A stretch of 40,850 nucleotides of DNA. It comes from Candidatus Woesearchaeota archaeon. GTDB lineage: Archaea; Nanobdellota; Nanobdellia; Pacearchaeales; GW2011-AR1. This document shows, piece by piece, positions 1 through 40,850 of this stretch (position 1 is its first letter; every line of letters begins with the position of its first letter). The position numbers and the translations under genes were made by a program. Under the pieces are notes generated by a model. The model searched no databases and had not been told where the DNA came from. It saw only the letters and a list, made by a program, of their open reading frames with translations. The DNA lies in NCBI GenBank assembly GCA_964635935.1, contig CAZWNN010000002.1, positions 1 to 40,850 on the forward strand, in the 5' to 3' direction.

Positions 1-1
1 T

Positions 2-295
2 TTTACTTCTGCTGTTGATGCTTGGAAGGGTGGTGATTCTGGGTTGTTAAGGGGAATGCTGATTTCTGGTGAGGAGGCTGTTAAGAAAATTATGCCTATT
101 GTTTTTGTTAAAGAGAGTGCTTTAAAACAGCTACTAACTGGAAAGCCTGTTTTTAAAAAAGATGTTGTTGGAGATGTTCCTAAGCTGAAGAATGAGGAGA
201 TTTTTGCTGTTTTTTGTGGGGATAGGCTTGTAGAGATTGCTAAAAAGACCCTTGAAAAGGAGATTTGGGGGAGACCACTTTTTGTAAAAAATTAA
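2..295 (+). CDS. PUA-like domain protein, C-terminal part (5' end outside window)
   Basis: Reading frame is open from nt 2 (FTSAVDAWKGGDSGLLRGM...) into listed ORF 44..295. The small C-terminal module resembles PUA domains of RNA-modifying enzymes (Cbf5/TruB or ArcTGT type). Assigned by eye only. Confidence 0.4.
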   Translation, partial: FTSAVDAWKGGDSGLLRGMLISGEEAVKKIMPIVFVKESALKQLLTGKPVFKKDVVGDVPKLKNEEIFAVFCGDRLVEIAKKTLEKEIWGRPLFVKN

Positions 296-352
296 TTGCT
301 ATAAGGAAAGCGAGTGAAGTGATGAGTGAGCGGCTTAGAAGTATAGTATAAA

Positions 353-1849
353 TCACCTTCTATATTTTTCTAAAATATCATAATATTTATTTTTTTGTGT
401 CATAGTTGTTGCAAATTTTAACAATTCTTTTGCCTCAGAATCTGGAAAATCATTCAAAATCTTAAAAGCTTTCTCGCAATATTTTATAGCTTTTGATTTT
501 CCATATTTTATTGCCCCACAATTTACCATAATTGTTCTTATTATATCTATTTGCTTTTTTGAGAAACTTCCTTTTCCTATCAAGGACTTTAATATCCTTT
601 TATCATTTTTGCTAGATTTTTTTAATGCAAAGAGTATAGGAAGAGTTCTTTTACCTAAGGCAAAATCACTGCATTTTGGTTTACCAAAATCACAAGTGTC
701 ATTAGCGATTGTATATGCTATTCCAATATTCTTTCCTATTTCTGCTATTTTTTTAGTATTTTCGGAATTAGCTCCTCCAAGAAGAGCACCTATTTTTAAA
801 ATATGTTCCCAATAATTATACGCATATGCTTTTTTCATATAATATTTTGCATCAGTTTTATTAATCATATCTAAATCTATATAGAATCCTTGATAGATAT
901 CTCCATCTAACCTGTTAAGTGTTTTTATGATTTCCTGAAATCTACTCTTTGTTGTCTGTTTAGCCATTTCACACATCATCGCATGAGCGATAGAAGATAG
1001 TAAATGACTTGCTATAAACATATCTTTTGATTTTACACCTTCGTCAAAAACATCATCAGCACAATAGTAACCTGTATCACATACTTCTACTGAAGCACAG
1101 GCAGGGATTATCTCTTCCCATTCTTTACCCCCTACAAGTTCATAAGCTAATCTAATCTGGGCAGGTCTTAACTTCGCTTTTCTAAAACGGAATCTCTTAA
1201 GAATTTTGCTTTTAAGTTCGCTAGAAAGTTGAATATATTTCCCAGTAAATTGTTTTACATAAAGATCTATTAAAGCTGACGTTTCTCTTAACTTATCAAA
1301 ATATCGCAAACGTTGTTGATAACTTATTTTTTTTAAGGATTTTTTTCCCTTTCTATATTTCCTAAGAGCAATTCTTAACCATGGAGTATATATTTTCTTA
1401 TTAATTTCTTGATTTAATTTATTTATAGAGATCCATTTATAATCCGAAACTTCTTTAGGGTTTGGGGTTATTTTACCCCTATAATTTCCAACCAATAAAA
1501 CACAGATTTCATTTTCAGAGCCGATATTTTTATATCTTGCCTTATACTTAAATTTAAATAAAGAACTTAGTTTACAACGAAATCCTAATTCTTCAGGCAA
1601 TCTTCTTTCTCCTGCCTGTTCATAGGTTTCGCCCTCATAGACATGAGTAGAGCAAGAAGATTCCCAACATTCTGGCCACAATTTTTTATTTTTTGATCTT
1701 CTTGTAATAAGCAGATTATGATAATCATCAAAAATAAAAATAGTAACTGCTCTATGCAAAATACCTTCATTTGTATGGCATTTTTTTCTTGTTTCCTTTA
1801 GGAGAATATTATCTTTCTTATCTACAACAAGCAGATTTTTTTTGTTCAT
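353..1849 (-). CDS. Fusion protein: type-1 isopentenyl-diphosphate isomerase (Nudix) N-domain plus trans-polyprenyl diphosphate synthase-like C-domain
   Basis: N-terminus has LHRAVTIFIFD..LLITRRS..K..WPECWESSCSTH..GE..AGERRLPEELG, typical of type-1 IDI. C-half has DDVFD (first Asp-rich motif) and NDTCD (second motif with D->N) in a polyprenyl-synthase-like context. Confidence 0.7.
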   Translation of the reverse strand: MNKKNLLVVDKKDNILLKETRKKCHTNEGILHRAVTIFIFDDYHNLLITRRSKNKKLWPECWESSCSTHVYEGETYEQAGERRLPEELGFRCKLSSLFKFKYKARYKNIGSENEICVLLVGNYRGKITPNPKEVSDYKWISINKLNQEINKKIYTPWLRIALRKYRKGKKSLKKISYQQRLRYFDKLRETSALIDLYVKQFTGKYIQLSSELKSKILKRFRFRKAKLRPAQIRLAYELVGGKEWEEIIPACASVEVCDTGYYCADDVFDEGVKSKDMFIASHLLSSIAHAMMCEMAKQTTKSRFQEIIKTLNRLDGDIYQGFYIDLDMINKTDAKYYMKKAYAYNYWEHILKIGALLGGANSENTKKIAEIGKNIGIAYTIANDTCDFGKPKCSDFALGKRTLPILFALKKSSKNDKRILKSLIGKGSFSKKQIDIIRTIMVNCGAIKYGKSKAIKYCEKAFKILNDFPDSEAKELLKFATTMTQKNKYYDILEKYRR

Positions 1850-1919
1850 AATTAAATAAGTCTTTTTTACTAATTAAATGTTTTGCTTTGCAACGCCTTT
1901 GAATTGAGATTGCTAAGAG

Positions 1920-2016
1920 GACAGATGAAAAGGAGATTTTTGCCAGGGCTATGTTTGTGAAAACTTGAGGGAACGGGTGAGGTGACGAACGAGCGGGTTG
2001 AGGGATGGAAATTATT
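1920..2016 (+). repeat. Intergenic repeat, family U copy 1
   Basis: gACAgATGAAAAGGaGATTTTTGccAGGGC...GTTTGTgAAAACTtGA...CGAACGAGCGG..GGATGGAAAT aligns by eye with 3796..3906. Confidence 0.6.
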
Positions 2017-2068
2017 TAGGGAGAAAAATTCAGAAAAATTTATATAGCTATCCCTTCTATGGAAGGGT

Positions 2069-2731
2069 ATGTGGTATCTTAAATTTAAGGTAAAACATAG
2101 TGATTGCATTTATGCACCGGAATTAGAGAAATTACAACTCTCTGTTCATTTTTATCATATTGGAAATTATATAAAAGGTAATTTTATTTATACTTCGTCT
2201 ATTCAAGAATTAATTGGCAATGTAAATAAAATTAAGAGATATATAAAATATTTGAAAAATCATAAAAAAATTGTAAGAATAGAAGTTTATGGCGAGGTAA
2301 TATTTGTTTTAGCAAAACATAGAAAAGATCTTATAATATACAAATCAATATATCACTCAATACTCCTGTATCCTTCCCCGGCATATTTAGGCAAGGATGG
2401 GTATGAAGTTATTGAAGTTGCATGCTGGGATAAAAAACCTCTTATGAATTTAATCGAAGGATATGAAAAAAATAAAACTACTGAATATTTTAAAATTCTT
2501 TCATTTATTGAAAGAAAATTAGATAATATTTATGTATCAAGATTACTTCCAAGTTTACCAAAAAAGCAAAAAGAAGCTATTACCTTAGCTTATCAATCAG
2601 GTTATTATTTATTTCCTAGAAAAATAAGTTTAGATAAACTCGCAAAAATCGCAAAAGTTTCAAAACCAACTTTTAGAGAAAACTTAAGAAAAGCAGAAGC
2701 TAAATTAATTCCTAAGCTAATTTCTGAATAA
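2069..2731 (+). CDS. HTH_10 (bacterio-opsin activator-type) transcriptional regulator
   Basis: C-terminal LPKKQKEAITLAYQSGYYLFPRKISLDKLAKIAKVSKPTFRENLRKAEAKL matches the HTH_10/Bat-type DNA-binding module. Confidence 0.6.
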   Translation: MWYLKFKVKHSDCIYAPELEKLQLSVHFYHIGNYIKGNFIYTSSIQELIGNVNKIKRYIKYLKNHKKIVRIEVYGEVIFVLAKHRKDLIIYKSIYHSILLYPSPAYLGKDGYEVIEVACWDKKPLMNLIEGYEKNKTTEYFKILSFIERKLDNIYVSRLLPSLPKKQKEAITLAYQSGYYLFPRKISLDKLAKIAKVSKPTFRENLRKAEAKLIPKLISE

Positions 2732-2791
2732 ATATTAAAAACCTTCTATAAAAGGGTAAAATTTTATGAATATTTTCAAGTAGTTTGCTCT

Positions 2792-3781
2792 ATGGTTGGA
2801 GAAGACTACTTTGAAGTAATGAAAGAAACCTCCAGAGAAGCAGACAACCTAATCGAACCTTGTTTAGGAACGGTAGTTGAAGTAGCGAGAGCTTTGCCAA
2901 AATCAAGATTAGGAAAACCAAGACTTAGGGGTATGCTTGTAAAATTAGGATATGAAATTGCCGGCGGGAACGATTGGAGGAAAGTTGCTCCTTTGTGCGC
3001 AAGTTATGAACTACTTAATTGTTCAAGCTATGTTATAAATTGGATATTTGATGAAAAAGGAGGAGATAAGGAAAAAAGAGACAAGGATAATTTAATTATT
3101 GGAGGATTTCAATTAAGAGAGACTGCTGAAAAAATATTAAGGGAAAGGGGATTGGAGGACGTTGTAGAAAGTTTATCAAGAATAAACCGGGCGATTTATA
3201 GGGGGCAAGATTTAGATTTAAATGTTTTAACATTAGACAATCTATCCCAATTTAGTTCTTATGGGGATTTCATGGCGTACTATCAGAGGAGATGCCATTG
3301 GTTATCTGGAGAATTTTATGGACAATGTTTATTAAATGGGTCAAGAATTTCAGGGAATGAAAACCAAAATTTATATGATGTCGGCGAAATATTAGGTTCT
3401 GGGTTGCAAGTATCTAATGATTTAGGGGATTTTGCACTTGCTGAGAGGTCTGTAGAAGTTTGTGAAAAACCATACAAAGACCAATTGTCAGATTTAAGAC
3501 AAGGAAAACTAACACTACCTGTATATCTTCTGGCAACAAGAACGGGAATCTGTGAATCTGGTTTAAAAGGGCTACCGCCTGATGAAGCGATTAAATTACT
3601 ACATTCTACAGGAACTTTTCAAACTTGCCTTGATTATTTAAAACATCAGAGGAAGAGGGCAAAAAAGGCACTTTATGAAGTTTTTGAAAAAAGTGATGTG
3701 AGAGATTTATTAGCAACTACGCTAGTTATTATTCATTCTAATAAATTTATTACAAATATAAAGAATGCAAGAAGAAAATAA
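2792..3781 (+). CDS. Polyprenyl synthase-like protein with degenerate first Asp-rich motif
   Basis: LRGMLVKLGYEIAGG..W..VAPLCASYELLN parallels the C-domain of 353..1849. The first motif position reads NWIFDEKG (not DDxxD) and the second reads SNDLGDF. Confidence 0.55.
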   Translation: MVGEDYFEVMKETSREADNLIEPCLGTVVEVARALPKSRLGKPRLRGMLVKLGYEIAGGNDWRKVAPLCASYELLNCSSYVINWIFDEKGGDKEKRDKDNLIIGGFQLRETAEKILRERGLEDVVESLSRINRAIYRGQDLDLNVLTLDNLSQFSSYGDFMAYYQRRCHWLSGEFYGQCLLNGSRISGNENQNLYDVGEILGSGLQVSNDLGDFALAERSVEVCEKPYKDQLSDLRQGKLTLPVYLLATRTGICESGLKGLPPDEAIKLLHSTGTFQTCLDYLKHQRKRAKKALYEVFEKSDVRDLLATTLVIIHSNKFITNIKNARRK

Positions 3782-3795
3782 AAACATTTTAGGTG

Positions 3796-3906
3796 GGACA
3801 TGAAAAGGGGATTTTTGGTAGGGCGCGGTTTGTTAAAAACTGACTATAAACTACTGAGGAAGCGAACGAAGAGATGAGTGAGCGACTGGAGGAATGGAGA
3901 TGATTT
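3796..3906 (+). repeat. Intergenic repeat, family U copy 2
   Basis: Aligns with 1920..2016. Its sub-block AGGAAGCGAACGAAGAGATGAGTGAGCGACT (3857..3886) also resembles 304..336. Confidence 0.6.
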
Positions 3907-4252
3907 CAAATTTTTAATTGGTTATATGATGAGCGCGACCGAAGGTCGCGCCATCGGAGATGATATGGACGAACCTTTAGTTCGCTTATCTCTTGCGTGC
4001 CTAGCGGCACGCCGGGCCGTGCTTCGCACGGTTTAGTATCAATGCGTGGCGGTGGCGGGGGGTTTTCAATCGAAGTTTTTGATAAAACTTTTTTCAAAAA
4101 GTTTTGTTGGGGGGAGAAAAAATCTCACTGGTGGGTTGGGGGTGGTGGTGTGAGATTTTTTCTGGGGGTTTTGGGGGGGCGAGCGTTTAGGTCTCGACTA
4201 TTTTTTATATGATACGAGACCTGGGTGCGAGTTGCGGTTTGTGAAGACTTAA
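3887..4252. repeat. Hairpin-mosaic intergenic repeat, family H copy 1
   Basis: String of short GC-rich hairpins (GCGCGACC-GAAG-GTCGCGC, GTGCC-TAGC-GGCAC, CCGTG-CTTCG-CACGG, AAAACTTTTT/AAAAAGTTTT, GAGAAAAAATCTCAC/GTGAGATTTTTTCT, GGTCTCG/CGAGACC). Blocks are shared with 11016..11215 and 24410..24688. Confidence 0.7.
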
Positions 4253-4585
4253 TTATCTTGTAAAAATCTCACATAATTTTTCTTCAACTTGTTTTATTTT
4301 TTCTTGATTTAGTTTTCCTGCTTTGTAGCTAATTCTTGATTTATGAATTGTGAACAAGATAGAGGGTCTAATAAAACTATCACGATTTATTCCTCCAGAT
4401 TGAAAATCTTTAGATTTTAGTTCTAATAAATCTTGATCAGGTCGAGGTTGTCCGGTAATTTGGGCAAGAATAACATGTCTTCCTTTTGAATTTGCTACAA
4501 CTAAACTTGGTCTTTTTTTAGAAAGATATTTATCTGAAAATGGGAATTGGAAGATTACAACTTCACCTTTTACAAATCCTTCCAT
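4253..4585 (-). CDS. mazF: MazF/PemK-family type II toxin (endoribonuclease)
   Basis: GEVVIFQFPFSD....KKRPSLVV...ILAQITG pattern typical of PemK/MazF. 16-nt overlap with the upstream antitoxin ORF. Confidence 0.75.
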   Translation of the reverse strand: MEGFVKGEVVIFQFPFSDKYLSKKRPSLVVANSKGRHVILAQITGQPRPDQDLLELKSKDFQSGGINRDSFIRPSILFTIHKSRISYKAGKLNQEKIKQVEEKLCEIFTR

Positions 4586-4827
4586 GCTTCATCCTCTTCT
4601 GGAGTGTTCCATGCTTCTGCCAATACATCTTCACTCGCAAGCATGCACATCATAGCCTCACTCATTTCTTTTTCCATTGGTCTCAATTCAACCCTGTCTG
4701 GATAAACTAATATATTCACCTTTTTTCCCTCTTTAAAACCTGCTAGATTTCTCGCTGTACTTGGAATACAAATCTGTCCTTTGCTTGTGATTTTTGCAGT
4801 TCTTATTTCTTTGAGTTCTTCTGACAT
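4570..4827 (-). CDS. mazE: AbrB/MazE/SpoVT-family antitoxin
   Basis: ITSKGQICIPSTARNLAGFKEGKKVNILVYPDRVELRP swapped-hairpin motif. Sits upstream of and overlaps the MazF-like gene. Confidence 0.7.
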   Translation of the reverse strand: MSEELKEIRTAKITSKGQICIPSTARNLAGFKEGKKVNILVYPDRVELRPMEKEMSEAMMCMLASEDVLAEAWNTPEEDEAWKDL

Positions 4828-4892
4828 TTTCTTATATGTAAGAAAAGTAAGATATTTAAGGTTTTTGTTTTTTGGTGGTGGGTTGTGAAGAC

Positions 4893-5858
4893 TTAAACAG
4901 GAAGGAAAACATATTTGTGTTCTTTGTAAAAAAGCATGTAGTTGTAATTTTTAATAAGGTCTTGAAATTTGTTTTTTATTTCTGTGAATAAATGTCTTAG
5001 CTCTGTTAATGATTTAAGTTGGACATCTATTTCGATATCTCCTCCTCCGAGAACTTCGTTGTCATAAATTATATTTGAGTGTTGCCTGATGAATTCTCTT
5101 AGTTGTTTTATTTTTGTGGGGCTTGTGTTGTGAAGATTTAGAAAGATTTTAAAAAATTGGTAACCTAGTTTTTCTAAATCAAACATTGTTCTGTAACCAA
5201 TTATAATTCCCTTTTCTTCTAATTGTCTGATTCTTGATGTGATTGTTTTAGGATTTAGTTTTGTTTTTTCTGCTAATTCTAAAACTGAAGCTCTTGCATT
5301 TGGAGCGAGGATTTTTAAAATCCGCATGTCTTTTTCATCAATCTTGATTTCTTCAGGTTCTGTGATACAAATATACTCTCTTGTATTTATTTTTTTATCT
5401 AGTAAAAAAGGCCTTGTGTAATAGGCGACTTTTGTGAAAATTGTGAGCCATCTTTTTTCAATATAATTTAGATATTTAGCTAAAACTTCTTTCCATAGCT
5501 GATTCATCTCTTTTATTGATTTTACTAATATTGCCATTCCAATATTATAATCGCCTTGTGCTGATGCAATCCAAATAATATTTTTTTGTTTTTTGAAAAA
5601 GTCAATTATTTCTTGTTCTTTTTGCTGTGTTGTGTTTTGAAATTTTAAATAGAGGCGGAAAGAAATAAATCCTAGTTTTCCTACATCAAGAACTGTTTGA
5701 AAGTATTTTATTATTTCTTCTTTTTTTAATCTGTTGATTCTATAGATAACAGCGTCTTTGCTAAGGCCAACTTTTTTTGCAAGTTGTTTGAAAGACTGCC
5801 TGCTATCAATATCAAGTTCGTAAAGTATCTTTCGGTCTTTGAGGTCTAATTTTACCAT
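4893..5858 (-). CDS. Tandem-duplicated Lrp/AsnC-family transcriptional regulator
   Basis: Two HTH_AsnC modules (LDLKDRKILYELDIDSRQSFKQLAKKVGLSKDAVIYRINRLKKEEII and IDEKDMRILKILAPNARASVLELAEKTKLNPKTITSRIRQLEEKGII), each followed by a RAM-like domain. Confidence 0.8.
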   Translation of the reverse strand: MVKLDLKDRKILYELDIDSRQSFKQLAKKVGLSKDAVIYRINRLKKEEIIKYFQTVLDVGKLGFISFRLYLKFQNTTQQKEQEIIDFFKKQKNIIWIASAQGDYNIGMAILVKSIKEMNQLWKEVLAKYLNYIEKRWLTIFTKVAYYTRPFLLDKKINTREYICITEPEEIKIDEKDMRILKILAPNARASVLELAEKTKLNPKTITSRIRQLEEKGIIIGYRTMFDLEKLGYQFFKIFLNLHNTSPTKIKQLREFIRQHSNIIYDNEVLGGGDIEIDVQLKSLTELRHLFTEIKNKFQDLIKNYNYMLFYKEHKYVFLPV

Positions 5859-5951
5859 TTAAGATATTTAGGTAATTTAGTTTATAAGTTTTACTGTTAT
5901 GGCTTAGTTTTTGATGCAATGTTTCTTATATTGGGTGGTTGTTATTGGGGG

Positions 5952-6362
5952 ATGGTAAAGAAAGCTACAAAACAAAGATTAGATGTACTAGTTGAATCTG
6001 TAACAGAAAGAAAGAAAACAAAACCGGGAATTTTTTCAAGTTACGAAGCTCCTTATTTTGCGGTTTTAGCGAGATTAAAATCAAGTAAGAAGATTCCTCA
6101 TCTAGTTAAGGAGGGAAAAAGAAAAGAGATTGGTTATAAGCGTGAACGGGTTTTAGAGTACACTCCGCCATATAGATACCCAATGCGTCGAGTGTTTCAT
6201 GTTGAAGGAAGTCTCTATCAAATTATGTTAGAGCCACAAGACAACTTTCGAGATATTATGTGGGATGTTGCTGGGACAATTGGGCTATTGAGAGGATCTA
6301 AATTTAATCTTGAAATAAAATATAAGAATGATGAAGTTAAACGAAAAGTTCTGTTGATTTAA
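5952..6362 (+). CDS. Hypothetical protein (orphan cluster gene 1)
   Basis: Listed ORF 5919..6362. The internal ATG at 5952 (MVKKATKQ) is the more plausible start. No recognisable motif. Confidence 0.4.
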   Translation: MVKKATKQRLDVLVESVTERKKTKPGIFSSYEAPYFAVLARLKSSKKIPHLVKEGKRKEIGYKRERVLEYTPPYRYPMRRVFHVEGSLYQIMLEPQDNFRDIMWDVAGTIGLLRGSKFNLEIKYKNDEVKRKVLLI

Positions 6363-6363
6363 A

Positions 6364-6516
6364 ATGGAAAAACAAACAAAACAATTCACAATAACAAAGA
6401 AAATTGCAAAACACGGCAATCAGTCGATTATAGTTGTGCCTCGATTGCTTGAATGTGAATTGAAGCCTGGAACCATTGTTGAGTTGAAAATAAATGTTTT
6501 GGAGAGAGGAAAATAG
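6364..6516 (+). CDS. Small AbrB/SpoVT-like protein (50 aa, below ORF-track cutoff)
   Basis: Hand translation gives MEKQTKQFTITKKIAKHGNQSIIVVPRLLECELKPGTIVELKINVLERGK. It fills exactly the gap between the two neighbouring ORFs. Confidence 0.35.
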   Translation: MEKQTKQFTITKKIAKHGNQSIIVVPRLLECELKPGTIVELKINVLERGK

Positions 6517-6519
6517 AAT

Positions 6520-7011
6520 ATGGAACCTGAAGAACGTTTAATACATTTTCTTCGTAGTCTGCCTGAGCGTATTGGATTACGAACAGGATTATTTAGTGGA
6601 AAACCTGCACTTTTGCTTAAGAGAGATGATTTAGAGCCGGTTGATCCTGAATATCCCTGCAGCAGTGAAAGATATGAAAGAGGACACCTTCTTATCTTGG
6701 ACAGACAAAGGGGGGAAGGTTTGATTAATTGTCAGATTCTTGATGGCTCTTACGCTATTATCTCCCCCGATGGAACAATTGAAAAGAGATTGCCCCCCTC
6801 CACAAACGGTTGTGGAGTTTATTATAAAAGATACTGGGATATTTTAGCAGTTGGATTACCTCAAATTAGTACAGAAGTTGGTAGAATTAAGCGTGAAAAG
6901 AGTCTTCATCAAGCTGATATGAGGGACCGAGTGGCTGAGTGGTATGGAAGGTGGCTGATGAATAAAGAGCTTAGTGAGTATTATCGCAAAAGAGGGGTTC
7001 CTTTTGGTTGA
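6520..7011 (+). CDS. Hypothetical protein (orphan cluster gene 3)
   Basis: 163-aa ORF with a 4-nt overlap with the next ORF. No recognised motif. Confidence 0.5.
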   Translation: MEPEERLIHFLRSLPERIGLRTGLFSGKPALLLKRDDLEPVDPEYPCSSERYERGHLLILDRQRGEGLINCQILDGSYAIISPDGTIEKRLPPSTNGCGVYYKRYWDILAVGLPQISTEVGRIKREKSLHQADMRDRVAEWYGRWLMNKELSEYYRKRGVPFG

Positions 7012-7352
7012 CGAAGATGGAACTTAAAGACAAACTGGTTGAAGAAACTGAAAGATGTGCAGAAGAACTTAGAGCTTCAGAAAGAGCTGCTATGCGGAGA
7101 GTTTCAAAATTTGTAGATATCTACACAAAGATTTTTATCGGAGCAATATATGCCTTGATTGCATTACAAATCCCTCAAGCTTATGAAGATTGGAAAAGGG
7201 TTCCTGAAAATTTGAAAACAATTTTTTCTCAACAACCTGTTGAAAGCCCTTATTCTTCTAGGCAAGAAGATCCTGAGCAATGGGAAGACCATATTATAAA
7301 ATACCACATCAACCAACAGAGAGCTCGTGAACAAGGGCTTTATAGGAACTAA
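7008..7352 (+). CDS. Hypothetical protein with one predicted TM segment (orphan cluster gene 4)
   Basis: Hydrophobic stretch IFIGAIYALIALQI. ATGA overlap with the upstream ORF. Confidence 0.5.
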   Translation: MTKMELKDKLVEETERCAEELRASERAAMRRVSKFVDIYTKIFIGAIYALIALQIPQAYEDWKRVPENLKTIFSQQPVESPYSSRQEDPEQWEDHIIKYHINQQRAREQGLYRN

Positions 7353-7405
7353 CATATATACCCCACACCATAAATTTATAAAAACCCCGTGTGACTTCTT
7401 ATAAC

Positions 7406-9457
7406 ATGGCAGAGGTGTTTGAAGAGGTAGATGCTCCTGAGCGTGTTAAGCCAGGGCTGAAGCAGGAAGAGTTACTTAGTGAGGCGAAGAACTTTCTTAA
7501 TTCTTATAAAAAGGAAATTGGTGAGTCTTCTCGGCGGGGGGATAAAGTGGTTCATATTGATTTTAAGGCACTTTCTGAGGAGTCGCCTGTTCTTGCTGAG
7601 CAGGTTATTTTGAAACCTGAGGAAACCTTGCAACTACTGGAACTTGCTATGACTGAGTCAAATCTTATTGAAGCTCCGCGTGTTAGGATGAGCTCTCTTT
7701 CTGCTTCTCAGAGTATTAAGATTAGATATATTCGGGCGAAACATCTTGGGCAGATGATTGCAATTGAGGGCATTGTTAGGCAGGCTTCAGAAGTTAGACC
7801 GCAGGTTATAAATGCAAGGTTTGAGTGTCCTTCTTGCGGAACTATTATTTCTGTTTTGCAGATTGGCAAGAAGTTTCAGGAGCCGTCGCGATGTTCGTGT
7901 GGGCGGAGGGGGGGTTTTCGGGAATTGACTAAAGATATGGTTGATGCTCAGAGATTGGTGATTGAGGAGAGTCCTGATGATTTAGATGGCGGGGAGCAGC
8001 CAAAGAGGATGAGTGTTTTTCTTAAAGAGGATTTGGTTGAGCCGAAGATGGAGGAGAAGACTGCTCCTGGGAGTAAGGTGAGAATTATTGGGGTTTTAAA
8101 AGAGATTACAATTCATCTTGCAACTGGAGCTCTTTCAACTCGTTTTGATTTGGCAATTGAGGCAAATAATCTTATGCCTTTGGAAGAGAGTTTTGAGGAT
8201 TTGGAAATTAATGAGGAAGATGAGGAGGCGATTAAGGAGTTGGCTGCAGACCCAAAGATTTTAGATAAGGTTGTTGCGAGTATTGCTCCTTCTGTTTGGG
8301 GTTATAAGGAAATTAAGGAGGCTCTGGCCTTGCAGTTGTTTGGCGGGATTAAGAAGATGCGGAGTGACGGGACTTGGACTCGGGGGGATATTCATGTGCT
8401 GCTTGTTGGCGACCCTGGTGTTGCTAAGTCTGTTATGTTGAAGTATATTTCTGGGATTGCTCCTAAGGGAAGGTATGTTTCTGGCAAGTCTGCTTCTGGT
8501 GCTGGTTTGACTGCAACTGTTGTTCGTGATGAGTTTTTGCGAGGGTGGTCGCTGGAGGCTGGGGCTATGGTACTTGCGAACAAAGGAGTGGTTTGTATTG
8601 ATGAGTTAGAGAAGATGGATGAGAATGACAGAAGCACTATGCACGAGGCATTAGAACAACAAACTGTAACAATTTCTAAGGCTAATGTTCAAGCTACACT
8701 TCGTGCTGAGACTGCTGTTCTTGCTGCTGCAAATCCTAAGTATGGCAGGTTTGACCCGACTGAGATGATTGCTAAACAGGTTAATCTTGTTCCTTCGCTT
8801 TTGAATCGTTTTGATGTTATTTTTATTTTGAGAGATATTCCAAATAAAGAGAGAGATGAGTTGATTGCGTCGCATGTTTTGATGGAGCACAAGCAGGAGA
8901 CTAATTATGAATTGATTGATAAGCCTTTGCTGAGAAAATATATTGCTTATGCGCGTCAGAGATGCCGTCCTATTTTGACTAAATCTGCGATGGATGAGAT
9001 TAAGAATTTTTATGTTACTCTTAGGAACCAGCCGACTATTAGTGATGAAGTTTTGCGGCCGATTCCGATTTCTGCGCGTCAGTTAGAGGCGTTGATTAGG
9101 ATGGCTGAAGGGATTTCAAAGTCAAGGCTTGGGAAAAAAGTAACTATTAATGATGCAAAGAGGGCGATTGCGTTGATGAGATTTTATCTTATGCAGGTTG
9201 GTTATGATGAGGAGACGAAGAGTTTTGATATTGATAAGATTTCTGGGATGCCTGCTTCAAAGAGGGGAAAGATTCATATTATTAAAGAGGTGCTGGCTAA
9301 GTTGGAAGAGAGGTTAGGAAAACTTATTCCAATGGAAGAGATTGAGAAGGCTGTTGAAGGAAAGATGAATAAAGATGAGTTTGAAGAGGCAATTGACAAG
9401 CTGAAAAAAGCTGGGGATATTTTTAATCCTAGGCGGGGATACGTCCAACGTATGTAG
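7406..9457 (+). CDS. mcm: MCM replicative helicase
   Basis: Zn finger CPSCG..(x)..CSCG, Walker A GDPGVAKS, Walker B VCIDELEKM, arginine finger LLNRFDVIF, C-terminal winged helix. ATG at 7406 preferred over the GTG at 7391. Confidence 0.95.
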   Translation: MAEVFEEVDAPERVKPGLKQEELLSEAKNFLNSYKKEIGESSRRGDKVVHIDFKALSEESPVLAEQVILKPEETLQLLELAMTESNLIEAPRVRMSSLSASQSIKIRYIRAKHLGQMIAIEGIVRQASEVRPQVINARFECPSCGTIISVLQIGKKFQEPSRCSCGRRGGFRELTKDMVDAQRLVIEESPDDLDGGEQPKRMSVFLKEDLVEPKMEEKTAPGSKVRIIGVLKEITIHLATGALSTRFDLAIEANNLMPLEESFEDLEINEEDEEAIKELAADPKILDKVVASIAPSVWGYKEIKEALALQLFGGIKKMRSDGTWTRGDIHVLLVGDPGVAKSVMLKYISGIAPKGRYVSGKSASGAGLTATVVRDEFLRGWSLEAGAMVLANKGVVCIDELEKMDENDRSTMHEALEQQTVTISKANVQATLRAETAVLAAANPKYGRFDPTEMIAKQVNLVPSLLNRFDVIFILRDIPNKERDELIASHVLMEHKQETNYELIDKPLLRKYIAYARQRCRPILTKSAMDEIKNFYVTLRNQPTISDEVLRPIPISARQLEALIRMAEGISKSRLGKKVTINDAKRAIALMRFYLMQVGYDEETKSFDIDKISGMPASKRGKIHIIKEVLAKLEERLGKLIPMEEIEKAVEGKMNKDEFEEAIDKLKKAGDIFNPRRGYVQRM

Positions 9458-9477
9458 GGAACGAGCGAGAGGGGGGT

Positions 9478-9537
9478 AATTTACTTTTGACTATTTTAGG
9501 GCGGGTGGGAGGGTTATTTTATTTTCAAAAGTAAATT
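9478..9537. terminator. 13-bp inverted repeat between convergent genes (possible bidirectional terminator)
   Basis: AATTTACTTTTGA (9478..9490) pairs with TCAAAAGTAAATT (9525..9537), between the mcm stop and the stop of 9592..9798(-). Confidence 0.3.
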
Positions 9538-9591
9538 TTAAATTGGGTATGCAAACGAGTGTGGTAGGAGGGGTTTGGGCGGAGGATGTAA

Positions 9592-9798
9592 CTAATCTAC
9601 ATAAGATTGTTGATAATCACAAAATTTAGTAGGGTTAGGATGTTTTCTCCTGTATTTTTCTGATTTATCTAATTGCTCTAAAAATTGTTCAGCCCATTCA
9701 TGAAATTCATCTCTGTTTTTCCTTAGCCTTTCATTTTGTTCTTCCCAACTTAGTTGTTGCCATTCTTCAAATGTTTCTTTTAGTGGGAGATAAACCAT
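9592..9798 (-). CDS. Hypothetical small protein
   Basis: 68-aa ORF, charged and helical-looking. No recognised motif. Confidence 0.4.
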   Translation of the reverse strand: MVYLPLKETFEEWQQLSWEEQNERLRKNRDEFHEWAEQFLEQLDKSEKYRRKHPNPTKFCDYQQSYVD

Positions 9799-9890
9799 AA
9801 TAAATTAAGGATTCACAGGTATTTAATTTTTTTGTTTATTGATAACTGTGTGGTTGATTTTTTGATTATTATGGTTTTGGCTTGTTAGTC

Positions 9891-9945
9891 TTTGCGGAAA
9901 TCCAAACAATCATATAAAATAAGTTTGGATTTCTGTTGGTTTTGC
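9891..9945 (+). repeat. Family R hairpin element copy 1 (candidate structured RNA)
   Basis: TTGCGGAAAT-CCAAAC-[15 nt AT loop]-GTTTGG-ATTTCTGTTGGTTTTG. 13-bp stem 9895..9907 / 9923..9935 with one G.T pair. Confidence 0.65.
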
Positions 9946-10043
9946 AGAGCATCATTCTCATGATAATAAAGATGTTTGTTGTGATTACTTAATATTAACT
10001 CAACCACAACAATCCTTATAAAATAAAACATTTTTCTTAGAAC

Positions 10044-10685
10044 ATGGATGCACTTGAAAATCAAGAGTTCAAGAAGAGAAATGTAGCTTACAAGTTGCGG
10101 GTTGGAGATATTTTGAAGTCAAAGCCTGTGATGTCTGAGGGTGGTGGGGAGACTGCTGCTCGGCTTTTATTTTTGGAGTTGGGAGATAAAAAGATTGTGC
10201 GGGTGAATCTTCTGGCAAATGTTGTTGATAAGTTTGTAAATGATGGTGAGAAGAAGTATGCTTCTGTTACTGTTGATGATGCGTCAGGGCAGATTCGGTT
10301 GAAAGCTTTTGGAGAGGAGATTGTAATTTTGACGGACTGTACTCAGGGAGATACTTTGCAGATTATTGGGAATGTTAGGGAGTGGAATAGTGAGCTTTAT
10401 ATTTTGCCGGAGATTGTGAAGAAGGTTGACCCGAAGTGGCTGCTTGTTCGGAAATTGGAGATTCAGAACTCGCGGAAAGATATTCCTTTGCAGGCAAATG
10501 CTCCTGTGCGTGATGTTGTTTTTGATAAGATTAAGAGTGCAGAGGCTGATGGTGGTGTTGATGTTGACCAGTTAATTATGGATACTGAGGCTTCTCCTGA
10601 TTTGATTAATGCTGAAGTTAAGAAATTATTAGAAGAGGGTTTAATTTATGAGCCACGTCCTGGGCGGTTGAGGTCTCTGGGATAG
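10044..10685 (+). CDS. OB-fold nucleic-acid-binding protein with C-terminal winged helix (RPA32/Stn1-like)
   Basis: Central OB-like segment (VRVNLLANVVDKF....ASVTVDDASGQIRLKAFGE...GDTLQIIGNVREWN.ELYI) and C-terminal wH-like LINAEVKKLLEEGLIYEPRPGRLR. Confidence 0.55.
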   Translation: MDALENQEFKKRNVAYKLRVGDILKSKPVMSEGGGETAARLLFLELGDKKIVRVNLLANVVDKFVNDGEKKYASVTVDDASGQIRLKAFGEEIVILTDCTQGDTLQIIGNVREWNSELYILPEIVKKVDPKWLLVRKLEIQNSRKDIPLQANAPVRDVVFDKIKSAEADGGVDVDQLIMDTEASPDLINAEVKKLLEEGLIYEPRPGRLRSLG

Positions 10686-10744
10686 GTTTGATTTAAGTTT
10701 AGTGGTAAGAAAGATATAAAAAAAATAGATGCTTTTAAAATAAA

Positions 10745-10933
10745 ATGATTGGTGAAAAATCATATCGGCGTTTGGTAAGGGATCGTGCAAGAACAAGGCC
10801 CATCTTAGATGAACATGGAAGACCTGTGTGGCCTGAAGAGCTTTTATCTCCTGATAATTCCCAAGATACCTTAGGTAGTTTTTATGATTCAAATGATTCT
10901 GGGAATAAATCTTCTGAACAAAACGAGATGTAG
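10745..10933 (+). CDS. Hypothetical small protein
   Basis: 62-aa ORF only. No recognised motif. Confidence 0.3.
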   Translation: MIGEKSYRRLVRDRARTRPILDEHGRPVWPEELLSPDNSQDTLGSFYDSNDSGNKSSEQNEM

Positions 10934-10961
10934 TGAGAAATTTTATATTTCTAACGGCTAA

Positions 10962-11016
10962 CTCACGATTCACTCTTTGGAAATTATAGAGAAAATAGCC
11001 AAGAGCAAATCGTTCG
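10962..11016 (+). repeat. Family S hairpin repeat copy 1
   Basis: CTCACGATTCACTCTTTGG-AAATTATAGAGAAAATAG-CCAAGAGCAAATCGTTCG, near-identical to 19792..19846. Confidence 0.7.
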
Positions 11017-11215
11017 GAGGAATGGGGATGATTTCAAATTTTTAATTGGTTATATAATTACATCGGAGATGATATTGGCGAATCTTCGATTCGCTTATAT
11101 CTTGCGTGCCTAACGGCACGCCAAGTTCGCCTTCGGCGATTTGTGATTGTGGTGTGGCTTTGGTGATGTGAGGTTTTTCTGGAGGTTTTTGGGATAAAAT
11201 TCACAATAGTTAACA
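11016..11215. repeat. Hairpin-mosaic repeat, family H copy 2
   Basis: 40-nt block 11016..11055 matches 3888..3927 (1 mismatch). CATCGGAGATGATAT and TTCGCTTATNTCTTGCGTGCCTANCGGCACGCC blocks are shared with H1. TTCGCCTTCGGCG(A)TTTGTGATTGT is shared with 26088..26111. Confidence 0.7.
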
Positions 11216-11420
11216 CTTCTTTTGAGCTGTTTTTCCGTCGACAAAATTAAAAATAAAAAGATTAATAAACAGGGGAGTGCTAAAATATTATTAAAAAGGA
11301 GGTGTCTCGGAAATTTCTGGGATAAACAAACATGGCAAAAAAGAAAAAGGCAAAAAAGAAAAAGAAGTGAGCTTGTCTACTTAATTTTTACACCTTCTTA
11401 TTTATTTTTTTGTTTTGTTA

Positions 11421-11666
11421 TAGATTCCCAATAAATTGCAAGAGCTCTGAAATTCTTCGTCTTTTCTTAAAGTATTCGTCTCTTCCATGGTCGGGGATTC
11501 CTGTATCTTTAGGGATATCTTCAGCAGAAACTTTTTTTACTAAACTAGGTTTTATTCTAACTTCATCTCTTAGTTCTGTATAAATTAGAACTGGGTGTTC
11601 TTCGTTTTCTTGTCTTTCTCCAGAAGCATCATAACCTAAGACAATCCCAAATCTTTCTAAGTGTAA
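11421..11666 (-). pseudogene. Start-less 82-codon open frame (possible gene remnant)
   Basis: Hand translation of the minus strand gives LHLERFGIVLGYDASGERQENEEHPVLIYTELRDEVRIKPSLVKKVSAEDIPKDTGIPDHGRDEYFKKRRRISELLQFIGNL. No in-frame ATG/GTG/TTG near the 5' end, and TAA stop at 11418..11420. Confidence 0.25.
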
Positions 11667-11704
11667 TTAAGGAAAAGAAACAATTTGACCTAATTTAAAA
11701 ACAA

Positions 11705-12547
11705 TCAGTCCTCCTCCAAATCATCCTCTTCCCAGCCGTCTAATTCATCTTCTTCTGCGATTTCTTCAAATTCCAAATCATCGCCGAAAAGATTTTCATG
11801 TTCTTGTTTTTCTTTTTCAAATTTTTCTTTTAAATCTCGTTTTCTTTTCATTTCTTGGAGGTCTGCTAAGGTTATGTTTTCGATATTTTCTTTTTTTGAA
11901 AAGTCGAAGTTTCCTTTTTTTATTTCTGCTAATTTTTGTTTTTTTTCTTCTGGAATCTCTTCAGGAATCTCTCCTCTTTCAACTGCATGTATTTTTTCTT
12001 CTGTTTCTGCGAGTATTCTTTCTTGGACATCTTGTTCTGGCAGAATGAATCTTGGTGCAAGTTCGTGCTCTCTTAGTAATCTTACATCTAGAACCAATTC
12101 AAGTTTTTTCATTGCTTCTTCGAAATTTGGTGGGAGTTGGCCGATTTCTAGTTCTTCTAAAGTTTGTTCTTGGATTGCTGTTGATTTTGAAAGTTGTTCT
12201 ATTGATATTTTTTTTCTTCTTCTTGCCATCTTAATTGCCCAGTAATAATTGTCTATGAGAAGTTCGGAGTGTTGCTTTTCTTTTGGGAATTTTATTTTTG
12301 CGAGATTTTTGTTTGCAACTTTCTGGTCTTCGCTTAATGTTCTTGTTCCCAGGGACATCCTCTCTAATCTTTCGCGAACAGATTGGCTTGACTCAGAAGA
12401 GACTATCTGATTTTCAGAAGGTTTTCTTATAAGGGGAATGTTTTCTGATTCTGCGCAATTTTCACAGATTGGTGAGATTTCTCCTTCGTAAATTCCTTCA
12501 AAGATAGTTGTTTCTTTGTCAGACAGGCTGCAAATTTTGCATCTCAT
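11705..12547 (-). CDS. Zinc-ribbon plus XRE-type HTH protein (MBF1-like) with acidic tail
   Basis: N-terminal CKIC...CENC ribbon, HTH-like ISIEQLSKSTAIQEQTLEELEIGQ, and a highly acidic C-terminus (EEIAEEDELDGWEEDDLEED). Confidence 0.55.
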   Translation of the reverse strand: MRCKICSLSDKETTIFEGIYEGEISPICENCAESENIPLIRKPSENQIVSSESSQSVRERLERMSLGTRTLSEDQKVANKNLAKIKFPKEKQHSELLIDNYYWAIKMARRRKKISIEQLSKSTAIQEQTLEELEIGQLPPNFEEAMKKLELVLDVRLLREHELAPRFILPEQDVQERILAETEEKIHAVERGEIPEEIPEEKKQKLAEIKKGNFDFSKKENIENITLADLQEMKRKRDLKEKFEKEKQEHENLFGDDLEFEEIAEEDELDGWEEDDLEED

Positions 12548-12602
12548 AAAAAAGGGAGAAAAAGGGGGTTTTTATTGATTATTGTGGTTGATTGTATAGT
12601 TT

Positions 12603-13277
12603 CTACTTAAGGTATTGGACAATCTTTTCTTTACCATGGAAGCCCTCTAAAACTATTTCTTCATTGATCACAATCGAAGGAAGATAAGTGATATTATAGA
12701 CTCTTAAAAAAAGATTAACAGAGGAAAGATCTAAATCTCCTGCAATTGGAAGTAAAATTACATCATTTCCCTTATCCTTTTTGATTTCTCCCAAAACATT
12801 TGAGATTGCGCTTTGCTCTGCCTCCTTCGCAAAATTTTCATTTTGAGTATAAATGTAAGAGATGGTATTAAATGGATTTTTACATTTTTGTTTTAATAAA
12901 ATACTATTAAGCCAAAGCTCTGTCTTTAATAGAACATATTTTTTCTTTTCAAGTAAGAGGTCTTCTGTTAATTCATTTACATCTTCATACTTTTGTATTT
13001 TCAAACCTTTTTCATAGATCTCATCTGCAAATCTTAAATTTTCTTGGATGGCCCTATCGCAATCAGCAAGTTCTATTGTTTGATAATAATAATTTTGCAA
13101 TCTTAAATTTAAAGCTTCTATTTCAAAACTTTTGTAATCTTCTATTATATTTTTCGTTCGATTATATTCTATATAGAACCCCAAAAATAATCCGATTATT
13201 AATATTAAAAAAGTTAAAATTAAAGTTTCTATGAAAATTCTATGTTTACTTCTTAATTTAACTATTTCGTATACCAT
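12603..13277 (-). CDS. Membrane-anchored hypothetical protein
   Basis: Single N-terminal TM (IFIETLILTFLILIIGLFLGFYI). 16-nt overlap with the upstream GT2 gene. Confidence 0.5.
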   Translation of the reverse strand: MVYEIVKLRSKHRIFIETLILTFLILIIGLFLGFYIEYNRTKNIIEDYKSFEIEALNLRLQNYYYQTIELADCDRAIQENLRFADEIYEKGLKIQKYEDVNELTEDLLLEKKKYVLLKTELWLNSILLKQKCKNPFNTISYIYTQNENFAKEAEQSAISNVLGEIKKDKGNDVILLPIAGDLDLSSVNLFLRVYNITYLPSIVINEEIVLEGFHGKEKIVQYLK

Positions 13278-14482
13278 CCAAATTCTCCTTTTATTAACTT
13301 ATAAATAGACATTAATAAAGGTATTGTGTATAAGGGACGGTAAACAAAGGCGTAAATAAGAATTCCAAAAATGCCTCTTTTTTCAGAATCTCTTAGAGCA
13401 AGTTTATAATAAACTATACTAAGTGCTAAAAAAGATAGTCCAAAAATTATTAAGATTGTGAAATAAAAATCTATTTTGAAAAATAATAAGGGGTTGTAAC
13501 CTTGTAATAGGTAAGGGGATAAAAATAAATAATTTGAAAATTTTAACCAGAAAAACCTTGCTAAGAGGATTATGCCTATTAAAGCCAAAATAAATGAGAA
13601 AGTAACATAAGTAATTACAAAATAACCAAAGATATTTTCTCTTAATGCATATTTTTTATATTTATAAATAGTTTGCAATCCCCCTAAATTCCACCTAACT
13701 CTTTGGTTGATCCATTGTTTAATCCTAGAAGGTACGGTAGTATAAACTTTTGCTGAATAAGACATTTTTGTTTGATAGCCCTTACTAAGAAGATGCCATG
13801 TGATTTCTATATCTTCGGTCATATTTTTTGGATCAAACCCTCCAAGTTTTTTTGCAGCTTTTGTATTATAGATACTTAAGGGGCCATTAGTAACATAGAC
13901 TGAATCTACATAATCTAAAAGTTTTCTTGTCCAAGCAATTACGTTATAATCAAGATCTTGATATTTTTCAATAAAATTATTTTTGTTTTTAACCAAAACC
14001 CTAGAGGTCACTGCGGCAATTTTTTCATCTTGCTCAAAAAAACCAACCATTTTTATTAAAGCCTCTTTTTCAGGATAGGAATCTGCATCTGTAACTGCAA
14101 ATAATTCTGTATTCACAAGTTTTAATGCTTGATTTAGAGAATCAGCTTTTCCAGAATTCTTCTTATCTAAAAATTTAATGTTTTTATATTTTTTTACAAA
14201 CCCCCTTATAATTTCTGCTGTTTTGTCTTTTGAACCATCATTAATTATAATAATTTTCTTTTTATCCTTGGGATATGTTAGATTTAAAAGAGATTTAATT
14301 GTATTGCCTATTGACTTTTCTTCATTATATGCTGGAACAAGAAAGGTTATTGTTGGAAATCTTTTTGAGGGCGGATAATCATAAAGTTTGTTCCAATTTT
14401 TGAAATGTAAGAGCAAAAATAAAAGTAAAAAGTAAATTCCAAAAAAGAACATAATTATGTAAGTTATAGTAATTGTTTTCAT
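13262..14482 (-). CDS. Family 2 glycosyltransferase, processive type (QxxRW)
   Basis: YNEEKSI, DGSKDKT, DADS, TEDIEITW and QRVRW motifs, with multiple C-terminal TM helices. Confidence 0.85.
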   Translation of the reverse strand: MKTITITYIIMFFFGIYFLLLFLLLHFKNWNKLYDYPPSKRFPTITFLVPAYNEEKSIGNTIKSLLNLTYPKDKKKIIIINDGSKDKTAEIIRGFVKKYKNIKFLDKKNSGKADSLNQALKLVNTELFAVTDADSYPEKEALIKMVGFFEQDEKIAAVTSRVLVKNKNNFIEKYQDLDYNVIAWTRKLLDYVDSVYVTNGPLSIYNTKAAKKLGGFDPKNMTEDIEITWHLLSKGYQTKMSYSAKVYTTVPSRIKQWINQRVRWNLGGLQTIYKYKKYALRENIFGYFVITYVTFSFILALIGIILLARFFWLKFSNYLFLSPYLLQGYNPLLFFKIDFYFTILIIFGLSFLALSIVYYKLALRDSEKRGIFGILIYAFVYRPLYTIPLLMSIYKLIKGEFGWYTK

Positions 14483-15033
14483 TATTTCTTACTTTCAATT
14501 TTTTTTTGAACATGAAAGTAATTATAAAAATCTTCTGAGAGGGAGAGTTCTTTTGTTCTTCCGAGTTTTTTTGCGATTAATAAACCAAGCTCGCGGAATT
14601 TGTGAATGTGGTCATAGGATTTGTTTCCTCTTATTTTTACTACAACTGACTGCTTGATTGGCTGTTTGTAAGCAATTACTGCGAGAGTTTCTTGTTCTGA
14701 TCGTGTGAATTCTGCTGCTCCTGTTGCAAGTTTGTTAATAAGATAGTGGTATTTTTCAGCTACATCCATTTTGTAGTTTTGGTTTTTGTTTATTAATTTT
14801 ATTGCTCCTTGGGAGTATTTTTTTTCTAATCTGTAAAGGATTTCTTTTAGCATTATTGGATTAATGTCTGTTAGCATGATTAGGTCTTGGAGGGAGAGAA
14901 ATTTGCCTGAGATGAAGAGGGCTGCTTCTACTTTTTCTTGTGCTTGTTTTTCTTTTTCATCAAAGACATTGTCTAGTTCTTCTGCTGTTTTTTCTGTGAT
15001 TGCGGGGCTTGTTGTTTCCTCTTTTGCTTCCAT
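14482..15033 (-). CDS. scpB: Segregation and condensation protein B
   Basis: EAALFISGKFLSLQDL...LEKKY and TLAVIAYKQPIKQSVVVKIRG winged-helix repeats typical of ScpB. Confidence 0.7.
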   Translation of the reverse strand: MEAKEETTSPAITEKTAEELDNVFDEKEKQAQEKVEAALFISGKFLSLQDLIMLTDINPIMLKEILYRLEKKYSQGAIKLINKNQNYKMDVAEKYHYLINKLATGAAEFTRSEQETLAVIAYKQPIKQSVVVKIRGNKSYDHIHKFRELGLLIAKKLGRTKELSLSEDFYNYFHVQKKIESKK

Positions 15034-15360
15034 GTTATTTTATTGATTTAGAGATTTTAAAGGTTGTTGTGAATGTTTAAATCAATTATTTAGGAATTAT
15101 GGGAAACATAGAGGAGATATTGAAAAAGATGCTCTGCAGAGTTCTCAGAACTTTAATAGCCTCTTTTTTTTGCACCAAAGGTGTACTCTATTAGGGCAGA
15201 AAAAGAAAATTAGGCTTTCAAAATAAAACTAAGATAGGTTAAATTTCTGCTGTAACTTCAAGGATGTTATGGCTAGTTAATGTTATTCAAACTTCTTGTG
15301 TTAATTATAGGTTTACTTGAGAGGCATAATGTTTTTAATTGCGGTTTTCTTAGGAAAAAC

Positions 15361-17988
15361 ATGAAAAGAGTGGTGATTTTAGTTTTTCTAATTGTTGGTT
15401 TAGTTAGTTTTACCAGTGCATTTGCAAACTTTGTTCCTCTTTATTGTGAAGATATGGGTTATGTTTCTGATGGAAGTAATTGTATTTTTGATGATGGTGA
15501 AAGTTGTAAGTTATTGGAGTTTTATAATGGGGTGTGTGGTTTAGACTATGTAAGAAAGTTGGCTTGTGTTGAGCTTGGGGGAAGTTTGTCTCCTAGGCGA
15601 GTTTGTTGTGAAGGTCTTGTTGGGAAAAATCCTGCGAGAGTAAATGAAGAGGGGCTTTGTGAAAGTATGATGGGGGGTTTTGGAGTTTGTATTGCTTGCG
15701 GTGATGGGGTGTGTGCTGAGGATTTTGAAAATAAGTGTAATTGTGCTGAGGATTGCGGGGGGGCAGGTAATAGAAGAGGAATGTGTTTAATAGATGAAGA
15801 TTGTGATGATAAAATTGATTGTACTGAAGATGTTTGCAGCAAAACATGCACTGTAGATATTTGTAGTACTGGTTTTTGTGAGTACACTCCAGAGAATTCA
15901 AATTGTAACTCTTGGGAAACATGTAATCCAAGAGCTATACCTCCTATTTCTGGGTGTGTACAAAGTTCTTGCTCTAGTTGTGAAGATTGTGATGGGTGGT
16001 TTAGTGGGTGTGATTATGAAGAATGTCATAATCAGTGTAATCTTTTGGAGGAATGTTATTATTTAGGGAGTATTCCTTTGGTAGAAAACTGTGTTGCCTT
16101 AGACTCTGTTTGCGGATTAGAAATTATTGAATGCGATGATTATTCTGATGAAGAGTGTGTTAATAACCTTTGTAATCTTTATCTAGATGGCAATGGTTGT
16201 GAATTAGTTGATGGTAATTGTGTTGTTGCTTCTTATTGTGGTGATGGTGTTTGCAATGATGATGAAACCTGCCAGAGTTGTGTTTCTGACTGCGGATGCT
16301 TAGATGACGCTCCTTATTGTATTGCTGGAGTTTGTGTTGAATGTGTAGATGATTTTCACTGTGACGACGGGTTGTGGTGCACTCAAAATGACCGGTGTTT
16401 AACTGGGAAATGTTTTAGAAACATTGTTGATGGAGATGATGGGATTGATTGTACTGAAGATGTTTGTGATGAAAATAATCAACAGATAATCCATATCCCA
16501 GATGATAGTTTATGCGGGGTGGCTGGAAGTTGTTTGGATATTATTTATTCTCCAGGGTTTATTTCTAAAGGAGTCTGTGATGTTAATTCCGGATGTGAGA
16601 TAGAAAAAGCACCTTTGGAAATTTGTGATGAGATTGATAATGATTGTGATGGCTTGATTAATGAAGGAGTAGAGGCTGATTTGTGTCAGAAGACTTGTGA
16701 AGATAGTGGTGGGAATTGGGATTTGCATAAGGTTAATGAGGGTTGTGAAGGGGCTGATTTAAATGGTGATGGGGCTGTAAACAGAGATGATCTTGAAATT
16801 TTTAATAGAAATTATGGGGCTGTGAATTGTGATATTTTTCCTTATTGTGAAGGGGCTGATTTAACTTGGGACTTGGTTGTTGATATAAGGGATTTCAACA
16901 TATTTTTTGAAAATTATGGGAGGGAAGACTGCTTGATAAAGCTTCCTTCTCCTGGAGGAGAACCTACTTGCTGTGGAGATGAACTTAATGAGGGAAATTT
17001 AAATGATGGAACTTATGAAGAGTTTGAGACTTTGTGTGATGGTATTGATAATGATTGTGATGGAAAGATGGATGAAAAATGTGGTGATGGGGCTTGTCTG
17101 ATAAATGGCGCTTCTTGGGAAAAAAAGATTGCTAGTGAGAGGGAAATTGTTCAGTTGCGTATTTCTACAAATGAGTTTTGTGAAGGAGAGAAAATTAGGG
17201 TTGAAATTTGGGAGAGAGATAATCCAGATGACAAGATATGGGAGGATGATGAGGATGACTTGATTGTTAGTGATATTGCTGTGGTAGTTAGTGGGCAGGA
17301 TGCTGAGACAAGCTGGCAGGCAGAGTGGCAGGATGATGATAATGGGAGAGATGAAAATCCTCCTGAATATTATTTTAAGGCTTCTGTTGGGTCTTCTTGG
17401 ATTGAAGAACTTTTAGCTCTTCTTACTGGAGAGACAGGGAAGATTGTTGTTTATTCTGATTTCTTAACTGTTGCACAGGGAGAGAAGAAACAAAAAAGTA
17501 TTGTTTTTGAATTTAAAGAAGGGAGGAATTTTTTTAGTCTGCCTTTGATTTCAGCACAAGATTTAATTCAAAATTTGTTTGGTGATGATTTGGAGAAGAT
17601 AAGCGCAATTGCAGTTTATGATAATGGAGAATGGAAACTTCACACTCCTTTGGAAGAAGAATTTACTATTGAGCCTGTGAAAGGTTATATAATAATAGCT
17701 AAGGAAGATTTTGAGGTTGAATTTTCGGGATATGAAGAAAGTGATAGTTTTGAAAAACCGAGCATTGTTGTTGAACAGGGATGGAATTTGATTGGTACTT
17801 ATTCAAAAGCTGTAAGGGTGAAAAGATTTTTTGCGGGCAAGGATGGGGTGAGAGTTGTTAGATATGAAAAAGGAATTTTTACCGAGGGGTTGGAAGAGCT
17901 TAGAGATGAGAGTGAATTAAATGAAGAAGAGGCTTACTGGGTTTATTCAGATAAAAGATTTGAATTAAAACCTATTACTGGAAATTAA
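15361..17988 (+). CDS. Secreted cysteine-rich repeat protein with dockerin-like repeats
   Basis: Signal peptide begins at the internal ATG 15361 (MKRVVILVFLIVGLVSFTSAFA). Repeated CGDGVCxxDExCxxCxxDCG, DxIDCTEDVC and IDNDCDG motifs, plus two dockerin-like repeats (GADLNGDGAVNRDDLEIFNRNYG, GADLTWDLVVDIRDFNIFFENYG). Confidence 0.7.
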   Translation: MKRVVILVFLIVGLVSFTSAFANFVPLYCEDMGYVSDGSNCIFDDGESCKLLEFYNGVCGLDYVRKLACVELGGSLSPRRVCCEGLVGKNPARVNEEGLCESMMGGFGVCIACGDGVCAEDFENKCNCAEDCGGAGNRRGMCLIDEDCDDKIDCTEDVCSKTCTVDICSTGFCEYTPENSNCNSWETCNPRAIPPISGCVQSSCSSCEDCDGWFSGCDYEECHNQCNLLEECYYLGSIPLVENCVALDSVCGLEIIECDDYSDEECVNNLCNLYLDGNGCELVDGNCVVASYCGDGVCNDDETCQSCVSDCGCLDDAPYCIAGVCVECVDDFHCDDGLWCTQNDRCLTGKCFRNIVDGDDGIDCTEDVCDENNQQIIHIPDDSLCGVAGSCLDIIYSPGFISKGVCDVNSGCEIEKAPLEICDEIDNDCDGLINEGVEADLCQKTCEDSGGNWDLHKVNEGCEGADLNGDGAVNRDDLEIFNRNYGAVNCDIFPYCEGADLTWDLVVDIRDFNIFFENYGREDCLIKLPSPGGEPTCCGDELNEGNLNDGTYEEFETLCDGIDNDCDGKMDEKCGDGACLINGASWEKKIASEREIVQLRISTNEFCEGEKIRVEIWERDNPDDKIWEDDEDDLIVSDIAVVVSGQDAETSWQAEWQDDDNGRDENPPEYYFKASVGSSWIEELLALLTGETGKIVVYSDFLTVAQGEKKQKSIVFEFKEGRNFFSLPLISAQDLIQNLFGDDLEKISAIAVYDNGEWKLHTPLEEEFTIEPVKGYIIIAKEDFEVEFSGYEESDSFEKPSIVVEQGWNLIGTYSKAVRVKRFFAGKDGVRVVRYEKGIFTEGLEELRDESELNEEEAYWVYSDKRFELKPITGN

Positions 17989-18755
17989 TGGGAAAAATAT
18001 TTTGGGTTTGTTTGTTGATGGTTTTTTTAGTTGGGCTTGGGGGTGCTGGAGGTTTTACTGGTTATGCTGTTGGAAATCCTACATTTGAAATTTTTTCTGG
18101 GAGTGTTGTTTATGATAATGAGAGTGTTGTTGCTGATGGGGCTGAAGTTATGGCTGAAATTGCGGGGGGAATTTCTGCAACTACCTTTGTAGTTGGAGGG
18201 AATTATGGAGAAGATTTAGAATTTATTTTAGAGGGAGGGGATGGCGGGGATATTGTTGTTTTTTCTGTTGGTGGGGTGGTTGTTGGTGAGGAGGTTTATA
18301 GTGAGTATGCAATTGCCATTGTTAATTTAATTGTGCCTTTTGATTCTGTTCCAACTGGTTTTTGTGGGGATAGTGTTTGTGATGAGAGTGAAGATTGTTC
18401 TTTATGTGAAGCTGATTGCGGTGCTTGTTCACTTGGGGATAATGGCGCAAGTCCTGGCGGTCCTGGTGGCGGAGGGGGAGGTAATGGTGGCGATAGTCCA
18501 GTTTCAATATCTCCGGATAAAGAGGAAAATCTCGATAAGATTGATGAAAAACCTGCAGAGGAGAATGTTTCTGAAATTGAACTGCCTTTGCCGGAGATTA
18601 GTAAGAAAAAGAGTTATTTAAAATTGTGGGTTTATGTTATTATAGGTGTGGGAATTCTTGGTTTGGTTTTGATTGTAGTTTGGATTATTTTGTTGAGGAG
18701 GGGAAAGAAGGTTCGTAGGAAGAGGGAAAAAGTTAGAAGGAATGGGAAGCGCTAA
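17988..18755 (+). CDS. Membrane-anchored surface protein (signal peptide, CGDSVC module, C-terminal TM plus basic tail)
   Basis: ATG overlaps the upstream stop (TAATG). Contains CGDSVCDESEDCSLCEADCGAC, a Gly-rich linker, TM VYVIIGVGILGLVLIVVWIILL and tail RRGKKVRRKREKVRRNGKR. Confidence 0.6.
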   Translation: MGKIFWVCLLMVFLVGLGGAGGFTGYAVGNPTFEIFSGSVVYDNESVVADGAEVMAEIAGGISATTFVVGGNYGEDLEFILEGGDGGDIVVFSVGGVVVGEEVYSEYAIAIVNLIVPFDSVPTGFCGDSVCDESEDCSLCEADCGACSLGDNGASPGGPGGGGGGNGGDSPVSISPDKEENLDKIDEKPAEENVSEIELPLPEISKKKSYLKLWVYVIIGVGILGLVLIVVWIILLRRGKKVRRKREKVRRNGKR

Positions 18756-19174
18756 TATCCTTGCATTCTTACTCGAATATTTCCGTCTGTTTCAGAACTG
18801 CTGGCGATACCTGTTTTTGCCAATAATTCTCTAAAATGTTCTGCATGACTTTCCACCATTTCTCTGTGACCCCTTACAGTAGCTTCATAAGGTTCTTTTT
18901 GAGCTGGAGCTGTATAGCTTAACTCTACGGGATAATCTCCCCCCGGTTCATAATTCTTTAACCTTCTGCTATGTGCCCTAAAATCTCTAAAAGACCAATT
19001 TACTTCTGGAACGCCCTGGATACTTCCACGGACCATTAAACAATGTCCGCTAAGGGTTGCAACCCTTGGCTTTTTTTTATCAGAAGATCCAAGAACCTCT
19101 TCTGGCTCGTCTCCGTGTGGTTTGGCAACAACCGCAGAAGCGTCGTAAACAAAAGTTATTTTAAATCCAGCCAT
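18752..19174 (-). CDS. Hypothetical protein (orphan)
   Basis: 140-aa ORF. Convergent 4-nt overlap with 17988..18755. No recognised motif. Confidence 0.45.
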   Translation of the reverse strand: MAGFKITFVYDASAVVAKPHGDEPEEVLGSSDKKKPRVATLSGHCLMVRGSIQGVPEVNWSFRDFRAHSRRLKNYEPGGDYPVELSYTAPAQKEPYEATVRGHREMVESHAEHFRELLAKTGIASSSETDGNIRVRMQGY

Positions 19175-19260
19175 AGTTTGACTTAATAAAAATCCTTTTT
19201 AAATAAATGTGTGGTTGATTATATAATATAAAAATTGAGAATATTCAGAAACAGCCAAGA

Positions 19261-19707
19261 TTATCTACAATACAATTCTGGTAAACCGAGTTCTGATCTT
19301 TTTTTAGCTCTCCATTCTCGATTATAGTCTGGTTTGTCAGCTTCTTCTTCTAAAGAGGCTACTATTTTCTGAGCATCTAATTTATCTAAATTAAGAGCAA
19401 GTCTTAGTACATCATAATCTTTTGCAGGTTTGAATTTTCTTCTAGAAGCACAATCTGCATCAACTAATTCTCCAGTAGCAAGATCAACTAAAACACAATA
19501 GTGCCCCCTACTAATAGTTGATGCTAAAGCCCAACAACCATTATTGTATGCCCAAGAATAATAATCTTTAAAACCTGAACCTAATTTGCCATCAGCTTCT
19601 AAAGCAAGATGAGGTATTCTCTGCCATAATCCTTTCTGTTCTTTTGAATGATTGCGAATACTTTTAATTAATTCTTCAGCCTTTGTAACAATGTCATCCT
19701 GATTCAT
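19261..19707 (-). CDS. Hypothetical protein (orphan)
   Basis: 148-aa ORF. No recognised motif. Confidence 0.5.
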   Translation of the reverse strand: MNQDDIVTKAEELIKSIRNHSKEQKGLWQRIPHLALEADGKLGSGFKDYYSWAYNNGCWALASTISRGHYCVLVDLATGELVDADCASRRKFKPAKDYDVLRLALNLDKLDAQKIVASLEEEADKPDYNREWRAKKRSELGLPELYCR

Positions 19708-19791
19708 TGTAATTTCTTAGAAAAACAAAGGTATATAAGTTTTTATGTAGTGGGGTATATAATTAGGCAGTTGCAAACCTAAGTATCGCTA

Positions 19792-19846
19792 CTCACAATT
19801 CACTCTTCGGAAATTATAGATAAAGTAGCCAAGAGCAAATTGTTCG
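19792..19846 (+). repeat. Family S hairpin repeat copy 2
   Basis: CTCACAATTCACTCTTCGG-AAATTATAGATAAAGTAG-CCAAGAGCAAATTGTTCG. Same 55-nt length as copy 1, with a compensatory A-T versus G-C pair. Confidence 0.7.
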
Positions 19847-19854
19847 CCAACCCC

Positions 19855-20946
19855 TCAGGCTACGGCGAATCTTAAGATTGCGCCTACGCCTCCAAGATTA
19901 TCAAATTGGATGCCGTCTGTTGTTTCTTTTGTAACTATGTAGATTTCTGTTCCCATGCTGTTGGCGATTTTTGAAAACTGTTTGATTTTTTCCAGGGGCA
20001 TGTCTTTGGAGATTATGAGAGTTTCTGCAGAGCCTTGTTCTAAGCGGATTTTTGTTTCTGTTTCTCCGTAAGCTGTTTTGTTTGGTTCTTTTGCAAGAGT
20101 TAGGAAGAATTTTTCTAAAATCTTTTTTTGTTTGGTTATTTCAAGCTCTGCTAATTCTTCTTGAGATGAGCCAACTAAATCTTTTAATCCTGGAAGGCCG
20201 GTGTCTCCAATGTCTTTTACAGAAATAACTTTGTCTTTTAATTTTGTAACTAAGTTTCCTGTTTCTAGGAATTCGTCTTTTGTTGGAATTGGGCCTCCGA
20301 CTAAGAGGCCTTTTATTTTGTTGTTGTCAAAAAAGTGTTGTTTCATTTGTTCTGCAACTCTTCTGAAAAATTCTTTTGCAAGTCCTTCTGTTATTCTACC
20401 GAAACGAGCTGCACTTTGGCCACCCGCTCTTACTTTTCCAGGAATGCCTGATGTAAGGCGTTGCAAGATGCTAATTCTGTTTCCTTCTAAAATTCCAATT
20501 GTTGCTTCATTTCTTTCAATTATTAATAGTCCGTAGACCTCATCTGTCTCAAGCATTTCTAGGAGTGGTTCTAAGACAAAGGTTTGGTCGCATCTGTACA
20601 TTCTTGTCTTGATTGGAATGTCCGGTTCAATTGCCCAGATTCTTAAGTCTTCTTTTCCTTCAACATCTGAGATATTCCCTGAGAAGAGTGCTAGTCCGTT
20701 CGGCGGGGTTTGTTTGATTGTCTTTAGGTGGCGGCTGATTTTATCAAGAGTGTTGATTACATTTTTTCTCGTTGATGTTGATTTGATATTAGTAGCTGTT
20801 CCTTTTTCATCTTCAATCTGGGTTGTAACCTGGTTTTTGTCAAAGCCTGCTGGGATGTAGACAGTTATTAGCTCTGTGTGCCTACCTCGATATCCCCCTA
20901 GTTCTTTTACAGTTTGCTCTAGTTCGTATTTTTTTGCTTGGTCCAT
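19855..20946 (-). CDS. prf1: Peptide chain release factor aRF1
   Basis: NIKS (TATNIKSTS) and GGQ (VRAGGQSAARF) motifs. ATG at 20946 (MDQAKKYELEQ) preferred over the listed upstream start. Confidence 0.95.
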   Translation of the reverse strand: MDQAKKYELEQTVKELGGYRGRHTELITVYIPAGFDKNQVTTQIEDEKGTATNIKSTSTRKNVINTLDKISRHLKTIKQTPPNGLALFSGNISDVEGKEDLRIWAIEPDIPIKTRMYRCDQTFVLEPLLEMLETDEVYGLLIIERNEATIGILEGNRISILQRLTSGIPGKVRAGGQSAARFGRITEGLAKEFFRRVAEQMKQHFFDNNKIKGLLVGGPIPTKDEFLETGNLVTKLKDKVISVKDIGDTGLPGLKDLVGSSQEELAELEITKQKKILEKFFLTLAKEPNKTAYGETETKIRLEQGSAETLIISKDMPLEKIKQFSKIANSMGTEIYIVTKETTDGIQFDNLGGVGAILRFAVA

Positions 20947-20968
20947 GTTTTGGTTAAGAAAGAGGTGT

Positions 20969-21247
20969 TTATAAAAGTTGACGATATTTGTGAACACGAT
21001 ATATTTCTAATACTTCTGAATAATTATGTTTACCTATCTGTTTTTCGGGAGGGATTAAGGTGTTGAAAAAACCCATTCTATCTGCAGCATCATTAAAATC
21101 TATTATTCCAAAATGATATTTTCCTGTTTTAGAACTTCTGATTAAAACACCTTTTCCATTATGTCTTTTGACGAGGGTTATTACTTTTTTTACTCTTTCT
21201 GCTATCGCTTCTTCATCCTCTGTTTTATTTTCTAAAGATTCTGGCAT
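20969..21247 (-). CDS. Hypothetical small protein
   Basis: 92-aa ORF. No recognised motif. Confidence 0.4.
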   Translation of the reverse strand: MPESLENKTEDEEAIAERVKKVITLVKRHNGKGVLIRSSKTGKYHFGIIDFNDAADRMGFFNTLIPPEKQIGKHNYSEVLEIYRVHKYRQLL

Positions 21248-21308
21248 ATAAGAACCTCAAAAAAAGAGTTTAAAAATAAATGTGTTGTTTAGTATATGTT
21301 TCATAAGA

Positions 21309-21384
21309 GATTAATTTTTTAAAGTTATTGCGGAAATTTAGCAAGTATCTTGTTTATTATTGTGCTAAATTTCTGTTGGCTATG
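21309..21384 (+). repeat. Family R hairpin element copy 2
   Basis: GATTAATTTTTTAAAGTTATTGCGGAAAT-TTAGCA-[loop]-TGCTAA-ATTTCTGTTGGCTATG. Stem 21331..21343 / 21363..21375. Confidence 0.65.
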
Positions 21385-21392
21385 AAGGTTAA

Positions 21393-23735
21393 CTAGTCTA
21401 AGAATTCCACCTTGAATTTACCTTCTTTAATCTCTTTTGCATTTACAACTGATTTTAAATCATCAAGCATTGCTTTTAAATCTTCTTGGTCTTTTTTAGA
21501 AAGAGTTAGGATAATTTCTGCTTTTACTGATTTTTGTGCTTTTGATTTTTCTTGGCGGGTTTTTGAGAGAATATTGTAAAATCTTAGGAGCAATGATTCG
21601 TCTTTTGTTGAGATTTTTGATGTGGGTTTGAAATCTGGCCATTCTGAAATATGAATTGATTTTGTTTTTTCTGTTTTTTTAAAAAAGGTTTGGTAAATTT
21701 CTTCTGTGATGAAGGGCATTATTGGGGCGAGAAGTTTTAGAATTGTCAGCAGAGATTTATAGAGGGTATATTGGGCAGAGATTTTTTTGCTTGCTTTTTC
21801 ATTGTAAATTCTGTATTTTATTATTTCGAGATAGTTGTCTGCAAAATCTTTCCAAAAAAAGTTTTCAACTCGGGCTTTTGCTTTGCTGTATTCATAGTTT
21901 TCAAAATAATCTGTTGTGTCTTTTGCCATTATCGCGAGACTTTCTAAAAATAATTTGTCTGTTTTTTCTAGTTTTGGTTTTTGGGCTTGATAATCTTCTA
22001 AGTTCATGAAGACAAATCTCGAGGCGTTTCGAAGTTTGTTTATTAGTTTTTTTCCTGCTACTAAATCTTGTTCTTGATAGTCTAAATCTTCACCTAGTTT
22101 TGAGCCTGCTGCCCAGAATCTGAGGGCGTCTGCTCCATATTTGTCCATTACTTCTTTTGGTTGAATCCCAGTTCCTTTTGATTTTGACATTTTTTTCCCG
22201 CCGAGGGTGACATAACCAGATACTACAATGTCATTCCAGGGGATTTTGTTTTCATGGTAGAGAGATTGGACAATTGTGTAGAAAGCCCAGGTTCTGATTA
22301 TATCATGAGCTTGGGGTCTTAGAGAGAATGGAACCTGAACCTTATTATTTATTAGTGAAGATGCAATTTGGGGTGTTAGCGAAGATGTTGCCCAGGTGTC
22401 TAAAACTTTTGTTTCTGGTTCTGCTTGTTTTTTGCATTTTGGGCAGATTTTTTTTGTTTGCAGTGGGTCTACTGGCAATTCGCTTTCCTTAGGCAGAATA
22501 ATTTCTTTGCAAGATTTGCATTCCCAAACTGGAATTGGAACTCCAAAGTGTCTGTCTCTTGAAATTGACCAGTCCCATTCAAGACCCTTAACCCAGTTTT
22601 CATATCTCACTCTCATAAATTCCGGATGCCATTTTATTTTTCTTCCTTGATTGATTAATTGATTTTTTTTATCTAATAATTTGATGAACCACTGCTCTGT
22701 TGAAAGAAATTCTATCGGTGTTCCGCATTTGTCATGAACATTCACGACGTGGTCAATTGATTTTTGTTCTTTTACTAAGTTTGCTTTTTCTAGGTCTGTT
22801 AGGATTTGTTTTCTTGCTTGTTCTATTTTAAGACCCTTATAATTTGTGGTGTTTAGTGTTCCATCTTTATTGATAATTAGTTTTGGTTTTAATTTGTGCT
22901 TTGCGATTGCTTCAACATCAAATTTGTCTCCGTAAGAGCAGACCATTAAAATTCCTGTTCCTTTTTGTATTTCTGCTGAGCTGTCTTTTATTATTGGAAC
23001 TTCAAAATTAAAAAGAGGAACTTTTGCTTTTTTTCCTTTAAGAGAGCTATATCTTTTATCTTTTGGATTTATGAAAACTGCGACGCAGGCAGGCAAGAGT
23101 TCTGGTCTTGTTGTTGCAATTAAAAGGTCTTTTTCATTTACCTTAAATTTTAGATTTGAAAATAAGGTGTTTTCTTCTTTGTCTTCAAGTTCTGCCTGCG
23201 CAATTGGAGTCTGGCATTCTGTGCACCACAGAGTTGGGAATTCTTTTTTATAGATTTTGTCTTCTTTGAATAAATCAATAAAAGATTTTTGAGAAATCTT
23301 TTGGGTTGGCTTGTCAATAGTTGAATAATAAATATCATAGTCGCAGGAGATTCCTAAATCTATGTAATCTTGAATGCATTCTGGGGTTACTTTTTTTAGT
23401 GTTTCTAAGCATAACTCGATAAATTCTGCTCTTGACATGTTTTTGCTTTTTACATTATTGGTTTTTTCAATAAATCTCTCTGTCGGCAGTCCGTTGTCGT
23501 CAGTTCCAAAAGGGTAGAAAACTCCTTGCTTCATTCTTCTGTATCTTGCGATGAAATCTTGCTGGGAGTAGGAGAAGGCGTGGCCAATGTGCATTCTTCC
23601 GGAGATGTATGGCGGAGGGGTGTCTATGCTATAGATGTTTTTCTTTTTTGGGTCGAACTTGTAAACTTTTTCTTTTTCCCAAAAGTTCTTTATCTTTTCT
23701 TCTGATTTTTTAAAATCATATTGCTTGCTCTTCAT
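21393..23735 (-). CDS. valS: Valyl-tRNA synthetase
   Basis: IDTPPPYISGRMHIGHAFSY (HIGH region in ValRS context), KMSKSKG, and GADALRFW. Confidence 0.85.
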   Translation of the reverse strand: MKSKQYDFKKSEEKIKNFWEKEKVYKFDPKKKNIYSIDTPPPYISGRMHIGHAFSYSQQDFIARYRRMKQGVFYPFGTDDNGLPTERFIEKTNNVKSKNMSRAEFIELCLETLKKVTPECIQDYIDLGISCDYDIYYSTIDKPTQKISQKSFIDLFKEDKIYKKEFPTLWCTECQTPIAQAELEDKEENTLFSNLKFKVNEKDLLIATTRPELLPACVAVFINPKDKRYSSLKGKKAKVPLFNFEVPIIKDSSAEIQKGTGILMVCSYGDKFDVEAIAKHKLKPKLIINKDGTLNTTNYKGLKIEQARKQILTDLEKANLVKEQKSIDHVVNVHDKCGTPIEFLSTEQWFIKLLDKKNQLINQGRKIKWHPEFMRVRYENWVKGLEWDWSISRDRHFGVPIPVWECKSCKEIILPKESELPVDPLQTKKICPKCKKQAEPETKVLDTWATSSLTPQIASSLINNKVQVPFSLRPQAHDIIRTWAFYTIVQSLYHENKIPWNDIVVSGYVTLGGKKMSKSKGTGIQPKEVMDKYGADALRFWAAGSKLGEDLDYQEQDLVAGKKLINKLRNASRFVFMNLEDYQAQKPKLEKTDKLFLESLAIMAKDTTDYFENYEYSKAKARVENFFWKDFADNYLEIIKYRIYNEKASKKISAQYTLYKSLLTILKLLAPIMPFITEEIYQTFFKKTEKTKSIHISEWPDFKPTSKISTKDESLLLRFYNILSKTRQEKSKAQKSVKAEIILTLSKKDQEDLKAMLDDLKSVVNAKEIKEGKFKVEFLD

Positions 23736-23783
23736 GATAACTTAAATGGGAAGTTATTTAAAAAAGTATTCTTTAATTTGAAT

Positions 23784-24407
23784 ATGGCAAAACCACATAA
23801 AAAACAAGACAAACTGCGAATCTTAGCAGCAGGCGACTTCCACGGAAGTGTGGAGCTTGCGAAGAAGGCTTCTGATAAAGCTAAGCGCGAAAAAGTTGAC
23901 TTAGTAGTTTTGGCTGGAGATATTCACGGGGCGATTGAGGGGGTAGATGTGCTTGCTCCGTTTCGGAAGGCTAAGCAGAAGGTTGTGTTTGTTCCTGGAA
24001 ATTGGGATACAAGTGCAGAGGCTGGTTTGTTGAGAAACGTGCACGGGATGAAGAACTTAGATGGTTATTATGTTAATTACAAGGGTGTTGATATTGTTGG
24101 GCTTGGGAATCCTGATTTTGAGTTGGAGTTGGATGAGAAAAGGGCTGCGGCTAAGTTAAATAGTATTTTTGAAAAGATTAAGACTAAGAAAGGGAAGAAG
24201 ATTCTGGTTTCGCATGTTCATGCTTCTGGGACAAAGTCCGAGTTTTCTGGTTTTAAGGGAAGCAAGGCTTTGCGGTCTGCGATTGACAAGTTTAAGCCAG
24301 ATGTTTTTATTTCAGGGCATATTCACGAAGCAGAGGGTATTGAGGAGAAGATTGGGAAGACGAGGGTGTTTAATGTGGGGAGGCGAGGAAGGGTTTTGGA
24401 GATCTGA
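23784..24407 (+). CDS. Calcineurin-like metallophosphoesterase
   Basis: GDFHG, GDIHG, GNWD and GHIHE motifs. ATG at 23784 preferred over the TTG at 23721. Confidence 0.8.
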   Translation: MAKPHKKQDKLRILAAGDFHGSVELAKKASDKAKREKVDLVVLAGDIHGAIEGVDVLAPFRKAKQKVVFVPGNWDTSAEAGLLRNVHGMKNLDGYYVNYKGVDIVGLGNPDFELELDEKRAAAKLNSIFEKIKTKKGKKILVSHVHASGTKSEFSGFKGSKALRSAIDKFKPDVFISGHIHEAEGIEEKIGKTRVFNVGRRGRVLEI

Positions 24408-24409
24408 TA

Positions 24410-24688
24410 ATTAATCGATGGTTAGTTGATACTAAATCGCCGGAGGCGATCTTCCGTGCCCGCTAGGGCACGCTATAATAAGCTTGCCTCGCGGCAAGCC
24501 AAAATGTGCTTCGCACTTTAGTATCAATGCGTGGCGGTGGTTTGGTAGAAGAAGTTTTTGATAAAACTTTTTTCAAAAAGTTTTCGAGCGAGTCTTAAAG
24601 ACGAGCGAGTGGGGTGGTGGGGGCGGGTTTTGGAGGTTTGATTAAGCCGTACCCGAAGGGTTTAGTATGACGCAGACAGCCACCACCC
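24410..24688. repeat. Hairpin-mosaic repeat, family H copy 3
   Basis: Hairpins ATCGCC-GGAG-GCGAT, GTGCCC-GCTA-GGGCAC and GCTTGCC-TCGC-GGCAAGC. Blocks 24506..24540 and 24551..24584 match 4019..4055 and 4072..4105. Confidence 0.7.
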
Positions 24689-25639
24689 TGTAGAAGCAAC
24701 TGACATATGTCAGTAGCTAACCGAAAATTAGTTCTCATTTGATTTTAGGTTTGTTCTATGAAAAAAGAACAAATCAGGAAAGAATTTTTCAAGTTAAGAA
24801 TTAAACGCCATTCCTATAATCAATGTAGAAGGATATTGAAAGCAAAGTTTGAATATGAAGTTTCATTAAGAACATTATATAGATGGAGTAAAAGACTTAA
24901 TGAAACTGAATGGGATTTGAGAGACAAATCAAAAACACCGAAGAGGATTCATTACAAGATCACTTCTAGAATAGAAAAAAAGATTCTTGAGATTAGATCC
25001 AAAACCGGATGGGGTCAAGAAAGAATTGCAGACTATGTTAATGTTAGTCATTGGTCTGTTAATAAAATTCTTCATAAGTACAAATTAACAGAGCAATGTA
25101 AAAGAAAAAAGAAAAGAAACAATTATGTTCACTTTGAAAGAGAACATCCCAATACAATGTGGCAAATAGACCATAGTGATCAAAAAGTAAAAGACAAATG
25201 GTTAATTTCTGTTATTGATGATCATTCTCGTTTTAGCATTGGGTTGTTTGCGGTTAATAGAGTAACAACAAAAGTTGTGACGAAACTTTTAGATGATTTA
25301 ATTAAAATTCATGGAAAGCCGAGCCAAATTTTATCAGATAATGGCTCGGCTTATGGACTAAAAAGTAAACATTCTAAATTTGATAGGTGGTGCTGTCGAA
25401 GAGGAATTCACCATATTAGAAGTGCTGTCCATAGCCCGACAACTTGTGGCAAGGTTGAAAGGTTATTTCAAACAATTAAAAGAGAATTAAAGTTTTGCAA
25501 TAATGATCTCTAGTTTTTTAGAATGAGATATAACCATTTTAGAAGTCATAAAAGTCTTAATAACAAAACTCCGGCAGAGGTTTATTTTGATTTCGCTAGT
25601 TTATTTTAGGGGGTGACATATGTCACCTGCGTGCACACT
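24689..25639 (+). mobile_element. IS element (IS481/IS3-like DDE transposase) with about 24-bp imperfect terminal inverted repeats and a 14-bp direct duplication
   Basis: Left end TGTAGAAGCAACTGACATATGTCA versus reverse complement of right end TGTGCACGCAGGTGACATATGTCA (19/24). GACAGCCACCACCC occurs at 24675..24688 and 25640..25653. Confidence 0.7.
24758..25513 (+). CDS. DDE (rve-type) transposase interrupted by an in-frame TAG; frame continues to 25609
   Basis: N-terminal HTH, then WQIDHSD, LSDNGSAY and GKVERLFQTIKRE (D-D-E). After TAG 25511..25513 the same frame encodes FFRMRYNHFRSHKSLNNKTPAEVYFDFASLF, the conserved rve C-terminus. Confidence 0.75.
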   Translation: MKKEQIRKEFFKLRIKRHSYNQCRRILKAKFEYEVSLRTLYRWSKRLNETEWDLRDKSKTPKRIHYKITSRIEKKILEIRSKTGWGQERIADYVNVSHWSVNKILHKYKLTEQCKRKKKRNNYVHFEREHPNTMWQIDHSDQKVKDKWLISVIDDHSRFSIGLFAVNRVTTKVVTKLLDDLIKIHGKPSQILSDNGSAYGLKSKHSKFDRWCCRRGIHHIRSAVHSPTTCGKVERLFQTIKRELKFCNNDL

Positions 25640-25688
25640 GACAGCCACCACCCAAAGACTTTTAAGTTATCATTTATTGACTTCTTCA

Positions 25689-25988
25689 ATGATTCCGGGA
25701 GTTTTTCAAGACGCAAAATGGAAAGAGTTATTTTTAAAACTTCAAGCGGAAGGAGTTATTACGCAACCATTCACTGCTTTATCTCCAAAAGGTGAAGATT
25801 TAGAGAAGCTAGCTGAAGGTGAAACTCCTTCTGAGGTTCATGATCTGCTTAGTGAAGCTGACTTAAGAATAGAAATTTATATTCTATACACATCAACATC
25901 TCAGAGAGCATTAGTGGCGAAGCATGGAAGGAGAAGCCCAAGATTAGTTCCGCCTCCAAACCATCACTACATTGAGATTTATATTTAG
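25689..25988 (+). CDS. Hypothetical protein (doubtful)
   Basis: Listed ORF 25620..25988 begins inside the IS right end. The internal ATG at 25689 (MIPGVFQDAKW) is more plausible. No recognised motif. Confidence 0.25.
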   Translation: MIPGVFQDAKWKELFLKLQAEGVITQPFTALSPKGEDLEKLAEGETPSEVHDLLSEADLRIEIYILYTSTSQRALVAKHGRRSPRLVPPPNHHYIEIYI

Positions 25989-26039
25989 TGGATGCCGAGT
26001 AATATTATGGCTAATATCTGGCCTAAGGGAAATTTTTTT

Positions 26040-26150
26040 CTCCTCCACGAACGTAGTGAGTAAGAGTTGAGAAAAAAATTTGGAAATTCGCCTTCGGCGT
26101 TTGTGATTGTTACATGGCGGGAACTTTGGTTGACTCCCACTATTCCGAAA
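26040..26150. repeat. Hairpin-mosaic repeat fragment, family H copy 4
   Basis: TTCGCCTTCGGCGTTTGTGATTGT (26088..26111) matches 11126..11150. An upstream GAACG/GTGAGT-type block resembles family U/H modules. Confidence 0.5.
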
Positions 26151-26159
26151 GTTATTTAA

Positions 26160-26531
26160 ATGCTAATTATTCCTTGTAGTAAAATGCATGATACAGATCG
26201 CAGAGCCATGAGGGTTATTGAAGATCCAGGAACTAGCCAAGAAGCTAGACAAAGGCTACAAACAATTTTGGGCGAGTCTTTAGAAGTGCAAGCGGATATA
26301 TTAGAGCATCGTACTGTTAGAAGAGGTATGGTGTCTCAATTCGAAGGTGCTCCAACAAAAGTTTTACATTGGTTATTAGACGAATTTGAAAGGTTGGGAG
26401 ATCCTCTTCAAAAACTATATAATCGGTTTTATAATTCGCTTATAAATTATGAAAATACTTTTCGGGATATGAATGAAGAAAGATCAACTCTTGACGGGGG
26501 CGTAAGGTGGGTAATTCCGAGTCAAATCTAA
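26160..26531 (+). CDS. Hypothetical protein (orphan)
   Basis: 123-aa ORF. No recognised motif. Confidence 0.45.
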   Translation: MLIIPCSKMHDTDRRAMRVIEDPGTSQEARQRLQTILGESLEVQADILEHRTVRRGMVSQFEGAPTKVLHWLLDEFERLGDPLQKLYNRFYNSLINYENTFRDMNEERSTLDGGVRWVIPSQI

Positions 26532-26613
26532 CAGACCTTTAACGAATTTTATATTAAGGATTATTAAAAGTTTTGAAGCAAAAGTTTATAATAAACCTCC
26601 TCTTTAATTAAAC

Positions 26614-26874
26614 ATGGTAGAATATCTTTTAATTAATCCTGTAATGGCTGGGATAGCTGGAGGGATAATTGGAGCTATTGTAATTTTTCTAACGACAATT
26701 ACTGGGATTGCTGGATATTCTAAGGTAGCTAAGTTTTTAGAATCAAGTTTTTGGAAAAAATATGGATATAAAGTAAGTTGGGGCGGGGCTATTTTGGGGG
26801 CTGTAATTGGTTTTATTTATGGGTTTGTTATTTGGTGGTTGTTCTCTTTGATTTATAATGCTCTTGTTATCTAA
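26614..26874 (+). CDS. Small glycine-zipper membrane protein
   Basis: Two to three TM segments rich in GxxxG (AGIAGGIIGAIVIF, GGAILGAVIGFIYGFVIWWLF). Confidence 0.55.
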   Translation: MVEYLLINPVMAGIAGGIIGAIVIFLTTITGIAGYSKVAKFLESSFWKKYGYKVSWGGAILGAVIGFIYGFVIWWLFSLIYNALVI

Positions 26875-26930
26875 ACCCCTCGCAAAATCCGTTCACTTCG
26901 TTCACTTTCCCATTTTGCTACCACTAAGTT
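26874..26930 (+). repeat. Family T repeat copy 1
   Basis: AAACCCCTCGCAAAATCCGTTCACTTCGTTCACTTTCCCATTTTGCTACCACTAAGTT. Compare 31473..31531 and the outer parts of 34974..35085. Confidence 0.6.
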
Positions 26931-26989
26931 CAGTACTACCTTAGAATCTCATTAGAAAACTATTTATACTCCCAATTATTTTAAGATAA

Positions 26990-27208
26990 ATGTATAATAT
27001 AGATTTTCTTCCACAATTAGAAGAAGCTAGAAAGCATTTATGGGGTCCTCTTTATGATCTTGCTTCTGTGGATTCTCAGGCTGCTGCAGATGTAGCAAGT
27101 AGAATGCCTCTTAATCTTAATGGAGTTAAATTTGTTTCTTGCCATGAAGATACAAATGGTGAATGGGTTCTAGATAATGATTCTTTAGAAGAAGCTGTTT
27201 CTGAATAA
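26990..27208 (+). CDS. Hypothetical small acidic protein
   Basis: 72-aa ORF. No recognised motif. Confidence 0.4.
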   Translation: MYNIDFLPQLEEARKHLWGPLYDLASVDSQAAADVASRMPLNLNGVKFVSCHEDTNGEWVLDNDSLEEAVSE

Positions 27209-27239
27209 ACCCCAAAACATATAAATAATCATAATTCTG

Positions 27240-29399
27240 ATGAAGATAATGCCTAAGTTTAAAAAAGGTGAAAATAAAGAAAAAAAGATGGTGAAGAAAG
27301 AGACTAAGAAAGTTAAAGTGAAAAAAGGTAAGAGTGCTACTTTAATAATTTGTGAAAAACCTCAGGCAGCTGAAAAAATAGCTGCGGCCTTGTCTGGGGC
27401 GAAGGATGATAAAGTTACAGATGGAAACAAGCTTTCTTATTATGAATTTGAGAGGGATGGTCGGCGGTTTTTGGTGGGGTGTGCTGTAGGGCACTTGTTT
27501 GGGATTCAGCAGATTGCTGCGCGCGGACCTTTTCCAAATTATGAAGTGGAGTGGAGGCCTGTGTTTGAAAGAAAAAGTAAAGCTTCTGAGTTTACTAAAA
27601 AGTACTATGATGTTTTGAAAAAACTGGCTGGGCAGTCTGACAAGTTTATTGTGGCAACTGATTTTGATGTTGAGGGGGAGGTGATTGGATGGAATGTTCT
27701 GCGGTTTATTGCGAAGGAGAAGGATTGTAAGAGGATGAAGTTTTCTACCTTGACTAAGGATGCTCTTGAAGAGAGTTATAATAATTTGATGCCGACGCTG
27801 AATTGGGGAAGCGCAATTGCTGGTGAGACTCGGCACTACTTAGATTGGTTTTATGGGATTAATCTTTCTCGTGGTTTGATGAAAGCTCTTTCTTCTACTG
27901 GGCATTTTAGAATTCTTTCAATTGGGAGGGTGCAGGGGCCTGCTTTGAAAATTGTTTATGATAGAGAGATGGAGATTAAGAAATTTAAACCAGAAGTTTA
28001 TTGGCAGGTTTTTCTTTTGGTGAAAGATATTAATGGGGAGCAGATTGAGGTGATGTATCCTAAGGATTTGACTAAGAAATCTGAGTTGTTGCAATTTAAA
28101 CATTTGAAAGGTAAGAAAGGTATTGCTAGTACAGATATTAAGGACCATGGGGTTGCGCCGCCCTTGCCTTTTGATTTGACTAATTTACAGACAGAGTCTT
28201 ATCGATTGTTTAAGCTGACGCCGACCCAGACTATGCAGGCTGCTCAGAAACTTTATCTTGCTGGTGTGATCTCTTATCCTAGGACTTCTTCGCAAAATTA
28301 TCCTGAAGATATTGGTTATGATAATATTTTAAAGAAATTGAAAAAATATACAACTCTTGTTAAGTATGCGGCTAATAAAAAGCCTGTTCAGGGAAAGAAA
28401 AAAGATCCTGCGCATCCTGCGATTTATCCGACTGGTGAGATGGGAAAGATTGGGGCTGGGGAGAAAAAGATTTATGATTTGATTGTTAAGAGATTTATTT
28501 CTTGTTTTTGTAAGCCTGCGATTGTTGAAAGCAAGAAAGTTGTTGTTGATATTGATGGGTTGAAGTTTGCTAAACGAGGTTTGCAGATCAAGGAGAAAAA
28601 TTGGATGAATGTTTATCCGCACACGACGAAAGAGGAAAAGATTCCTACTATCGAGGGTAATGTTGATGTTACTGAAATTCGGACTGAAGAGAAAATGACT
28701 ACTCCGCCAAATAGATATAGTCCTGCTTCGCTTGTTCGGGCTTTAGAAAAGAAGAATCTCGGGACAAAAGCAACTCGGGCGAGCATTGTTGATACTTTGG
28801 GTAAAAGAGGTTATGTTACTGGAAAAAGTATTGAGGTTAGTGACCTTGGTTTGAGGATGGTGGAGACACTTAAGGCGCACTCGCCGATTATTTTAGATGA
28901 AGAGCTGACAAGGGAGATTGAAAAGGATTTAGAAAAAATTCAAGAATCTAAAAAGGATTTAGAAAAGCAGGAAGAGAAGGTTCTTGAAAAATCTAAAAAA
29001 GCAATTAATAAGATTGCGAAGGATATTACTAAAAATCTTGAGGCGATTGGGAAGTCGTTGGAAGATGCAAATGAGAAAGTTTGGGCAAAGGAGAAGGAAG
29101 AGAATATGATGACTAAGTGTCCTGTTTGCGGGAAGGGGAGATTGAGAATTATGTATGGGCGAAAGTTTAAGAGGTTTTTTGTTTCGTGTGATGCGTATCC
29201 TAAATGTAAGACTACTTTTGGTCTGCCTCCTAAAGGTTTGATGAAACCTGCGCGAGACAAAGATAATAAACAGGAGATGTGTGTTGAATGTGGTTTTCCT
29301 TTGGTTGTCAGTTTAAAGAAGGGGCGTCGTCCGTGGAAGTTTTGTTTTAATCCTGAGTGTCCTAGTCGGAAGAAGTGGGAGGGGAAAGAAAAGAAATAA
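27240..29399 (+). CDS. topA: DNA topoisomerase, type IA
   Basis: TOPRIM (LIICEKPQAA, DFDVEGE), active-site region ISYPRTSSQ, and two C-terminal zinc ribbons (CPVCGKG..CDAYPKC, CVECG..CFNPEC). Confidence 0.9.
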   Translation: MKIMPKFKKGENKEKKMVKKETKKVKVKKGKSATLIICEKPQAAEKIAAALSGAKDDKVTDGNKLSYYEFERDGRRFLVGCAVGHLFGIQQIAARGPFPNYEVEWRPVFERKSKASEFTKKYYDVLKKLAGQSDKFIVATDFDVEGEVIGWNVLRFIAKEKDCKRMKFSTLTKDALEESYNNLMPTLNWGSAIAGETRHYLDWFYGINLSRGLMKALSSTGHFRILSIGRVQGPALKIVYDREMEIKKFKPEVYWQVFLLVKDINGEQIEVMYPKDLTKKSELLQFKHLKGKKGIASTDIKDHGVAPPLPFDLTNLQTESYRLFKLTPTQTMQAAQKLYLAGVISYPRTSSQNYPEDIGYDNILKKLKKYTTLVKYAANKKPVQGKKKDPAHPAIYPTGEMGKIGAGEKKIYDLIVKRFISCFCKPAIVESKKVVVDIDGLKFAKRGLQIKEKNWMNVYPHTTKEEKIPTIEGNVDVTEIRTEEKMTTPPNRYSPASLVRALEKKNLGTKATRASIVDTLGKRGYVTGKSIEVSDLGLRMVETLKAHSPIILDEELTREIEKDLEKIQESKKDLEKQEEKVLEKSKKAINKIAKDITKNLEAIGKSLEDANEKVWAKEKEENMMTKCPVCGKGRLRIMYGRKFKRFFVSCDAYPKCKTTFGLPPKGLMKPARDKDNKQEMCVECGFPLVVSLKKGRRPWKFCFNPECPSRKKWEGKEKK

Positions 29400-29404
29400 T
29401 TTTC

Positions 29405-29590
29405 CTAAAGATCATCTAAATCTTCTTCTCTGCAAGGCCTTGCTCCTTGTTGTAATAATTCAGGAAAATATCTTTCAATAAAATCCGGTGGTAAATCTCT
29501 TGGAATTGCTTCTCTTCCAGGGAATTTTATGCCGGATCTGTATAAAAGATGAAGTGCTTCATATTCTAAATCCCTTGCTCCAAGTGCCAT
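29405..29590 (-). CDS. Hypothetical small protein inside the topA 3'-end duplication
   Basis: 61-aa ORF, opposite strand, lying between the two copies of the topA terminal sequence. Confidence 0.4.
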   Translation of the reverse strand: MALGARDLEYEALHLLYRSGIKFPGREAIPRDLPPDFIERYFPELLQQGARPCREEDLDDL

Positions 29591-29626
29591 GGTTTTTAAT
29601 AGATATTAAAGTATTTTAATTTTTCT

Positions 29627-29693
29627 GTTTTGTTTTAATCCTGAGTGTGCTAGTCGGAAGAAGGGTGGTGAAAAAGTTAAAGAAAATAGTTAA
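29627..29693 (+). pseudogene. Displaced second copy of the topA 3' end
   Basis: GTTTTGTTTTAATCCTGAGTGT(G)CTAGTCGGAAGAAG repeats 29339..29375 with 1 mismatch. In frame it reads FCFNPECASRKKGGEKVKENS*, versus the live end FCFNPECPSRKKWEGKEKK*. Confidence 0.65.
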
Positions 29694-29728
29694 TTATTAA
29701 TTGCGTGGTTTTGAATTAATTTCTGATT

Positions 29729-29803
29729 GATTAATTTTTTATAGTTATTGCGGAAATCTTGCCTTGTCTTATTTATTCTTGGGCAAGATTTCTGTTGGTT
29801 TTG
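29729..29803 (+). repeat. Family R hairpin element copy 3
   Basis: GATTAATTTTTTATAGTTATTGCGGAAAT-CTTGCC-[loop]-GGCAAG-ATTTCTGTTGGTTTTG. Stem 29751..29763 / 29782..29794. Confidence 0.65.
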
Positions 29804-29862
29804 AGGAGTGTTGTTGACTTAATCACAACAAGGTTTTTATAGTTTGATTACTAAAAAAATAT

Positions 29863-30075
29863 ATGGATGAAAATCAAGAAGATCCTGGAAGAGAGAAAAG
29901 ACTTGCTTTTTTGAGAAAATTGCATGGGCAACTTTCAGGGGGACGTACTGAGCGGACTGATCCTATTTTAAATGGCAATGCTCGGCAAAGGGGTGTGGTT
30001 GCCTATCATGGTGTTGAAGCGGAATTGGATGCTGGTGAAGCTTATGTTAGAGCTTGTGAGCTAAGAGGCATCTAA
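29863..30075 (+). CDS. Hypothetical small protein
   Basis: 70-aa ORF preceded by a CACAACAAGG-TTTTTATAG promoter-like box. No recognised motif. Confidence 0.4.
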   Translation: MDENQEDPGREKRLAFLRKLHGQLSGGRTERTDPILNGNARQRGVVAYHGVEAELDAGEAYVRACELRGI

Positions 30076-30077
30076 AT

Positions 30078-30818
30078 TTAAAACAAACCCTTCCTCCGAA
30101 TCCCCCTTGCGATGATTTCAAAAGCAAGGGTTTTTTCTGGGAGGGAGCGGTGTTTTCGTAGGATTATGCTTCTTTTTCCTCGGTAGTATTGGAGTTCGAT
30201 GAGGCACTTGCTCCAGTATTTGAGAAGGTCGCCGCCGACCATTGAGATTTGTTTTTGTTTTTGCAGTTCGTTGTTTTCATCTGTGATGAACTGGGAGTAG
30301 ACTTGGTTGGTTACAACTACTGGGATGTTTTGTTTTCTTGCTATTTCATTGAGGGTTCGGAGTTGGCGTGCTAACTGTCTGTTTACTTCTCTTATTTTTT
30401 CATCTTCTTTTGTTTTGATTGCATCTCCAAGTTCTAGTCTGTAGAGCATTGCAATGCTGTCTACTATTATTAGAGAGACATAGCCTTTTTTCACGTGCTT
30501 GAGAAGTTTGCCAAAATCAAGTTCCTGCTCTTCAAAAGTTGTTGGTTTTAGCAGGATAATTTTTTTTAGAACTTCATCAAGAGTTTCTGGTTCTGCTAAT
30601 ATTTGTTTTACTCTTTCTGGAGAGAAGCCGCCTTCTGTGTCTATGTAAATTACTTTGTTGTCTTTTTTTGCCTGGCTGACTGCAACTAGAATACAGAAGT
30701 TTGTTTTGCCGCTTCCGCCTGGACCGTAGATTGTTGATATGATGTCTGTTTCATATCCTCCGAAGAGGAACTTGTTCAGGTCGTAGGAGCCTGCTGAGAT
30801 TTTTGCTGGGTTTGGCAT
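30078..30818 (-). CDS. radB: RadB-type recombinase paralog (RecA/RadA family without N-terminal HhH domain)
   Basis: Walker A GPGGSGKT, Walker B LIIVDS, about 246 aa with no N-terminal domain. Confidence 0.75.
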   Translation of the reverse strand: MPNPAKISAGSYDLNKFLFGGYETDIISTIYGPGGSGKTNFCILVAVSQAKKDNKVIYIDTEGGFSPERVKQILAEPETLDEVLKKIILLKPTTFEEQELDFGKLLKHVKKGYVSLIIVDSIAMLYRLELGDAIKTKEDEKIREVNRQLARQLRTLNEIARKQNIPVVVTNQVYSQFITDENNELQKQKQISMVGGDLLKYWSKCLIELQYYRGKRSIILRKHRSLPEKTLAFEIIARGIRRKGLF

Positions 30819-30863
30819 GTTGAGAAGCAGCTTAGAATTTATTTAAGGATTGTTGTGATTGAG

Positions 30864-31121
30864 TTACTTAACTTTCTTAAACTCACTAGAGTATTTGTCG
30901 AGATCTTTTGTTGCTGCGGTGATTGCTTTTTTGAGTGCTGCTTTGGGGTTTGATGCTTCGATATGGAGGACTGGGTTTTTTTCTGGGTGTTCTCTTCGCC
31001 ATGTGGCCATCTTAACTGAGGAATCTTTATTAAGATATGTTCTCATTAGTTCTACAATTGTGAGATTATCTATCTCTACGTCGAGTTTGTCTTTTTCTTC
31101 TTTGATTATTTTTACTTCCAT
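30864..31121 (-). CDS. rpoL: DNA-directed RNA polymerase subunit L (Rpo11)
   Basis: 85 aa. DNLTIVELMRTYLNKDSSVKMATWRREHP resembles the Rpo11 core (..HTLGN.L...L.....V.FA.Y...HP). Confidence 0.65.
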   Translation of the reverse strand: MEVKIIKEEKDKLDVEIDNLTIVELMRTYLNKDSSVKMATWRREHPEKNPVLHIEASNPKAALKKAITAATKDLDKYSSEFKKVK

Positions 31122-31158
31122 GTTATTAGATTTGAAATTAGGTTTTTAAGGTTTTGGA

Positions 31159-31440
31159 TTAAACGAGATTTCCAAAAGCTCTTCTTGCTTTAAGATAAGC
31201 CCCTACTTCTGGATGTACTGGATAGATAACTCCTTGAGAAGGTTCTCTACAAACTTTTCTGTAATCTCTATGAAATCTTACACCTCCGCAAGAAAAAGAT
31301 TTACCGTAGATTACGACAAGCCATCTATTAAAATCTCTTCCAACAACTCTTGCAAGCATTACTTCCTTTTGCAAAAGACCTCCAACTACTGCAGGCAATC
31401 CCTTAAGAACTTCTCTTCTGTCTTTTTCTCGGTCGTTCAT
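31159..31440 (-). CDS. Hypothetical small protein (orphan)
   Basis: 93-aa ORF. No recognised motif. Confidence 0.4.
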   Translation of the reverse strand: MNDREKDRREVLKGLPAVVGGLLQKEVMLARVVGRDFNRWLVVIYGKSFSCGGVRFHRDYRKVCREPSQGVIYPVHPEVGAYLKARRAFGNLV

Positions 31441-31472
31441 ATAAGAAATTCAAAATTATTGTTTAAAAATTT

Positions 31473-31531
31473 AACCCCTGCAAAAATCCGCTCGCAAAGG
31501 CTCGCTTTCCCATTTTTGCCCCGCCAAGTTT
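31473..31531 (+). repeat. Family T repeat copy 3
   Basis: AACCCCTGCAAAAATCCGCTCGCAAAGGCTCGCTTTCCCATTTTTGCCCCGCCAAGTTT. Confidence 0.55.
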
Positions 31532-31577
31532 AATATCTGACAATCCATCTCTTTGGAATTATTTTTTGTTTTTTTCT

Positions 31578-33620
31578 TTATGCTTCTTCTATCAAGCTCG
31601 TCCCTTCCTTCTTAATCCTAATAACATTATCGACAAAGCCTTCGATTTTTTGCTCGTGGCTGACTAGGATGAGTTGCTCTGACTTTAGCTGGTCGAAGAT
31701 ATCGCGCATTTTGTTGAGTTGTTGGTCTGAGAAACCATCTGTTGGTTCGTCGAGGATTAAAAGGCCTTTTGTTTTTATTTTAGACATGAGGGAGTTTAGG
31801 ATTTGGTTGAGGGCTAGTCTGTATGCAAGTGCTACTGCTGTTCGTTCTCCTCCTGAAAGAAAATCATAGTCAATTTCATAATCTTGCTGTTCAATGATAG
31901 GTGTGAAATCTTCGTCTAATCTTGCGGAAAGTGTGTCTGAAACAAGAATGCAAAACCACTGGTTGAAGATTTCTGAAAATTCTGCTCTTAGTTTTGCAAG
32001 AACGTTTTTTTCTGTGATAGTAATTATTGAGAGGAAGGTTTGTTCTAGCCAGTCTTGGAGTTGTCTTAGGTAGCTAACTTGGCTGCGGATTTTTTCTTTT
32101 TGCTGAATATCTTTTTCAAGTTCATCTAAAAGTTTTTTTGAAATTTCGCTTTCTCTGGTTTTTTCTGCGAGGGTTATTTCAATTTTTCTTGCTTTTTCAT
32201 TTATTTGCTCAAAGATATTTTTTTGGTTTTCAAAATTAGTTTGGATTTCTGAAAAAGTTTGTATTTTTTCTTGGAGTTGGGAGATTTCTGTGCTTAGTGC
32301 CTGTATTTCATTATCGGTTCTATCAAGGATAATTGCATCTGATTTTACTTTTGTTTCTATTTGTTTTTGGTGTTCGAACTTTATCTTATTGCTTTGCAGT
32401 TCCTGGACATCGCTTTCGTATCCTTGAATCATTTGTTTTTCTTTTTCAATTGTTTTTATTAGCTGGTTTTTTTCTGAGATTTTTTGGTTGAGGTCTAAAT
32501 TTATTTCGTTGATATCATATTGATTTTTTTTAGATATTTTATCCTTGTGTTCTTGGCCTACTGATTGGAAACATGTTGGGCAGTTTTCTAAGGAGGATAC
32601 TTTATCTATAAGTTCTTGGGCTTGGGATTTTTTTGATTCAAGGGTTGAAACTTTTGCATTTAAATCCATTAGTGTTGAACTGCTTTGTTCGAGGAGATTT
32701 TTGTGTTTTGCTAGAAGATTAGTCAGATGGGTTAAGCTCTCTTGAGAAAAATCTATTTTGTGTTTGATTTGCTGCTGCATTAAATTTATTTCTTTTTCAA
32801 GGCGGATTTTCATGGTTTGTTTTCCCTGAAGCTCGACTTGTTTATTACCCAAGTCTCTATCAAGTTCTTGTTTTTGTTTTATTTTTTCTTCAAGTTCTTT
32901 TAGTCTTAATTCTTCTTGTTGTTTTTTTTCTGTTGCTTGTTTGAATTCAATAGTTAGGTTGTTAATTTGTCTGGTGAGTTGGATTTTTTCTTCTGTCTGG
33001 TTTTTGAGTTTTTCTTTTAGAAGATTTATTTCTCTTATTTCAACTTCTTTTATTTTTACTAGTTCTTTTATTTTTTGAAGAAGGATTTGTGAATTTTGTT
33101 TTATTCGTCTGTATCTGTCGATTCCGAAGATGTGCCGGAGGGTGTCGAGGCGGATTTCAGGTCTTTCTTGGATTATTGCTTTCATTTCTTCTTGAGGTGT
33201 GTAGACTGTGAATCTGTAGAGGAGGTTGGATTTTTTTGCAAATTCTTTTGGATAGTCTAGAAGCTGGATGACTTTGTTTTTCATTTCAGATGTTGAGAGT
33301 TCTTGAGTTTGATTGTTGATTGTTATTGTATTTGATTCTTGGGTGATGGATTTTTTTCTTTTGAGGGTTCTTTCGAGGATTATGTTGTTGGTGTCAATTT
33401 CGCATTCAAGAGAGACATAAGCTTGGTCTTTTCCTTGGCGGAGAATTGAGGCGCCTTTTTGTCCTGGCTGTAATCCGAAAAGTGCGAACTGAATTGCTAG
33501 TAAGACTGATGTTTTGCCTGCTCCAATGTCTCCTGCTAAAAGGGTTGCTCCTTTTGGAAATTCAATTTCTAAGTCTTCATAACTTCTTATGTTTTGGAGT
33601 TTGAGTTTTTTGAGATACAT
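31578..33620 (-). CDS. rad50: Rad50 ATPase
   Basis: Walker A GDIGAGKTS, long coiled coil with zinc hook CPTC, signature LSGGERTA, Walker B LLILDEPT. Confidence 0.9.
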   Translation of the reverse strand: MYLKKLKLQNIRSYEDLEIEFPKGATLLAGDIGAGKTSVLLAIQFALFGLQPGQKGASILRQGKDQAYVSLECEIDTNNIILERTLKRKKSITQESNTITINNQTQELSTSEMKNKVIQLLDYPKEFAKKSNLLYRFTVYTPQEEMKAIIQERPEIRLDTLRHIFGIDRYRRIKQNSQILLQKIKELVKIKEVEIREINLLKEKLKNQTEEKIQLTRQINNLTIEFKQATEKKQQEELRLKELEEKIKQKQELDRDLGNKQVELQGKQTMKIRLEKEINLMQQQIKHKIDFSQESLTHLTNLLAKHKNLLEQSSSTLMDLNAKVSTLESKKSQAQELIDKVSSLENCPTCFQSVGQEHKDKISKKNQYDINEINLDLNQKISEKNQLIKTIEKEKQMIQGYESDVQELQSNKIKFEHQKQIETKVKSDAIILDRTDNEIQALSTEISQLQEKIQTFSEIQTNFENQKNIFEQINEKARKIEITLAEKTRESEISKKLLDELEKDIQQKEKIRSQVSYLRQLQDWLEQTFLSIITITEKNVLAKLRAEFSEIFNQWFCILVSDTLSARLDEDFTPIIEQQDYEIDYDFLSGGERTAVALAYRLALNQILNSLMSKIKTKGLLILDEPTDGFSDQQLNKMRDIFDQLKSEQLILVSHEQKIEGFVDNVIRIKKEGTSLIEEA

Positions 33621-33646
33621 AGCCTAAGACACCTCCGGTTTCTTTG

Positions 33647-33698
33647 CTCACAATTTACTCTTGTATTATTTCTAAATTTGTCAAGAGCAAATTGCTCG
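33647..33698 (+). repeat. Family S hairpin repeat copy 3
   Basis: CTCACAATTTACTCTTG-[AT loop]-CAAGAGCAAATTGCTCGG, 12/13 stem pairs. Lies in the mre11-rad50 spacer. Confidence 0.6.
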
Positions 33699-33729
33699 GC
33701 TTCAACTTCCCTTAAATTTAGTTTGATTA

Positions 33730-34917
33730 TCATAGTGGTAGGTTTAGAATTTTTTGTGCTTCTGCTAAGAGACGTGATTCAAATATTGTGGATTTTTCAT
33801 CTTCGTTTTTTTCAATTGAGAGGGCGTTGATGAGTTGCTGTAAGATTTTGTTAAAGTCTGAGGGATTTTGTTCTGAATATTGCTGGATAATTTTTTCCTC
33901 GAGATTTTCAATATCACTAATATCAATTTCAATTTCTGATTCTTGTGTTTTTAGTGAGGAGATGTTTCTTATGAATGAGTAGGCTTGTTTCTTTTTTACA
34001 AATTCTTCGATTTCTGTGAAGTTTATGTCGCCGGTTTTTCCCTGGGTGATTGTGCCTGTGAGTTTCATAAGGACGATTTTGTCATTCATGTTTTGCTTGT
34101 CAATTTCCTGAATGATTTTTTCTGTTGCTGTTAAGGTGTTTTCAATTTGGATTTCTGTATAAACTGTTTCTTTTATTTTTATTTTGATGTTTCTTGTTTG
34201 GATTTTGGAATCTTGAATTTCAATTATTTGAAAGCTTCCTTGTTTTAAATCTGCAAGTTCTTGGAAGTTGTTTGGGAAAGTTGGTCCTGGATAGACATAA
34301 AGGGAGCGAGCTTCTTGTTTTTCAAAGACTTTGTGAATGTGGCCCATTGCATAGTAATCTGCTAAGGGGAGGGTTAGTTTGTCGATGGATTCTACTGGGA
34401 GGGTTGGACCGACAACATCTGAGACTGTTGTGTGAATCATGAAGATTGTGAATGGATACATTGAGTCAAAATAAACTTTTTTGAGGTCTTCGATTTCCAT
34501 TCCTGATTTTTTTCCTGAGTATCCGAAGATTGCTGTGTTTTCGTGCAAGTGCGGGTAAAGTTTTATTCTTCCGTCTTCTTGCAGTTCTCTTTGCTCTACA
34601 TTTTTACAGAAGCCAGCTTTTTCCAGGACATCAAGGAATGTTTTTCCTGAAGCTGAAAAATCGTGGGAGCCTGCAATTAGATAAACTGGAATGTTTGCTT
34701 GTTTTATTTTTCTGAATTCTGCAAAAGTTTGTTTTAGGATTTCAATTGGCGGATATGCTGAGTCAAATAAGTCTCCTGAAATAAGAATGAACTCTGTTCT
34801 TTCTTCAATGCAAATGTCAATTGCTTTTTGAAATGAGAGGAAGTTGAGTTCTTGCATTTCTTCTTGGCGCCATCCACCGAGGTGGCAGTCTGCTAGGTGG
34901 GCGAATTTTAAGTTCAT
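33730..34917 (-). CDS. mre11: Mre11 nuclease
   Basis: Phosphoesterase motifs ADCHLG, GDLFD, GSHD and GHIH. Confidence 0.9.
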   Translation of the reverse strand: MNLKFAHLADCHLGGWRQEEMQELNFLSFQKAIDICIEERTEFILISGDLFDSAYPPIEILKQTFAEFRKIKQANIPVYLIAGSHDFSASGKTFLDVLEKAGFCKNVEQRELQEDGRIKLYPHLHENTAIFGYSGKKSGMEIEDLKKVYFDSMYPFTIFMIHTTVSDVVGPTLPVESIDKLTLPLADYYAMGHIHKVFEKQEARSLYVYPGPTFPNNFQELADLKQGSFQIIEIQDSKIQTRNIKIKIKETVYTEIQIENTLTATEKIIQEIDKQNMNDKIVLMKLTGTITQGKTGDINFTEIEEFVKKKQAYSFIRNISSLKTQESEIEIDISDIENLEEKIIQQYSEQNPSDFNKILQQLINALSIEKNEDEKSTIFESRLLAEAQKILNLPL

Positions 34918-34973
34918 GTTTTTTGGAGAGCTGCTGATTATTTAAAGATGATTGTGATTTAGTTATATGAATT

Positions 34974-35085
34974 CCCCCTCGCAAAATCCGTTCACTTCGG
35001 CAATTCACAATTCACTCTTGTATAATATTTAAGATAGTCAAAAGCAAATTGTTCACACTCTCACATTTTGCTACCACCATAAAAG
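34974..35085 (+). repeat. Family T repeat copy 2 carrying a nested family S hairpin (copy 4, about 35005..35056)
   Basis: Outer parts CCCCCTCGCAAAATCCGTTCACTTCG ... CACATTTTGCTACCACC match 26874..26930. The inner TTCACAATTCACTCTTG...CAAAAGCAAATTGTTCAC is the S hairpin. Confidence 0.6.
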
Positions 35086-35373
35086 TTTATGATCTCCTAG
35101 GGGAAACCTTTGGCAGTTACTAAACTTTTTGGGTGCGAGAGCGGGAGCGAATCTTTGAGAGCGGAGCTCTAGCAGGAATTATTTATTTCAAATTTCTTCA
35201 CTACTTTCAAATCAACAAAAATTCAAGAAGGTTTAAATAGAGTTTGAAAATCTTTGGTTTTAAAAGTGTTTCGTAAGGTTTTTAATAGGTTTTTTGCGTG
35301 TATGCTTTTATGAATAAAACGGGGGTATATTTAATGGCAGAGGACGAAGCTGAAGAAACTGAAGAGTAGTTTT

Positions 35374-35886
35374 CTAAATCTCTAAAATTAATAGCTCTTC
35401 AAAAAATAATTTTTTTGTTTTTATTATTATTGGTTTGTGTTTTTTTATTTTGTCTTGAGGTGTGTGGCTTGATATGAGAAGGAAGATTTTTCCGTCGGGA
35501 TTTAGATGGGCTTTTGCTTGTTTGATGAATTTTAGGGTTATTTCGTCCCCGTGCTTGCCACCGGTTGTGTCTGGTTTGGAGTCGTGTTTGTGGGCGGGTA
35601 AATATGGGGGGTTGAATGTTATTAGGTCAAACTTGTTTTTTATTTTTTCAAAGAGGTTGGACTTGATTGTGCTGAATCCTAGTTTTTTTGTGTGGGTTAT
35701 TGCTTCTGAATCTATGTCTGCACATGTTATGTTTTGTTTTGGAATTCCTGCTTGTGCTGCTGTTTGTGCTAAGATTCCTGAGCCTGTTCCCATGTCAAGA
35801 TATTTTATGTTTTTGATTTTTAGATTCTTTAGATAATTAGAAAGAAATTCTGCAAAGAAAAATGAGTCTTCTTGTGGTGAGTACAT
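35374..35886 (-). CDS. HemK/PrmC/Mtq2-family SAM-dependent methyltransferase (NPPY)
   Basis: SAM motif I DMGTGSGILA and motif IV FNPPY. The start codon lies 1 nt after the RT stop. Confidence 0.75.
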   Translation of the reverse strand: MYSPQEDSFFFAEFLSNYLKNLKIKNIKYLDMGTGSGILAQTAAQAGIPKQNITCADIDSEAITHTKKLGFSTIKSNLFEKIKNKFDLITFNPPYLPAHKHDSKPDTTGGKHGDEITLKFIKQAKAHLNPDGKIFLLISSHTPQDKIKKHKPIIIKTKKLFFEELLILEI

Positions 35887-35887
35887 T

Positions 35888-36931
35888 TTATTTAATTGAG
35901 TTATTTATCTTAATTACAAGATTTTTCCTTAATTTAAAAGTATTTGCCCATTTTGCATAAGCTTGCCATCCTTGATAACTTTCTAGAATTTTTTCTTTAT
36001 CTATTATTTGACTTCTAAACAAATTAAGTTTGTTTTCCATATTCTTAATGTTTCTTCTTCTTAATAATTTGAAATAATAAAAAATTCTAAAACCGACAAA
36101 ATCAATTCCTTTTGATAATGGAATAATGCGTGATTTCTGTGGGTGAAGTTCTAATTTTAAATTCTCTTTTAGAAATTTGTTTATTTGTTTTTTCCAAATT
36201 TGTAATTGTTCTTTTGATTTATGAAGAAGAATAAAGTCATCAACATAACGTATATAGTATTTTACTTTTAATTTATGTTTGACAAAATAATCTAACTCAT
36301 TGAGATAGAGGTTAGCGAAGAATTGGCTTGTTAAATTTCCTAAGGGCATTCCTTTTTCTTTATATCCATTTTCAAGTATCTTCTTTATTAACCAAATAAC
36401 TTTTTTATCTTTTATTTTTCTTTTAATTATGTTTAACAAAATTTCATGATTTACTTCCTGGAAATAGTGCTTGATATCTGCTTTTAAGCAATAACCTTTT
36501 ATTTGATTATTATTAAACCAGCCATTTAATTTGCCATTTCTTGAAATTTTTTTCATAAACTTATAAAATCTTTTTAAAGCAAATAGATTACCTTTTCCTA
36601 TTCTATTTGCACATGAATCATAAATAAATCTTTTATCAAAAATTGGTTCAAGGATTCTTATTAAAGCATGATGAACAATTCTGTCTCTAAAAGCAGACTT
36701 ACTTATTTTTCGTGTTTTTGGATCTCTTAAAATAAATGTTTTTAGTGGTTTAGGAGAATAAGTCAAGTTTTTTAATTCGTATTGCAATTTCAATAGATTT
36801 TTATACAGATTAGCTTCAAACTCAAGAACATAATTTTTCTTAGTTTTTCCTTTTCGTGCTTTTTTCCATGCAAAGGTTAGATTATCTAAGGAGATAATTT
36901 TATTGTATAAATTTTTATAAGATTTCATCAT
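35888..36931 (-). CDS. DGR-type reverse transcriptase
   Basis: RT motifs include IRYVDDFILL (YVDD) and PLGNLTSQFFANLYLNELD (the I/LGxxxSQ signature of DGR RTs). The TR sits 21 nt upstream of the ATG. Confidence 0.9.
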   Translation of the reverse strand: MMKSYKNLYNKIISLDNLTFAWKKARKGKTKKNYVLEFEANLYKNLLKLQYELKNLTYSPKPLKTFILRDPKTRKISKSAFRDRIVHHALIRILEPIFDKRFIYDSCANRIGKGNLFALKRFYKFMKKISRNGKLNGWFNNNQIKGYCLKADIKHYFQEVNHEILLNIIKRKIKDKKVIWLIKKILENGYKEKGMPLGNLTSQFFANLYLNELDYFVKHKLKVKYYIRYVDDFILLHKSKEQLQIWKKQINKFLKENLKLELHPQKSRIIPLSKGIDFVGFRIFYYFKLLRRRNIKNMENKLNLFRSQIIDKEKILESYQGWQAYAKWANTFKLRKNLVIKINNSIK

Positions 36932-36952
36932 AAGTGTCTTGTGAACTAAGGC

Positions 36953-37035
36953 TATTCCGAAAGCATGACCGTTCCTGTTATCATCATGGTAGTTGCCATT
37001 GACATTAAGCCTGTCGTTGTAGTCGTTGAGCGCGG
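36953..37035 (-). repeat. DGR template repeat (TR)
   Basis: Non-coding copy of the VRs. The sense strand reads ..GCGCTCAACGACTACAACGACAGGCTTAATGTCAATGGCAACTACCATGATGATAACAGGAACGGTCATGCTTTCGGAATA, with 7 AAY codons in the VR frame. Confidence 0.9.
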
Positions 37036-37206
37036 CCAGACATGTAGTCTATTAATTTAAAGTAAATCACCAAAGTTTCAAGTTTCATTTTCATTACTAT
37101 TTGTCACTTTTGAATTTTATGGCTTTTTTAAAAAGCACTATTAACAGACATGTAGCCTTAGTTCATTGGAGAGTGCCTCCCTAAGACAAATTATTAGAAA
37201 AAAGGT

Positions 37207-37235
37207 TATTTATAAACTTAACTTAAAAAAATTTG
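37207..37235 (-). promoter_or_regulatory. Candidate promoter for the TR-RT transcript
   Basis: The minus strand reads CCACAAATTTTTTTAAGTTAAGTTTATAAATA: a CACAA box plus TATA-like boxes, upstream of the 5' arm of the TR-enclosing helix. Confidence 0.3.
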
Positions 37236-37236
37236 T

Positions 37237-37251
37237 GGTGCCTTCGGCACC
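37237..37251 (-). promoter_or_regulatory. GC-rich hairpin 6 nt downstream of VR1 (candidate DGR target-recognition element)
   Basis: GGTGCC-TTC-GGCACC (sense strand GGTGCC-GAA-GGCACC). The TR lacks an equivalent. Confidence 0.6.
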
Positions 37252-37254
37252 TAA

Positions 37255-37965
37255 TTATACCCCGAAAGCATGACCGCCCCAGTCATCAACACGGCAGTCG
37301 CCACCGACACAAAGCCCGCCGTAGTAGCCGTCGAGCGCGGTTACTCTTTGAACAGGAGATTTTCCTTCTTGAATATCTAACCCCCATGTTTTTGGTGGAT
37401 CTTTAAACTCTTCTGAAACTTCTGCTAATCTTTCTGCACCTTCTTGTCCAAAACTTGCAACAACAAATCCATCTTTTGCTAAGGATTCTTTAGTGTGTTC
37501 TCCTATTGAATAACTTCCCTTAGGGGCAAATCTTATGGTTCCATCAGAACTATATAAAATAGGGCTTCCTGCAGGACTTTCACTTAATTTTCTTTCTAAA
37601 TCTTCTTGATCTAAGGGCTGACTTACTCCTATTGCTTCTGGGTCTGATACAACATAAACACCTTTTGAAGTCCATAAATTCTGGTCAAAACTCCATAGCC
37701 ATCTATTTTTCATAATTAAATCTCTGATTTTTGTGATTTCTTCTCTTTCCTTGAAGTCTTCAGGGCCGCAATATGCAGCATGAAGGAGATATGCTGTTTG
37801 TTCTGCAATTGGGAGTGTTAATCCTCTTGCTAAAATTCCTTTTCCTACTGTTGGATAATTATGTGGACCTTGTGAAGGATGAACAAAGATAATGTTTCCA
37901 TCTCTTCCAGGAACTTCTATTTCAGTTCTTCCTCTCCTTACTTCATAAGTTTTTGCTTCTTCCAT
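37255..37965 (-). CDS. DGR target protein 1 (VR at extreme C-terminus)
   Basis: 236 aa, ends ..TALDGYYGGLCVGGDCRVDDWGGHAFGV*. Paralog of 37967..38677. No N-terminal signal or TM. Confidence 0.85.
   Translation of the reverse strand: MEEAKTYEVRRGRTEIEVPGRDGNIIFVHPSQGPHNYPTVGKGILARGLTLPIAEQTAYLLHAAYCGPEDFKEREEITKIRDLIMKNRWLWSFDQNLWTSKGVYVVSDPEAIGVSQPLDQEDLERKLSESPAGSPILYSSDGTIRFAPKGSYSIGEHTKESLAKDGFVVASFGQEGAERLAEVSEEFKDPPKTWGLDIQEGKSPVQRVTALDGYYGGLCVGGDCRVDDWGGHAFGV
37258..37340 (-). repeat. DGR variable repeat VR1
   Basis: 79-nt core 37262..37340 versus TR 36957..37035: 17 differences, all at TR plus-strand T (sense-strand A). Confidence 0.9.
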
Positions 37966-37966
37966 T

Positions 37967-38677
37967 TTATCTTTTTTCTCTCTCAGATTCAGCGCGACTG
38001 GCTTCGCCAGTTTTCAATACCCCGAAAGCATGACCGTTCCTGCTACCACCACGGTAGCTGCCATCGACACCAAGCCCGTCGCCGTAGCCGTCGAGCGCGG
38101 TATATCTCTTATCCTTTACTTCTGAATGATCTACTCCATGAATATAAGTCTCCTTCTTGTCAACAGCTTTAGCAACTTTTTCAACAATAGGGAGCATATC
38201 CTCTCCTCCAACCTGAGCCACTAAATAAGGATTTTTTAAAAGATCTGAAATTGGCATGTATCTTGTTTTAAATCCTAGCTTAACAAGTCTTACTCTTTTA
38301 TCTCCAACCTCAATTAATTTAAGCAATCCAACACTATCTGAAGGCATAGTTCCATCAATATCATCATAAACAAGAACTCCTCCAGGGAATGCTGTGCTTC
38401 TTGTAGAGGTCCATAAGTAATCATCTCTGAAGATTCTTAATAAATCAGCAAAACCTGGTTCATCTTCATTTTGAAGAGCTATATTTAATAAAGAAAATGT
38501 TTGGGCGGTTGTAGGTCTTAATAATCCTTGAGAATCAATTTCTCCCATAACCTTTGGGTAATTGTTTGGACCGACTAAGGGTGTAACAAAGGTTACAATC
38601 TCGCCTCTGTGAGGAATATCGATTTCAGTTCTTGCTATTCTTATTTTTCCTCCGCCCTCTAAGGCTCTTGTTTCCAT
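37967..38677 (-). CDS. DGR target protein 2 (VR followed by a 16-aa tail)
   Basis: 236 aa, ..TALDGYGDGLGVDGSYRGGSRNGHAFGVLKTGEASRAESEREKR*. The stop lies 1 nt before the target1 ATG. Confidence 0.85.
   Translation of the reverse strand: METRALEGGGKIRIARTEIDIPHRGEIVTFVTPLVGPNNYPKVMGEIDSQGLLRPTTAQTFSLLNIALQNEDEPGFADLLRIFRDDYLWTSTRSTAFPGGVLVYDDIDGTMPSDSVGLLKLIEVGDKRVRLVKLGFKTRYMPISDLLKNPYLVAQVGGEDMLPIVEKVAKAVDKKETYIHGVDHSEVKDKRYTALDGYGDGLGVDGSYRGGSRNGHAFGVLKTGEASRAESEREKR
37997..38011 (-). promoter_or_regulatory. GC-rich hairpin 6 nt downstream of VR2 (inside the coding tail)
   Basis: ACTGGC-TTC-GCCAGT. Same loop and same 6-nt spacing from the VR end as the VR1 hairpin. Confidence 0.6.
38018..38100 (-). 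repeat. DGR variable repeat VR2
   Basis: 79-nt core 38022..38100 versus TR: 13 differences, all at TR sense-strand A (all A->G). Confidence 0.9.
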
Positions 38678-38772
38678 AATTATTTTAGAAATTTTTAGTT
38701 TTTAAATCTTTCCCTTGTTGTCTTTTGGGAGAAGTGACATTATTTTAAATAAATAACATTTAATTATTAATT

Positions 38773-38871
38773 ATGGATGAAAATCTTTCAATTGAAACAA
38801 TGTTTGCTTCTGAAGAAGTTTTGAAAAAAGATTGGAATAATAAACTTAATGAAAGATGGAATAACCTCTAA
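38773..38871 (+). CDS. 32-aa ORF resembling the C-terminal tail of AbrB/MazE-type antitoxins (possible remnant)
   Basis: MDENLSIETMFASEEVLKKDWNNKLNERWNNL. Compare MLASEDVLAEAWNTPEEDEAWKDL at the end of 4570..4827. Confidence 0.2.
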   Translation: MDENLSIETMFASEEVLKKDWNNKLNERWNNL

Positions 38872-38881
38872 CTAAACTTTT

Positions 38882-39217
38882 TTATTTAAACAGCGCCTGC
38901 ATTATATCTTCGAAGAAAAATCCGAGGAGGGCGGCTCCTATAAGGATGATAATTGCTAGGATAATCACTATGATGAGCCAGGTTGGAAACTTGGAGCTGG
39001 ATTTTTGTTGGAGTTTTGGGGATTGTTGGGTTGTGAATGAGATTTGAGATGATTGGGGAATTTTTACAGGTTGGATTGTAGATGCTGAAAGTTCTGCAAC
39101 TGCTGCATCTACATCTCTTTGAGCATAACCTGCGTTGGTAAAGCTTTTTTTAACTTTAGTCATGTTTTCTCCTTTTTCTAGGGCGTTTTTAATTGCGCCT
39201 GTTAGTTCGTTTTGCAT
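38882..39217 (-). CDS. Tail-anchored membrane protein, hypothetical
   Basis: C-terminal TM (WLIIVIILAIIILIGAALLGFFF). No recognised motif. Confidence 0.5.
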   Translation of the reverse strand: MQNELTGAIKNALEKGENMTKVKKSFTNAGYAQRDVDAAVAELSASTIQPVKIPQSSQISFTTQQSPKLQQKSSSKFPTWLIIVIILAIIILIGAALLGFFFEDIMQALFK

Positions 39218-39325
39218 GTTTGTTTTTGGGGTTTTTGATTATTAAATGTTACGGGTTACTCCACCCCACCCTAAAAGTTTAGTAAGTGCTAAAATATCCT
39301 TTTAAAAAATAAATCAGACGCTTTG

Positions 39326-39397
39326 CAAAACCAACAGAAATTTAGCCATCTTATATATTCTTGGCTAAATTTCCGCAATAACTATAAAAAATTAATC
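39326..39397 (-). repeat. Family R hairpin element copy 4 (inverted orientation)
   Basis: The reverse complement reads GATTAATTTTTTATAGTTATTGCGGAAAT-TTAGCCA-[loop]-TGGCTAA-ATTTCTGTTGGTTTTG. Confidence 0.65.
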
Positions 39398-39454
39398 ATG
39401 ACTTTAACCCATAAATTAGTTAGGAATTACTAAATTGTGAATAGTGAGCGATAA

Positions 39455-40798
39455 TCAAATTTTCAACACCTTCCCGTCAGTCATGAGATGGGATTGCTTG
39501 TTGAATTTGTAGCCCATTTCTGTGCAAAGTTCTATCATTGGAGTGGTTTTGTCGAGGCCTCCGTGGGCAGGGATTACGTGATTTGGTTTGAGGAGATTAA
39601 GCATGTCTCTTAGGTCTTCTCTTCCTGCGTGGCCTGATACGTGAACATCTCTGAAGATTCTTGCTCTTGATTTTTTTAATCTTGATTCCATTTTTGCAAA
39701 ATTTTCCTGGTTAATTCCGTTAGCAGTTGGGATTACACTTGAAGAGAAAACAATGTTGTCATCTTTGTTTATTTTTAGTGGGAGTTGGTGTCTTGACATT
39801 CTTTCTAAAATTGAGCCTGGCTCTCCTTGGTGGCCTGTGCAGACAATCATGTATTTTCTTCTGTTTTTGTTTACACTATGAAGGGCTTTTTCAAGTTGTC
39901 TTCGGTAACTTGCTACTCTTACTTGTTTTAGAAAAGGTGCAAGTCTTGCTTCTTGCGCTGCTTTTGTGTATTTGTTTAAGCTTCTTCCTAAAAATATCAC
40001 CTCTCTGTTTAATTTTTTTCCAAAGTCAACTATTGATTTTAGTCTTGCGATGTGGGAGGAGAAGGTTGTGACTATTATTCCTGCGTTTCTGTTTTGAATT
40101 GTTAGGAGGACTTCTTCTAAAAGTGTTCTGGCGATTTTTTCTGAGGGTGTTTTTCTATCTGTGCCTGCATAGAGGGAATCTATAACTAAAGCGTGGACTC
40201 CTTGTTTTGCGATTTCCCTGATTTTCCTATAATTCGGCATCAAGCCAAGAACAGGGTTGTCGTCTAATTTGAAGTCGTTTGCATAGAGAAAGACGCCTTG
40301 TTTTGTGTGAACTGCAATTAGAGTTGTTTGGAGTGTTGAGTGGGTTATATTTATGAAGTCAATTTTGTATTTTTGGTTTTTTCCTTGAATGTAAAAAGTT
40401 GTGTTTGGTTTGATTTCTATTATTTTATTTCTTAGTAAGATGTTATTATCTTGAAGAAGAGTATTGAGAACTGCACAAGTAAAAGGTGTCCCGTAGACTG
40501 GGGCGTTGTATCTATCTGATAAAAAACCTATTGCTCCTACGTGGTCGAGATGAGCGTGACCTACAAATTGTGCTCTAACTTTGTGGCGGATTTTTTCAAT
40601 TACGTGGTCATCTGGAATTGCTTTGATGCTTCTAAGTTTTTTTTCTGTGTAGGTAAATTCGTTTTTTTCTTTTTCATCCATCTCAACTATTGCTGGAAGA
40701 AAAAATCCTTCATCAAAAATAAATGCGTCGTCTTCTAGTTCTAGAACTGTCATGTTTTTTCCTACTTCGCTAAAACCGCCTACGGTGTGTATTTTCAT
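39455..40798 (-). CDS. rnj: RNase J (metallo-beta-lactamase / beta-CASP ribonuclease)
   Basis: HAHLDHVG motif, beta-CASP-sized insertion, C-terminal VHVSGHA. About 447 aa, as in archaeal RNase J. Confidence 0.8.
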   Translation of the reverse strand: MKIHTVGGFSEVGKNMTVLELEDDAFIFDEGFFLPAIVEMDEKEKNEFTYTEKKLRSIKAIPDDHVIEKIRHKVRAQFVGHAHLDHVGAIGFLSDRYNAPVYGTPFTCAVLNTLLQDNNILLRNKIIEIKPNTTFYIQGKNQKYKIDFINITHSTLQTTLIAVHTKQGVFLYANDFKLDDNPVLGLMPNYRKIREIAKQGVHALVIDSLYAGTDRKTPSEKIARTLLEEVLLTIQNRNAGIIVTTFSSHIARLKSIVDFGKKLNREVIFLGRSLNKYTKAAQEARLAPFLKQVRVASYRRQLEKALHSVNKNRRKYMIVCTGHQGEPGSILERMSRHQLPLKINKDDNIVFSSSVIPTANGINQENFAKMESRLKKSRARIFRDVHVSGHAGREDLRDMLNLLKPNHVIPAHGGLDKTTPMIELCTEMGYKFNKQSHLMTDGKVLKI

Positions 40799-40850
40799 GT
40801 TCTCTTTTATTTTTATTGTTATTTTGTGTTTTTATATGTTTTTAGTGGAG

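Follow-up and report, generated by a model that had tools for sequence, protein, structure and literature searches.

What kind of entity is a hairpin that recurs four times within one stretch of archaeal DNA, each time with other letters in its stem and matching changes on both sides: a structured RNA, a DNA site read by a protein, or a small mobile element? The window, by which we mean the whole stretch of 40,850 nucleotides analysed here, has a G+C content of 30-40% and carries archaeal genes for MCM, an RPA-like OB-fold protein, aRF1, a class-I tRNA synthetase, a topoisomerase I/III-type enzyme, RadB, Rad50/Mre11-like proteins, ScpB, and an RNase J-like beta-CASP nuclease. Among MCM genes elsewhere, the nearest (63-77% identity) all come from metagenome-assembled genomes (MAGs) labelled Woesearchaeota, Pacearchaeota, or Nanoarchaeota, and proteins identical to those of the window are found on short contigs of several metagenomes. 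The host is a tiny, symbiotic DPANN archaeon, and its AT-rich genome is that of a member of the Nanoarchaeota, Woese-/Pacearchaeota-like.

The hairpin family, here called R, was proposed in a first-pass annotation of the window, and its four copies are present as described there. The pattern TTGCGGAAAT–[palindrome]–ATTTCTGTTGG gives four exact matches at the places which that annotation had named (chance expectation 0), and the pattern TGCGGAAAT-N20-45-ATTTCTGTTGG matches at 9893-9939(+), 21329-21379(+), 29749-29798(+), and 39331-39377(-), with no match in 100 dinucleotide shuffles of the window. A full covariance model scan with filters off found no fifth R copy in the window. The stem tops listed in the annotation are those observed, as is the common stem foot CGGAAAT/ATTTCTG with its identical G.T pair in four of four copies. 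When folded, all four copies are more stable than their shuffles on both strands (z -3.4 to -6.1), the listed strand being the more stable of the two, at -18.5 to -21.5 versus -10 to -14.8 kcal/mol on the opposite strand.

The four copies differ in completeness and setting. Copy 1 (9835..9995, + strand) has its core hairpin at 9892-9939, with stem CCAAAC/GTTTGG and a loop, AATCATATAAAATAA, of the 'flop' class, as opposed to 'flip'. Its left arm carries a variant left box, TTTATTGATAAC, followed by TGTGTGGTTGA. The block GATTAATTTTTTAWAGTTAT, which the earlier annotation had bracketed, is missing from this copy; its right side comprises the 3′ block TTTTGCAGAGCATC and, at 9984-9992, the right box ATTACTTAA. 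The unit occupies a divergent spacer of 245 nt between a 68-aa ORF (9592-9798, -) and the RPA-like gene (10044-10685, +). Copy 2 (21286..21392, + strand) is right-truncated, has its core at 21328-21379 with stem TTAGCA/TGCTAA and a 'flip' loop, and meets the convergent class-I tRNA synthetase gene (21393-23735, -), the stop codon of which is 13 nt from the core; it is antisense to both neighbouring genes. Copy 3 (29690..29856, + strand) extends from the left box TTAATTATTA at 29690-29699, through the core at 29748-29798 with stem CTTGCC/GGCAAG and the 'flip' loop TTGTCTTATTTATTCTTG, to a right arm with a small second hairpin (TTGTTG..CAACAA), the TATA-like TTTTTATAG, and the right box GATTACTAAA at 29847-29856, after which a 70-aa ORF follows directly (29863-30075). 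Copy 4 (39278..39434, - strand) begins with the left box TTTAGTAATT at 39434-39425, about 20 nt past the stop codon of the RNase J-like gene, and continues through the core at 39378-39331 (stem TTAGCCA/TGGCTAA, 'flop' loop AAGAATATATAAGAT) to the right box CTTACTAAA at 39286-39278. The sequence of copy 4 is identical in four other samples.

As these limits indicate, the first-pass coordinates pointed to the right places and spanned only the centre of a longer conserved unit, which is non-coding and about 165-170 bp long. In pairwise comparison, paralogues cease to be homologous about 56-61 nt left of the core and 52-59 nt right of it. In multiple alignment the unit ends in a left box, TTTAGTAATT (or TTAATTATT), and a right box, AATTACTAAA, which are mutually inverted; they are about 10 bp long, imperfect in single copies, and often each palindromic by itself, so that they could alternatively derive from a palindromic target, as its halves or as duplications of it. 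Between them lie the conserved blocks (TTGATTAA)TTTTTTATAGTTA on the 5′ side of the core and TTTTG-NAGAGCGTC on the 3′ side, and a TATA-like ATTATAAATA about 30-40 nt downstream of the core. The invariant part consists of TWWAGYTN-TTG, the foot CGGAAAT/ATTTCTG with its fixed G.T, and TTGG. Because most copies were retrieved by an exact flank pattern, this flank invariance is inflated, whereas the variable part was unconstrained in the search. The best-conserved part of the unit is its centre, not its ends.

The claim that stem variation is fully compensated is borne out beyond the window. In a model-guided alignment of 43 distinct rows, which was itself fitted to the structure, 96.3% of the cells of the 13-bp stem (the hairpin measures 13-14 bp) are in standard pairs, and 68 cells carry double-sided changes compared with 14.9 in shuffles (0/500); as a control, sliding the pairing partners by one column lowers pairing to 52-66%. 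All four Watson-Crick pair types occur at two stem positions. In one copy (L075), an otherwise invariant foot pair has changed on both sides from U-A to C-G, and one subfamily keeps a constant 18-nt loop while the stem below it reads CTTG, TCAG, or TTAT. The two halves of the foot are separated by an AT-rich spacer of near-constant length, 27-31 bp. The solid stem positions are almost purely Watson-Crick apart from the foot G.T, and the remaining wobbles are mostly uncertain loop-closing T.G pairs; wobble statistics are therefore not decisive for strand, and the foot G.U wobble, which had been offered as an indicator of the transcribed strand, is a weak one. Two further pairings were tried and rejected. 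An outer helix, P0 (TAGYT with GGNYT), is 65-68% paired in two registers, mostly by G.U and with no real covariation, and in long-range pairing of left arm with right arm, matched arms do no better than mismatched or shuffled ones. Nothing beyond the 13-14-bp hairpin is supported as structure.

How widespread is the family? Among 185,579 species genomes (GTDB), the exact pattern gave mostly single chance matches, in unrelated bacteria that lack the stem. The corresponding metagenome scan returned 62 loci, which separate into chance matches with 0-2 pairing positions and 32 distinct family members with 5-7, a split that serves as an internal control. The covariance model R1 added copies with slightly different flanks, which brought the set to 39 distinct cores, drawn from the source population and a single related genome. 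Of 80 related genomes whose MCM regions (1.3 Mb in all) were scanned, only the closest, L121 (CAZBOY010000023), had copies, and the other 79 had none. The CAZBOY genome holds copies on at least four contigs, about eight of them in 32 kb, and its RPA-like protein is 76% identical to that of the window; relatives whose RPA-like protein is 85-92% identical have no R unit in 25 kb. The distribution is thus patchy, with closer relatives empty and a more distant one populated, and recognisable R units occur in only two species. Their density is four per 40.8 kb in the window and overall about one per 4-10 kb. A viral origin was considered and dropped, as IMG/VR contained no family member. Rfam returned nothing at the copies at gathering and permissive thresholds, the best hits (E ~0.8, at copy 4) being to unrelated snoRNA and miRNA models, and the family is undescribed by the searches made.

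The placement of the units relative to genes is informative about what they are not. R copies are always intergenic, and no ORF overlaps any of the 39 distinct cores. The spacers around 25 units comprise 8 convergent, 7 divergent, 5 tandem co-oriented, and 5 tandem antisense cases, counts that match random placement and thereby argue against a terminator or a UTR element. The earlier assertion that orientation is independent of the neighbouring genes therefore stands, as does its doubt about a simple terminator, given the seven units in divergent spacers. In convergent spacers the unit fills the entire gap, the end boxes beginning 0-20 nt past both stop codons, and right truncations with a convergent stop codon 9-16 nt from the core are seen in window copy 2, L121:4159, and L072. 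The units occur singly; even the closest pairs have a gene between them and lie 0.6-1.8 kb apart, and at some loci two direct copies flank one gene. The idea that such enclosed genes are transposases or cassettes was rejected, for they are housekeeping genes instead: those between nearby pairs include an RNase Z-like metallo-beta-lactamase and a putative translation initiation factor (both named from sequence), and membrane proteins.

Comparison of orthologous spacers reveals gain and loss. Along the syntenic stretch from MCM to ScpB, no copy is common to the window and L121: the 245-nt spacer of window copy 1 corresponds to an empty 97-nt spacer in L121, that of copy 2 to one of about 52 nt with no unit, and L121 in turn carries units downstream of RPA and of ScpB, at places that are empty in the window. 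In four closer relatives (L267-L270) the spacer upstream of RPA measures 44-106 nt and holds no unit, and no R copies occur in L267-L271. The promoter motif AACTCAACCACAA… is retained in the spacers of these relatives; in the window it begins 3-4 nt past the right box of copy 1 and thus marks the right end of an insertion. The copy beside RadB has a counterpart of another subfamily in the same relative place in L073 and L106 (RadB 94% and 89% identical, respectively), and in an orthologous spacer of L089 and L118 the units belong to different subfamilies and have opposite orientations. The small ORFs beside RadB (61 aa and 70 aa; window 29400-30077) are replaced by unrelated small ORFs in L073 and L106, the spacer being hypervariable. 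Decay is also evident, with degenerate stems at L080:1816 and L059 and a palindrome precisely deleted at L108:1541, leaving TTGCGCAAATTTCTGTTGG. The best whole-unit identity between copies at different loci is about 85-86%, so that there are no near-identical whole units to document recent transposition.

A further clue lies in the loops, which form two classes, 27 flip and 10 flop, that are mutual reverse complements relative to fixed asymmetric flanks. Read as its reverse complement, the loop of window copy 1 agrees with the L099 loop at 15/15 positions and with the L073 loop at 14/15, over stems that are the same or differ by one pair, and within the window the loops of copies 3 and 4 are reverse complements of each other at 13/15. 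The inversion is confined to the perfectly paired part above the G.T. Loops in both orientations against fixed flanks indicate that the top of the palindrome has been repeatedly inverted at the DNA level. Hairpin template switching inverts loops and perfects quasi-palindromes; by analogy, it would yield both the flips and the 'fully compensated' stems without selection at the RNA level. Loop flips also occur in hairpins that work as RNA, so that flipping is compatible with an RNA role. A perfect-stem loop in both orientations is likewise established for the minute inversions of non-coding chloroplast DNA and for the terminal flip/flop hairpins of parvoviruses and poxviruses. There, as in R, the inversion is bounded by a perfectly paired stem between copies that are otherwise homologous, whereas those cases are single-locus UTR hairpins or replicon termini and R is a dispersed family with conserved asymmetric flanks.

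To which of the three readings does this evidence point? We favour, at about an even chance of being right, the reading that R is a REP/MITE-like non-autonomous mobile repeat with the hairpin foot as its conserved recognition structure. A discrete unit with inverted end boxes, random spacer placement, independence of orientation, gain and loss, patchiness, subfamilies, and a series of decaying copies is the signature of a small non-autonomous mobile repeat. Of the options that the first-pass annotation had named, namely an independent RNA, a protein-recognised cruciform, and a MITE-like unit, the last fits best, on account of its discrete boundaries and inverted end boxes, presence or absence at orthologous spacers, patchy distribution, and decayed copies; the loops in both orientations add DNA-level dynamics, and the independent RNA is left without support. 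In that its conserved part is, unusually, a central hairpin foot flanked by single-stranded segments, R resembles REP/REPIN repeats and the folded-strand recognition of IS200/IS605-type elements more than classical MITEs based on terminal inverted repeats. HUH/Y1-type enzymes recognise the hairpins of REP and IS200/IS605 elements as folded single strands. In R, the invariant flanks and the foot with its G.T probably form a cis-acting structure read by a trans-acting enzyme on a folded single strand, most likely single-stranded DNA during replication or transposition, while the 5-7 bp above the foot may need only to pair. Complementarity of the stem would then persist because a hairpin able to fold is selected for, probably with the help of hairpin-templated (template-switch) correction at the DNA level, and such correction would also invert the loop and give rise to the flip and flop forms. 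The invariant foot G.T, and the constant loop of one subfamily over a varying stem, are features that a functional RNA or a site bound by a protein could show as well.

A mobile repeat of a known kind would be expected to bring further marks, and these were sought. The clear target-site duplications by which the earlier annotation would have recognised inert MITEs were not seen: the direct similarity between the two ends of a copy scores 7.22, against 6.84 for mismatched copies (p = 0.08), no consistent duplication is visible at the junctions, and 'inert MITE' is at most a candidate label. No cognate transposase is encoded in the window, where the only transposase (rve/HTH, 24758-25513) has unrelated ends, and no Y1/HUH gene is among the genes of the 40-kb window. 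That transposase, on the + strand, is of the DDE type, with an rve core, an HTH_32 domain, and a candidate flanking inverted repeat, TGTAGAAGCAACTGACATATGTCA / TGACATATGTCACC... With neither a target duplication nor, in the window, a cognate enzyme found, R is not called a member of the MITE or REP/REPIN kinds.

The likeness to both kinds is nonetheless considerable. The REP/REPIN-RAYT systems of bacteria, as established, are likewise extragenic hairpin repeats at about one per several kb with compensated stem changes, and share with R a conserved single-stranded motif by the foot, gene-independent orientation, lineage-specific patchiness, and the fact that no target duplication is seen. They differ in that REP has GTAG directly 5′ of the stem, whereas R has TWWAGYTN-TTG, with TAG 7-8 nt from the foot; in that REPs are 20-40-nt palindromes in inverted doublets (REPIN/BIME), whereas R units are singletons of about 165 bp; and in that REP hosts are bacteria with a RAYT, whereas R resides in a DPANN archaeon with no RAYT gene among the window genes. 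Established MITEs such as the Correia elements of Neisseria are, like R, non-coding, 100-200 bp long, multi-copy, and intergenic with inverted end boxes, and both exhibit insertion polymorphism, subfamilies, truncated copies, and sometimes promoter-like ends. In contrast to MITEs, R has end boxes of only about 10 bp that are imperfect, no target-site duplication was found for it, nor any cognate IS in the window, and, unlike in classical DDE-type MITEs, its most conserved part is the central hairpin foot rather than the termini. Structured RNA families in Rfam also share with R a covariation-backed stem-loop with conserved flanks, whereas R has no match near threshold there and no sign of a promoter or terminator of its own or of conserved synteny.

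Transcription signals were assessed with a BRE/TATA matrix built from the gene upstreams of the source population itself. Upstream of most genes, about -29 to -22 relative to the ATG, there is a TATA box of the form TTTAWAAA (window upstreams e.g. 7353-7406 and 10007-10046), an arrangement consistent with mRNAs that are mostly leaderless, as judged from sequence; the start of MCM is probably ATG 7406, not GTG 7391. In the left arm of R, no consistently placed forward promoter was found, the median best score of 2.6 being below the shuffled median of 3.3 and the positions scattered, and the conserved TTTTTTATAG block, if taken as a promoter, would place the start site inside the hairpin or point leftward. 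In about 25% of copies the TATA-like box of the right arm scores at promoter level in either direction; among shuffles the share is 6%. No consistent oligo-T terminator was found at the R copies, where T-runs are short and on one strand only. The end boxes were also considered as a general promoter-proximal motif and rejected as such, with four exact TT[TA]CTAA matches, at -16 to -14, among the 100 gene upstreams. In L085 (1726-1860), a tRNA-like sequence (GCCCTCATAGCTCAGCCTGG…CTTCTAAG…, anticodon TCT by eye) immediately follows the right end box of R, and since the TATA-like TTTTATATAG of the unit lies about 28 nt upstream, the right arm there may serve as a tRNA promoter.

Four other explanations have to be weighed against the mobile repeat. 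The hairpin could belong to a family of independently transcribed small structured RNAs, in which a dedicated protein binds the invariant foot and single-stranded flanks, while the variable stem would either be free to vary as long as it pairs or be the part that confers specificity. Strong covariation and significant folds speak for such RNAs, as do the foot G.T, which reads as G.U only on the listed strand, the two-sided change of the L075 foot pair, the subfamily with a constant 18-nt loop over CTTG, TCAG, or TTAT stems, the indifference of orientation to neighbouring genes, and the right-arm boxes that score like real promoters in about a quarter of copies. We nevertheless consider this reading, which the earlier annotation had put forward, rather unlikely: the listed strand has no consistently positioned promoter, TTTTTTATAG would start transcription inside the hairpin, and terminators, Rfam matches, and positional conservation between species are all lacking; a loop that occurs as a sequence and as its reverse complement is not readable strand-specifically, and degenerate and truncated copies are common. 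The same invariant and slightly asymmetric foot suggests sequence recognition rather than mere pairing, and could instead mark a host DNA site for a nucleoid-associated protein, a regulator, or an Orc1/Cdc6-like protein, bound either as inverted half-sites, (T)GCGGAAAT and CAGAAAT, three helical turns apart across an AT-rich spacer of 27-31 bp, or as an extruded cruciform. Orientation independence, intergenic location, and loop flipping as the mark of a dynamic DNA palindrome agree with this, and GGAAA-containing inverted boxes around AT-rich DNA presumably recall archaeal origin recognition boxes. Half-sites, however, leave unexplained why every intact copy has a perfect palindromic spacer; the units are tied to no specific class of gene or of promoter, turnover so fast and a distribution so patchy are unlike conserved regulatory sites, and one unit per 4-10 kb is far too dense for replication origins. 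We regard a host site of this sort as unlikely.

A cis-acting RNA hairpin of the neighbouring genes, be it a terminator, a 3′-end stabiliser, or a bidirectional insulator, would account for units that fill convergent gaps with end boxes 0-20 nt past both stops and that fold on both strands. It is highly improbable, since 7/25 units sit in divergent spacers with no gene reading in and 5/25 are antisense to both neighbours, the spacer types being random, and since T-runs are short and one-stranded and most gene ends in the window are without the element. Integrons have been reported in DPANN-type archaea, and a conserved foot with variable stem and loop, together with the loci where two direct copies surround a single gene, invites comparison with attC-like or other site-specific recombination sites that delimit gene cassettes. 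Complementary R''/R' core sites are absent, however, the 5′ flank AGTTATTG failing to pair with the 3′ flank GTTGGTT; the copies have mixed orientation and no adjacent integrase, and the genes between them are housekeeping genes (MCM, RPA-like, topoisomerase, RadB, RNase Z-like, putative translation initiation factor). The gene content and the missing core-site complementarity effectively refute this reading, whose chance is next to nil. Other candidates were dismissed more directly: for a tRNA or split tRNA, the window yields no ARAGORN prediction and neither a T-arm nor a D-arm can be fitted; for C/D-box, H/ACA, and K-turn RNAs, the boxes mismatch on reading and the snoRNA matches are weak (E ~0.8); and no link was found to the neighbouring diversity-generating retroelement (DGR) and its RT-16 RNA. 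The most far-reaching version would have about 100-250 hairpins per genome, as independently expressed RNAs or as single-stranded DNA, with a dedicated protein that reads foot and flanks and 4-6 variable bp that act as an address code, amounting either to an archaeal system with no described counterpart or to the first REP/RAYT-like hairpin transposition in DPANN archaea; we think it quite unlikely.

If R is a mobile repeat, it would offer a tractable hairpin-centred element in archaea, the cis structure of which natural covariation has already defined, and its turnover could mark evolution at the strain level. DPANN genomes are very small, yet an estimated 2-4% of the DNA of this lineage is R repeat, given one unit of about 165 bp per 4-10 kb. 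The family also sounds a caution for RNA-motif discovery: compensated stems and flipping loops can arise and persist at the DNA level, and covariation alone is thus no proof of an RNA gene.

The spacers of the window also hold several other hairpin repeat families. A second one, approximately CACAATTCACTCTT-[loop]-AAGAGCAAATTGTTCG, is an imperfect inverted repeat with variable loops in the intergenic stretches 10686-11704, 19708-19854, 33621-33729, and 34918-35373. A third repeat, found at 3782-4252, 10686-11704, and 24408-24757, consists of GC-rich short hairpins such as GCGCGACCGAAGGTCGCGC, GCGTGCCTAGCGGCACGC, and GTGCTTCGCAC, followed by the palindrome TTTTTGATAAAACTTTTTTCAAAAAGTTTT and G-rich tracts. 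G-rich boxes (GGTGGTGGGG, GGGTGGGGTGG, GGGCGGGTGGGAGGG) recur near gene ends in many spacers, e.g. 4828-4892, 9458-9591, and 39218-39270, often following TTTTAG, and may be terminator or G-quadruplex-like motifs of the host genome.

Two further systems accompany these repeats. An overlapping pair of genes at 4253-4827 (-) encodes a MazF/PemK toxin and a MazE-like antitoxin. The DGR, complete at window 35888-38677 (-), comprises a reverse transcriptase (35888-36931), a template repeat (~36934-37036), the RT-16 RNA (37039-37186; Rfam, 102 bits), and two paralogous genes of 236 aa (37255-37965 and 37967-38677) as targets. Over the length of the repeat, nearly all differences between the template and the target 3′ ends (~37239-37341 and ~37999-38101) fall on adenines of the template, and the target proteins are 97-98% identical between samples, compared with 100% for their neighbours.

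Follow-up and report, generated by a model that had tools for sequence, protein, structure and literature searches.

An Active, Avd-less Diversity-Generating Retroelement of a DPANN Archaeon and a Candidate Priming Role for RT-16 RNA

A 40,850-nucleotide stretch of the genome of a Candidatus Woesearchaeota archaeon (the window) carries on its minus strand a region that is read here, with a probability of roughly 85%, as an active chromosomal diversity-generating retroelement (DGR) that lacks Avd and belongs to the type of the DPANN archaea (Pace-, Woese-, and Nanoarchaeota), in which the Rfam RNA known as RT-16 would take part in priming. An earlier note on this DNA had proposed a complete DGR with two tandem target genes, and that proposal holds up: a TR, two VRs, the IMH and IMH* sequences, the target-site hairpins, and a DGR-type reverse transcriptase (RT) are all in place. 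With its two targets and two natural alleles that show activity, the locus is an unusually clean example of a complete DPANN DGR. Moreover, it ties RT-16, an Rfam family without a function, to a precise place in the DGRs of these archaea.

Organization of the Cassette

The minus-strand ORFs lie exactly where, and in the order in which, they had been placed: target 2 at 38677..37967, target 1 at 37965..37255, and the RT at 36931..35888. A repeat finder run on the window returned the TR and VRs as a single family of three copies, all on the minus strand; each of the three is 83 nt long, in agreement with the earlier description. The TR (36953..37035) contains 27 adenines and seven AAY codons, and ends in the IMH*-like sequence GTCATGCTTTCGGAATA. 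It lies outside both target ORFs and adjoins the RT, with only 21 nt separating it from the start codon of the RT. None of its codons is mutable to a stop codon, and ~5e14 protein variants are possible.

The two VRs are found at the 3′ ends of the target ORFs, and both have an IMH-like end. VR1 (37258..37340) has the stop codon of target 1 as its 3′ limit, while VR2 (38018..38100), which ends in GTCATGCTTTCGGGGTA, stops 51 nt upstream of the target 2 stop codon and is followed by 16 residues. An exact, ungapped comparison found 19 mismatches to the TR in VR1 and 15 in VR2, and every one of them (19/19 and 15/15, or 34/34) falls on a TR adenine, as had been claimed, with none elsewhere. Since 27 of the 83 TR bases are A, the chance of such an outcome is ~0.325^34, or roughly 1e-17.

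The IMH of both VRs has GGGG where the IMH* of the TR has GGAA. The IMH-like 18-mer GGTCATGCTTTCGGGGTA is confined to the ends of the two VRs, and its GGAA version to the end of the TR; with up to three mismatches allowed, the 18-mer has three matches in the window versus 0.02 expected. These matches are the two VR ends and the TR end, and on this search a third VR in the window was rejected. A hairpin with a GAA triloop also lies 6–7 nt 3′ of each VR and is absent after the TR. The hairpin recognized in the sequence 7 nt past VR2, CTGGC-GAA-GCCAG (37998..38010, minus strand), falls within the target 2 ORF. The other, GGTGCC-GAA-GGCACC (37237..37251, minus strand), is a DGR target-site hairpin followed by a T-run, and together they likely form the terminator of the target operon. 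The window contains no tRNA, and thus nothing points to an integration site linked to one.

The Reverse Transcriptase and Evidence for Activity

The RT, a protein of 347 aa, has both the YVDD and the LGNLTSQ motifs in its translation, as the earlier note had read them, and matches RVT_1 with an E-value of 1.9e-20. Its best PDB match is 8ub7_A (E 5.9e-43, 150 bits, residues 2–334), a 328-aa RT that we take to be bRT of the Bordetella phage; in the same PDB sequence comparison, group II RTs reached about 1e-21 and 80 bits. Judged by these matches, the RT is a member of the DGR clade and bRT-like over its full length. That it instead comes from a group II intron, a retron, or a defense system, with the repeats a coincidence derived from paralogues, has a very small probability. 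The group II RT/maturase model TIGR04416 is indeed the top NCBIfam match (E 3e-43), and the RT also resembles several DRT models of PADLOC closely enough to match them, but TIGR04416 reaches only 148 bits against a cut-off of 300, and the retron St85 RT model only 50 bits against 235. Rfam gave no match to a group II intron RNA or a retron RNA in the window, RT-16 being the sole RT-related RNA found. Hence neither an RT/maturase above cut-off with flanking intron RNA domains nor a retron-type RT with an adjacent msr/msd RNA is present. Coincidental repeats are further contradicted by the TR itself, which codes for nothing where it lies and departs from the two VRs at adenines only.

Activity in nature is indicated by a contig from an independent assembly (L159), which aligns without gaps over 5,840 bp of the window and differs from it at 15 positions. 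Nine of these differences lie in VR2 and six in VR1, and all 15 are at TR-A positions, whereas the TR, RT-16, the RT, and the rest of the 5.8 kb are identical. As natural differences confined to TR-A sites within the VRs, they mark the element, at the sequence level, as active in nature; they show diversification and not its rate, because both assemblies may come from related samples. A fossil cassette, whose VRs were diversified in the past by an element that no longer works, is highly improbable. Such a history would be in keeping with the many target-family members that have no RT within 6 kb and with the partial DGRs known in nanoarchaea (PMC4372165). Against it stand an intact RT ORF with YVDD, an intact TR, IMH, and hairpins, and the presence of TR-A differences in both VRs of two otherwise identical sequences.

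Target Proteins

Target 1 and target 2, each of 236 aa, are paralogues with 31% identity that belong to a common orphan family, and both are without an obvious signal peptide. Neither had a Pfam, NCBIfam, or PADLOC match, and a target-family profile compared with PDB sequences matched no solved chain, AvpA included. AvpA, the variable protein of a nanoarchaeal DGR, has a solved structure with a C-type lectin fold (Handa et al. 2016, PMC5006420; PDB 5IOO). Structure prediction against C-type lectin folds, which had been suggested as a check, was run on both targets. The AlphaFold model of target 2 (37967..38677, minus strand; pLDDT 85.5) matched AvpA (5IOO_A) in Foldseek with an E-value of 5.4e-5, a probability of 1.00, and TM scores of 0.58/0.64, and many C-type lectin domains follow AvpA in the list. 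The predicted fold of target 2 is an AvpA-like C-type lectin fold that displays the VR, and it superposes on AvpA although sequence similarity between the two is not detectable. The variable residues of target 2 sit in the last strands, with the IMH keeping the final strand, GHAFGV, constant.

The model of target 1 (37255..37965, minus strand; pLDDT 94.6) gave no significant Foldseek match in PDB or BFVD and only weak C-type lectin matches, and target 1 is considered a probable lectin-fold protein as the 31%-identical paralogue of target 2. Its family comprises 77 close homologs and 860 cluster representatives (50% identity) at E<=1e-3; the range of the AvpA-type lectin fold would thereby grow by a large orphan family.

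Avd and the Neighboring Methyltransferase

Avd, which is found in most DGRs but is not universal, has no ORF in the cassette, and none of the 11 small ORFs of the 40-kb window gave an Avd-like Pfam match. A candidate Avd-like ORF in the interval between target 1 and the TR was rejected, as the longest ORF there is only 29–35 aa and overlaps RT-16. BLASTP clustering of small ORFs across 78 related RT loci yielded no family present in more than six of them, although very divergent small proteins could escape such clustering, and the two largest families were fragments of the RT and of targets. By sequence, the cassette and the 78 related RT loci bear out the absence of Avd throughout the clade, and the description of the cassette as Avd-less stands, although an Avd or another cofactor may be encoded beyond the 40 kb of the window.

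The further description of the cassette as methyltransferase-linked does not survive comparison. The methyltransferase start codon lies 1 base past the RT stop codon on the same strand, an arrangement that could favor a functional DGR accessory component. That possibility is very slim, as the protein passes the HemK2/MTQ2 NCBIfam model TIGR00537 (90.7 bits vs. a cut-off of 87) and aRF1 is encoded in the window. Moreover, two related loci that have no RT (L007 and L019) carry same-strand homologs of RNase J, the methyltransferase, and Mre11 in an identical order, and a methyltransferase ORF beside a related RT is found only in the near-identical L159 and at none of the other 76 loci. From its sequence and gene order, the methyltransferase is judged to be a housekeeping HemK2/MTQ2 release-factor methyltransferase, a neighbor that lies outside the DGR.

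RT-16 RNA and Its Putative Promoter

The sequence upstream of the TR had been described as a 215-nt non-coding spacer. It is non-coding, but it is no mere spacer, since it contains a structured RT-16 RNA (Rfam RF03019; 37039..37186, minus strand) together with a promoter-like box. The RNA ends 3 nt 5′ of the TR and, at 102 bits (E 1.4e-15; model positions 1–158), is a full-length match far above the published family's gathering score, which is 50. RT-16 has its 5′ end 30 nt downstream of the TTTATAAA box (37209..37216, minus strand), a putative archaeal TATA box that may serve as the promoter for the DGR RNA; a sigma-70 promoter scan is uninformative here, the host being an archaeon. A TTTAWW box occurs at -29..-33 in 11 of 12 units delimited by Rfam, and at exactly -30 in seven.

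Eleven related DPANN loci that carry an RT have an RT-16 match at or above the Rfam gathering score. In nine of the 11, it lies directly 5′ of a TR, as called by an A-only run finder, that abuts the RT. In one locus (L025), where no TR was called, RT-16 is upstream of the RT; in another (L022), the RT-16/TR unit and the RT are on opposite strands. A pattern for the RT-16 core was found in at least 119 stretches of a species-representative genome collection. Among the 119 matches listed, 82 have a DGR-type RT starting 121–339 nt downstream, and nearly all of the 80 records among the matches listed are DPANN. In general, the TR of a DPANN DGR is preceded by RT-16.

In their publication, the RT motifs were presented as RNAs associated with RTs, of which only RT-10 was linked there to a DGR, and no function assigned to RT-16 was found in the literature (Weinberg et al. 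2017, PMC5737381). Beyond the published description, RT-16 can now be given a fixed position in DPANN DGRs, preceded by a TATA-like box and followed by the TR, and its first hairpin was found to be complementary to bases 3′ of the TR.

A Long-Range Helix across the TR

Within RT-16, the segment comprising strand B and box 1 (UGAACUAAGGCUA; 37153..37165, minus strand) is a 13-bp complement of 36954..36942. The latter belongs to the C1/C2 tail (36935..36954, minus strand), which pairs both with strand B/box 1 and with the transcript 5′ end, and both helices (C1 and C2) are contained in the MFE and centroid folds. Helix statistics were obtained from 70 units whose anchors were picked independently of pairing, with counts made in a fixed register. 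In the main C1 helix, 76.8% of cells are paired, compared with 60.0 ± 1.2 in shuffles, and 212 cells have changed on both sides, compared with 92 ± 10; none of 500 shuffles reached either value. Slid registers gave 23–46% pairing. Helices of at least 10 bp were formed by 56% of cognate and 8.5% of non-cognate combinations (permutation z = 17). In 24 of the 70 units, a C-A mismatch takes the place of the third pair in the main helix, and because of this conserved mismatch the count of strictly contiguous helices seemed bimodal. RNAduplex on long flanks was noisy (-26.7 kcal/mol for cognate vs. -22.5 for non-cognate).

Although 10 of 12 units have the C2 helix with the transcript 5′ end (A:C2), statistics do not set it apart from the non-cognate controls, and it is thus retained as weak evidence. 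The final A of box 1 (37153), the proposed priming adenosine, was fixed by the search pattern, so its invariance in the set proves nothing. In the Rfam model, the first RT-16 element appears as a local hairpin, P1, which is in competition with the long-range helix, though the two may both form. Taken together, the covariation points to a helix between RT-16 and the bases that directly follow the TR, by which the TR would be closed into a loop.

Proposed Mechanism of Priming

In the mechanism proposed here, the TATA-like box at 37216..37209 would drive a single transcript consisting of RT-16, the TR, a 20-nt tail (C1 and C2), and the RT ORF. The tail would fold back onto the 5′ part of RT-16, and the TR would thereby be closed as a loop. 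The box-1 adenosine at 37153 would then face the U of the GGAAU found at the TR's 3′ edge and could prime cDNA synthesis, by analogy with A56 of the Sp RNA of phage BPP-1, while the long RT-16 stem beside the TR's 5′ edge would serve as the stop. The A-mutagenized cDNA would go on to replace VR1 or VR2, guided by the IMH and hairpin. In this way RT-16, placed 5′ of the TR and without Avd, would take on what in BPP-1 is the work of Avd and the 140-nt Sp RNA; the BPP-1 mechanism underlies the analogy (bioRxiv 10.1101/2023.10.23.563531).

By the same analogy, DPANN DGRs in general could use a circularly permuted priming that is free of a protein cofactor, an idea to which slightly less than an even chance is given. 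RT-16, transcribed from its own TATA box, would bind the RT, pair with ~13 bases 3′ of the TR, and supply both a branch-point A (box 1, GCUA|CAYG) and a stop helix at the TR 5′ edge, replacing Avd and a downstream Sp. If true, an orphan Rfam family would gain a function, and a minimal, two-component system (RT plus RNA) for targeted mutagenesis would be at hand. Such a priming role would also provide a testable mechanism for Avd-less DGRs, and the RT-plus-RNA module of ~1.3 kb would be attractive for targeted protein diversification.

Alternatively, the DGR would be real and RT-16 a mere 5′ leader or regulatory element, locally folded, with priming and RT binding supplied by RNA in the RT coding region and/or an Avd-like protein encoded elsewhere. 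This is rather unlikely, yet several observations are in its favor. The P1 of the Rfam consensus is local, the A:C2 helix is not significant, and the window spans only 40 kb; moreover, bRT of BPP-1 is inactive without Avd, and most DGRs have Avd-like proteins (bioRxiv 10.1101/2023.10.23.563531). A mere leader is difficult to reconcile, however, with a covarying helix that joins RT-16 to the bases directly 3′ of the TR. The 21 nt from the TR to the start codon of the RT, together with the absence of a conserved accessory ORF from the 78 loci, likewise argue against it. The RT-16/TR unit on the strand opposite the RT in L022 means that no RT-coding RNA follows the TR there. Finally, RT-16 and RT-10, the Sp of BPP-1, have both been reported to contain sarcin-ricin-like loops (PMC13085918), which again speaks against a mere leader.

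Comparison with Known Retroelements

As a DPANN DGR, the locus is ordinary, as both Avd-less TR-RT and VR-VR-TR-RT arrangements are already catalogued. VR-VR-TR-RT is given as the second commonest cassette order, with 95 DGRs (PMC11661182), and accessory-free TR-RT cassettes (architecture A) account for 29% of the 372 DGRs in a curated set (Wu et al. 2018, PMC5758913). With VR-VR-TR-RT and with architecture A1 (target-TR-RT), the window shares its gene order and lack of accessory genes. So far as their accounts of cassette architecture go, these two surveys describe no associated RNA or Avd-less priming, and the new lead would be the permuted, Avd-independent priming RNA proposed above by analogy.

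The earlier note had rightly cautioned that the DGR class is not new in DPANN archaea, for a 2015 study had already described nanoarchaeal DGRs (DUSEL4) that bear GRA-loop hairpins and the GGGG/GGAA signature in the IMH (Paul et al. 2015, PMC4372165). Both those elements and the present one are archaeal, chromosomal, and DPANN. They share an IMH ending in ..GGGGT against an IMH* ending in ..GGAAT, an in-gene GRA-triloop hairpin 3′ of the VR (here in target 2 only), a short, AAY-rich VR of ~27 codons, and orphan targets without signal peptides. Unlike in DUSEL4, the VR of target 1 runs to the stop codon and its hairpin is hence intergenic. Moreover, small ORFs of Avd-like size and charge were flagged between the target gene and RT of DUSEL4 (Paul et al., PMC4372165), whereas the corresponding interval in the window is occupied by RT-16 RNA and contains no plausible ORF.

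The BPP-1 element (mtd-avd-TR-Sp-brt) has a homologous RT (E 6e-43) and likewise shows A-only transfer from TR to VR, IMH/IMH* ends, and a hairpin after the VR. Its target also has a C-type lectin fold with a C-terminal VR and a last strand encoded by the IMH, and in both systems a structured RNA lies by the TR and a duplex forms between sequences upstream and downstream of the TR. In contrast to BPP-1, the element of the window has no avd gene and two targets, its RNA is RT-16 rather than RT-10 (which gave no match) and lies 5′ of the TR, and it is cellular rather than phage-borne, with targets that are not tail fibers. The RT-16 core matches listed also include the SCGC AAA011-D5 and -G17 genomes, which presumably represent the DUSEL4 cells.

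Organization of the retroelement

The minus strand carries a complete diversity-generating retroelement (DGR), in which target 2 (38677..37967; 236 aa) and target 1 (37965..37255; 236 aa) lie back-to-back and are followed, after an intergenic stretch, by a reverse transcriptase (RT) gene (36931..35888; 347 aa). A repeat search of the window returned a single three-copy family of direct repeats, each 83 nt in exact, ungapped register: the template repeat (TR; 37035..36953, minus strand) and the variable repeats of target 1 (VR1; 37340..37258, minus strand) and target 2 (VR2; 38100..38018, minus strand). The cassette described in the earlier note was thereby borne out in its coordinates, ORFs, repeats and order, as was its contention that the repeats differ only at template adenines; in exact ungapped comparison, the TR differs from VR1 at 19 positions and from VR2 at 15, with a TR adenine at all 34. 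Both VRs end in the 18-mer GGTCATGCTTTCGGGGTA, where the TR version carries GGAA instead, and nothing further resembling this 18-mer was found elsewhere in the window. With seven AAY codons and none able to mutate to a stop, the TR could encode ~5e14 protein variants.

The RT matches Pfam RVT_1 and contains both YVDD and LGNLTSQ. When all PDB chains were searched, its best match was 8ub7_A (E 5.9e-43, residues 2-334 aligned), a 328-aa RT that we take, from its sequence and entry series, to be Bordetella phage bRT from the cryo-EM study of bRT, Avd and RNA. Next came the RTs of group II introns, at E ~1e-21. Identity as a group II RT/maturase or a retron RT was considered and rejected, the NCBIfam scores being 148 (cut-off 300) and 50 (cut-off 235), respectively. 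Because bRT is the closest match, both models score far under their cut-offs and both motifs are present, the enzyme does not appear to group with group II or retron RTs, and its sequence agrees with the DGR type originally proposed.

Two assemblies provide a view of the element in action. The 90%-identity cluster of each target holds one additional sequence, identical to the target outside the VR and differing within it at five residues (target 1) or seven (target 2). Both partners are encoded on L159, a near-identical contig from ENA assembly ERZ27248922, which aligns without gaps to positions 40850..35011 (5,840 bp) with 15 differences. VR2 accounts for nine of these and VR1 for six, and the TR base is A at 15/15. 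The VR microheterogeneity that the earlier note proposed to look for is thus found between assemblies; no difference affects the TR, the RT-16 RNA discussed below, the RT or any flanking gene. Judging from this comparison, both VRs are undergoing rewriting in nature.

An RT-16 RNA upstream of the template repeat

The 215 nt preceding the TR had been regarded as a non-coding spacer. Non-coding they are, but not a mere spacer, since Rfam RF03019 (RT-16 RNA) matches at 37186..37039 (minus strand) with 102 bits (gathering score, 50), ending 3 nt from the TR. The RT-1 to RT-19 motifs were published as RT-associated RNAs, with a DGR link for RT-10 (the BPP-1 Sp region, 3′ of the TR) only (PMC5737381), and no role for RT-16 was found in the literature searched. 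Eleven related RT-bearing DPANN loci (L002, L004, L011, L014, L020, L021, L022, L025, L027, L028 and L036) likewise have RT-16 at or above the gathering score, nine of them with the RNA placed directly ahead of an RT-abutting TR. L025 possesses RT-16, with no TR called. In L022, RT-16 (1692-1825), TR (1600-1690) and VR (2030-2120) are all on the minus strand and convergent with the RT (187-1179, plus strand); the RNA module is thus separable from the RT mRNA. CPR relatives with 35-40% RT identity lack RT-16.

A set of species-representative genomes holds at least 119 stretches with the core pattern of RT-16. Of the 80 records listed, almost all belong to Woese-, Pace-, Nano-, Micr- or Aenigmarchaeota, SCGC AAA011-D5 and -G17 among them. 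Among the 119 listed core matches, a DGR-type RT starts 121-339 nt downstream in 82, 12 fall at the edge of their locus, and 24 (L044, L051, L071, L075, L076, L078 and others) have no such start within 600 nt downstream. These 24 could be orphan units of RT-16 and TR, have their RT farther away or be arranged differently. Only six of the 119 share a locus with the present target family; the RT-16/TR/RT module hence serves a variety of targets.

Other motifs accompany other RTs. An Omnitrophota MAG (L029) encodes a DGR-type RT (294-1307) that is 50% identical to the window RT and is accompanied by Rfam RT-14 at 1493-1649, on the downstream and not the upstream side of the RT; the type of RT motif may indicate how the RNA of a DGR is laid out. 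In a Paceibacteria MAG (L039), a DGR-type RT of CPR origin is followed, ~2.3 kb downstream, by an Rfam LOOT RNA (3790-3913, 83.8 bits).

A TTTAWW box occurs 29-33 nt 5′ of the RT-16 start in 11 of 12 Rfam-delimited units, a position that fits an archaeal TATA box for a predicted transcript beginning at RT-16 base 1. GAA-triloop hairpins follow both VRs at a spacing of 6-7 nt, namely GGTGCC-GAA-GGCACC after VR1 (37251..37237, minus strand) and CTGGC-GAA-GCCAG after VR2 (38010..37998, minus strand, within the target 2 ORF), and none is present 3′ of the TR. The VR1 hairpin, which lies a short way upstream of the box and is followed by a T-run, resembles a terminator for the target operon.

A predicted helix closing the template repeat and a proposed model for priming

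The RT start codon follows the TR after a gap of only 21 nt, and two short strands can be recognized from the end of the TR onward. C1 (36954..36942, minus strand; UAGCCUUAGUUCA) begins with the last two TR bases and is a perfect 13-bp complement of UGAACUAAGGCUA (37165..37153), which is made up of the 3′ strand of the first hairpin in the Rfam model of RT-16 and the GCUA, itself conserved, from the GCUACAYG box (box 1). C2 (36940..36935, minus strand; AAGACA), one C further on and ending 6 nt before the start codon, is complementary to UGUCUU, the first bases of the predicted transcript. Both helices are found in the MFE and centroid folds of 37188..36929.

Helix statistics were compiled for 70 non-redundant units with anchors set independently of pairing: box 1 was picked via its P2 partner, and the downstream anchor was the last GAAUR ahead of the RT start codon. 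C1 helices of 8 bp or more, with a single mismatch permitted, form in 74% of cognate versus 23% of non-cognate combinations, and C1 helices of 10 bp or more in 56% versus 8.5%. Standard pairs fill 76.8% of cognate cells (shuffled, 60.0 ± 1.2) and changes on both sides affect 212 (shuffled, 92 ± 10), with 0/500 shuffles reaching the cognate value in either case; a register-slid control paired 23-46% of cells. The permutation z is 17, and two-sided changes occur at 10 of 12 pairs, counted in a gapless alignment. The 5′-end:C2 helix, found in 10 of the 12 Rfam-delimited units, is yet no better than non-cognate controls. A C-A mismatch at pair 3 (alignment columns 14/32) is conserved in 24 of the 70 units, as UAACC or UGACC opposite GGCUA or GGCCA, and adjoins the proposed priming site; the window has C-G there.

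The RT of BPP-1 works only with the helper protein Avd and an Sp RNA of 140 nt that follows the TR. A56 of Sp sits where a short duplex with bases lying 3′ of the first templated nucleotide ends, and it primes via its 2′-OH; the stop is a duplex of sequences upstream and downstream of the TR (bioRxiv 10.1101/2023.10.23.563531). The geometry here is equal but permuted, in that the long structured RNA precedes the TR and the short partner strand comes after it. The box-1 A (37153) would end the duplex facing the U of GGAAU, so the AA of IMH*, the TR's 3′-end motif, would be the first templated bases. The long RT-16 stem ends 8 nt from the TR. Sarcin-ricin-like loops have been reported in RT-16 and RT-10 alike (PMC13085918). 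As the earlier note had it, the cassette is apparently Avd-less: no accessory gene was found in the window, and none is conserved around 78 related RTs. Given the permuted BPP-1-like geometry, the shared loops and the missing accessory gene, RT-16 may well bind the RT, prime cDNA synthesis and provide the stop in a DGR that works independently of Avd; we put the probability of this tentative reading at roughly 45-50%.

Target proteins

The two targets are 31% identical, have no Pfam, NCBIfam or PADLOC matches and display no obvious signal peptide or membrane segment. Their family includes 77 close homologues, of which all organism-named ones are from DPANN archaea, and 860 cluster representatives at E<=1e-3; throughout, the last ~25 residues are hypervariable with GHAFGV retained. 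The target 1 model (pLDDT 94.6) had no significant neighbour in a structure search. The suggested search for a lectin-type fold was rewarded by the target 2 model (pLDDT 85.5), which matches PDB 5IOO_A first (E 5.4e-5, probability 1.00, TM 0.58/0.64, 14% identity) and then many C-type lectin domains. 5IOO_A is AvpA, a nanoarchaeal DGR variable protein with a solved C-type lectin scaffold (PMC5006420). Because of these matches, the family is, on the predicted model, an AvpA-like C-type lectin scaffold, a relationship not detectable at the sequence level.

Some family members lack an RT within 6 kb and still end ..TTYGGGGTA (L012, 6687-6730; L006, 5452-5490; L001, L005 and L008), and some retain the GAA-loop hairpin. 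Such members may be relics, or may still serve as targets for a DGR at a distant site.

Relation to known elements and genomic neighbourhood

Since 2017, DGRs have been known from across the DPANN and CPR groups in general. Nanoarchaeal DGRs were known by 2015, and those of DUSEL4 bear a GGGG/GGAA difference and an in-gene GRA triloop (PMC4372165), signatures shared here as GGGG (VR) versus GGAA (TR) and a triloop hairpin inside a target gene. VR-VR-TR-RT is the second commonest cassette order in one catalogue (PMC11661182), and another gives accessory-free TR-RT cassettes as 29% of its curated set and notes Avd-less lineages (PMC5758913). The present cassette shares both this order and this accessory-free make-up, and the high novelty earlier attached to a two-target, Avd-less cassette does not hold, as its order, its class and its target fold were already described. 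Three findings appear to be new relative to the literature searched: the placement of RT-16 directly ahead of the TR in DPANN DGRs, the promoter-like box that goes with it, and the covarying TR-closing helix with the permuted-priming model that this helix suggests.

The window is archaeal chromosome, encoding MCM, aRF1, a RadA-like protein, Rad50, Mre11, topoisomerase and RNase J. The methyltransferase gene after the RT (35374..35886, minus strand), to which the cassette had been described as linked, passes the HemK2/MTQ2 model of release-factor methyltransferases, and the window also encodes, at 19855..20997 (minus strand), a homologue of aRF1, a release factor of the type that this family modifies; the two are housekeeping genes unrelated to the DGR. 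Two related loci, L007 and L019, keep RNase J, methyltransferase and Mre11 homologues in the same order without an RT. The methyltransferase was accordingly rejected as a DGR component and is a bystander. Since that order persists without the RT, the cassette looks to have been inserted between the gene for a 111-aa membrane protein and the methyltransferase gene. Elsewhere in the window, a MazF/PemK toxin gene (4253..4585, minus strand; Pfam E 4.9e-13) overlaps a MazE antitoxin gene (4570..4827, minus strand; E 5.1e-6).

Follow-up and report, generated by a model that had tools for sequence, protein, structure and literature searches.

The DGR RNA of Bordetella phage BPP-1 has the order avd 3' end, TR and Sp (cryo-EM structures 8ub7-8ube). 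The template repeat (TR) of this RNA is enclosed by an 11-bp avd:Sp duplex known as the 'cPRT Stop', the avd strand of which lies a few nucleotides 5' of the TR, and duplexes of this kind with a mean length of 13 bp have been predicted in 207 of 278 Avd-containing DGRs (bioRxiv 10.1101/2023.10.23.563531). The Bordetella RNP also exhibits a TR:Sp template:primer duplex of 10 pairs that ends in the priming A56 and is followed by 2 linker nucleotides. It further contains a small stem-loop, a thumb ring that is single-stranded, a stem that binds bRT and has two interior loops, and an Avd-binding stem-loop located directly after the TR (bioRxiv 10.1101/2023.10.23.563531). These elements were located in sequence using the Rfam alignment of RF03022 (Phage_DGR, formerly RT-10) to BPP-1.

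The Avd gene is present in about 74% of known DGRs and about a quarter of known DGRs are without it (PMC5758913). The Avd-less TR-RT cassettes are a known class, Architecture A, that makes up 29% of DGRs (Wu et al., 2018, PMC5758913). Profile searches elsewhere in the genomes of Avd-less DGRs also found no avd, and that survey proposes only the existence of an Avd-independent mechanism, without an RNA architecture. The priming and bounding of reverse transcription in Avd-less DGRs is an open question in the field (PMC5758913). The RNA families RT-1 to RT-19 were found beside reverse transcriptase (RT) genes, where only RT-10 was linked to a DGR and RT-16 was given no function (Weinberg et al., 2017, PMC5737381). 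In this work, RT-16 is linked to a DGR template, and two long-range helices that are absent from the Rfam RT-16 model are described.

The DGR cassette and the RT-16 RNA in its spacer

The minus strand of the window (the whole analysed stretch of 40,850 nucleotides) carries a compact DGR that consists of two tandem target genes, a non-coding stretch, the TR, and a gene for the RT. All features given below are on the minus strand. Target gene 1 (37967..38677, 236 aa) has its VR at 38100..38018 and a GAA-loop hairpin, CTGGCGAAGCCAG (38010..37998), within its ORF. Target gene 2 (37255..37965, 236 aa) has its VR at 37340..37258 and is followed by a terminator-like hairpin with a GAA loop, GGTGCCGAAGGCACC, and a T-run (37251..37237). 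The product of target gene 1 has no match in Pfam. The TR is located at 36953..37035. The VR of target gene 1 (VR2) exhibits 13 mismatches at TR adenines and the VR of target gene 2 (VR1) exhibits 17, with no mismatch at other bases in either of them, and the same pattern is found in 24 related loci. The 3' end of the TR is the IMH*-like ..CGGAAUA, where both VRs have GGGGUA instead of GGAAUA, and a GC-rich hairpin follows the VR.

The RT (35888..36931, 347 aa) adjoins the TR and carries the LGNLTSQ and YVDD motifs of a DGR-clade enzyme. Its best PDB match is the Bordetella bRT (8ub7_A, E 5.9e-43) in an end-to-end alignment. The RT has more than 7000 homologues, and these bear Pacearchaeota, Woesearchaeota or Nanoarchaeota names. 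The neighbouring genes are of cellular type (RNase J, Mre11/Rad50-like, RadA, and ScpB by Pfam). The cassette is therefore taken as a chromosomal DGR of a DPANN archaeon, based on its cellular neighbours and the archaeal names of the RT homologues.

No Avd family (PF05635) was identified by Pfam among the 20 ORFs of the window (40.8-kb contig), and no Avd-like match was identified among 35 small ORFs that flank related cassettes and seven rescanned window ORFs. Among these 42 small ORFs, Pfam identified unrelated host genes, and the flanks of the cassettes likewise consist of unrelated host genes. Clustering by BLASTP of the ORFs of at least 60 aa in 40 loci produced only the RT and target families, with no conserved accessory ORF. 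Avd, which is not obligatory for a DGR, is hence undetected at the level of sequence in the window and beside the 40 related cassettes, for a protein family that is poorly conserved and of which a distant or divergent member may exist. This agrees with an earlier reading of the sequence alone, which had suggested that no Avd-like protein is encoded in the spacer. That reading also held that no spacer ORF exceeds about 14 codons; this does not stand, as the transcript strand carries an ATG ORF of 29 codons (37094..37005), but this ORF is below the size of Avd (110-130 aa) and no Avd-sized ORF is present.

The non-coding stretch between target gene 2 and the TR has a length of about 215-218 nt. 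It had been described by the sequence-only reading as a spacer free of longer ORFs. It is the Rfam RNA RF03019 (RT-16) and carries the elements that this reading had expected downstream of the TR. The covariance-model match (37039..37186) is full-length, covers model positions 1-158 and scores 102 bits compared with the gathering score of 50. The window has RT-16's P2 helix and core as well as both of its CUAC motifs. The P2 5' strand, GUCUGUUAAU (37140..37149), pairs with 37056..37047, and the P2 3' strand, AUUAAUAGAC (37047..37056), is followed by a tail of 11 nt, UACAUGUCUGG (37046..37036), that extends up to the TR. The linker CAU (37150..37152) is located upstream of P2 and is CAY in all relatives. 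The core acquires three elements. A local stem-loop, GCUUUU-UA-AAAAGC (37123..37136), is present in the minimum-free-energy (MFE) fold and similar ones were seen by eye in three related loci (L003, L008, and L009). The single strand CAUAAAAUUCA (37111..37121) is conserved, and it is unpaired in the RT-16 model. The third element, a stem interrupted by two interior loops (37072..37110), is a candidate RT-binding element; one of its loops is of sarcin-ricin type, with AGUA (37098..37095) facing GAA (37086..37084), and the other is a loop of 2 nt. The sarcin-ricin stem also exhibits a weak match to RT-14 (E 0.85).

A TATA-like box, TTTATAAATA (37207..37216), lies about 21-30 nt upstream of the 5' end of RT-16 and is a putative archaeal promoter of the DGR RNA. 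A similar box is located at about -31..-23 from the RT-16 5' end in most of the 35 related loci whose upstream sequence is long enough, as judged by eye, and matches to a strict TATA pattern cluster at -31..-27 (27 of 35 matches). The position of the box in the relatives suggests that transcription starts at strand a, the outermost strand of the helices described below. In the window, the sequence suggests that transcription of the DGR RNA probably starts at about 37188, approximately 25 nt downstream of the box.

The long-range helices and their conservation

The segments 37165..37153 (UGAACUAAGGCUA, strand b) and 36954..36942 (UAGCCUUAGUUCA, strand b') are exact reverse complements of 13 nt that are 198 nt apart. 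Strand b consists of the 3' strand of the RT-16 P1 hairpin and the first three bases of the conserved junction CUACAYG, and its last base is A37153, the invariant A of the CUA/CCA motif. Strand b' begins on the final two bases that the TR and the VRs have in common (UA, 36954..36953) and stops 10 nt before the RT ATG (36931), which is 21 nt from the end of the TR. The distance from strand b to the TR 5' end is 117 nt. The direct repeat CTACATGTCTG of 11 nt occurs at 37155..37145 and 37047..37037 and is the longer form, in the window, of the two conserved (G)CUAYA motifs that flank P2 in RT-16. The sequence-only reading had pointed out these perfect arms, the placement of the 3' arm, the direct repeat, and the spacing of 21 nt, and all were reproduced from the sequence.

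Both the MFE and centroid folds include the 13-bp helix, whose pairs have a mean probability of 0.98 in the full RNA. The overall fold z-score is only -1.7. The longest perfect stem in dinucleotide-preserving shuffles of 37200..36900 was 12 bp (five cases), and a stem of 13 bp was found in 0 of 1000. In the MFE fold, the helix is extended by a second long-range helix of 6 bp, a:a' (37188..37183 with 36940..36935). Strand a (UGUCUU, 37183..37188) overlaps the 5' strand of Rfam P1, and strand a' (AAGACA, 36935..36940) ends 3 nt before the RT ATG. A small insert hairpin, GGAG-GCACU-CUCC (37168..37180), is located between strands a and b, and this insert is variable among the relatives. The RT-16 model ends before the TR and has no long-range pairing, whereas the window has both long-range helices.

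Conservation was examined in a sample of 100 loci that encode relatives of the RT. RT-16 is located directly upstream of the RT in 40 of them, with a TR-sized gap of 93-174 nt. The two arms were anchored without the use of complementarity in 37 of the 40 loci, with CUA/CCA within the junction motif as one anchor and the final AAU[AG]G that precedes the start codon as the other. Plain CTACA was too strict as the junction motif; Rfam coordinates and the degenerate pattern C[UC]ACA[CU]G were used instead, and this pattern is present in 37 of 37 loci. The anchor rule mis-anchors three loci (L040, L047, and L060) and provides no anchor for L055, and all were left unchanged; the statistics are therefore conservative, as the mis-anchored loci were left in. 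The tests consisted of anchored alignments, duplex energies of cognate and non-cognate segments, and RNAalifold.

The counterpart of the 13-bp helix has a length of 8-13 bp in the relatives and is kept with compensatory changes in all 37 anchored loci, and by eye in L003. This bears out the covariance check and the folding that the sequence-only reading had proposed, and it supports, at the RNA level, the claim that the helix closes a loop containing the TR. In the ungapped pairing of b with b' from the anchors, positions 1-8 pair in 84-100% of loci (n=37). Without exception, position 2 holds either U-A (26 loci) or C-G (11 loci), positions 4, 6, 7, and 8 likewise change pair type, and nine of 12 pairs change on both sides. 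In total, 79.3% of the anchored cells pair compared with 66.6% in shuffles (0 of 500 as high), and the covariation score is 0.484 compared with 0.263 in shuffles (0 of 500). Pairing was 21-47% in the control where the partner was slid by 1-3 columns. The first eight positions acquire 32 G-U pairs but only 6 A-C pairs, and the structure therefore belongs to the sense RNA.

The cognate upstream and downstream segments form duplexes at a mean of -20.2 kcal/mol compared with -12.2 for non-cognate segments (37 loci; permutation p<=5e-5). The pairings b:b', a:a' (p<=5e-5), and a:a*, which is the complementarity of Rfam P1, are each cognate-specific in the relatives. A local hairpin of b' with a' inside the downstream segment was also considered and is not locus-specific (p=0.40). 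In full-length folds, at least six of eight b:b' pairs are present in the MFE structure of 25 of the 37 loci, and the mean pair probability of b:b' is 0.68 compared with 0.03 for local pairing of b. RNAalifold, applied to an unanchored MAFFT alignment of 25 full-length RNAs, recovered b:b' (9 pairs, 7 of them compensatory), P2 (11 pairs), and the core stem. P2 has 10-11 bp with compensatory changes in nearly all 37 loci and follows strand b after the 3-nt CAY linker.

In L003, the RT is on the other strand. The RT-16 and TR of this locus still lead into UAACCCG, which pairs with CGGGUUA and exhibits a C-G to U-A change at a position that is invariant elsewhere. The CAGGAC after b' pairs with the 5' end of the RNA and is followed by a U-run. 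This locus keeps the helix without an RT ORF downstream, and the helix therefore belongs to the RNA and not to the RT start codon. Taken as observed, the helix is a conserved structural element in the non-coding RNA of an Avd-less DGR of DPANN archaea.

In all 24 loci with a VR, ..GAA|UA marks the end of the TR/VR homology, the AA of the TR being replaced by GG in the VR, and b' begins exactly at this end. The homology starts 8-13 nt after the P2 3' strand in the same loci.

Proposed mechanism and rival explanations

We lean, with modest confidence, towards the explanation that the helix is a conserved element of an Avd-less DGR RNA that is a circular permutation of the Bordetella DGR RNA, where the helix would act as the template:primer duplex. 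The order of the RNA is strand a, the small hairpin, strand b, CAU, P2 enclosing the RT-16 core, the 11-nt tail, the TR, b', a', and the RT ORF. The 13 bp of b:b' and the 6 bp of a:a' close a loop around the RT-16 core and the TR, and this closure brings the upstream RT-16 domain to the TR 3' end. The position of A37153, its conservation, and the analogy with Sp A56 suggest that this invariant A would be the counterpart from which priming occurs, and the conserved A just 5' of b' would be the first template base. P2 would be the stop duplex, a putative counterpart of the avd:Sp 'cPRT Stop', and no Avd-binding element would be needed. Speculatively, Rfam P1, which pairs a with the 3' part of b, may be a competing local fold that forms before b' and a' are transcribed and sequesters the primer strand. 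What the proposed mechanism adds to the two observed helices is the permuted arrangement, where the long-range helix would lie at the TR end from which priming starts.

Two observations here weigh against this model. Every VR has GG in place of the two TR adenines (36956..36955 in the window) with which copying would begin, which fits the IMH/IMH* difference but is no positive sign of copying. The locus-specific a:a* complementarity is unexplained by the permuted model alone.

The same mechanism may extend, by analogy, to the clade of Avd-less DPANN DGRs as a whole (more than 7000 RT homologues), a generalisation that we put forward tentatively and rate somewhat short of likely. All members would then acquire a permuted RNA with the Sp-equivalent RT-16 located 5' of the TR, the helix would be the template:primer duplex, priming would occur from the 2'-OH of A37153 without Avd, and P1 would be an off-state that hides the primer strand until the full RNA has been transcribed.

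The sequence-only reading had interpreted the helix as a clamp that closes the TR loop. In this form, the 13-bp helix would be a clamp or stop that is the counterpart of the 'cPRT Stop' and organises the RNP, while another nucleotide or a trans primer would prime. The long-range duplex that spans the TR in Bordetella is indeed the stop duplex, such duplexes average 13 bp across DGRs, and b:b', at 8-13 bp, is the long-range duplex here. However, a stop belongs at the 5' side of the TR, and strand b lies 117 nt upstream, behind the 10-11 bp of P2; it is the P2 3' strand that ends 8-13 nt before the TR, which matches the spacing of the stop duplex in Bordetella. In every locus, b' adjoins without a spacer the TR 3' end, where cDNA synthesis must start, and the TR 3' flank acquires no other conserved pairing partner and has no room for one before the RT ATG. 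We consider a clamp or stop role for the helix unlikely. A regulatory role, where pairing of the RNA 5' end near the RT start would control translation or protect the ends and P1 would be the 'translation-on' state, appears more improbable still. It draws on the position of a', which ends 3 nt before the ATG in the window and lies between b:b' and the start codon in relatives, where b:b' ends 6-38 nt before the start. It also draws on the AGGA-like, Shine-Dalgarno-like sequence in many a' strands, with strand a beginning with (U)CCU, and on the presence of two mutually exclusive locus-specific pairings. Against it, L003 keeps b:b' and a:a' with no RT ORF downstream and a U-run after a', a' is not Shine-Dalgarno-like in the window or in the CUAAGA subgroup, and the distance to the start codon varies widely. 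A regulatory function could coexist with the role as template:primer duplex.

Two further explanations were considered. We give very little credence to the explanation that the local Rfam P1 hairpin is the sole functional fold and that the downstream complement is a by-product such as a degenerate copy of P1. The curated RT-16 model includes this hairpin and a:a* is locus-specific in relatives, yet P1 is mutually exclusive with both long-range helices. Eight of its 14 pairs at the RT-16 5' end are non-canonical in the window, where UCUUAG/CUAAGG alone remains, compared with a perfect long-range helix. Across the relatives, P1 is 10.7 kcal/mol worse on average than the long-range pairing, which dominates the ensembles (probability of 0.03 for local pairing of b), and RNAalifold picks the long-range helix and not P1. 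The long-range pairing also tolerates G-U but not A-C and reaches CUA:UAG outside P1. It is hardly credible that the match is an inverted repeat produced by chance or acts at the DNA level, for instance as a cruciform or a recombination site. The region is AT-rich with many imperfect inverted repeats nearby, but no shuffle produced 13 bp, compensatory changes are found in every anchored locus and by eye in L003, and the asymmetry between G-U and A-C pairs argues for RNA.

With the helix as template:primer duplex, the orphan Rfam family RT-16 gains a proposed function, and conserved long-range pairing is added beyond its Rfam model. The proposed mechanism is a concrete model, testable by mutation, of how priming could proceed independently of Avd in an archaeal clade that is very abundant. 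The element is compact, as it consists of one RT of 347 aa and an RNA of about 260 nt and needs no accessory protein, and it is thus also a candidate for a minimal system on which tools for targeted mutagenesis could be based.

Comparison with known DGR systems

The Nanoarchaeota (DUSEL4) DGRs acquire the IMH TGGGGT and the IMH* TGGAAT (Paul et al., 2015, PMC4372165). These DGRs and the window are alike in having an IMH/IMH* pair, a DPANN host, small target proteins, and hairpins with a GRA loop that follow the VR, of which one or more lie within a target ORF. The passages of that report considered here note ORFs of Avd-like size and charge between the RT and the target gene, and they contain no mention of an RNA structure that encloses the TR or of a long-range helix (PMC4372165). 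The Avd-less Architecture A1 (TR-RT) of Wu et al. (2018) and the window have in common a TR-RT core without an accessory gene.

The window and BPP-1 exhibit RTs that are homologous end to end. Both also have the TR in a loop closed by a long-range duplex, and enclosure of the TR is thus no sign of a different DGR architecture, contrary to what the first reading of the sequence had proposed. Both RNAs exhibit a duplex of about 10 bp that ends in an adenosine, a linker of 2-3 nt, and a duplex of about 11 bp whose other strand lies approximately 8-11 nt 5' of the TR. Next in order, both have a small stem-loop, then a single strand rich in A, and then a stem whose two interior loops include one of sarcin-ricin type.

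Element by element, strand b, which ends in an invariant A, corresponds to the primer strand Sp 47-56, which ends in A56. The closing pair of b:b' is A-U in 37 of 37 loci, the base that precedes b' in the template is A, and the linker CAY and then P2 follow strand b; position and conservation agree with a template:primer duplex. The CAY linker of RT-16 corresponds to the 2-nt linker of Bordetella. The counterpart of the 11-bp avd:Sp stop duplex is P2, with 10-11 bp and its other strand about 11 nt 5' of the TR. A stop duplex has one strand a few nucleotides 5' of the TR, where cDNA synthesis ends; P2 has such a strand and the 13-bp helix does not, as its 5' arm is at 117 nt. The small stem-loop corresponds to the small stem-loop of Bordetella. 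The conserved AUAAAAUUCA of RT-16 corresponds to the single-stranded thumb ring, and the single strand at 37111..37121 resembles AAuACA of the Bordetella thumb-ring segment. The stem with the 2-nt loop and the AGUA/GAA loop corresponds to the bRT-binding stem, and the same layout is found in RF03022. This sarcin-ricin-type stem after an A-rich single strand was recognised by architecture, by eye and by JAR3D, which assigns sarcin-ricin-type loops to both RT-10/Phage_DGR and RT-16 (PMC13085918). RF03022 has no match at E<=10 in 37030..37200, and the correspondence therefore rests on order and architecture and not on detectable sequence homology.

The differences between both systems concern arrangement and Avd. 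Unlike Bordetella, the window has no Avd gene and no Avd-binding stem-loop. The stem-loop is absent directly 3' of the TR because b' and a' fill the whole interval from the TR to the RT. In Bordetella, the template strand of the primer duplex is part of the TR (117-129), whereas it lies almost wholly outside the TR/VR homology in the window. The Sp-like elements of the window are located upstream of the TR. The long-range duplex is found at the 3' end of the TR, and P2, at the 5' end, is closed locally. The comparison suggests that the core of the DGR RNP, which consists of the primer duplex, the linker, the stop duplex, and the RT-binding stem, is conserved despite the permuted order of the RNA.

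Target proteins, hairpins and neighbouring genes

Neither of the tandem 236-aa target proteins (window 37255..38677) has a match in Pfam. The target proteins of the related cassettes belong to at least three BLAST families and are about 236-266 aa in length. Both VRs in the window are followed on their 3' side by a GC-rich hairpin with a GAA loop. One hairpin (37998..38010) lies within the target ORF, which runs 17 codons further. The other (37237..37251) lies past the stop codon, with a T-run behind it.

The gene for a small-domain methyltransferase that is HemK/PrmC-like (35374..35886, minus strand; PF05175) starts 2 nt past the RT stop codon. This methyltransferase is probably encoded by a host gene because its adjacency is not kept in related cassettes. 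An ORF for a MazF/PemK-type toxin (4253..4585, minus strand; PF02452, E 4.9e-13) is distant from the DGR.

Variation among related cassettes

The locus L003 (187-1900) is a variant cassette where the RT ORF of 469 aa has a C-terminal extension. The RT-16 RNA and the TR of this cassette are on the strand opposite to the RT in convergent orientation, and their unit ends with a U-run immediately after the a' strand that follows the 3' arm of the long-range helix. The locus L006, from an Aenigmatarchaeota contig, exhibits an internal loop within the long-range helix. This locus also has a run of 12 G just 5' of RT-16 (L006:1757-1768) that is possibly an assembly artefact.

In four relatives (L031, L043, L056, and L037), the TR contains a palindromic, AU-rich insertion some 28 nt long (alignment A5, columns 361-390), for example AAAUUUUGUAUUAAAAAUACAAAACGAG. 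The insertion is located between the adenine-rich part of the TR and its IMH*-like 3' end. No VR was found for these four relatives using an ungapped search, where the upstream sequence of L037 comprised only 199 nt.

RT-14 and the proposed RT-binding stem

Another RT-associated Rfam family, RT-14, was identified downstream of the RT in the Omnitrophota relative L010 (L010:1493-1649). The 3' half of RT-14 also weakly matches the sarcin-ricin stem of the window (37120..37070, E 0.85), which is the proposed RT-binding stem of RT-16. This hints that several RT-associated Rfam families share an RT-binding module.

Follow-up and report, generated by a model that had tools for sequence, protein, structure and literature searches.

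A probably complete diversity-generating retroelement in a DPANN archaeon, with no accessory gene detected and an RT-16 RNA beside its template

[quoted passage not shown] The neighbouring genes MCM, RadA, eRF1, HemK2/MTQ2 and RNase J provide an archaeal chromosome setting, and the same layout was found again in dozens of loci.

Table 1. Features of the retroelement locus, listed in the direction of the minus strand (window coordinates).
Feature	Coordinates	Strand	Basis and remarks
Target gene 2, 236 aa	37967..38677	-	ORF; bears VR2, then a 16-aa tail encoding the hairpin
VR2	38018..38100	-	13 A>G in core, plus fixed GG of IMH
Hairpin ACTGGC-GAA-GCCAGT	37997..38011	-	Fold; 7 nt past VR2; target-site hairpin/cruciform element
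Target gene 1, 236 aa	37255..37965	-	ORF; VR1 at extreme C-terminus
VR1	37258..37340	-	13 A>G + 4 A>T in core, plus fixed GG of IMH
Hairpin GGTGCC-GAA-GGCACC	37237..37251	-	Fold; 7 nt past VR1, T-run next
TATA-box-like TTTATAAA	37209..37216	-	30 nt 5' of RT-16 5' end; putative promoter
RT-16 RNA (Rfam RF03019)	37039..37186	-	Covariance-model match; ends 3 nt before TR
RT-16 5' stem region	37153..37188	-	Strands 37183-37188 and 37153-37165; MFE fold, covariation, duplex energy
Template repeat (TR), non-coding	36953..37035	-	3' end GGAATA = IMH*
Post-TR strand UAGCCUUAGUUCA-C-AAGACA	36935..36954	-	3' partner of long-range bipartite duplex
DGR reverse transcriptase, 347 aa	35888..36931	-	RVT_1, LGNLTSQ, YVDD

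The first-pass annotation had placed the repeats in a complete diversity-generating retroelement (DGR) cassette, and the genes around them bear this out. Each VR sits in an open reading frame, at its 3' end, and the RT, which matches RVT_1 (E 1.9e-20) and carries the motifs LGNLTSQ and YVDD, is assigned as DGR-type by that domain and those motifs; the DGR RT signature is [I/V/L]GxxxSQ (PMC7826257). At least 6,959 relatives of this RT were found at E ≤ 1e-40 and, where named, they come from Pace- or Nanoarchaeota or from an unclassified archaeon. The RT starts 21 nt downstream of the TR, and the post-TR sequence runs straight into its start codon. No Avd-family match was found in the neighbouring genes or in the 10 unassigned ORFs of 93-183 aa in the window. 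Avd is present in about 74% of DGRs and is not defining; because it is poorly conserved, a divergent Avd may still lie elsewhere in the genome. As no Avd-like gene was found, the mechanism of the Bordetella phage BPP-1 DGR is not transferable wholesale to this element.

Exact minus-strand alignment against the 79-nt TR core (37035..36957), which contains 24 adenines, gave 17 mismatches for VR1 (37340..37262; 13 A>G and 4 A>T) and 13 for VR2 (38100..38022), all of them A>G. Mismatches at C, G or T of the template, which would have contradicted the claimed adenine specificity, were looked for and are absent from both VRs. The enrichment at adenine is correspondingly extreme (hypergeometric p = 4e-12 for VR1 and 9e-9 for VR2), with 21 of the 24 TR adenines altered in at least one VR and nine altered in both. 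With adenines masked, a 77-nt pattern of the repeat occurs in only three places within the window, where 0 are expected, and a search across the window for additional VRs or IMH motifs returned none besides the two. The repeat continues for four more nucleotides, as first described, and reads GGAATA in the TR and GGGGTA in both VRs; at its other end, TR position 37036 is G and the VR counterparts (37341 and 38101) are A, which is simply the repeat edge.

Read in the VR frame, the TR encodes AALNDYNDRLNVNGNYHDDNRNGHAFGI and contains seven AAY codons. Nine of the 24 core adenines fall at codon position 1, 15 at position 2 and none at position 3, and codon-phase analysis confirmed that no stop codon can be reached from the TR by adenine change. 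The peptide repertoire of the template is about 1e14. Both VR-bearing ORFs are indeed open, and every core change in VR1 and VR2 is non-synonymous.

Outside the VRs the two target genes share 55.5% DNA identity, whereas all 56 non-A positions agree between TR, VR1 and VR2, which argues that the TR overwrote each VR at a time when the genes had already diverged. It had also been proposed that the two VRs diversified independently. Their substitutions do differ, as stated; independent and ongoing diversification of the window copy stands as a reading of the repeats rather than as an observation. A sibling DGR was sampled twice (loci L047 and L048), and of the 11 differences in 1.9 kb between the samples, 11 lie in the VR and nine at TR adenines. 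For the window itself, an identical metagenome contig of 1,653 nt stops 10 nt into VR1, a weak hint of population heterogeneity.

The suggestion that AA in the TR and GG in the VRs mark an IMH*/IMH distinction is supported both by the fixation of GG across the clade and by a published pair, TGGGGT (IMH) and TGGAAT (IMH*), in Nanoarchaeota DGRs (Paul et al. 2015, PMC4372165). Among RT-clade relatives, the terminal TR motif AA(A)T[AG] appears as GG(G)T[AG] in all VR copies of the non-redundant set (56 of 56), whereas internal AAT[AG] sites have become GG in just 24 of 129 (Fisher p = 1.4e-28). The fixed GG is not explained by protein selection, since GGA>GGG is synonymous; it is the sole synonymous change in either VR.

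A hairpin follows each VR at an identical offset, that of VR1 folding at -6.3 kcal/mol (z = -2.2), and folding revealed no equivalent after the TR. Relatives carry VR hairpins at the same offset, with a GRA loop, most commonly GAA, and covarying stems. GRA triloop hairpins have been reported for Nanoarchaeota DGRs (Paul et al. 2015, PMC4372165). Wu et al. 2018 (PMC5758913) recovered high-confidence inverted repeats after the VR from just 34% of DGRs, so that their presence supports DGR membership and is not required for it.

The two target proteins are 31% identical (E 5e-22). Searches of both against Pfam and NCBIfam gave no match, nor did Pfam on 27 family members; the 77 homologues of target 1 have no Pfam domain, and those with a named source come from DPANN archaea or unclassified archaeon MAGs. 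A PDB profile search returned nothing at E ≤ 1. Structural modelling was performed using AF2, with pLDDT scores of 95.2 for target 1 and 84.6 for target 2. The target 1 model had no Foldseek match in PDB or BFVD at E < 0.001; 5IOO was absent among the 50 matches listed, which included faint C-type-lectin matches only (mincle, TMt 0.41). On this model the target fold had been left unassigned, an assessment overturned by the target 2 model, which matches the variable protein AvpA (5IOO_A) with E 5.9e-5, probability 1.00 and TM 0.55/0.61 over 218 columns. In this model the VR forms the C-terminal strands and the IMH the last strand, as in AvpA-type proteins. From the full-length identity to target 2, target 1 is probably also of the AvpA type.

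AvpA (Handa et al. 2016, PMC5006420, PDB 5IOO) and the window targets share a short, AAY-rich VR of ~27 residues with no reachable stop, as well as a last invariant β-strand encoded by the IMH (RFxGV in AvpA, HAFGV in the window). They differ in having no detectable sequence similarity and in the position of the VR, which is internal in AvpA and at the very C-terminus for window VR1.

The covariance-model match to RT-16 reaches 102 bits (E 1e-16), the gathering score being 50, and spans model positions 1-158 of 158. RT-16 exceeded the gathering threshold in three of three genome loci that have an RT, and likewise in 19 of 20 from metagenomes; across relatives it always ends a few nucleotides before the TR, adjoining it throughout the RT clade. 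In the original description, RT-16 is one of 19 RNAs near RT genes, RT-10 being the only one ascribed to a DGR, while for many of the rest a part in retrons was put forward (Weinberg et al. 2017, PMC5737381). In the window, RT-16 lies directly 5' of a DGR template. In the searchable literature we found no link between RT-16 and DGRs (Paul et al. 2017, PMC5436926, lay outside this scope).

In the MFE fold of the window copy, two strands of the RT-16 5' stem find partners immediately 3' of the TR, 37153-37165 with 36942-36954 and 37183-37188 with 36935-36940, forming 13 + 6 bp around an inner hairpin. With TR ends set at the point where TR/VR homology stops, this long-range helix is 88.3% paired across relatives compared with 71.9% in shuffles, and none of 500 shuffles reaches the native value; slid registers are 14-53% paired, and seven of eight pairs show changes on both sides. 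Native duplexes are also more stable than those of mismatched partners (mean -17.8 vs -11.8 kcal/mol, p 1e-12). As a whole, the RNA folds with an unremarkable energy (z = -1.3). The 3' strand of the Rfam P1 hairpin doubles as the upstream strand of the long-range helix, so that the two pairings are mutually alternative, and the window P1 strands find partners past the boundary of the Rfam model.

A cis primer strand was sought by pairing the last 16 nt of the TR with the RT-16 core and with the first 140 nt after the TR, and in neither case was the native pairing better than mismatched ones (p 0.09 and 0.14, respectively). An AUUC:GAAU pairing with the conserved AAAAUUCAA loop, spotted by eye, showed no covariation and was dropped.

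We read the locus as a complete DGR lacking an accessory gene, on the chromosome of a DPANN archaeon and in the order target(s)-TR-RT, with a probability of about 0.9. All 30 of the 30 core mismatches are confined to adenines; the VRs lie within coding targets, and the TR, close to the RT, is itself non-coding, with its adenines placed without stop risk. At the 3' end of the repeat the IMH of the VRs differs from the IMH* of the TR, and a GC-rich inverted repeat follows the VR and is missing after the TR. What this analysis observed directly is the anatomy of the sequence, the specificity for adenine, the covariation and, among relatives, the conservation of every element.

Taken as such a DGR, the locus suggests the following mechanism. 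A transcript from the TATA-like promoter would comprise the RT-16 RNA, the 83-nt TR and the RT mRNA, its start being placed from the motif. The RT would copy the TR into cDNA, from a priming site that we infer, with misincorporation opposite adenines only, and, in each of two tandem paralogous genes with an AvpA-like C-type-lectin fold, the cDNA would replace the VR at the 3' end, 83 nt in length and homologous to it. Each replacement would rewrite up to 16 codons and never create a stop. The TR-to-VR direction would be fixed by GGGGTA (IMH, VR) against GGAATA (IMH*, TR), and also by the GAA-loop hairpin that is present only after the VRs. RT-16, together with the covarying duplex that its 5' stem strands form with the post-TR sequence, would enclose the template, probably positioning it on the RT and stopping the cDNA at the 5' edge of the TR, by analogy with the BPP-1 ‘cPRT Stop’.

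Three other accounts of the repeats were weighed against a complete DGR. If they were ordinary paralogous segments or gene-conversion tracts, the adenine bias would be a coincidence. Tandem paralogous targets do make mutual conversion conceivable, but the all-on-A probabilities are 4e-12 and 9e-9, and the third copy, a non-coding one with a structured RNA on one side and an RT on the other, is alone in retaining all adenines, in a layout that recurs in dozens of loci; the present data effectively refute this account. Alternatively, the TR RNA could have undergone A-to-I deamination and then been copied faithfully, so that the changes would owe nothing to selective misincorporation by the RT. 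Among the window changes 26 of 30 are indeed A>G, and clade-wide the figure is 165 of 232; VR2 is exclusively A>G, and the BPP-1 bRT in vitro prefers dA misincorporation, which would show as A>T (PMC7826257). Deamination cannot, however, yield the four A>T changes of VR1 or the 55 A>T and 12 A>C of the clade; moreover, no deaminase lies within or beside the cassette, and the RT bears the DGR-specific motif. We regard deamination as very improbable.

A fossil DGR, in which the VRs were diversified in the past and retrohoming has since been lost, is the less remote of these accounts, though still an unlikely one. The evidence for current variation of the window copy is indirect, and cassettes of this target family do decay, since some target homologues have no adjacent RT and some of those carry a degraded IMH (GGGATA, GGAGTA). 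Against loss of retrohoming here, the RT ORF is uninterrupted and retains its catalytic motifs, neither VR shows a single non-A mismatch at 56 positions in genes that are otherwise 55.5% identical, and no damage is seen in the hairpins, IMH, RT-16 or long-range duplex; furthermore, the replicate samples of the sibling differ within the VR only. Judged from its sequence, the complete DGR of the window may well be active at present.

DGRs as such are already a well-known kind of element, the RT described here has thousands of relatives, and the IMH/IMH* pair, the hairpin type and the target fold were already published in 2015-2016. The DUSEL4 Nanoarchaeota DGRs (Paul et al. 2015, PMC4372165) are likewise DPANN chromosomal, use a TGGGGT-type IMH and a TGGAAT-type IMH* as in the window, and have a GRA-loop hairpin after the VR that may sit inside the target ORF, as in target 2. 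They differ in having Avd-sized ORFs between target and RT, where the window interval holds the RT-16 RNA and no ORF > 35 aa. The Architecture A DGRs of Wu et al. 2018 (PMC5758913) share the order target-TR-RT, without an avd, HRDC, MSL or CH1 gene; several adjacent targets are a further common feature, and the window element belongs to the survey's CPR/DPANN set with unclassified VR types. The survey describes no conserved structured RNA beside the TR.

With the BPP-1 DGR (mtd-avd-TR-brt) the window shares the adenine-specific flow from TR to VR, the [I/V/L]GxxxSQ motif, IMH/IMH* and the post-VR hairpin. BPP-1 has Avd, whereas none was detected here, and the substitution spectrum favours A>G in the window clade, rather than the A>T expected from the in vitro preference of the BPP-1 bRT. 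The structured RNA of BPP-1 is Sp (140 nt, Rfam RT-10), downstream of the TR; that of the window, RT-16 (~150 nt), is upstream. Pairing of the sequences upstream and downstream of the TR amounts to 11 canonical bp in BPP-1, a mean of 13 over 207 DGRs and 13 + 6 bp in the window (Handa et al., 10.1101/2023.10.23.563531). The upstream:downstream duplex of the ‘cPRT Stop’ element is present in the window by covariation, duplex energies and MFE fold; in described DGR RNAs the element also comprises a neighbouring short stem-loop, with adenosines after it that make A-minor contacts, and affects cDNA termination. The layout differs, in that a primer strand (Sp 47-56) separates the TR of BPP-1 from the stop duplex, whereas in the window the duplex starts at the last TR bases.

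The promoter was examined by a simple positional scan for TATA motifs upstream of RT-16; of the 23 loci, 17 have a TATA-type motif between -29 and -32. The position of TTTATAAA is consistent with a putative archaeal promoter of the RT-16-TR-RT transcript.

The finding as such adds one more well-formed DGR to a clade of thousands. It also gives an orphan Rfam family, RT-16, a concrete genomic role in an archaeal clade apparently without Avd, on the immediate 5' side of the DGR template. In addition, the template enclosed by an upstream:downstream duplex, a design previously analysed in Avd-containing DGRs only, reaches DGRs without detectable Avd, as supported by covariation. We tentatively propose, at somewhat less than even odds, that RT-16 is the dedicated cis scaffold of this very large, apparently Avd-less DPANN DGR clade, moved from the 3' side of the template (Sp / RT-10) to its 5' side, and that its 5' stem can give up the local hairpin (Rfam P1) and instead pair at long range, in two parts, with the 20 nt that follow the TR, looping the template on the RT-encoding mRNA. 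If so, RT-16 may replace the roles of the bacterial Avd and Sp, and the exchange of hairpin for duplex could be a switch that licenses cDNA synthesis. Being small and protein-poor (an RT and ~270 nt of RNA), a DGR of this kind could be tractable in vitro and might appeal for engineered targeted mutagenesis.

Re-alignment of the three repeat segments on the minus (sense) strand fully confirmed the first-pass annotation, which had reported that the variable repeats (VR1 and VR2) differ from the template repeat (TR) only at template adenines. The 79-nt TR core (37035..36957, minus strand) contains 24 adenines. VR1 (37340..37262, minus strand) differs from it at 17 positions (13 A>G and 4 A>T), and VR2 (38100..38022, minus strand) at 13, all of them A>G. 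Every difference sits at a TR adenine, with 21 of the 24 altered in at least one VR, and if mismatches were scattered at random, the chance of all of them falling on adenines would be 4e-12 (VR1) and 9e-9 (VR2), bearing out the proposed enrichment at A. With adenines masked, the repeat pattern occurs at only three sites in the window, namely TR, VR1 and VR2.

The earlier reading of a template with seven AAY codons that creates no stops was likewise upheld. Translated in the VR frame, the TR encodes AALNDYNDRLNVNGNYHDDNRNGHAFGI, in which all 24 core adenines occupy codon position 1 or 2; a stop codon is unreachable from it, and the possible peptides number ~1e14. The core changes in both VRs are non-synonymous without exception. 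Across the 83-nt repeat, TR, VR1 and VR2 agree at every non-A position (56/56) despite 55.5% DNA identity between the two target genes outside the VR (31% protein identity), as expected if one template has repeatedly overwritten both VRs.

The reverse transcriptase (RT) is intact, and its LGNLTSQ fits the signature motif of diversity-generating retroelements (DGRs) as defined in PMC7826257. ORFs in the interval from target 1 to the RT do not exceed 35 aa, and no Avd-like accessory protein was detected among the neighbouring genes and the 10 unassigned window ORFs (93-183 aa). The DGR is surrounded by housekeeping genes of archaeal type (RNase J, Mre11/Rad50-like, RadA, MCM, eRF1, topoisomerase, HemK2/MTQ2) and is therefore chromosomal.

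Features of the window DGR, in 5' to 3' order on the minus strand
Feature	Position	Strand	Details
Target gene 2	38677..37967	-	Contains VR2, then a 16-residue tail
Hairpin 3' of VR2	7 nt after VR2	-	6 bp, stem ACTGGC/GCCAGT, GAA loop
Target gene 1	37965..37255	-	GGG GTA TAA end immediately 3' of VR1
Hairpin 3' of VR1	7 nt after VR1	-	6 bp, stem GGTGCC/GGCACC, GAA loop
TATA-like box TTTATAAA	37216..37209	-	
RT-16 RNA (Rfam RF03019)	37186..37039	-	Full-length Rfam match, 102 bits vs gathering score 50
TR	37035..36953	-	
RT, 347 aa	36931..35888	-	RVT_1 domain, LGNLTSQ, YVDD; 21 nt downstream of TR

The four-base extension of the repeat is real, and reads GGAATA in the TR and GGGGTA in both VRs. 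With TR ends set where TR/VR homology stops, the terminal AA(A)T[AG] is GG(G)T[AG] in 56/56 non-redundant VR copies, whereas internal AAT[AG] of the same TRs became GG in only 24/129 copies (Fisher p 1.4e-28). The sole synonymous change in either window VR, GGA>GGG, means that protein selection does not account for the terminal AA>GG. Together these observations identify a fixed donor/recipient mark, and the tentative suggestion that the shared GG separates IMH from IMH* proved sound. The GAA-loop hairpin of the VRs is absent from the TR. The mark itself is not new, since the DUSEL4 Nanoarchaeota DGRs carry TGGGGT in the IMH and TGGAAT in the IMH*, with GRA trinucleotide-loop hairpins (Paul et al. 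2015, PMC4372165).

The window element falls within the class of nanoarchaeal/DPANN DGRs described in Paul 2015 and Handa 2016, and has architecture A of Wu 2018. The finding holds and was rightly interpreted; the class is already known, and the element has thousands of relatives. Only for the arrangement of RT-16 and its enclosing duplex was no description found in the literature searched, and this arrangement is clade-wide and not peculiar to the window.

RT-16 scores at or above the gathering threshold in the window, in 3/3 genome loci with an RT and in 19/20 metagenome loci tested. Its 3' end lies a few nt upstream of the TR without exception, and in 17/23 loci a TATA-like motif precedes its 5' end by 29-32 nt. 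Directly 5' of the TR, RT-16 is seen across the archaeal RT clade, at fetched loci L002, L005, L010 and L016-L093 as in the window. In the window, the post-TR sequence GCCUUAG-UUCA-CAAGAC is the complement of both RT-16 5' stem strands, CUAAGGC and GUCUUAG. These partners of the P1 strands fall outside the Rfam model and co-vary in relatives (CUAGGGC:GCCCUAG, GCCAAGGC:GCCUUGGC, CCUGGUCU:AGACCAGG).

Covariation was measured across 32 non-redundant elements, on anchors picked blind to pairing: the 8 nt before the conserved RT-16 YYACA and the first 8 nt past the TR end. Pairing was found in 88.3% of cells against 71.9% when shuffled (0/500 shuffles as high), with two-sided changes in 7/8 pairs and a covariation score of 0.566 against 0.297; slid registers gave 14-53% pairing. 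Native duplexes averaged -17.8 kcal/mol and mismatched partners -11.8 kcal/mol (p 1e-12). The minimum-energy fold of the 268-nt window RNA has long-range helices of 13 bp and 6 bp about an inner hairpin, enclosing the RT-16 core and the TR. Since the upstream duplex strand doubles as the 3' strand of Rfam P1, the local and long-range pairings are alternatives. A search for a primer strand turned up no significant complementarity to the TR 3' end, either in the RT-16 core or in the sequence that follows the TR.

The flanking duplex parallels the 'cPRT Stop' of the Bordetella phage DGR RNA, where the regions on the two sides of the TR pair with each other and cDNA synthesis ends just before the duplex; such duplexes are predicted in 207/278 Avd-containing DGRs (Handa et al., bioRxiv 10.1101/2023.10.23.563531). 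Unlike the Bordetella system, the window element has no detected Avd, its structured RNA lies mostly 5' and not 3' of the TR, and its duplex begins at the last TR bases without an intervening primer strand. RT-16 was published, with no role assigned, in a set of 19 RT-associated motifs, of which only RT-10 was linked to a DGR (PMC5737381). The literature searched, which did not reach Paul et al. 2017, gave no description of a role for RT-16 or of the enclosing duplex in DGRs. The AGUA...GAA internal loop of RT-16, at ~37085-37110 (minus strand) in the window (AAUAGUAAUG...AUGAAAC), is a sarcin-ricin-like candidate in a JAR3D survey of Rfam (PMC13085918).

AlphaFold modelling of target 2 (pLDDT 84.6) gave a Foldseek match to AvpA 5IOO_A (E 5.9e-5, probability 1.00, TM 0.55/0.61, 218 columns, 13% identity). 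AvpA is a crystallised Nanoarchaeota DGR variable protein of C-type-lectin fold, with a 27-residue VR and an IMH encoding the invariant last strand RFxGV (PMC5006420); the window VRs have 26-28 residues and their IMH encodes HAFGV, the last strand in the model. The target 1 model (pLDDT 95.2) matched nothing at E<0.001 in PDB and BFVD, with only faint C-type-lectin matches. We conclude that both targets are predicted AvpA-like lectin-fold proteins, target 1 through homology to target 2.

The 77 homologues of target 1 (~240 aa), none with a Pfam domain, all share a hypervariable C-terminus of ~25 residues ending xAFGV; the few with a named source are from Pacearchaeota, Nanoarchaeota or unclassified archaeon MAGs. 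RT relatives number at least 6,959 at E<=1e-40, and the named ones are Pacearchaeota, Nanoarchaeota or unclassified archaea. We fetched 14 genome loci via the target and 80 metagenome loci via the RT; wherever an RT and enough flank were present, the order of 1-2 targets, RT-16, TR, ~21 nt and RT was constant.

A sibling DGR from two replicate groundwater samples (L047:2389-2486 and L048:37-134) differs at 11 positions over 1.9 kb, all 11 within the variable part of the VR, nine at TR adenines and two at non-A sites adjoining adenines. This apparent VR turnover in nature suggests that the clade includes active elements. As regards the window copy, a 1,653-nt contig of another assembly (L015, Ga0265594_1047407) is 100% identical to window 35619-37271 and stops 10 nt into VR1, within its invariant 3' end. 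Heterogeneity of the VR in the population would make an assembler break at this point, so the contig end is a weak hint of it.

Ordinary divergence between paralogues is excluded statistically. That the element is a fossil is possible but unlikely, given its intact parts and perfect non-A identity. A-to-I editing, as a source of the A>G excess, is very improbable, since it does not explain the changes to T and C. TR/VR differences in relatives lie overwhelmingly at adenines: the 19 VR copies tallied from the GGAAT-type subset hold 165 A>G, 55 A>T and 12 A>C but only 10 differences at other bases, and in the window VR1 and VR2 together have 26 A>G and 4 A>T, with no A>C. In an active DGR, transcription from the TATA-like box would yield one RNA with RT-16, TR and RT; the RT would copy the TR, starting just upstream of GGAAUA and ending at the RT-16 3' stem, with misincorporation opposite A, chiefly of dC, and the cDNA would replace the VR of either target, with GGGGTA and the hairpin as guides. 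For the Bordetella RT in vitro, dA is the commonest misincorporation and would show as A>T; the A>G bias of the window and clade could reflect an enzyme difference or selection.

Many target-family genes (L001, L003, L004, L006-L009, L011) lack an RT within 5 kb. Most of their 3' ends keep GGGGTA and some a hairpin, while others are degraded (GGGATA, GGAGTA), and a partial RT-16 is still present downstream of the gene in L009; such genes could be targets served from a distance or remnants of decayed cassettes. At sibling loci a CGCAAAAAA(T)n motif, with ACAAATTTTTTT as its counterpart at window VR1, lies 10-25 nt past most VR hairpins and could act as an archaeal terminator or belong to the target site. 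Elsewhere in the window are an ORF with rve integrase core and HTH_32 (24758-25513, plus strand), probably an IS-type transposase, and a PemK/MazF-like toxin ORF (4253-4585, minus strand; Pfam E 4.9e-13). A 50-nt intergenic direct repeat, 82% identical (33648-33697 and 35005-35054), flanks the Mre11-like gene, perhaps as a promoter or regulatory element common to both intergenic regions.
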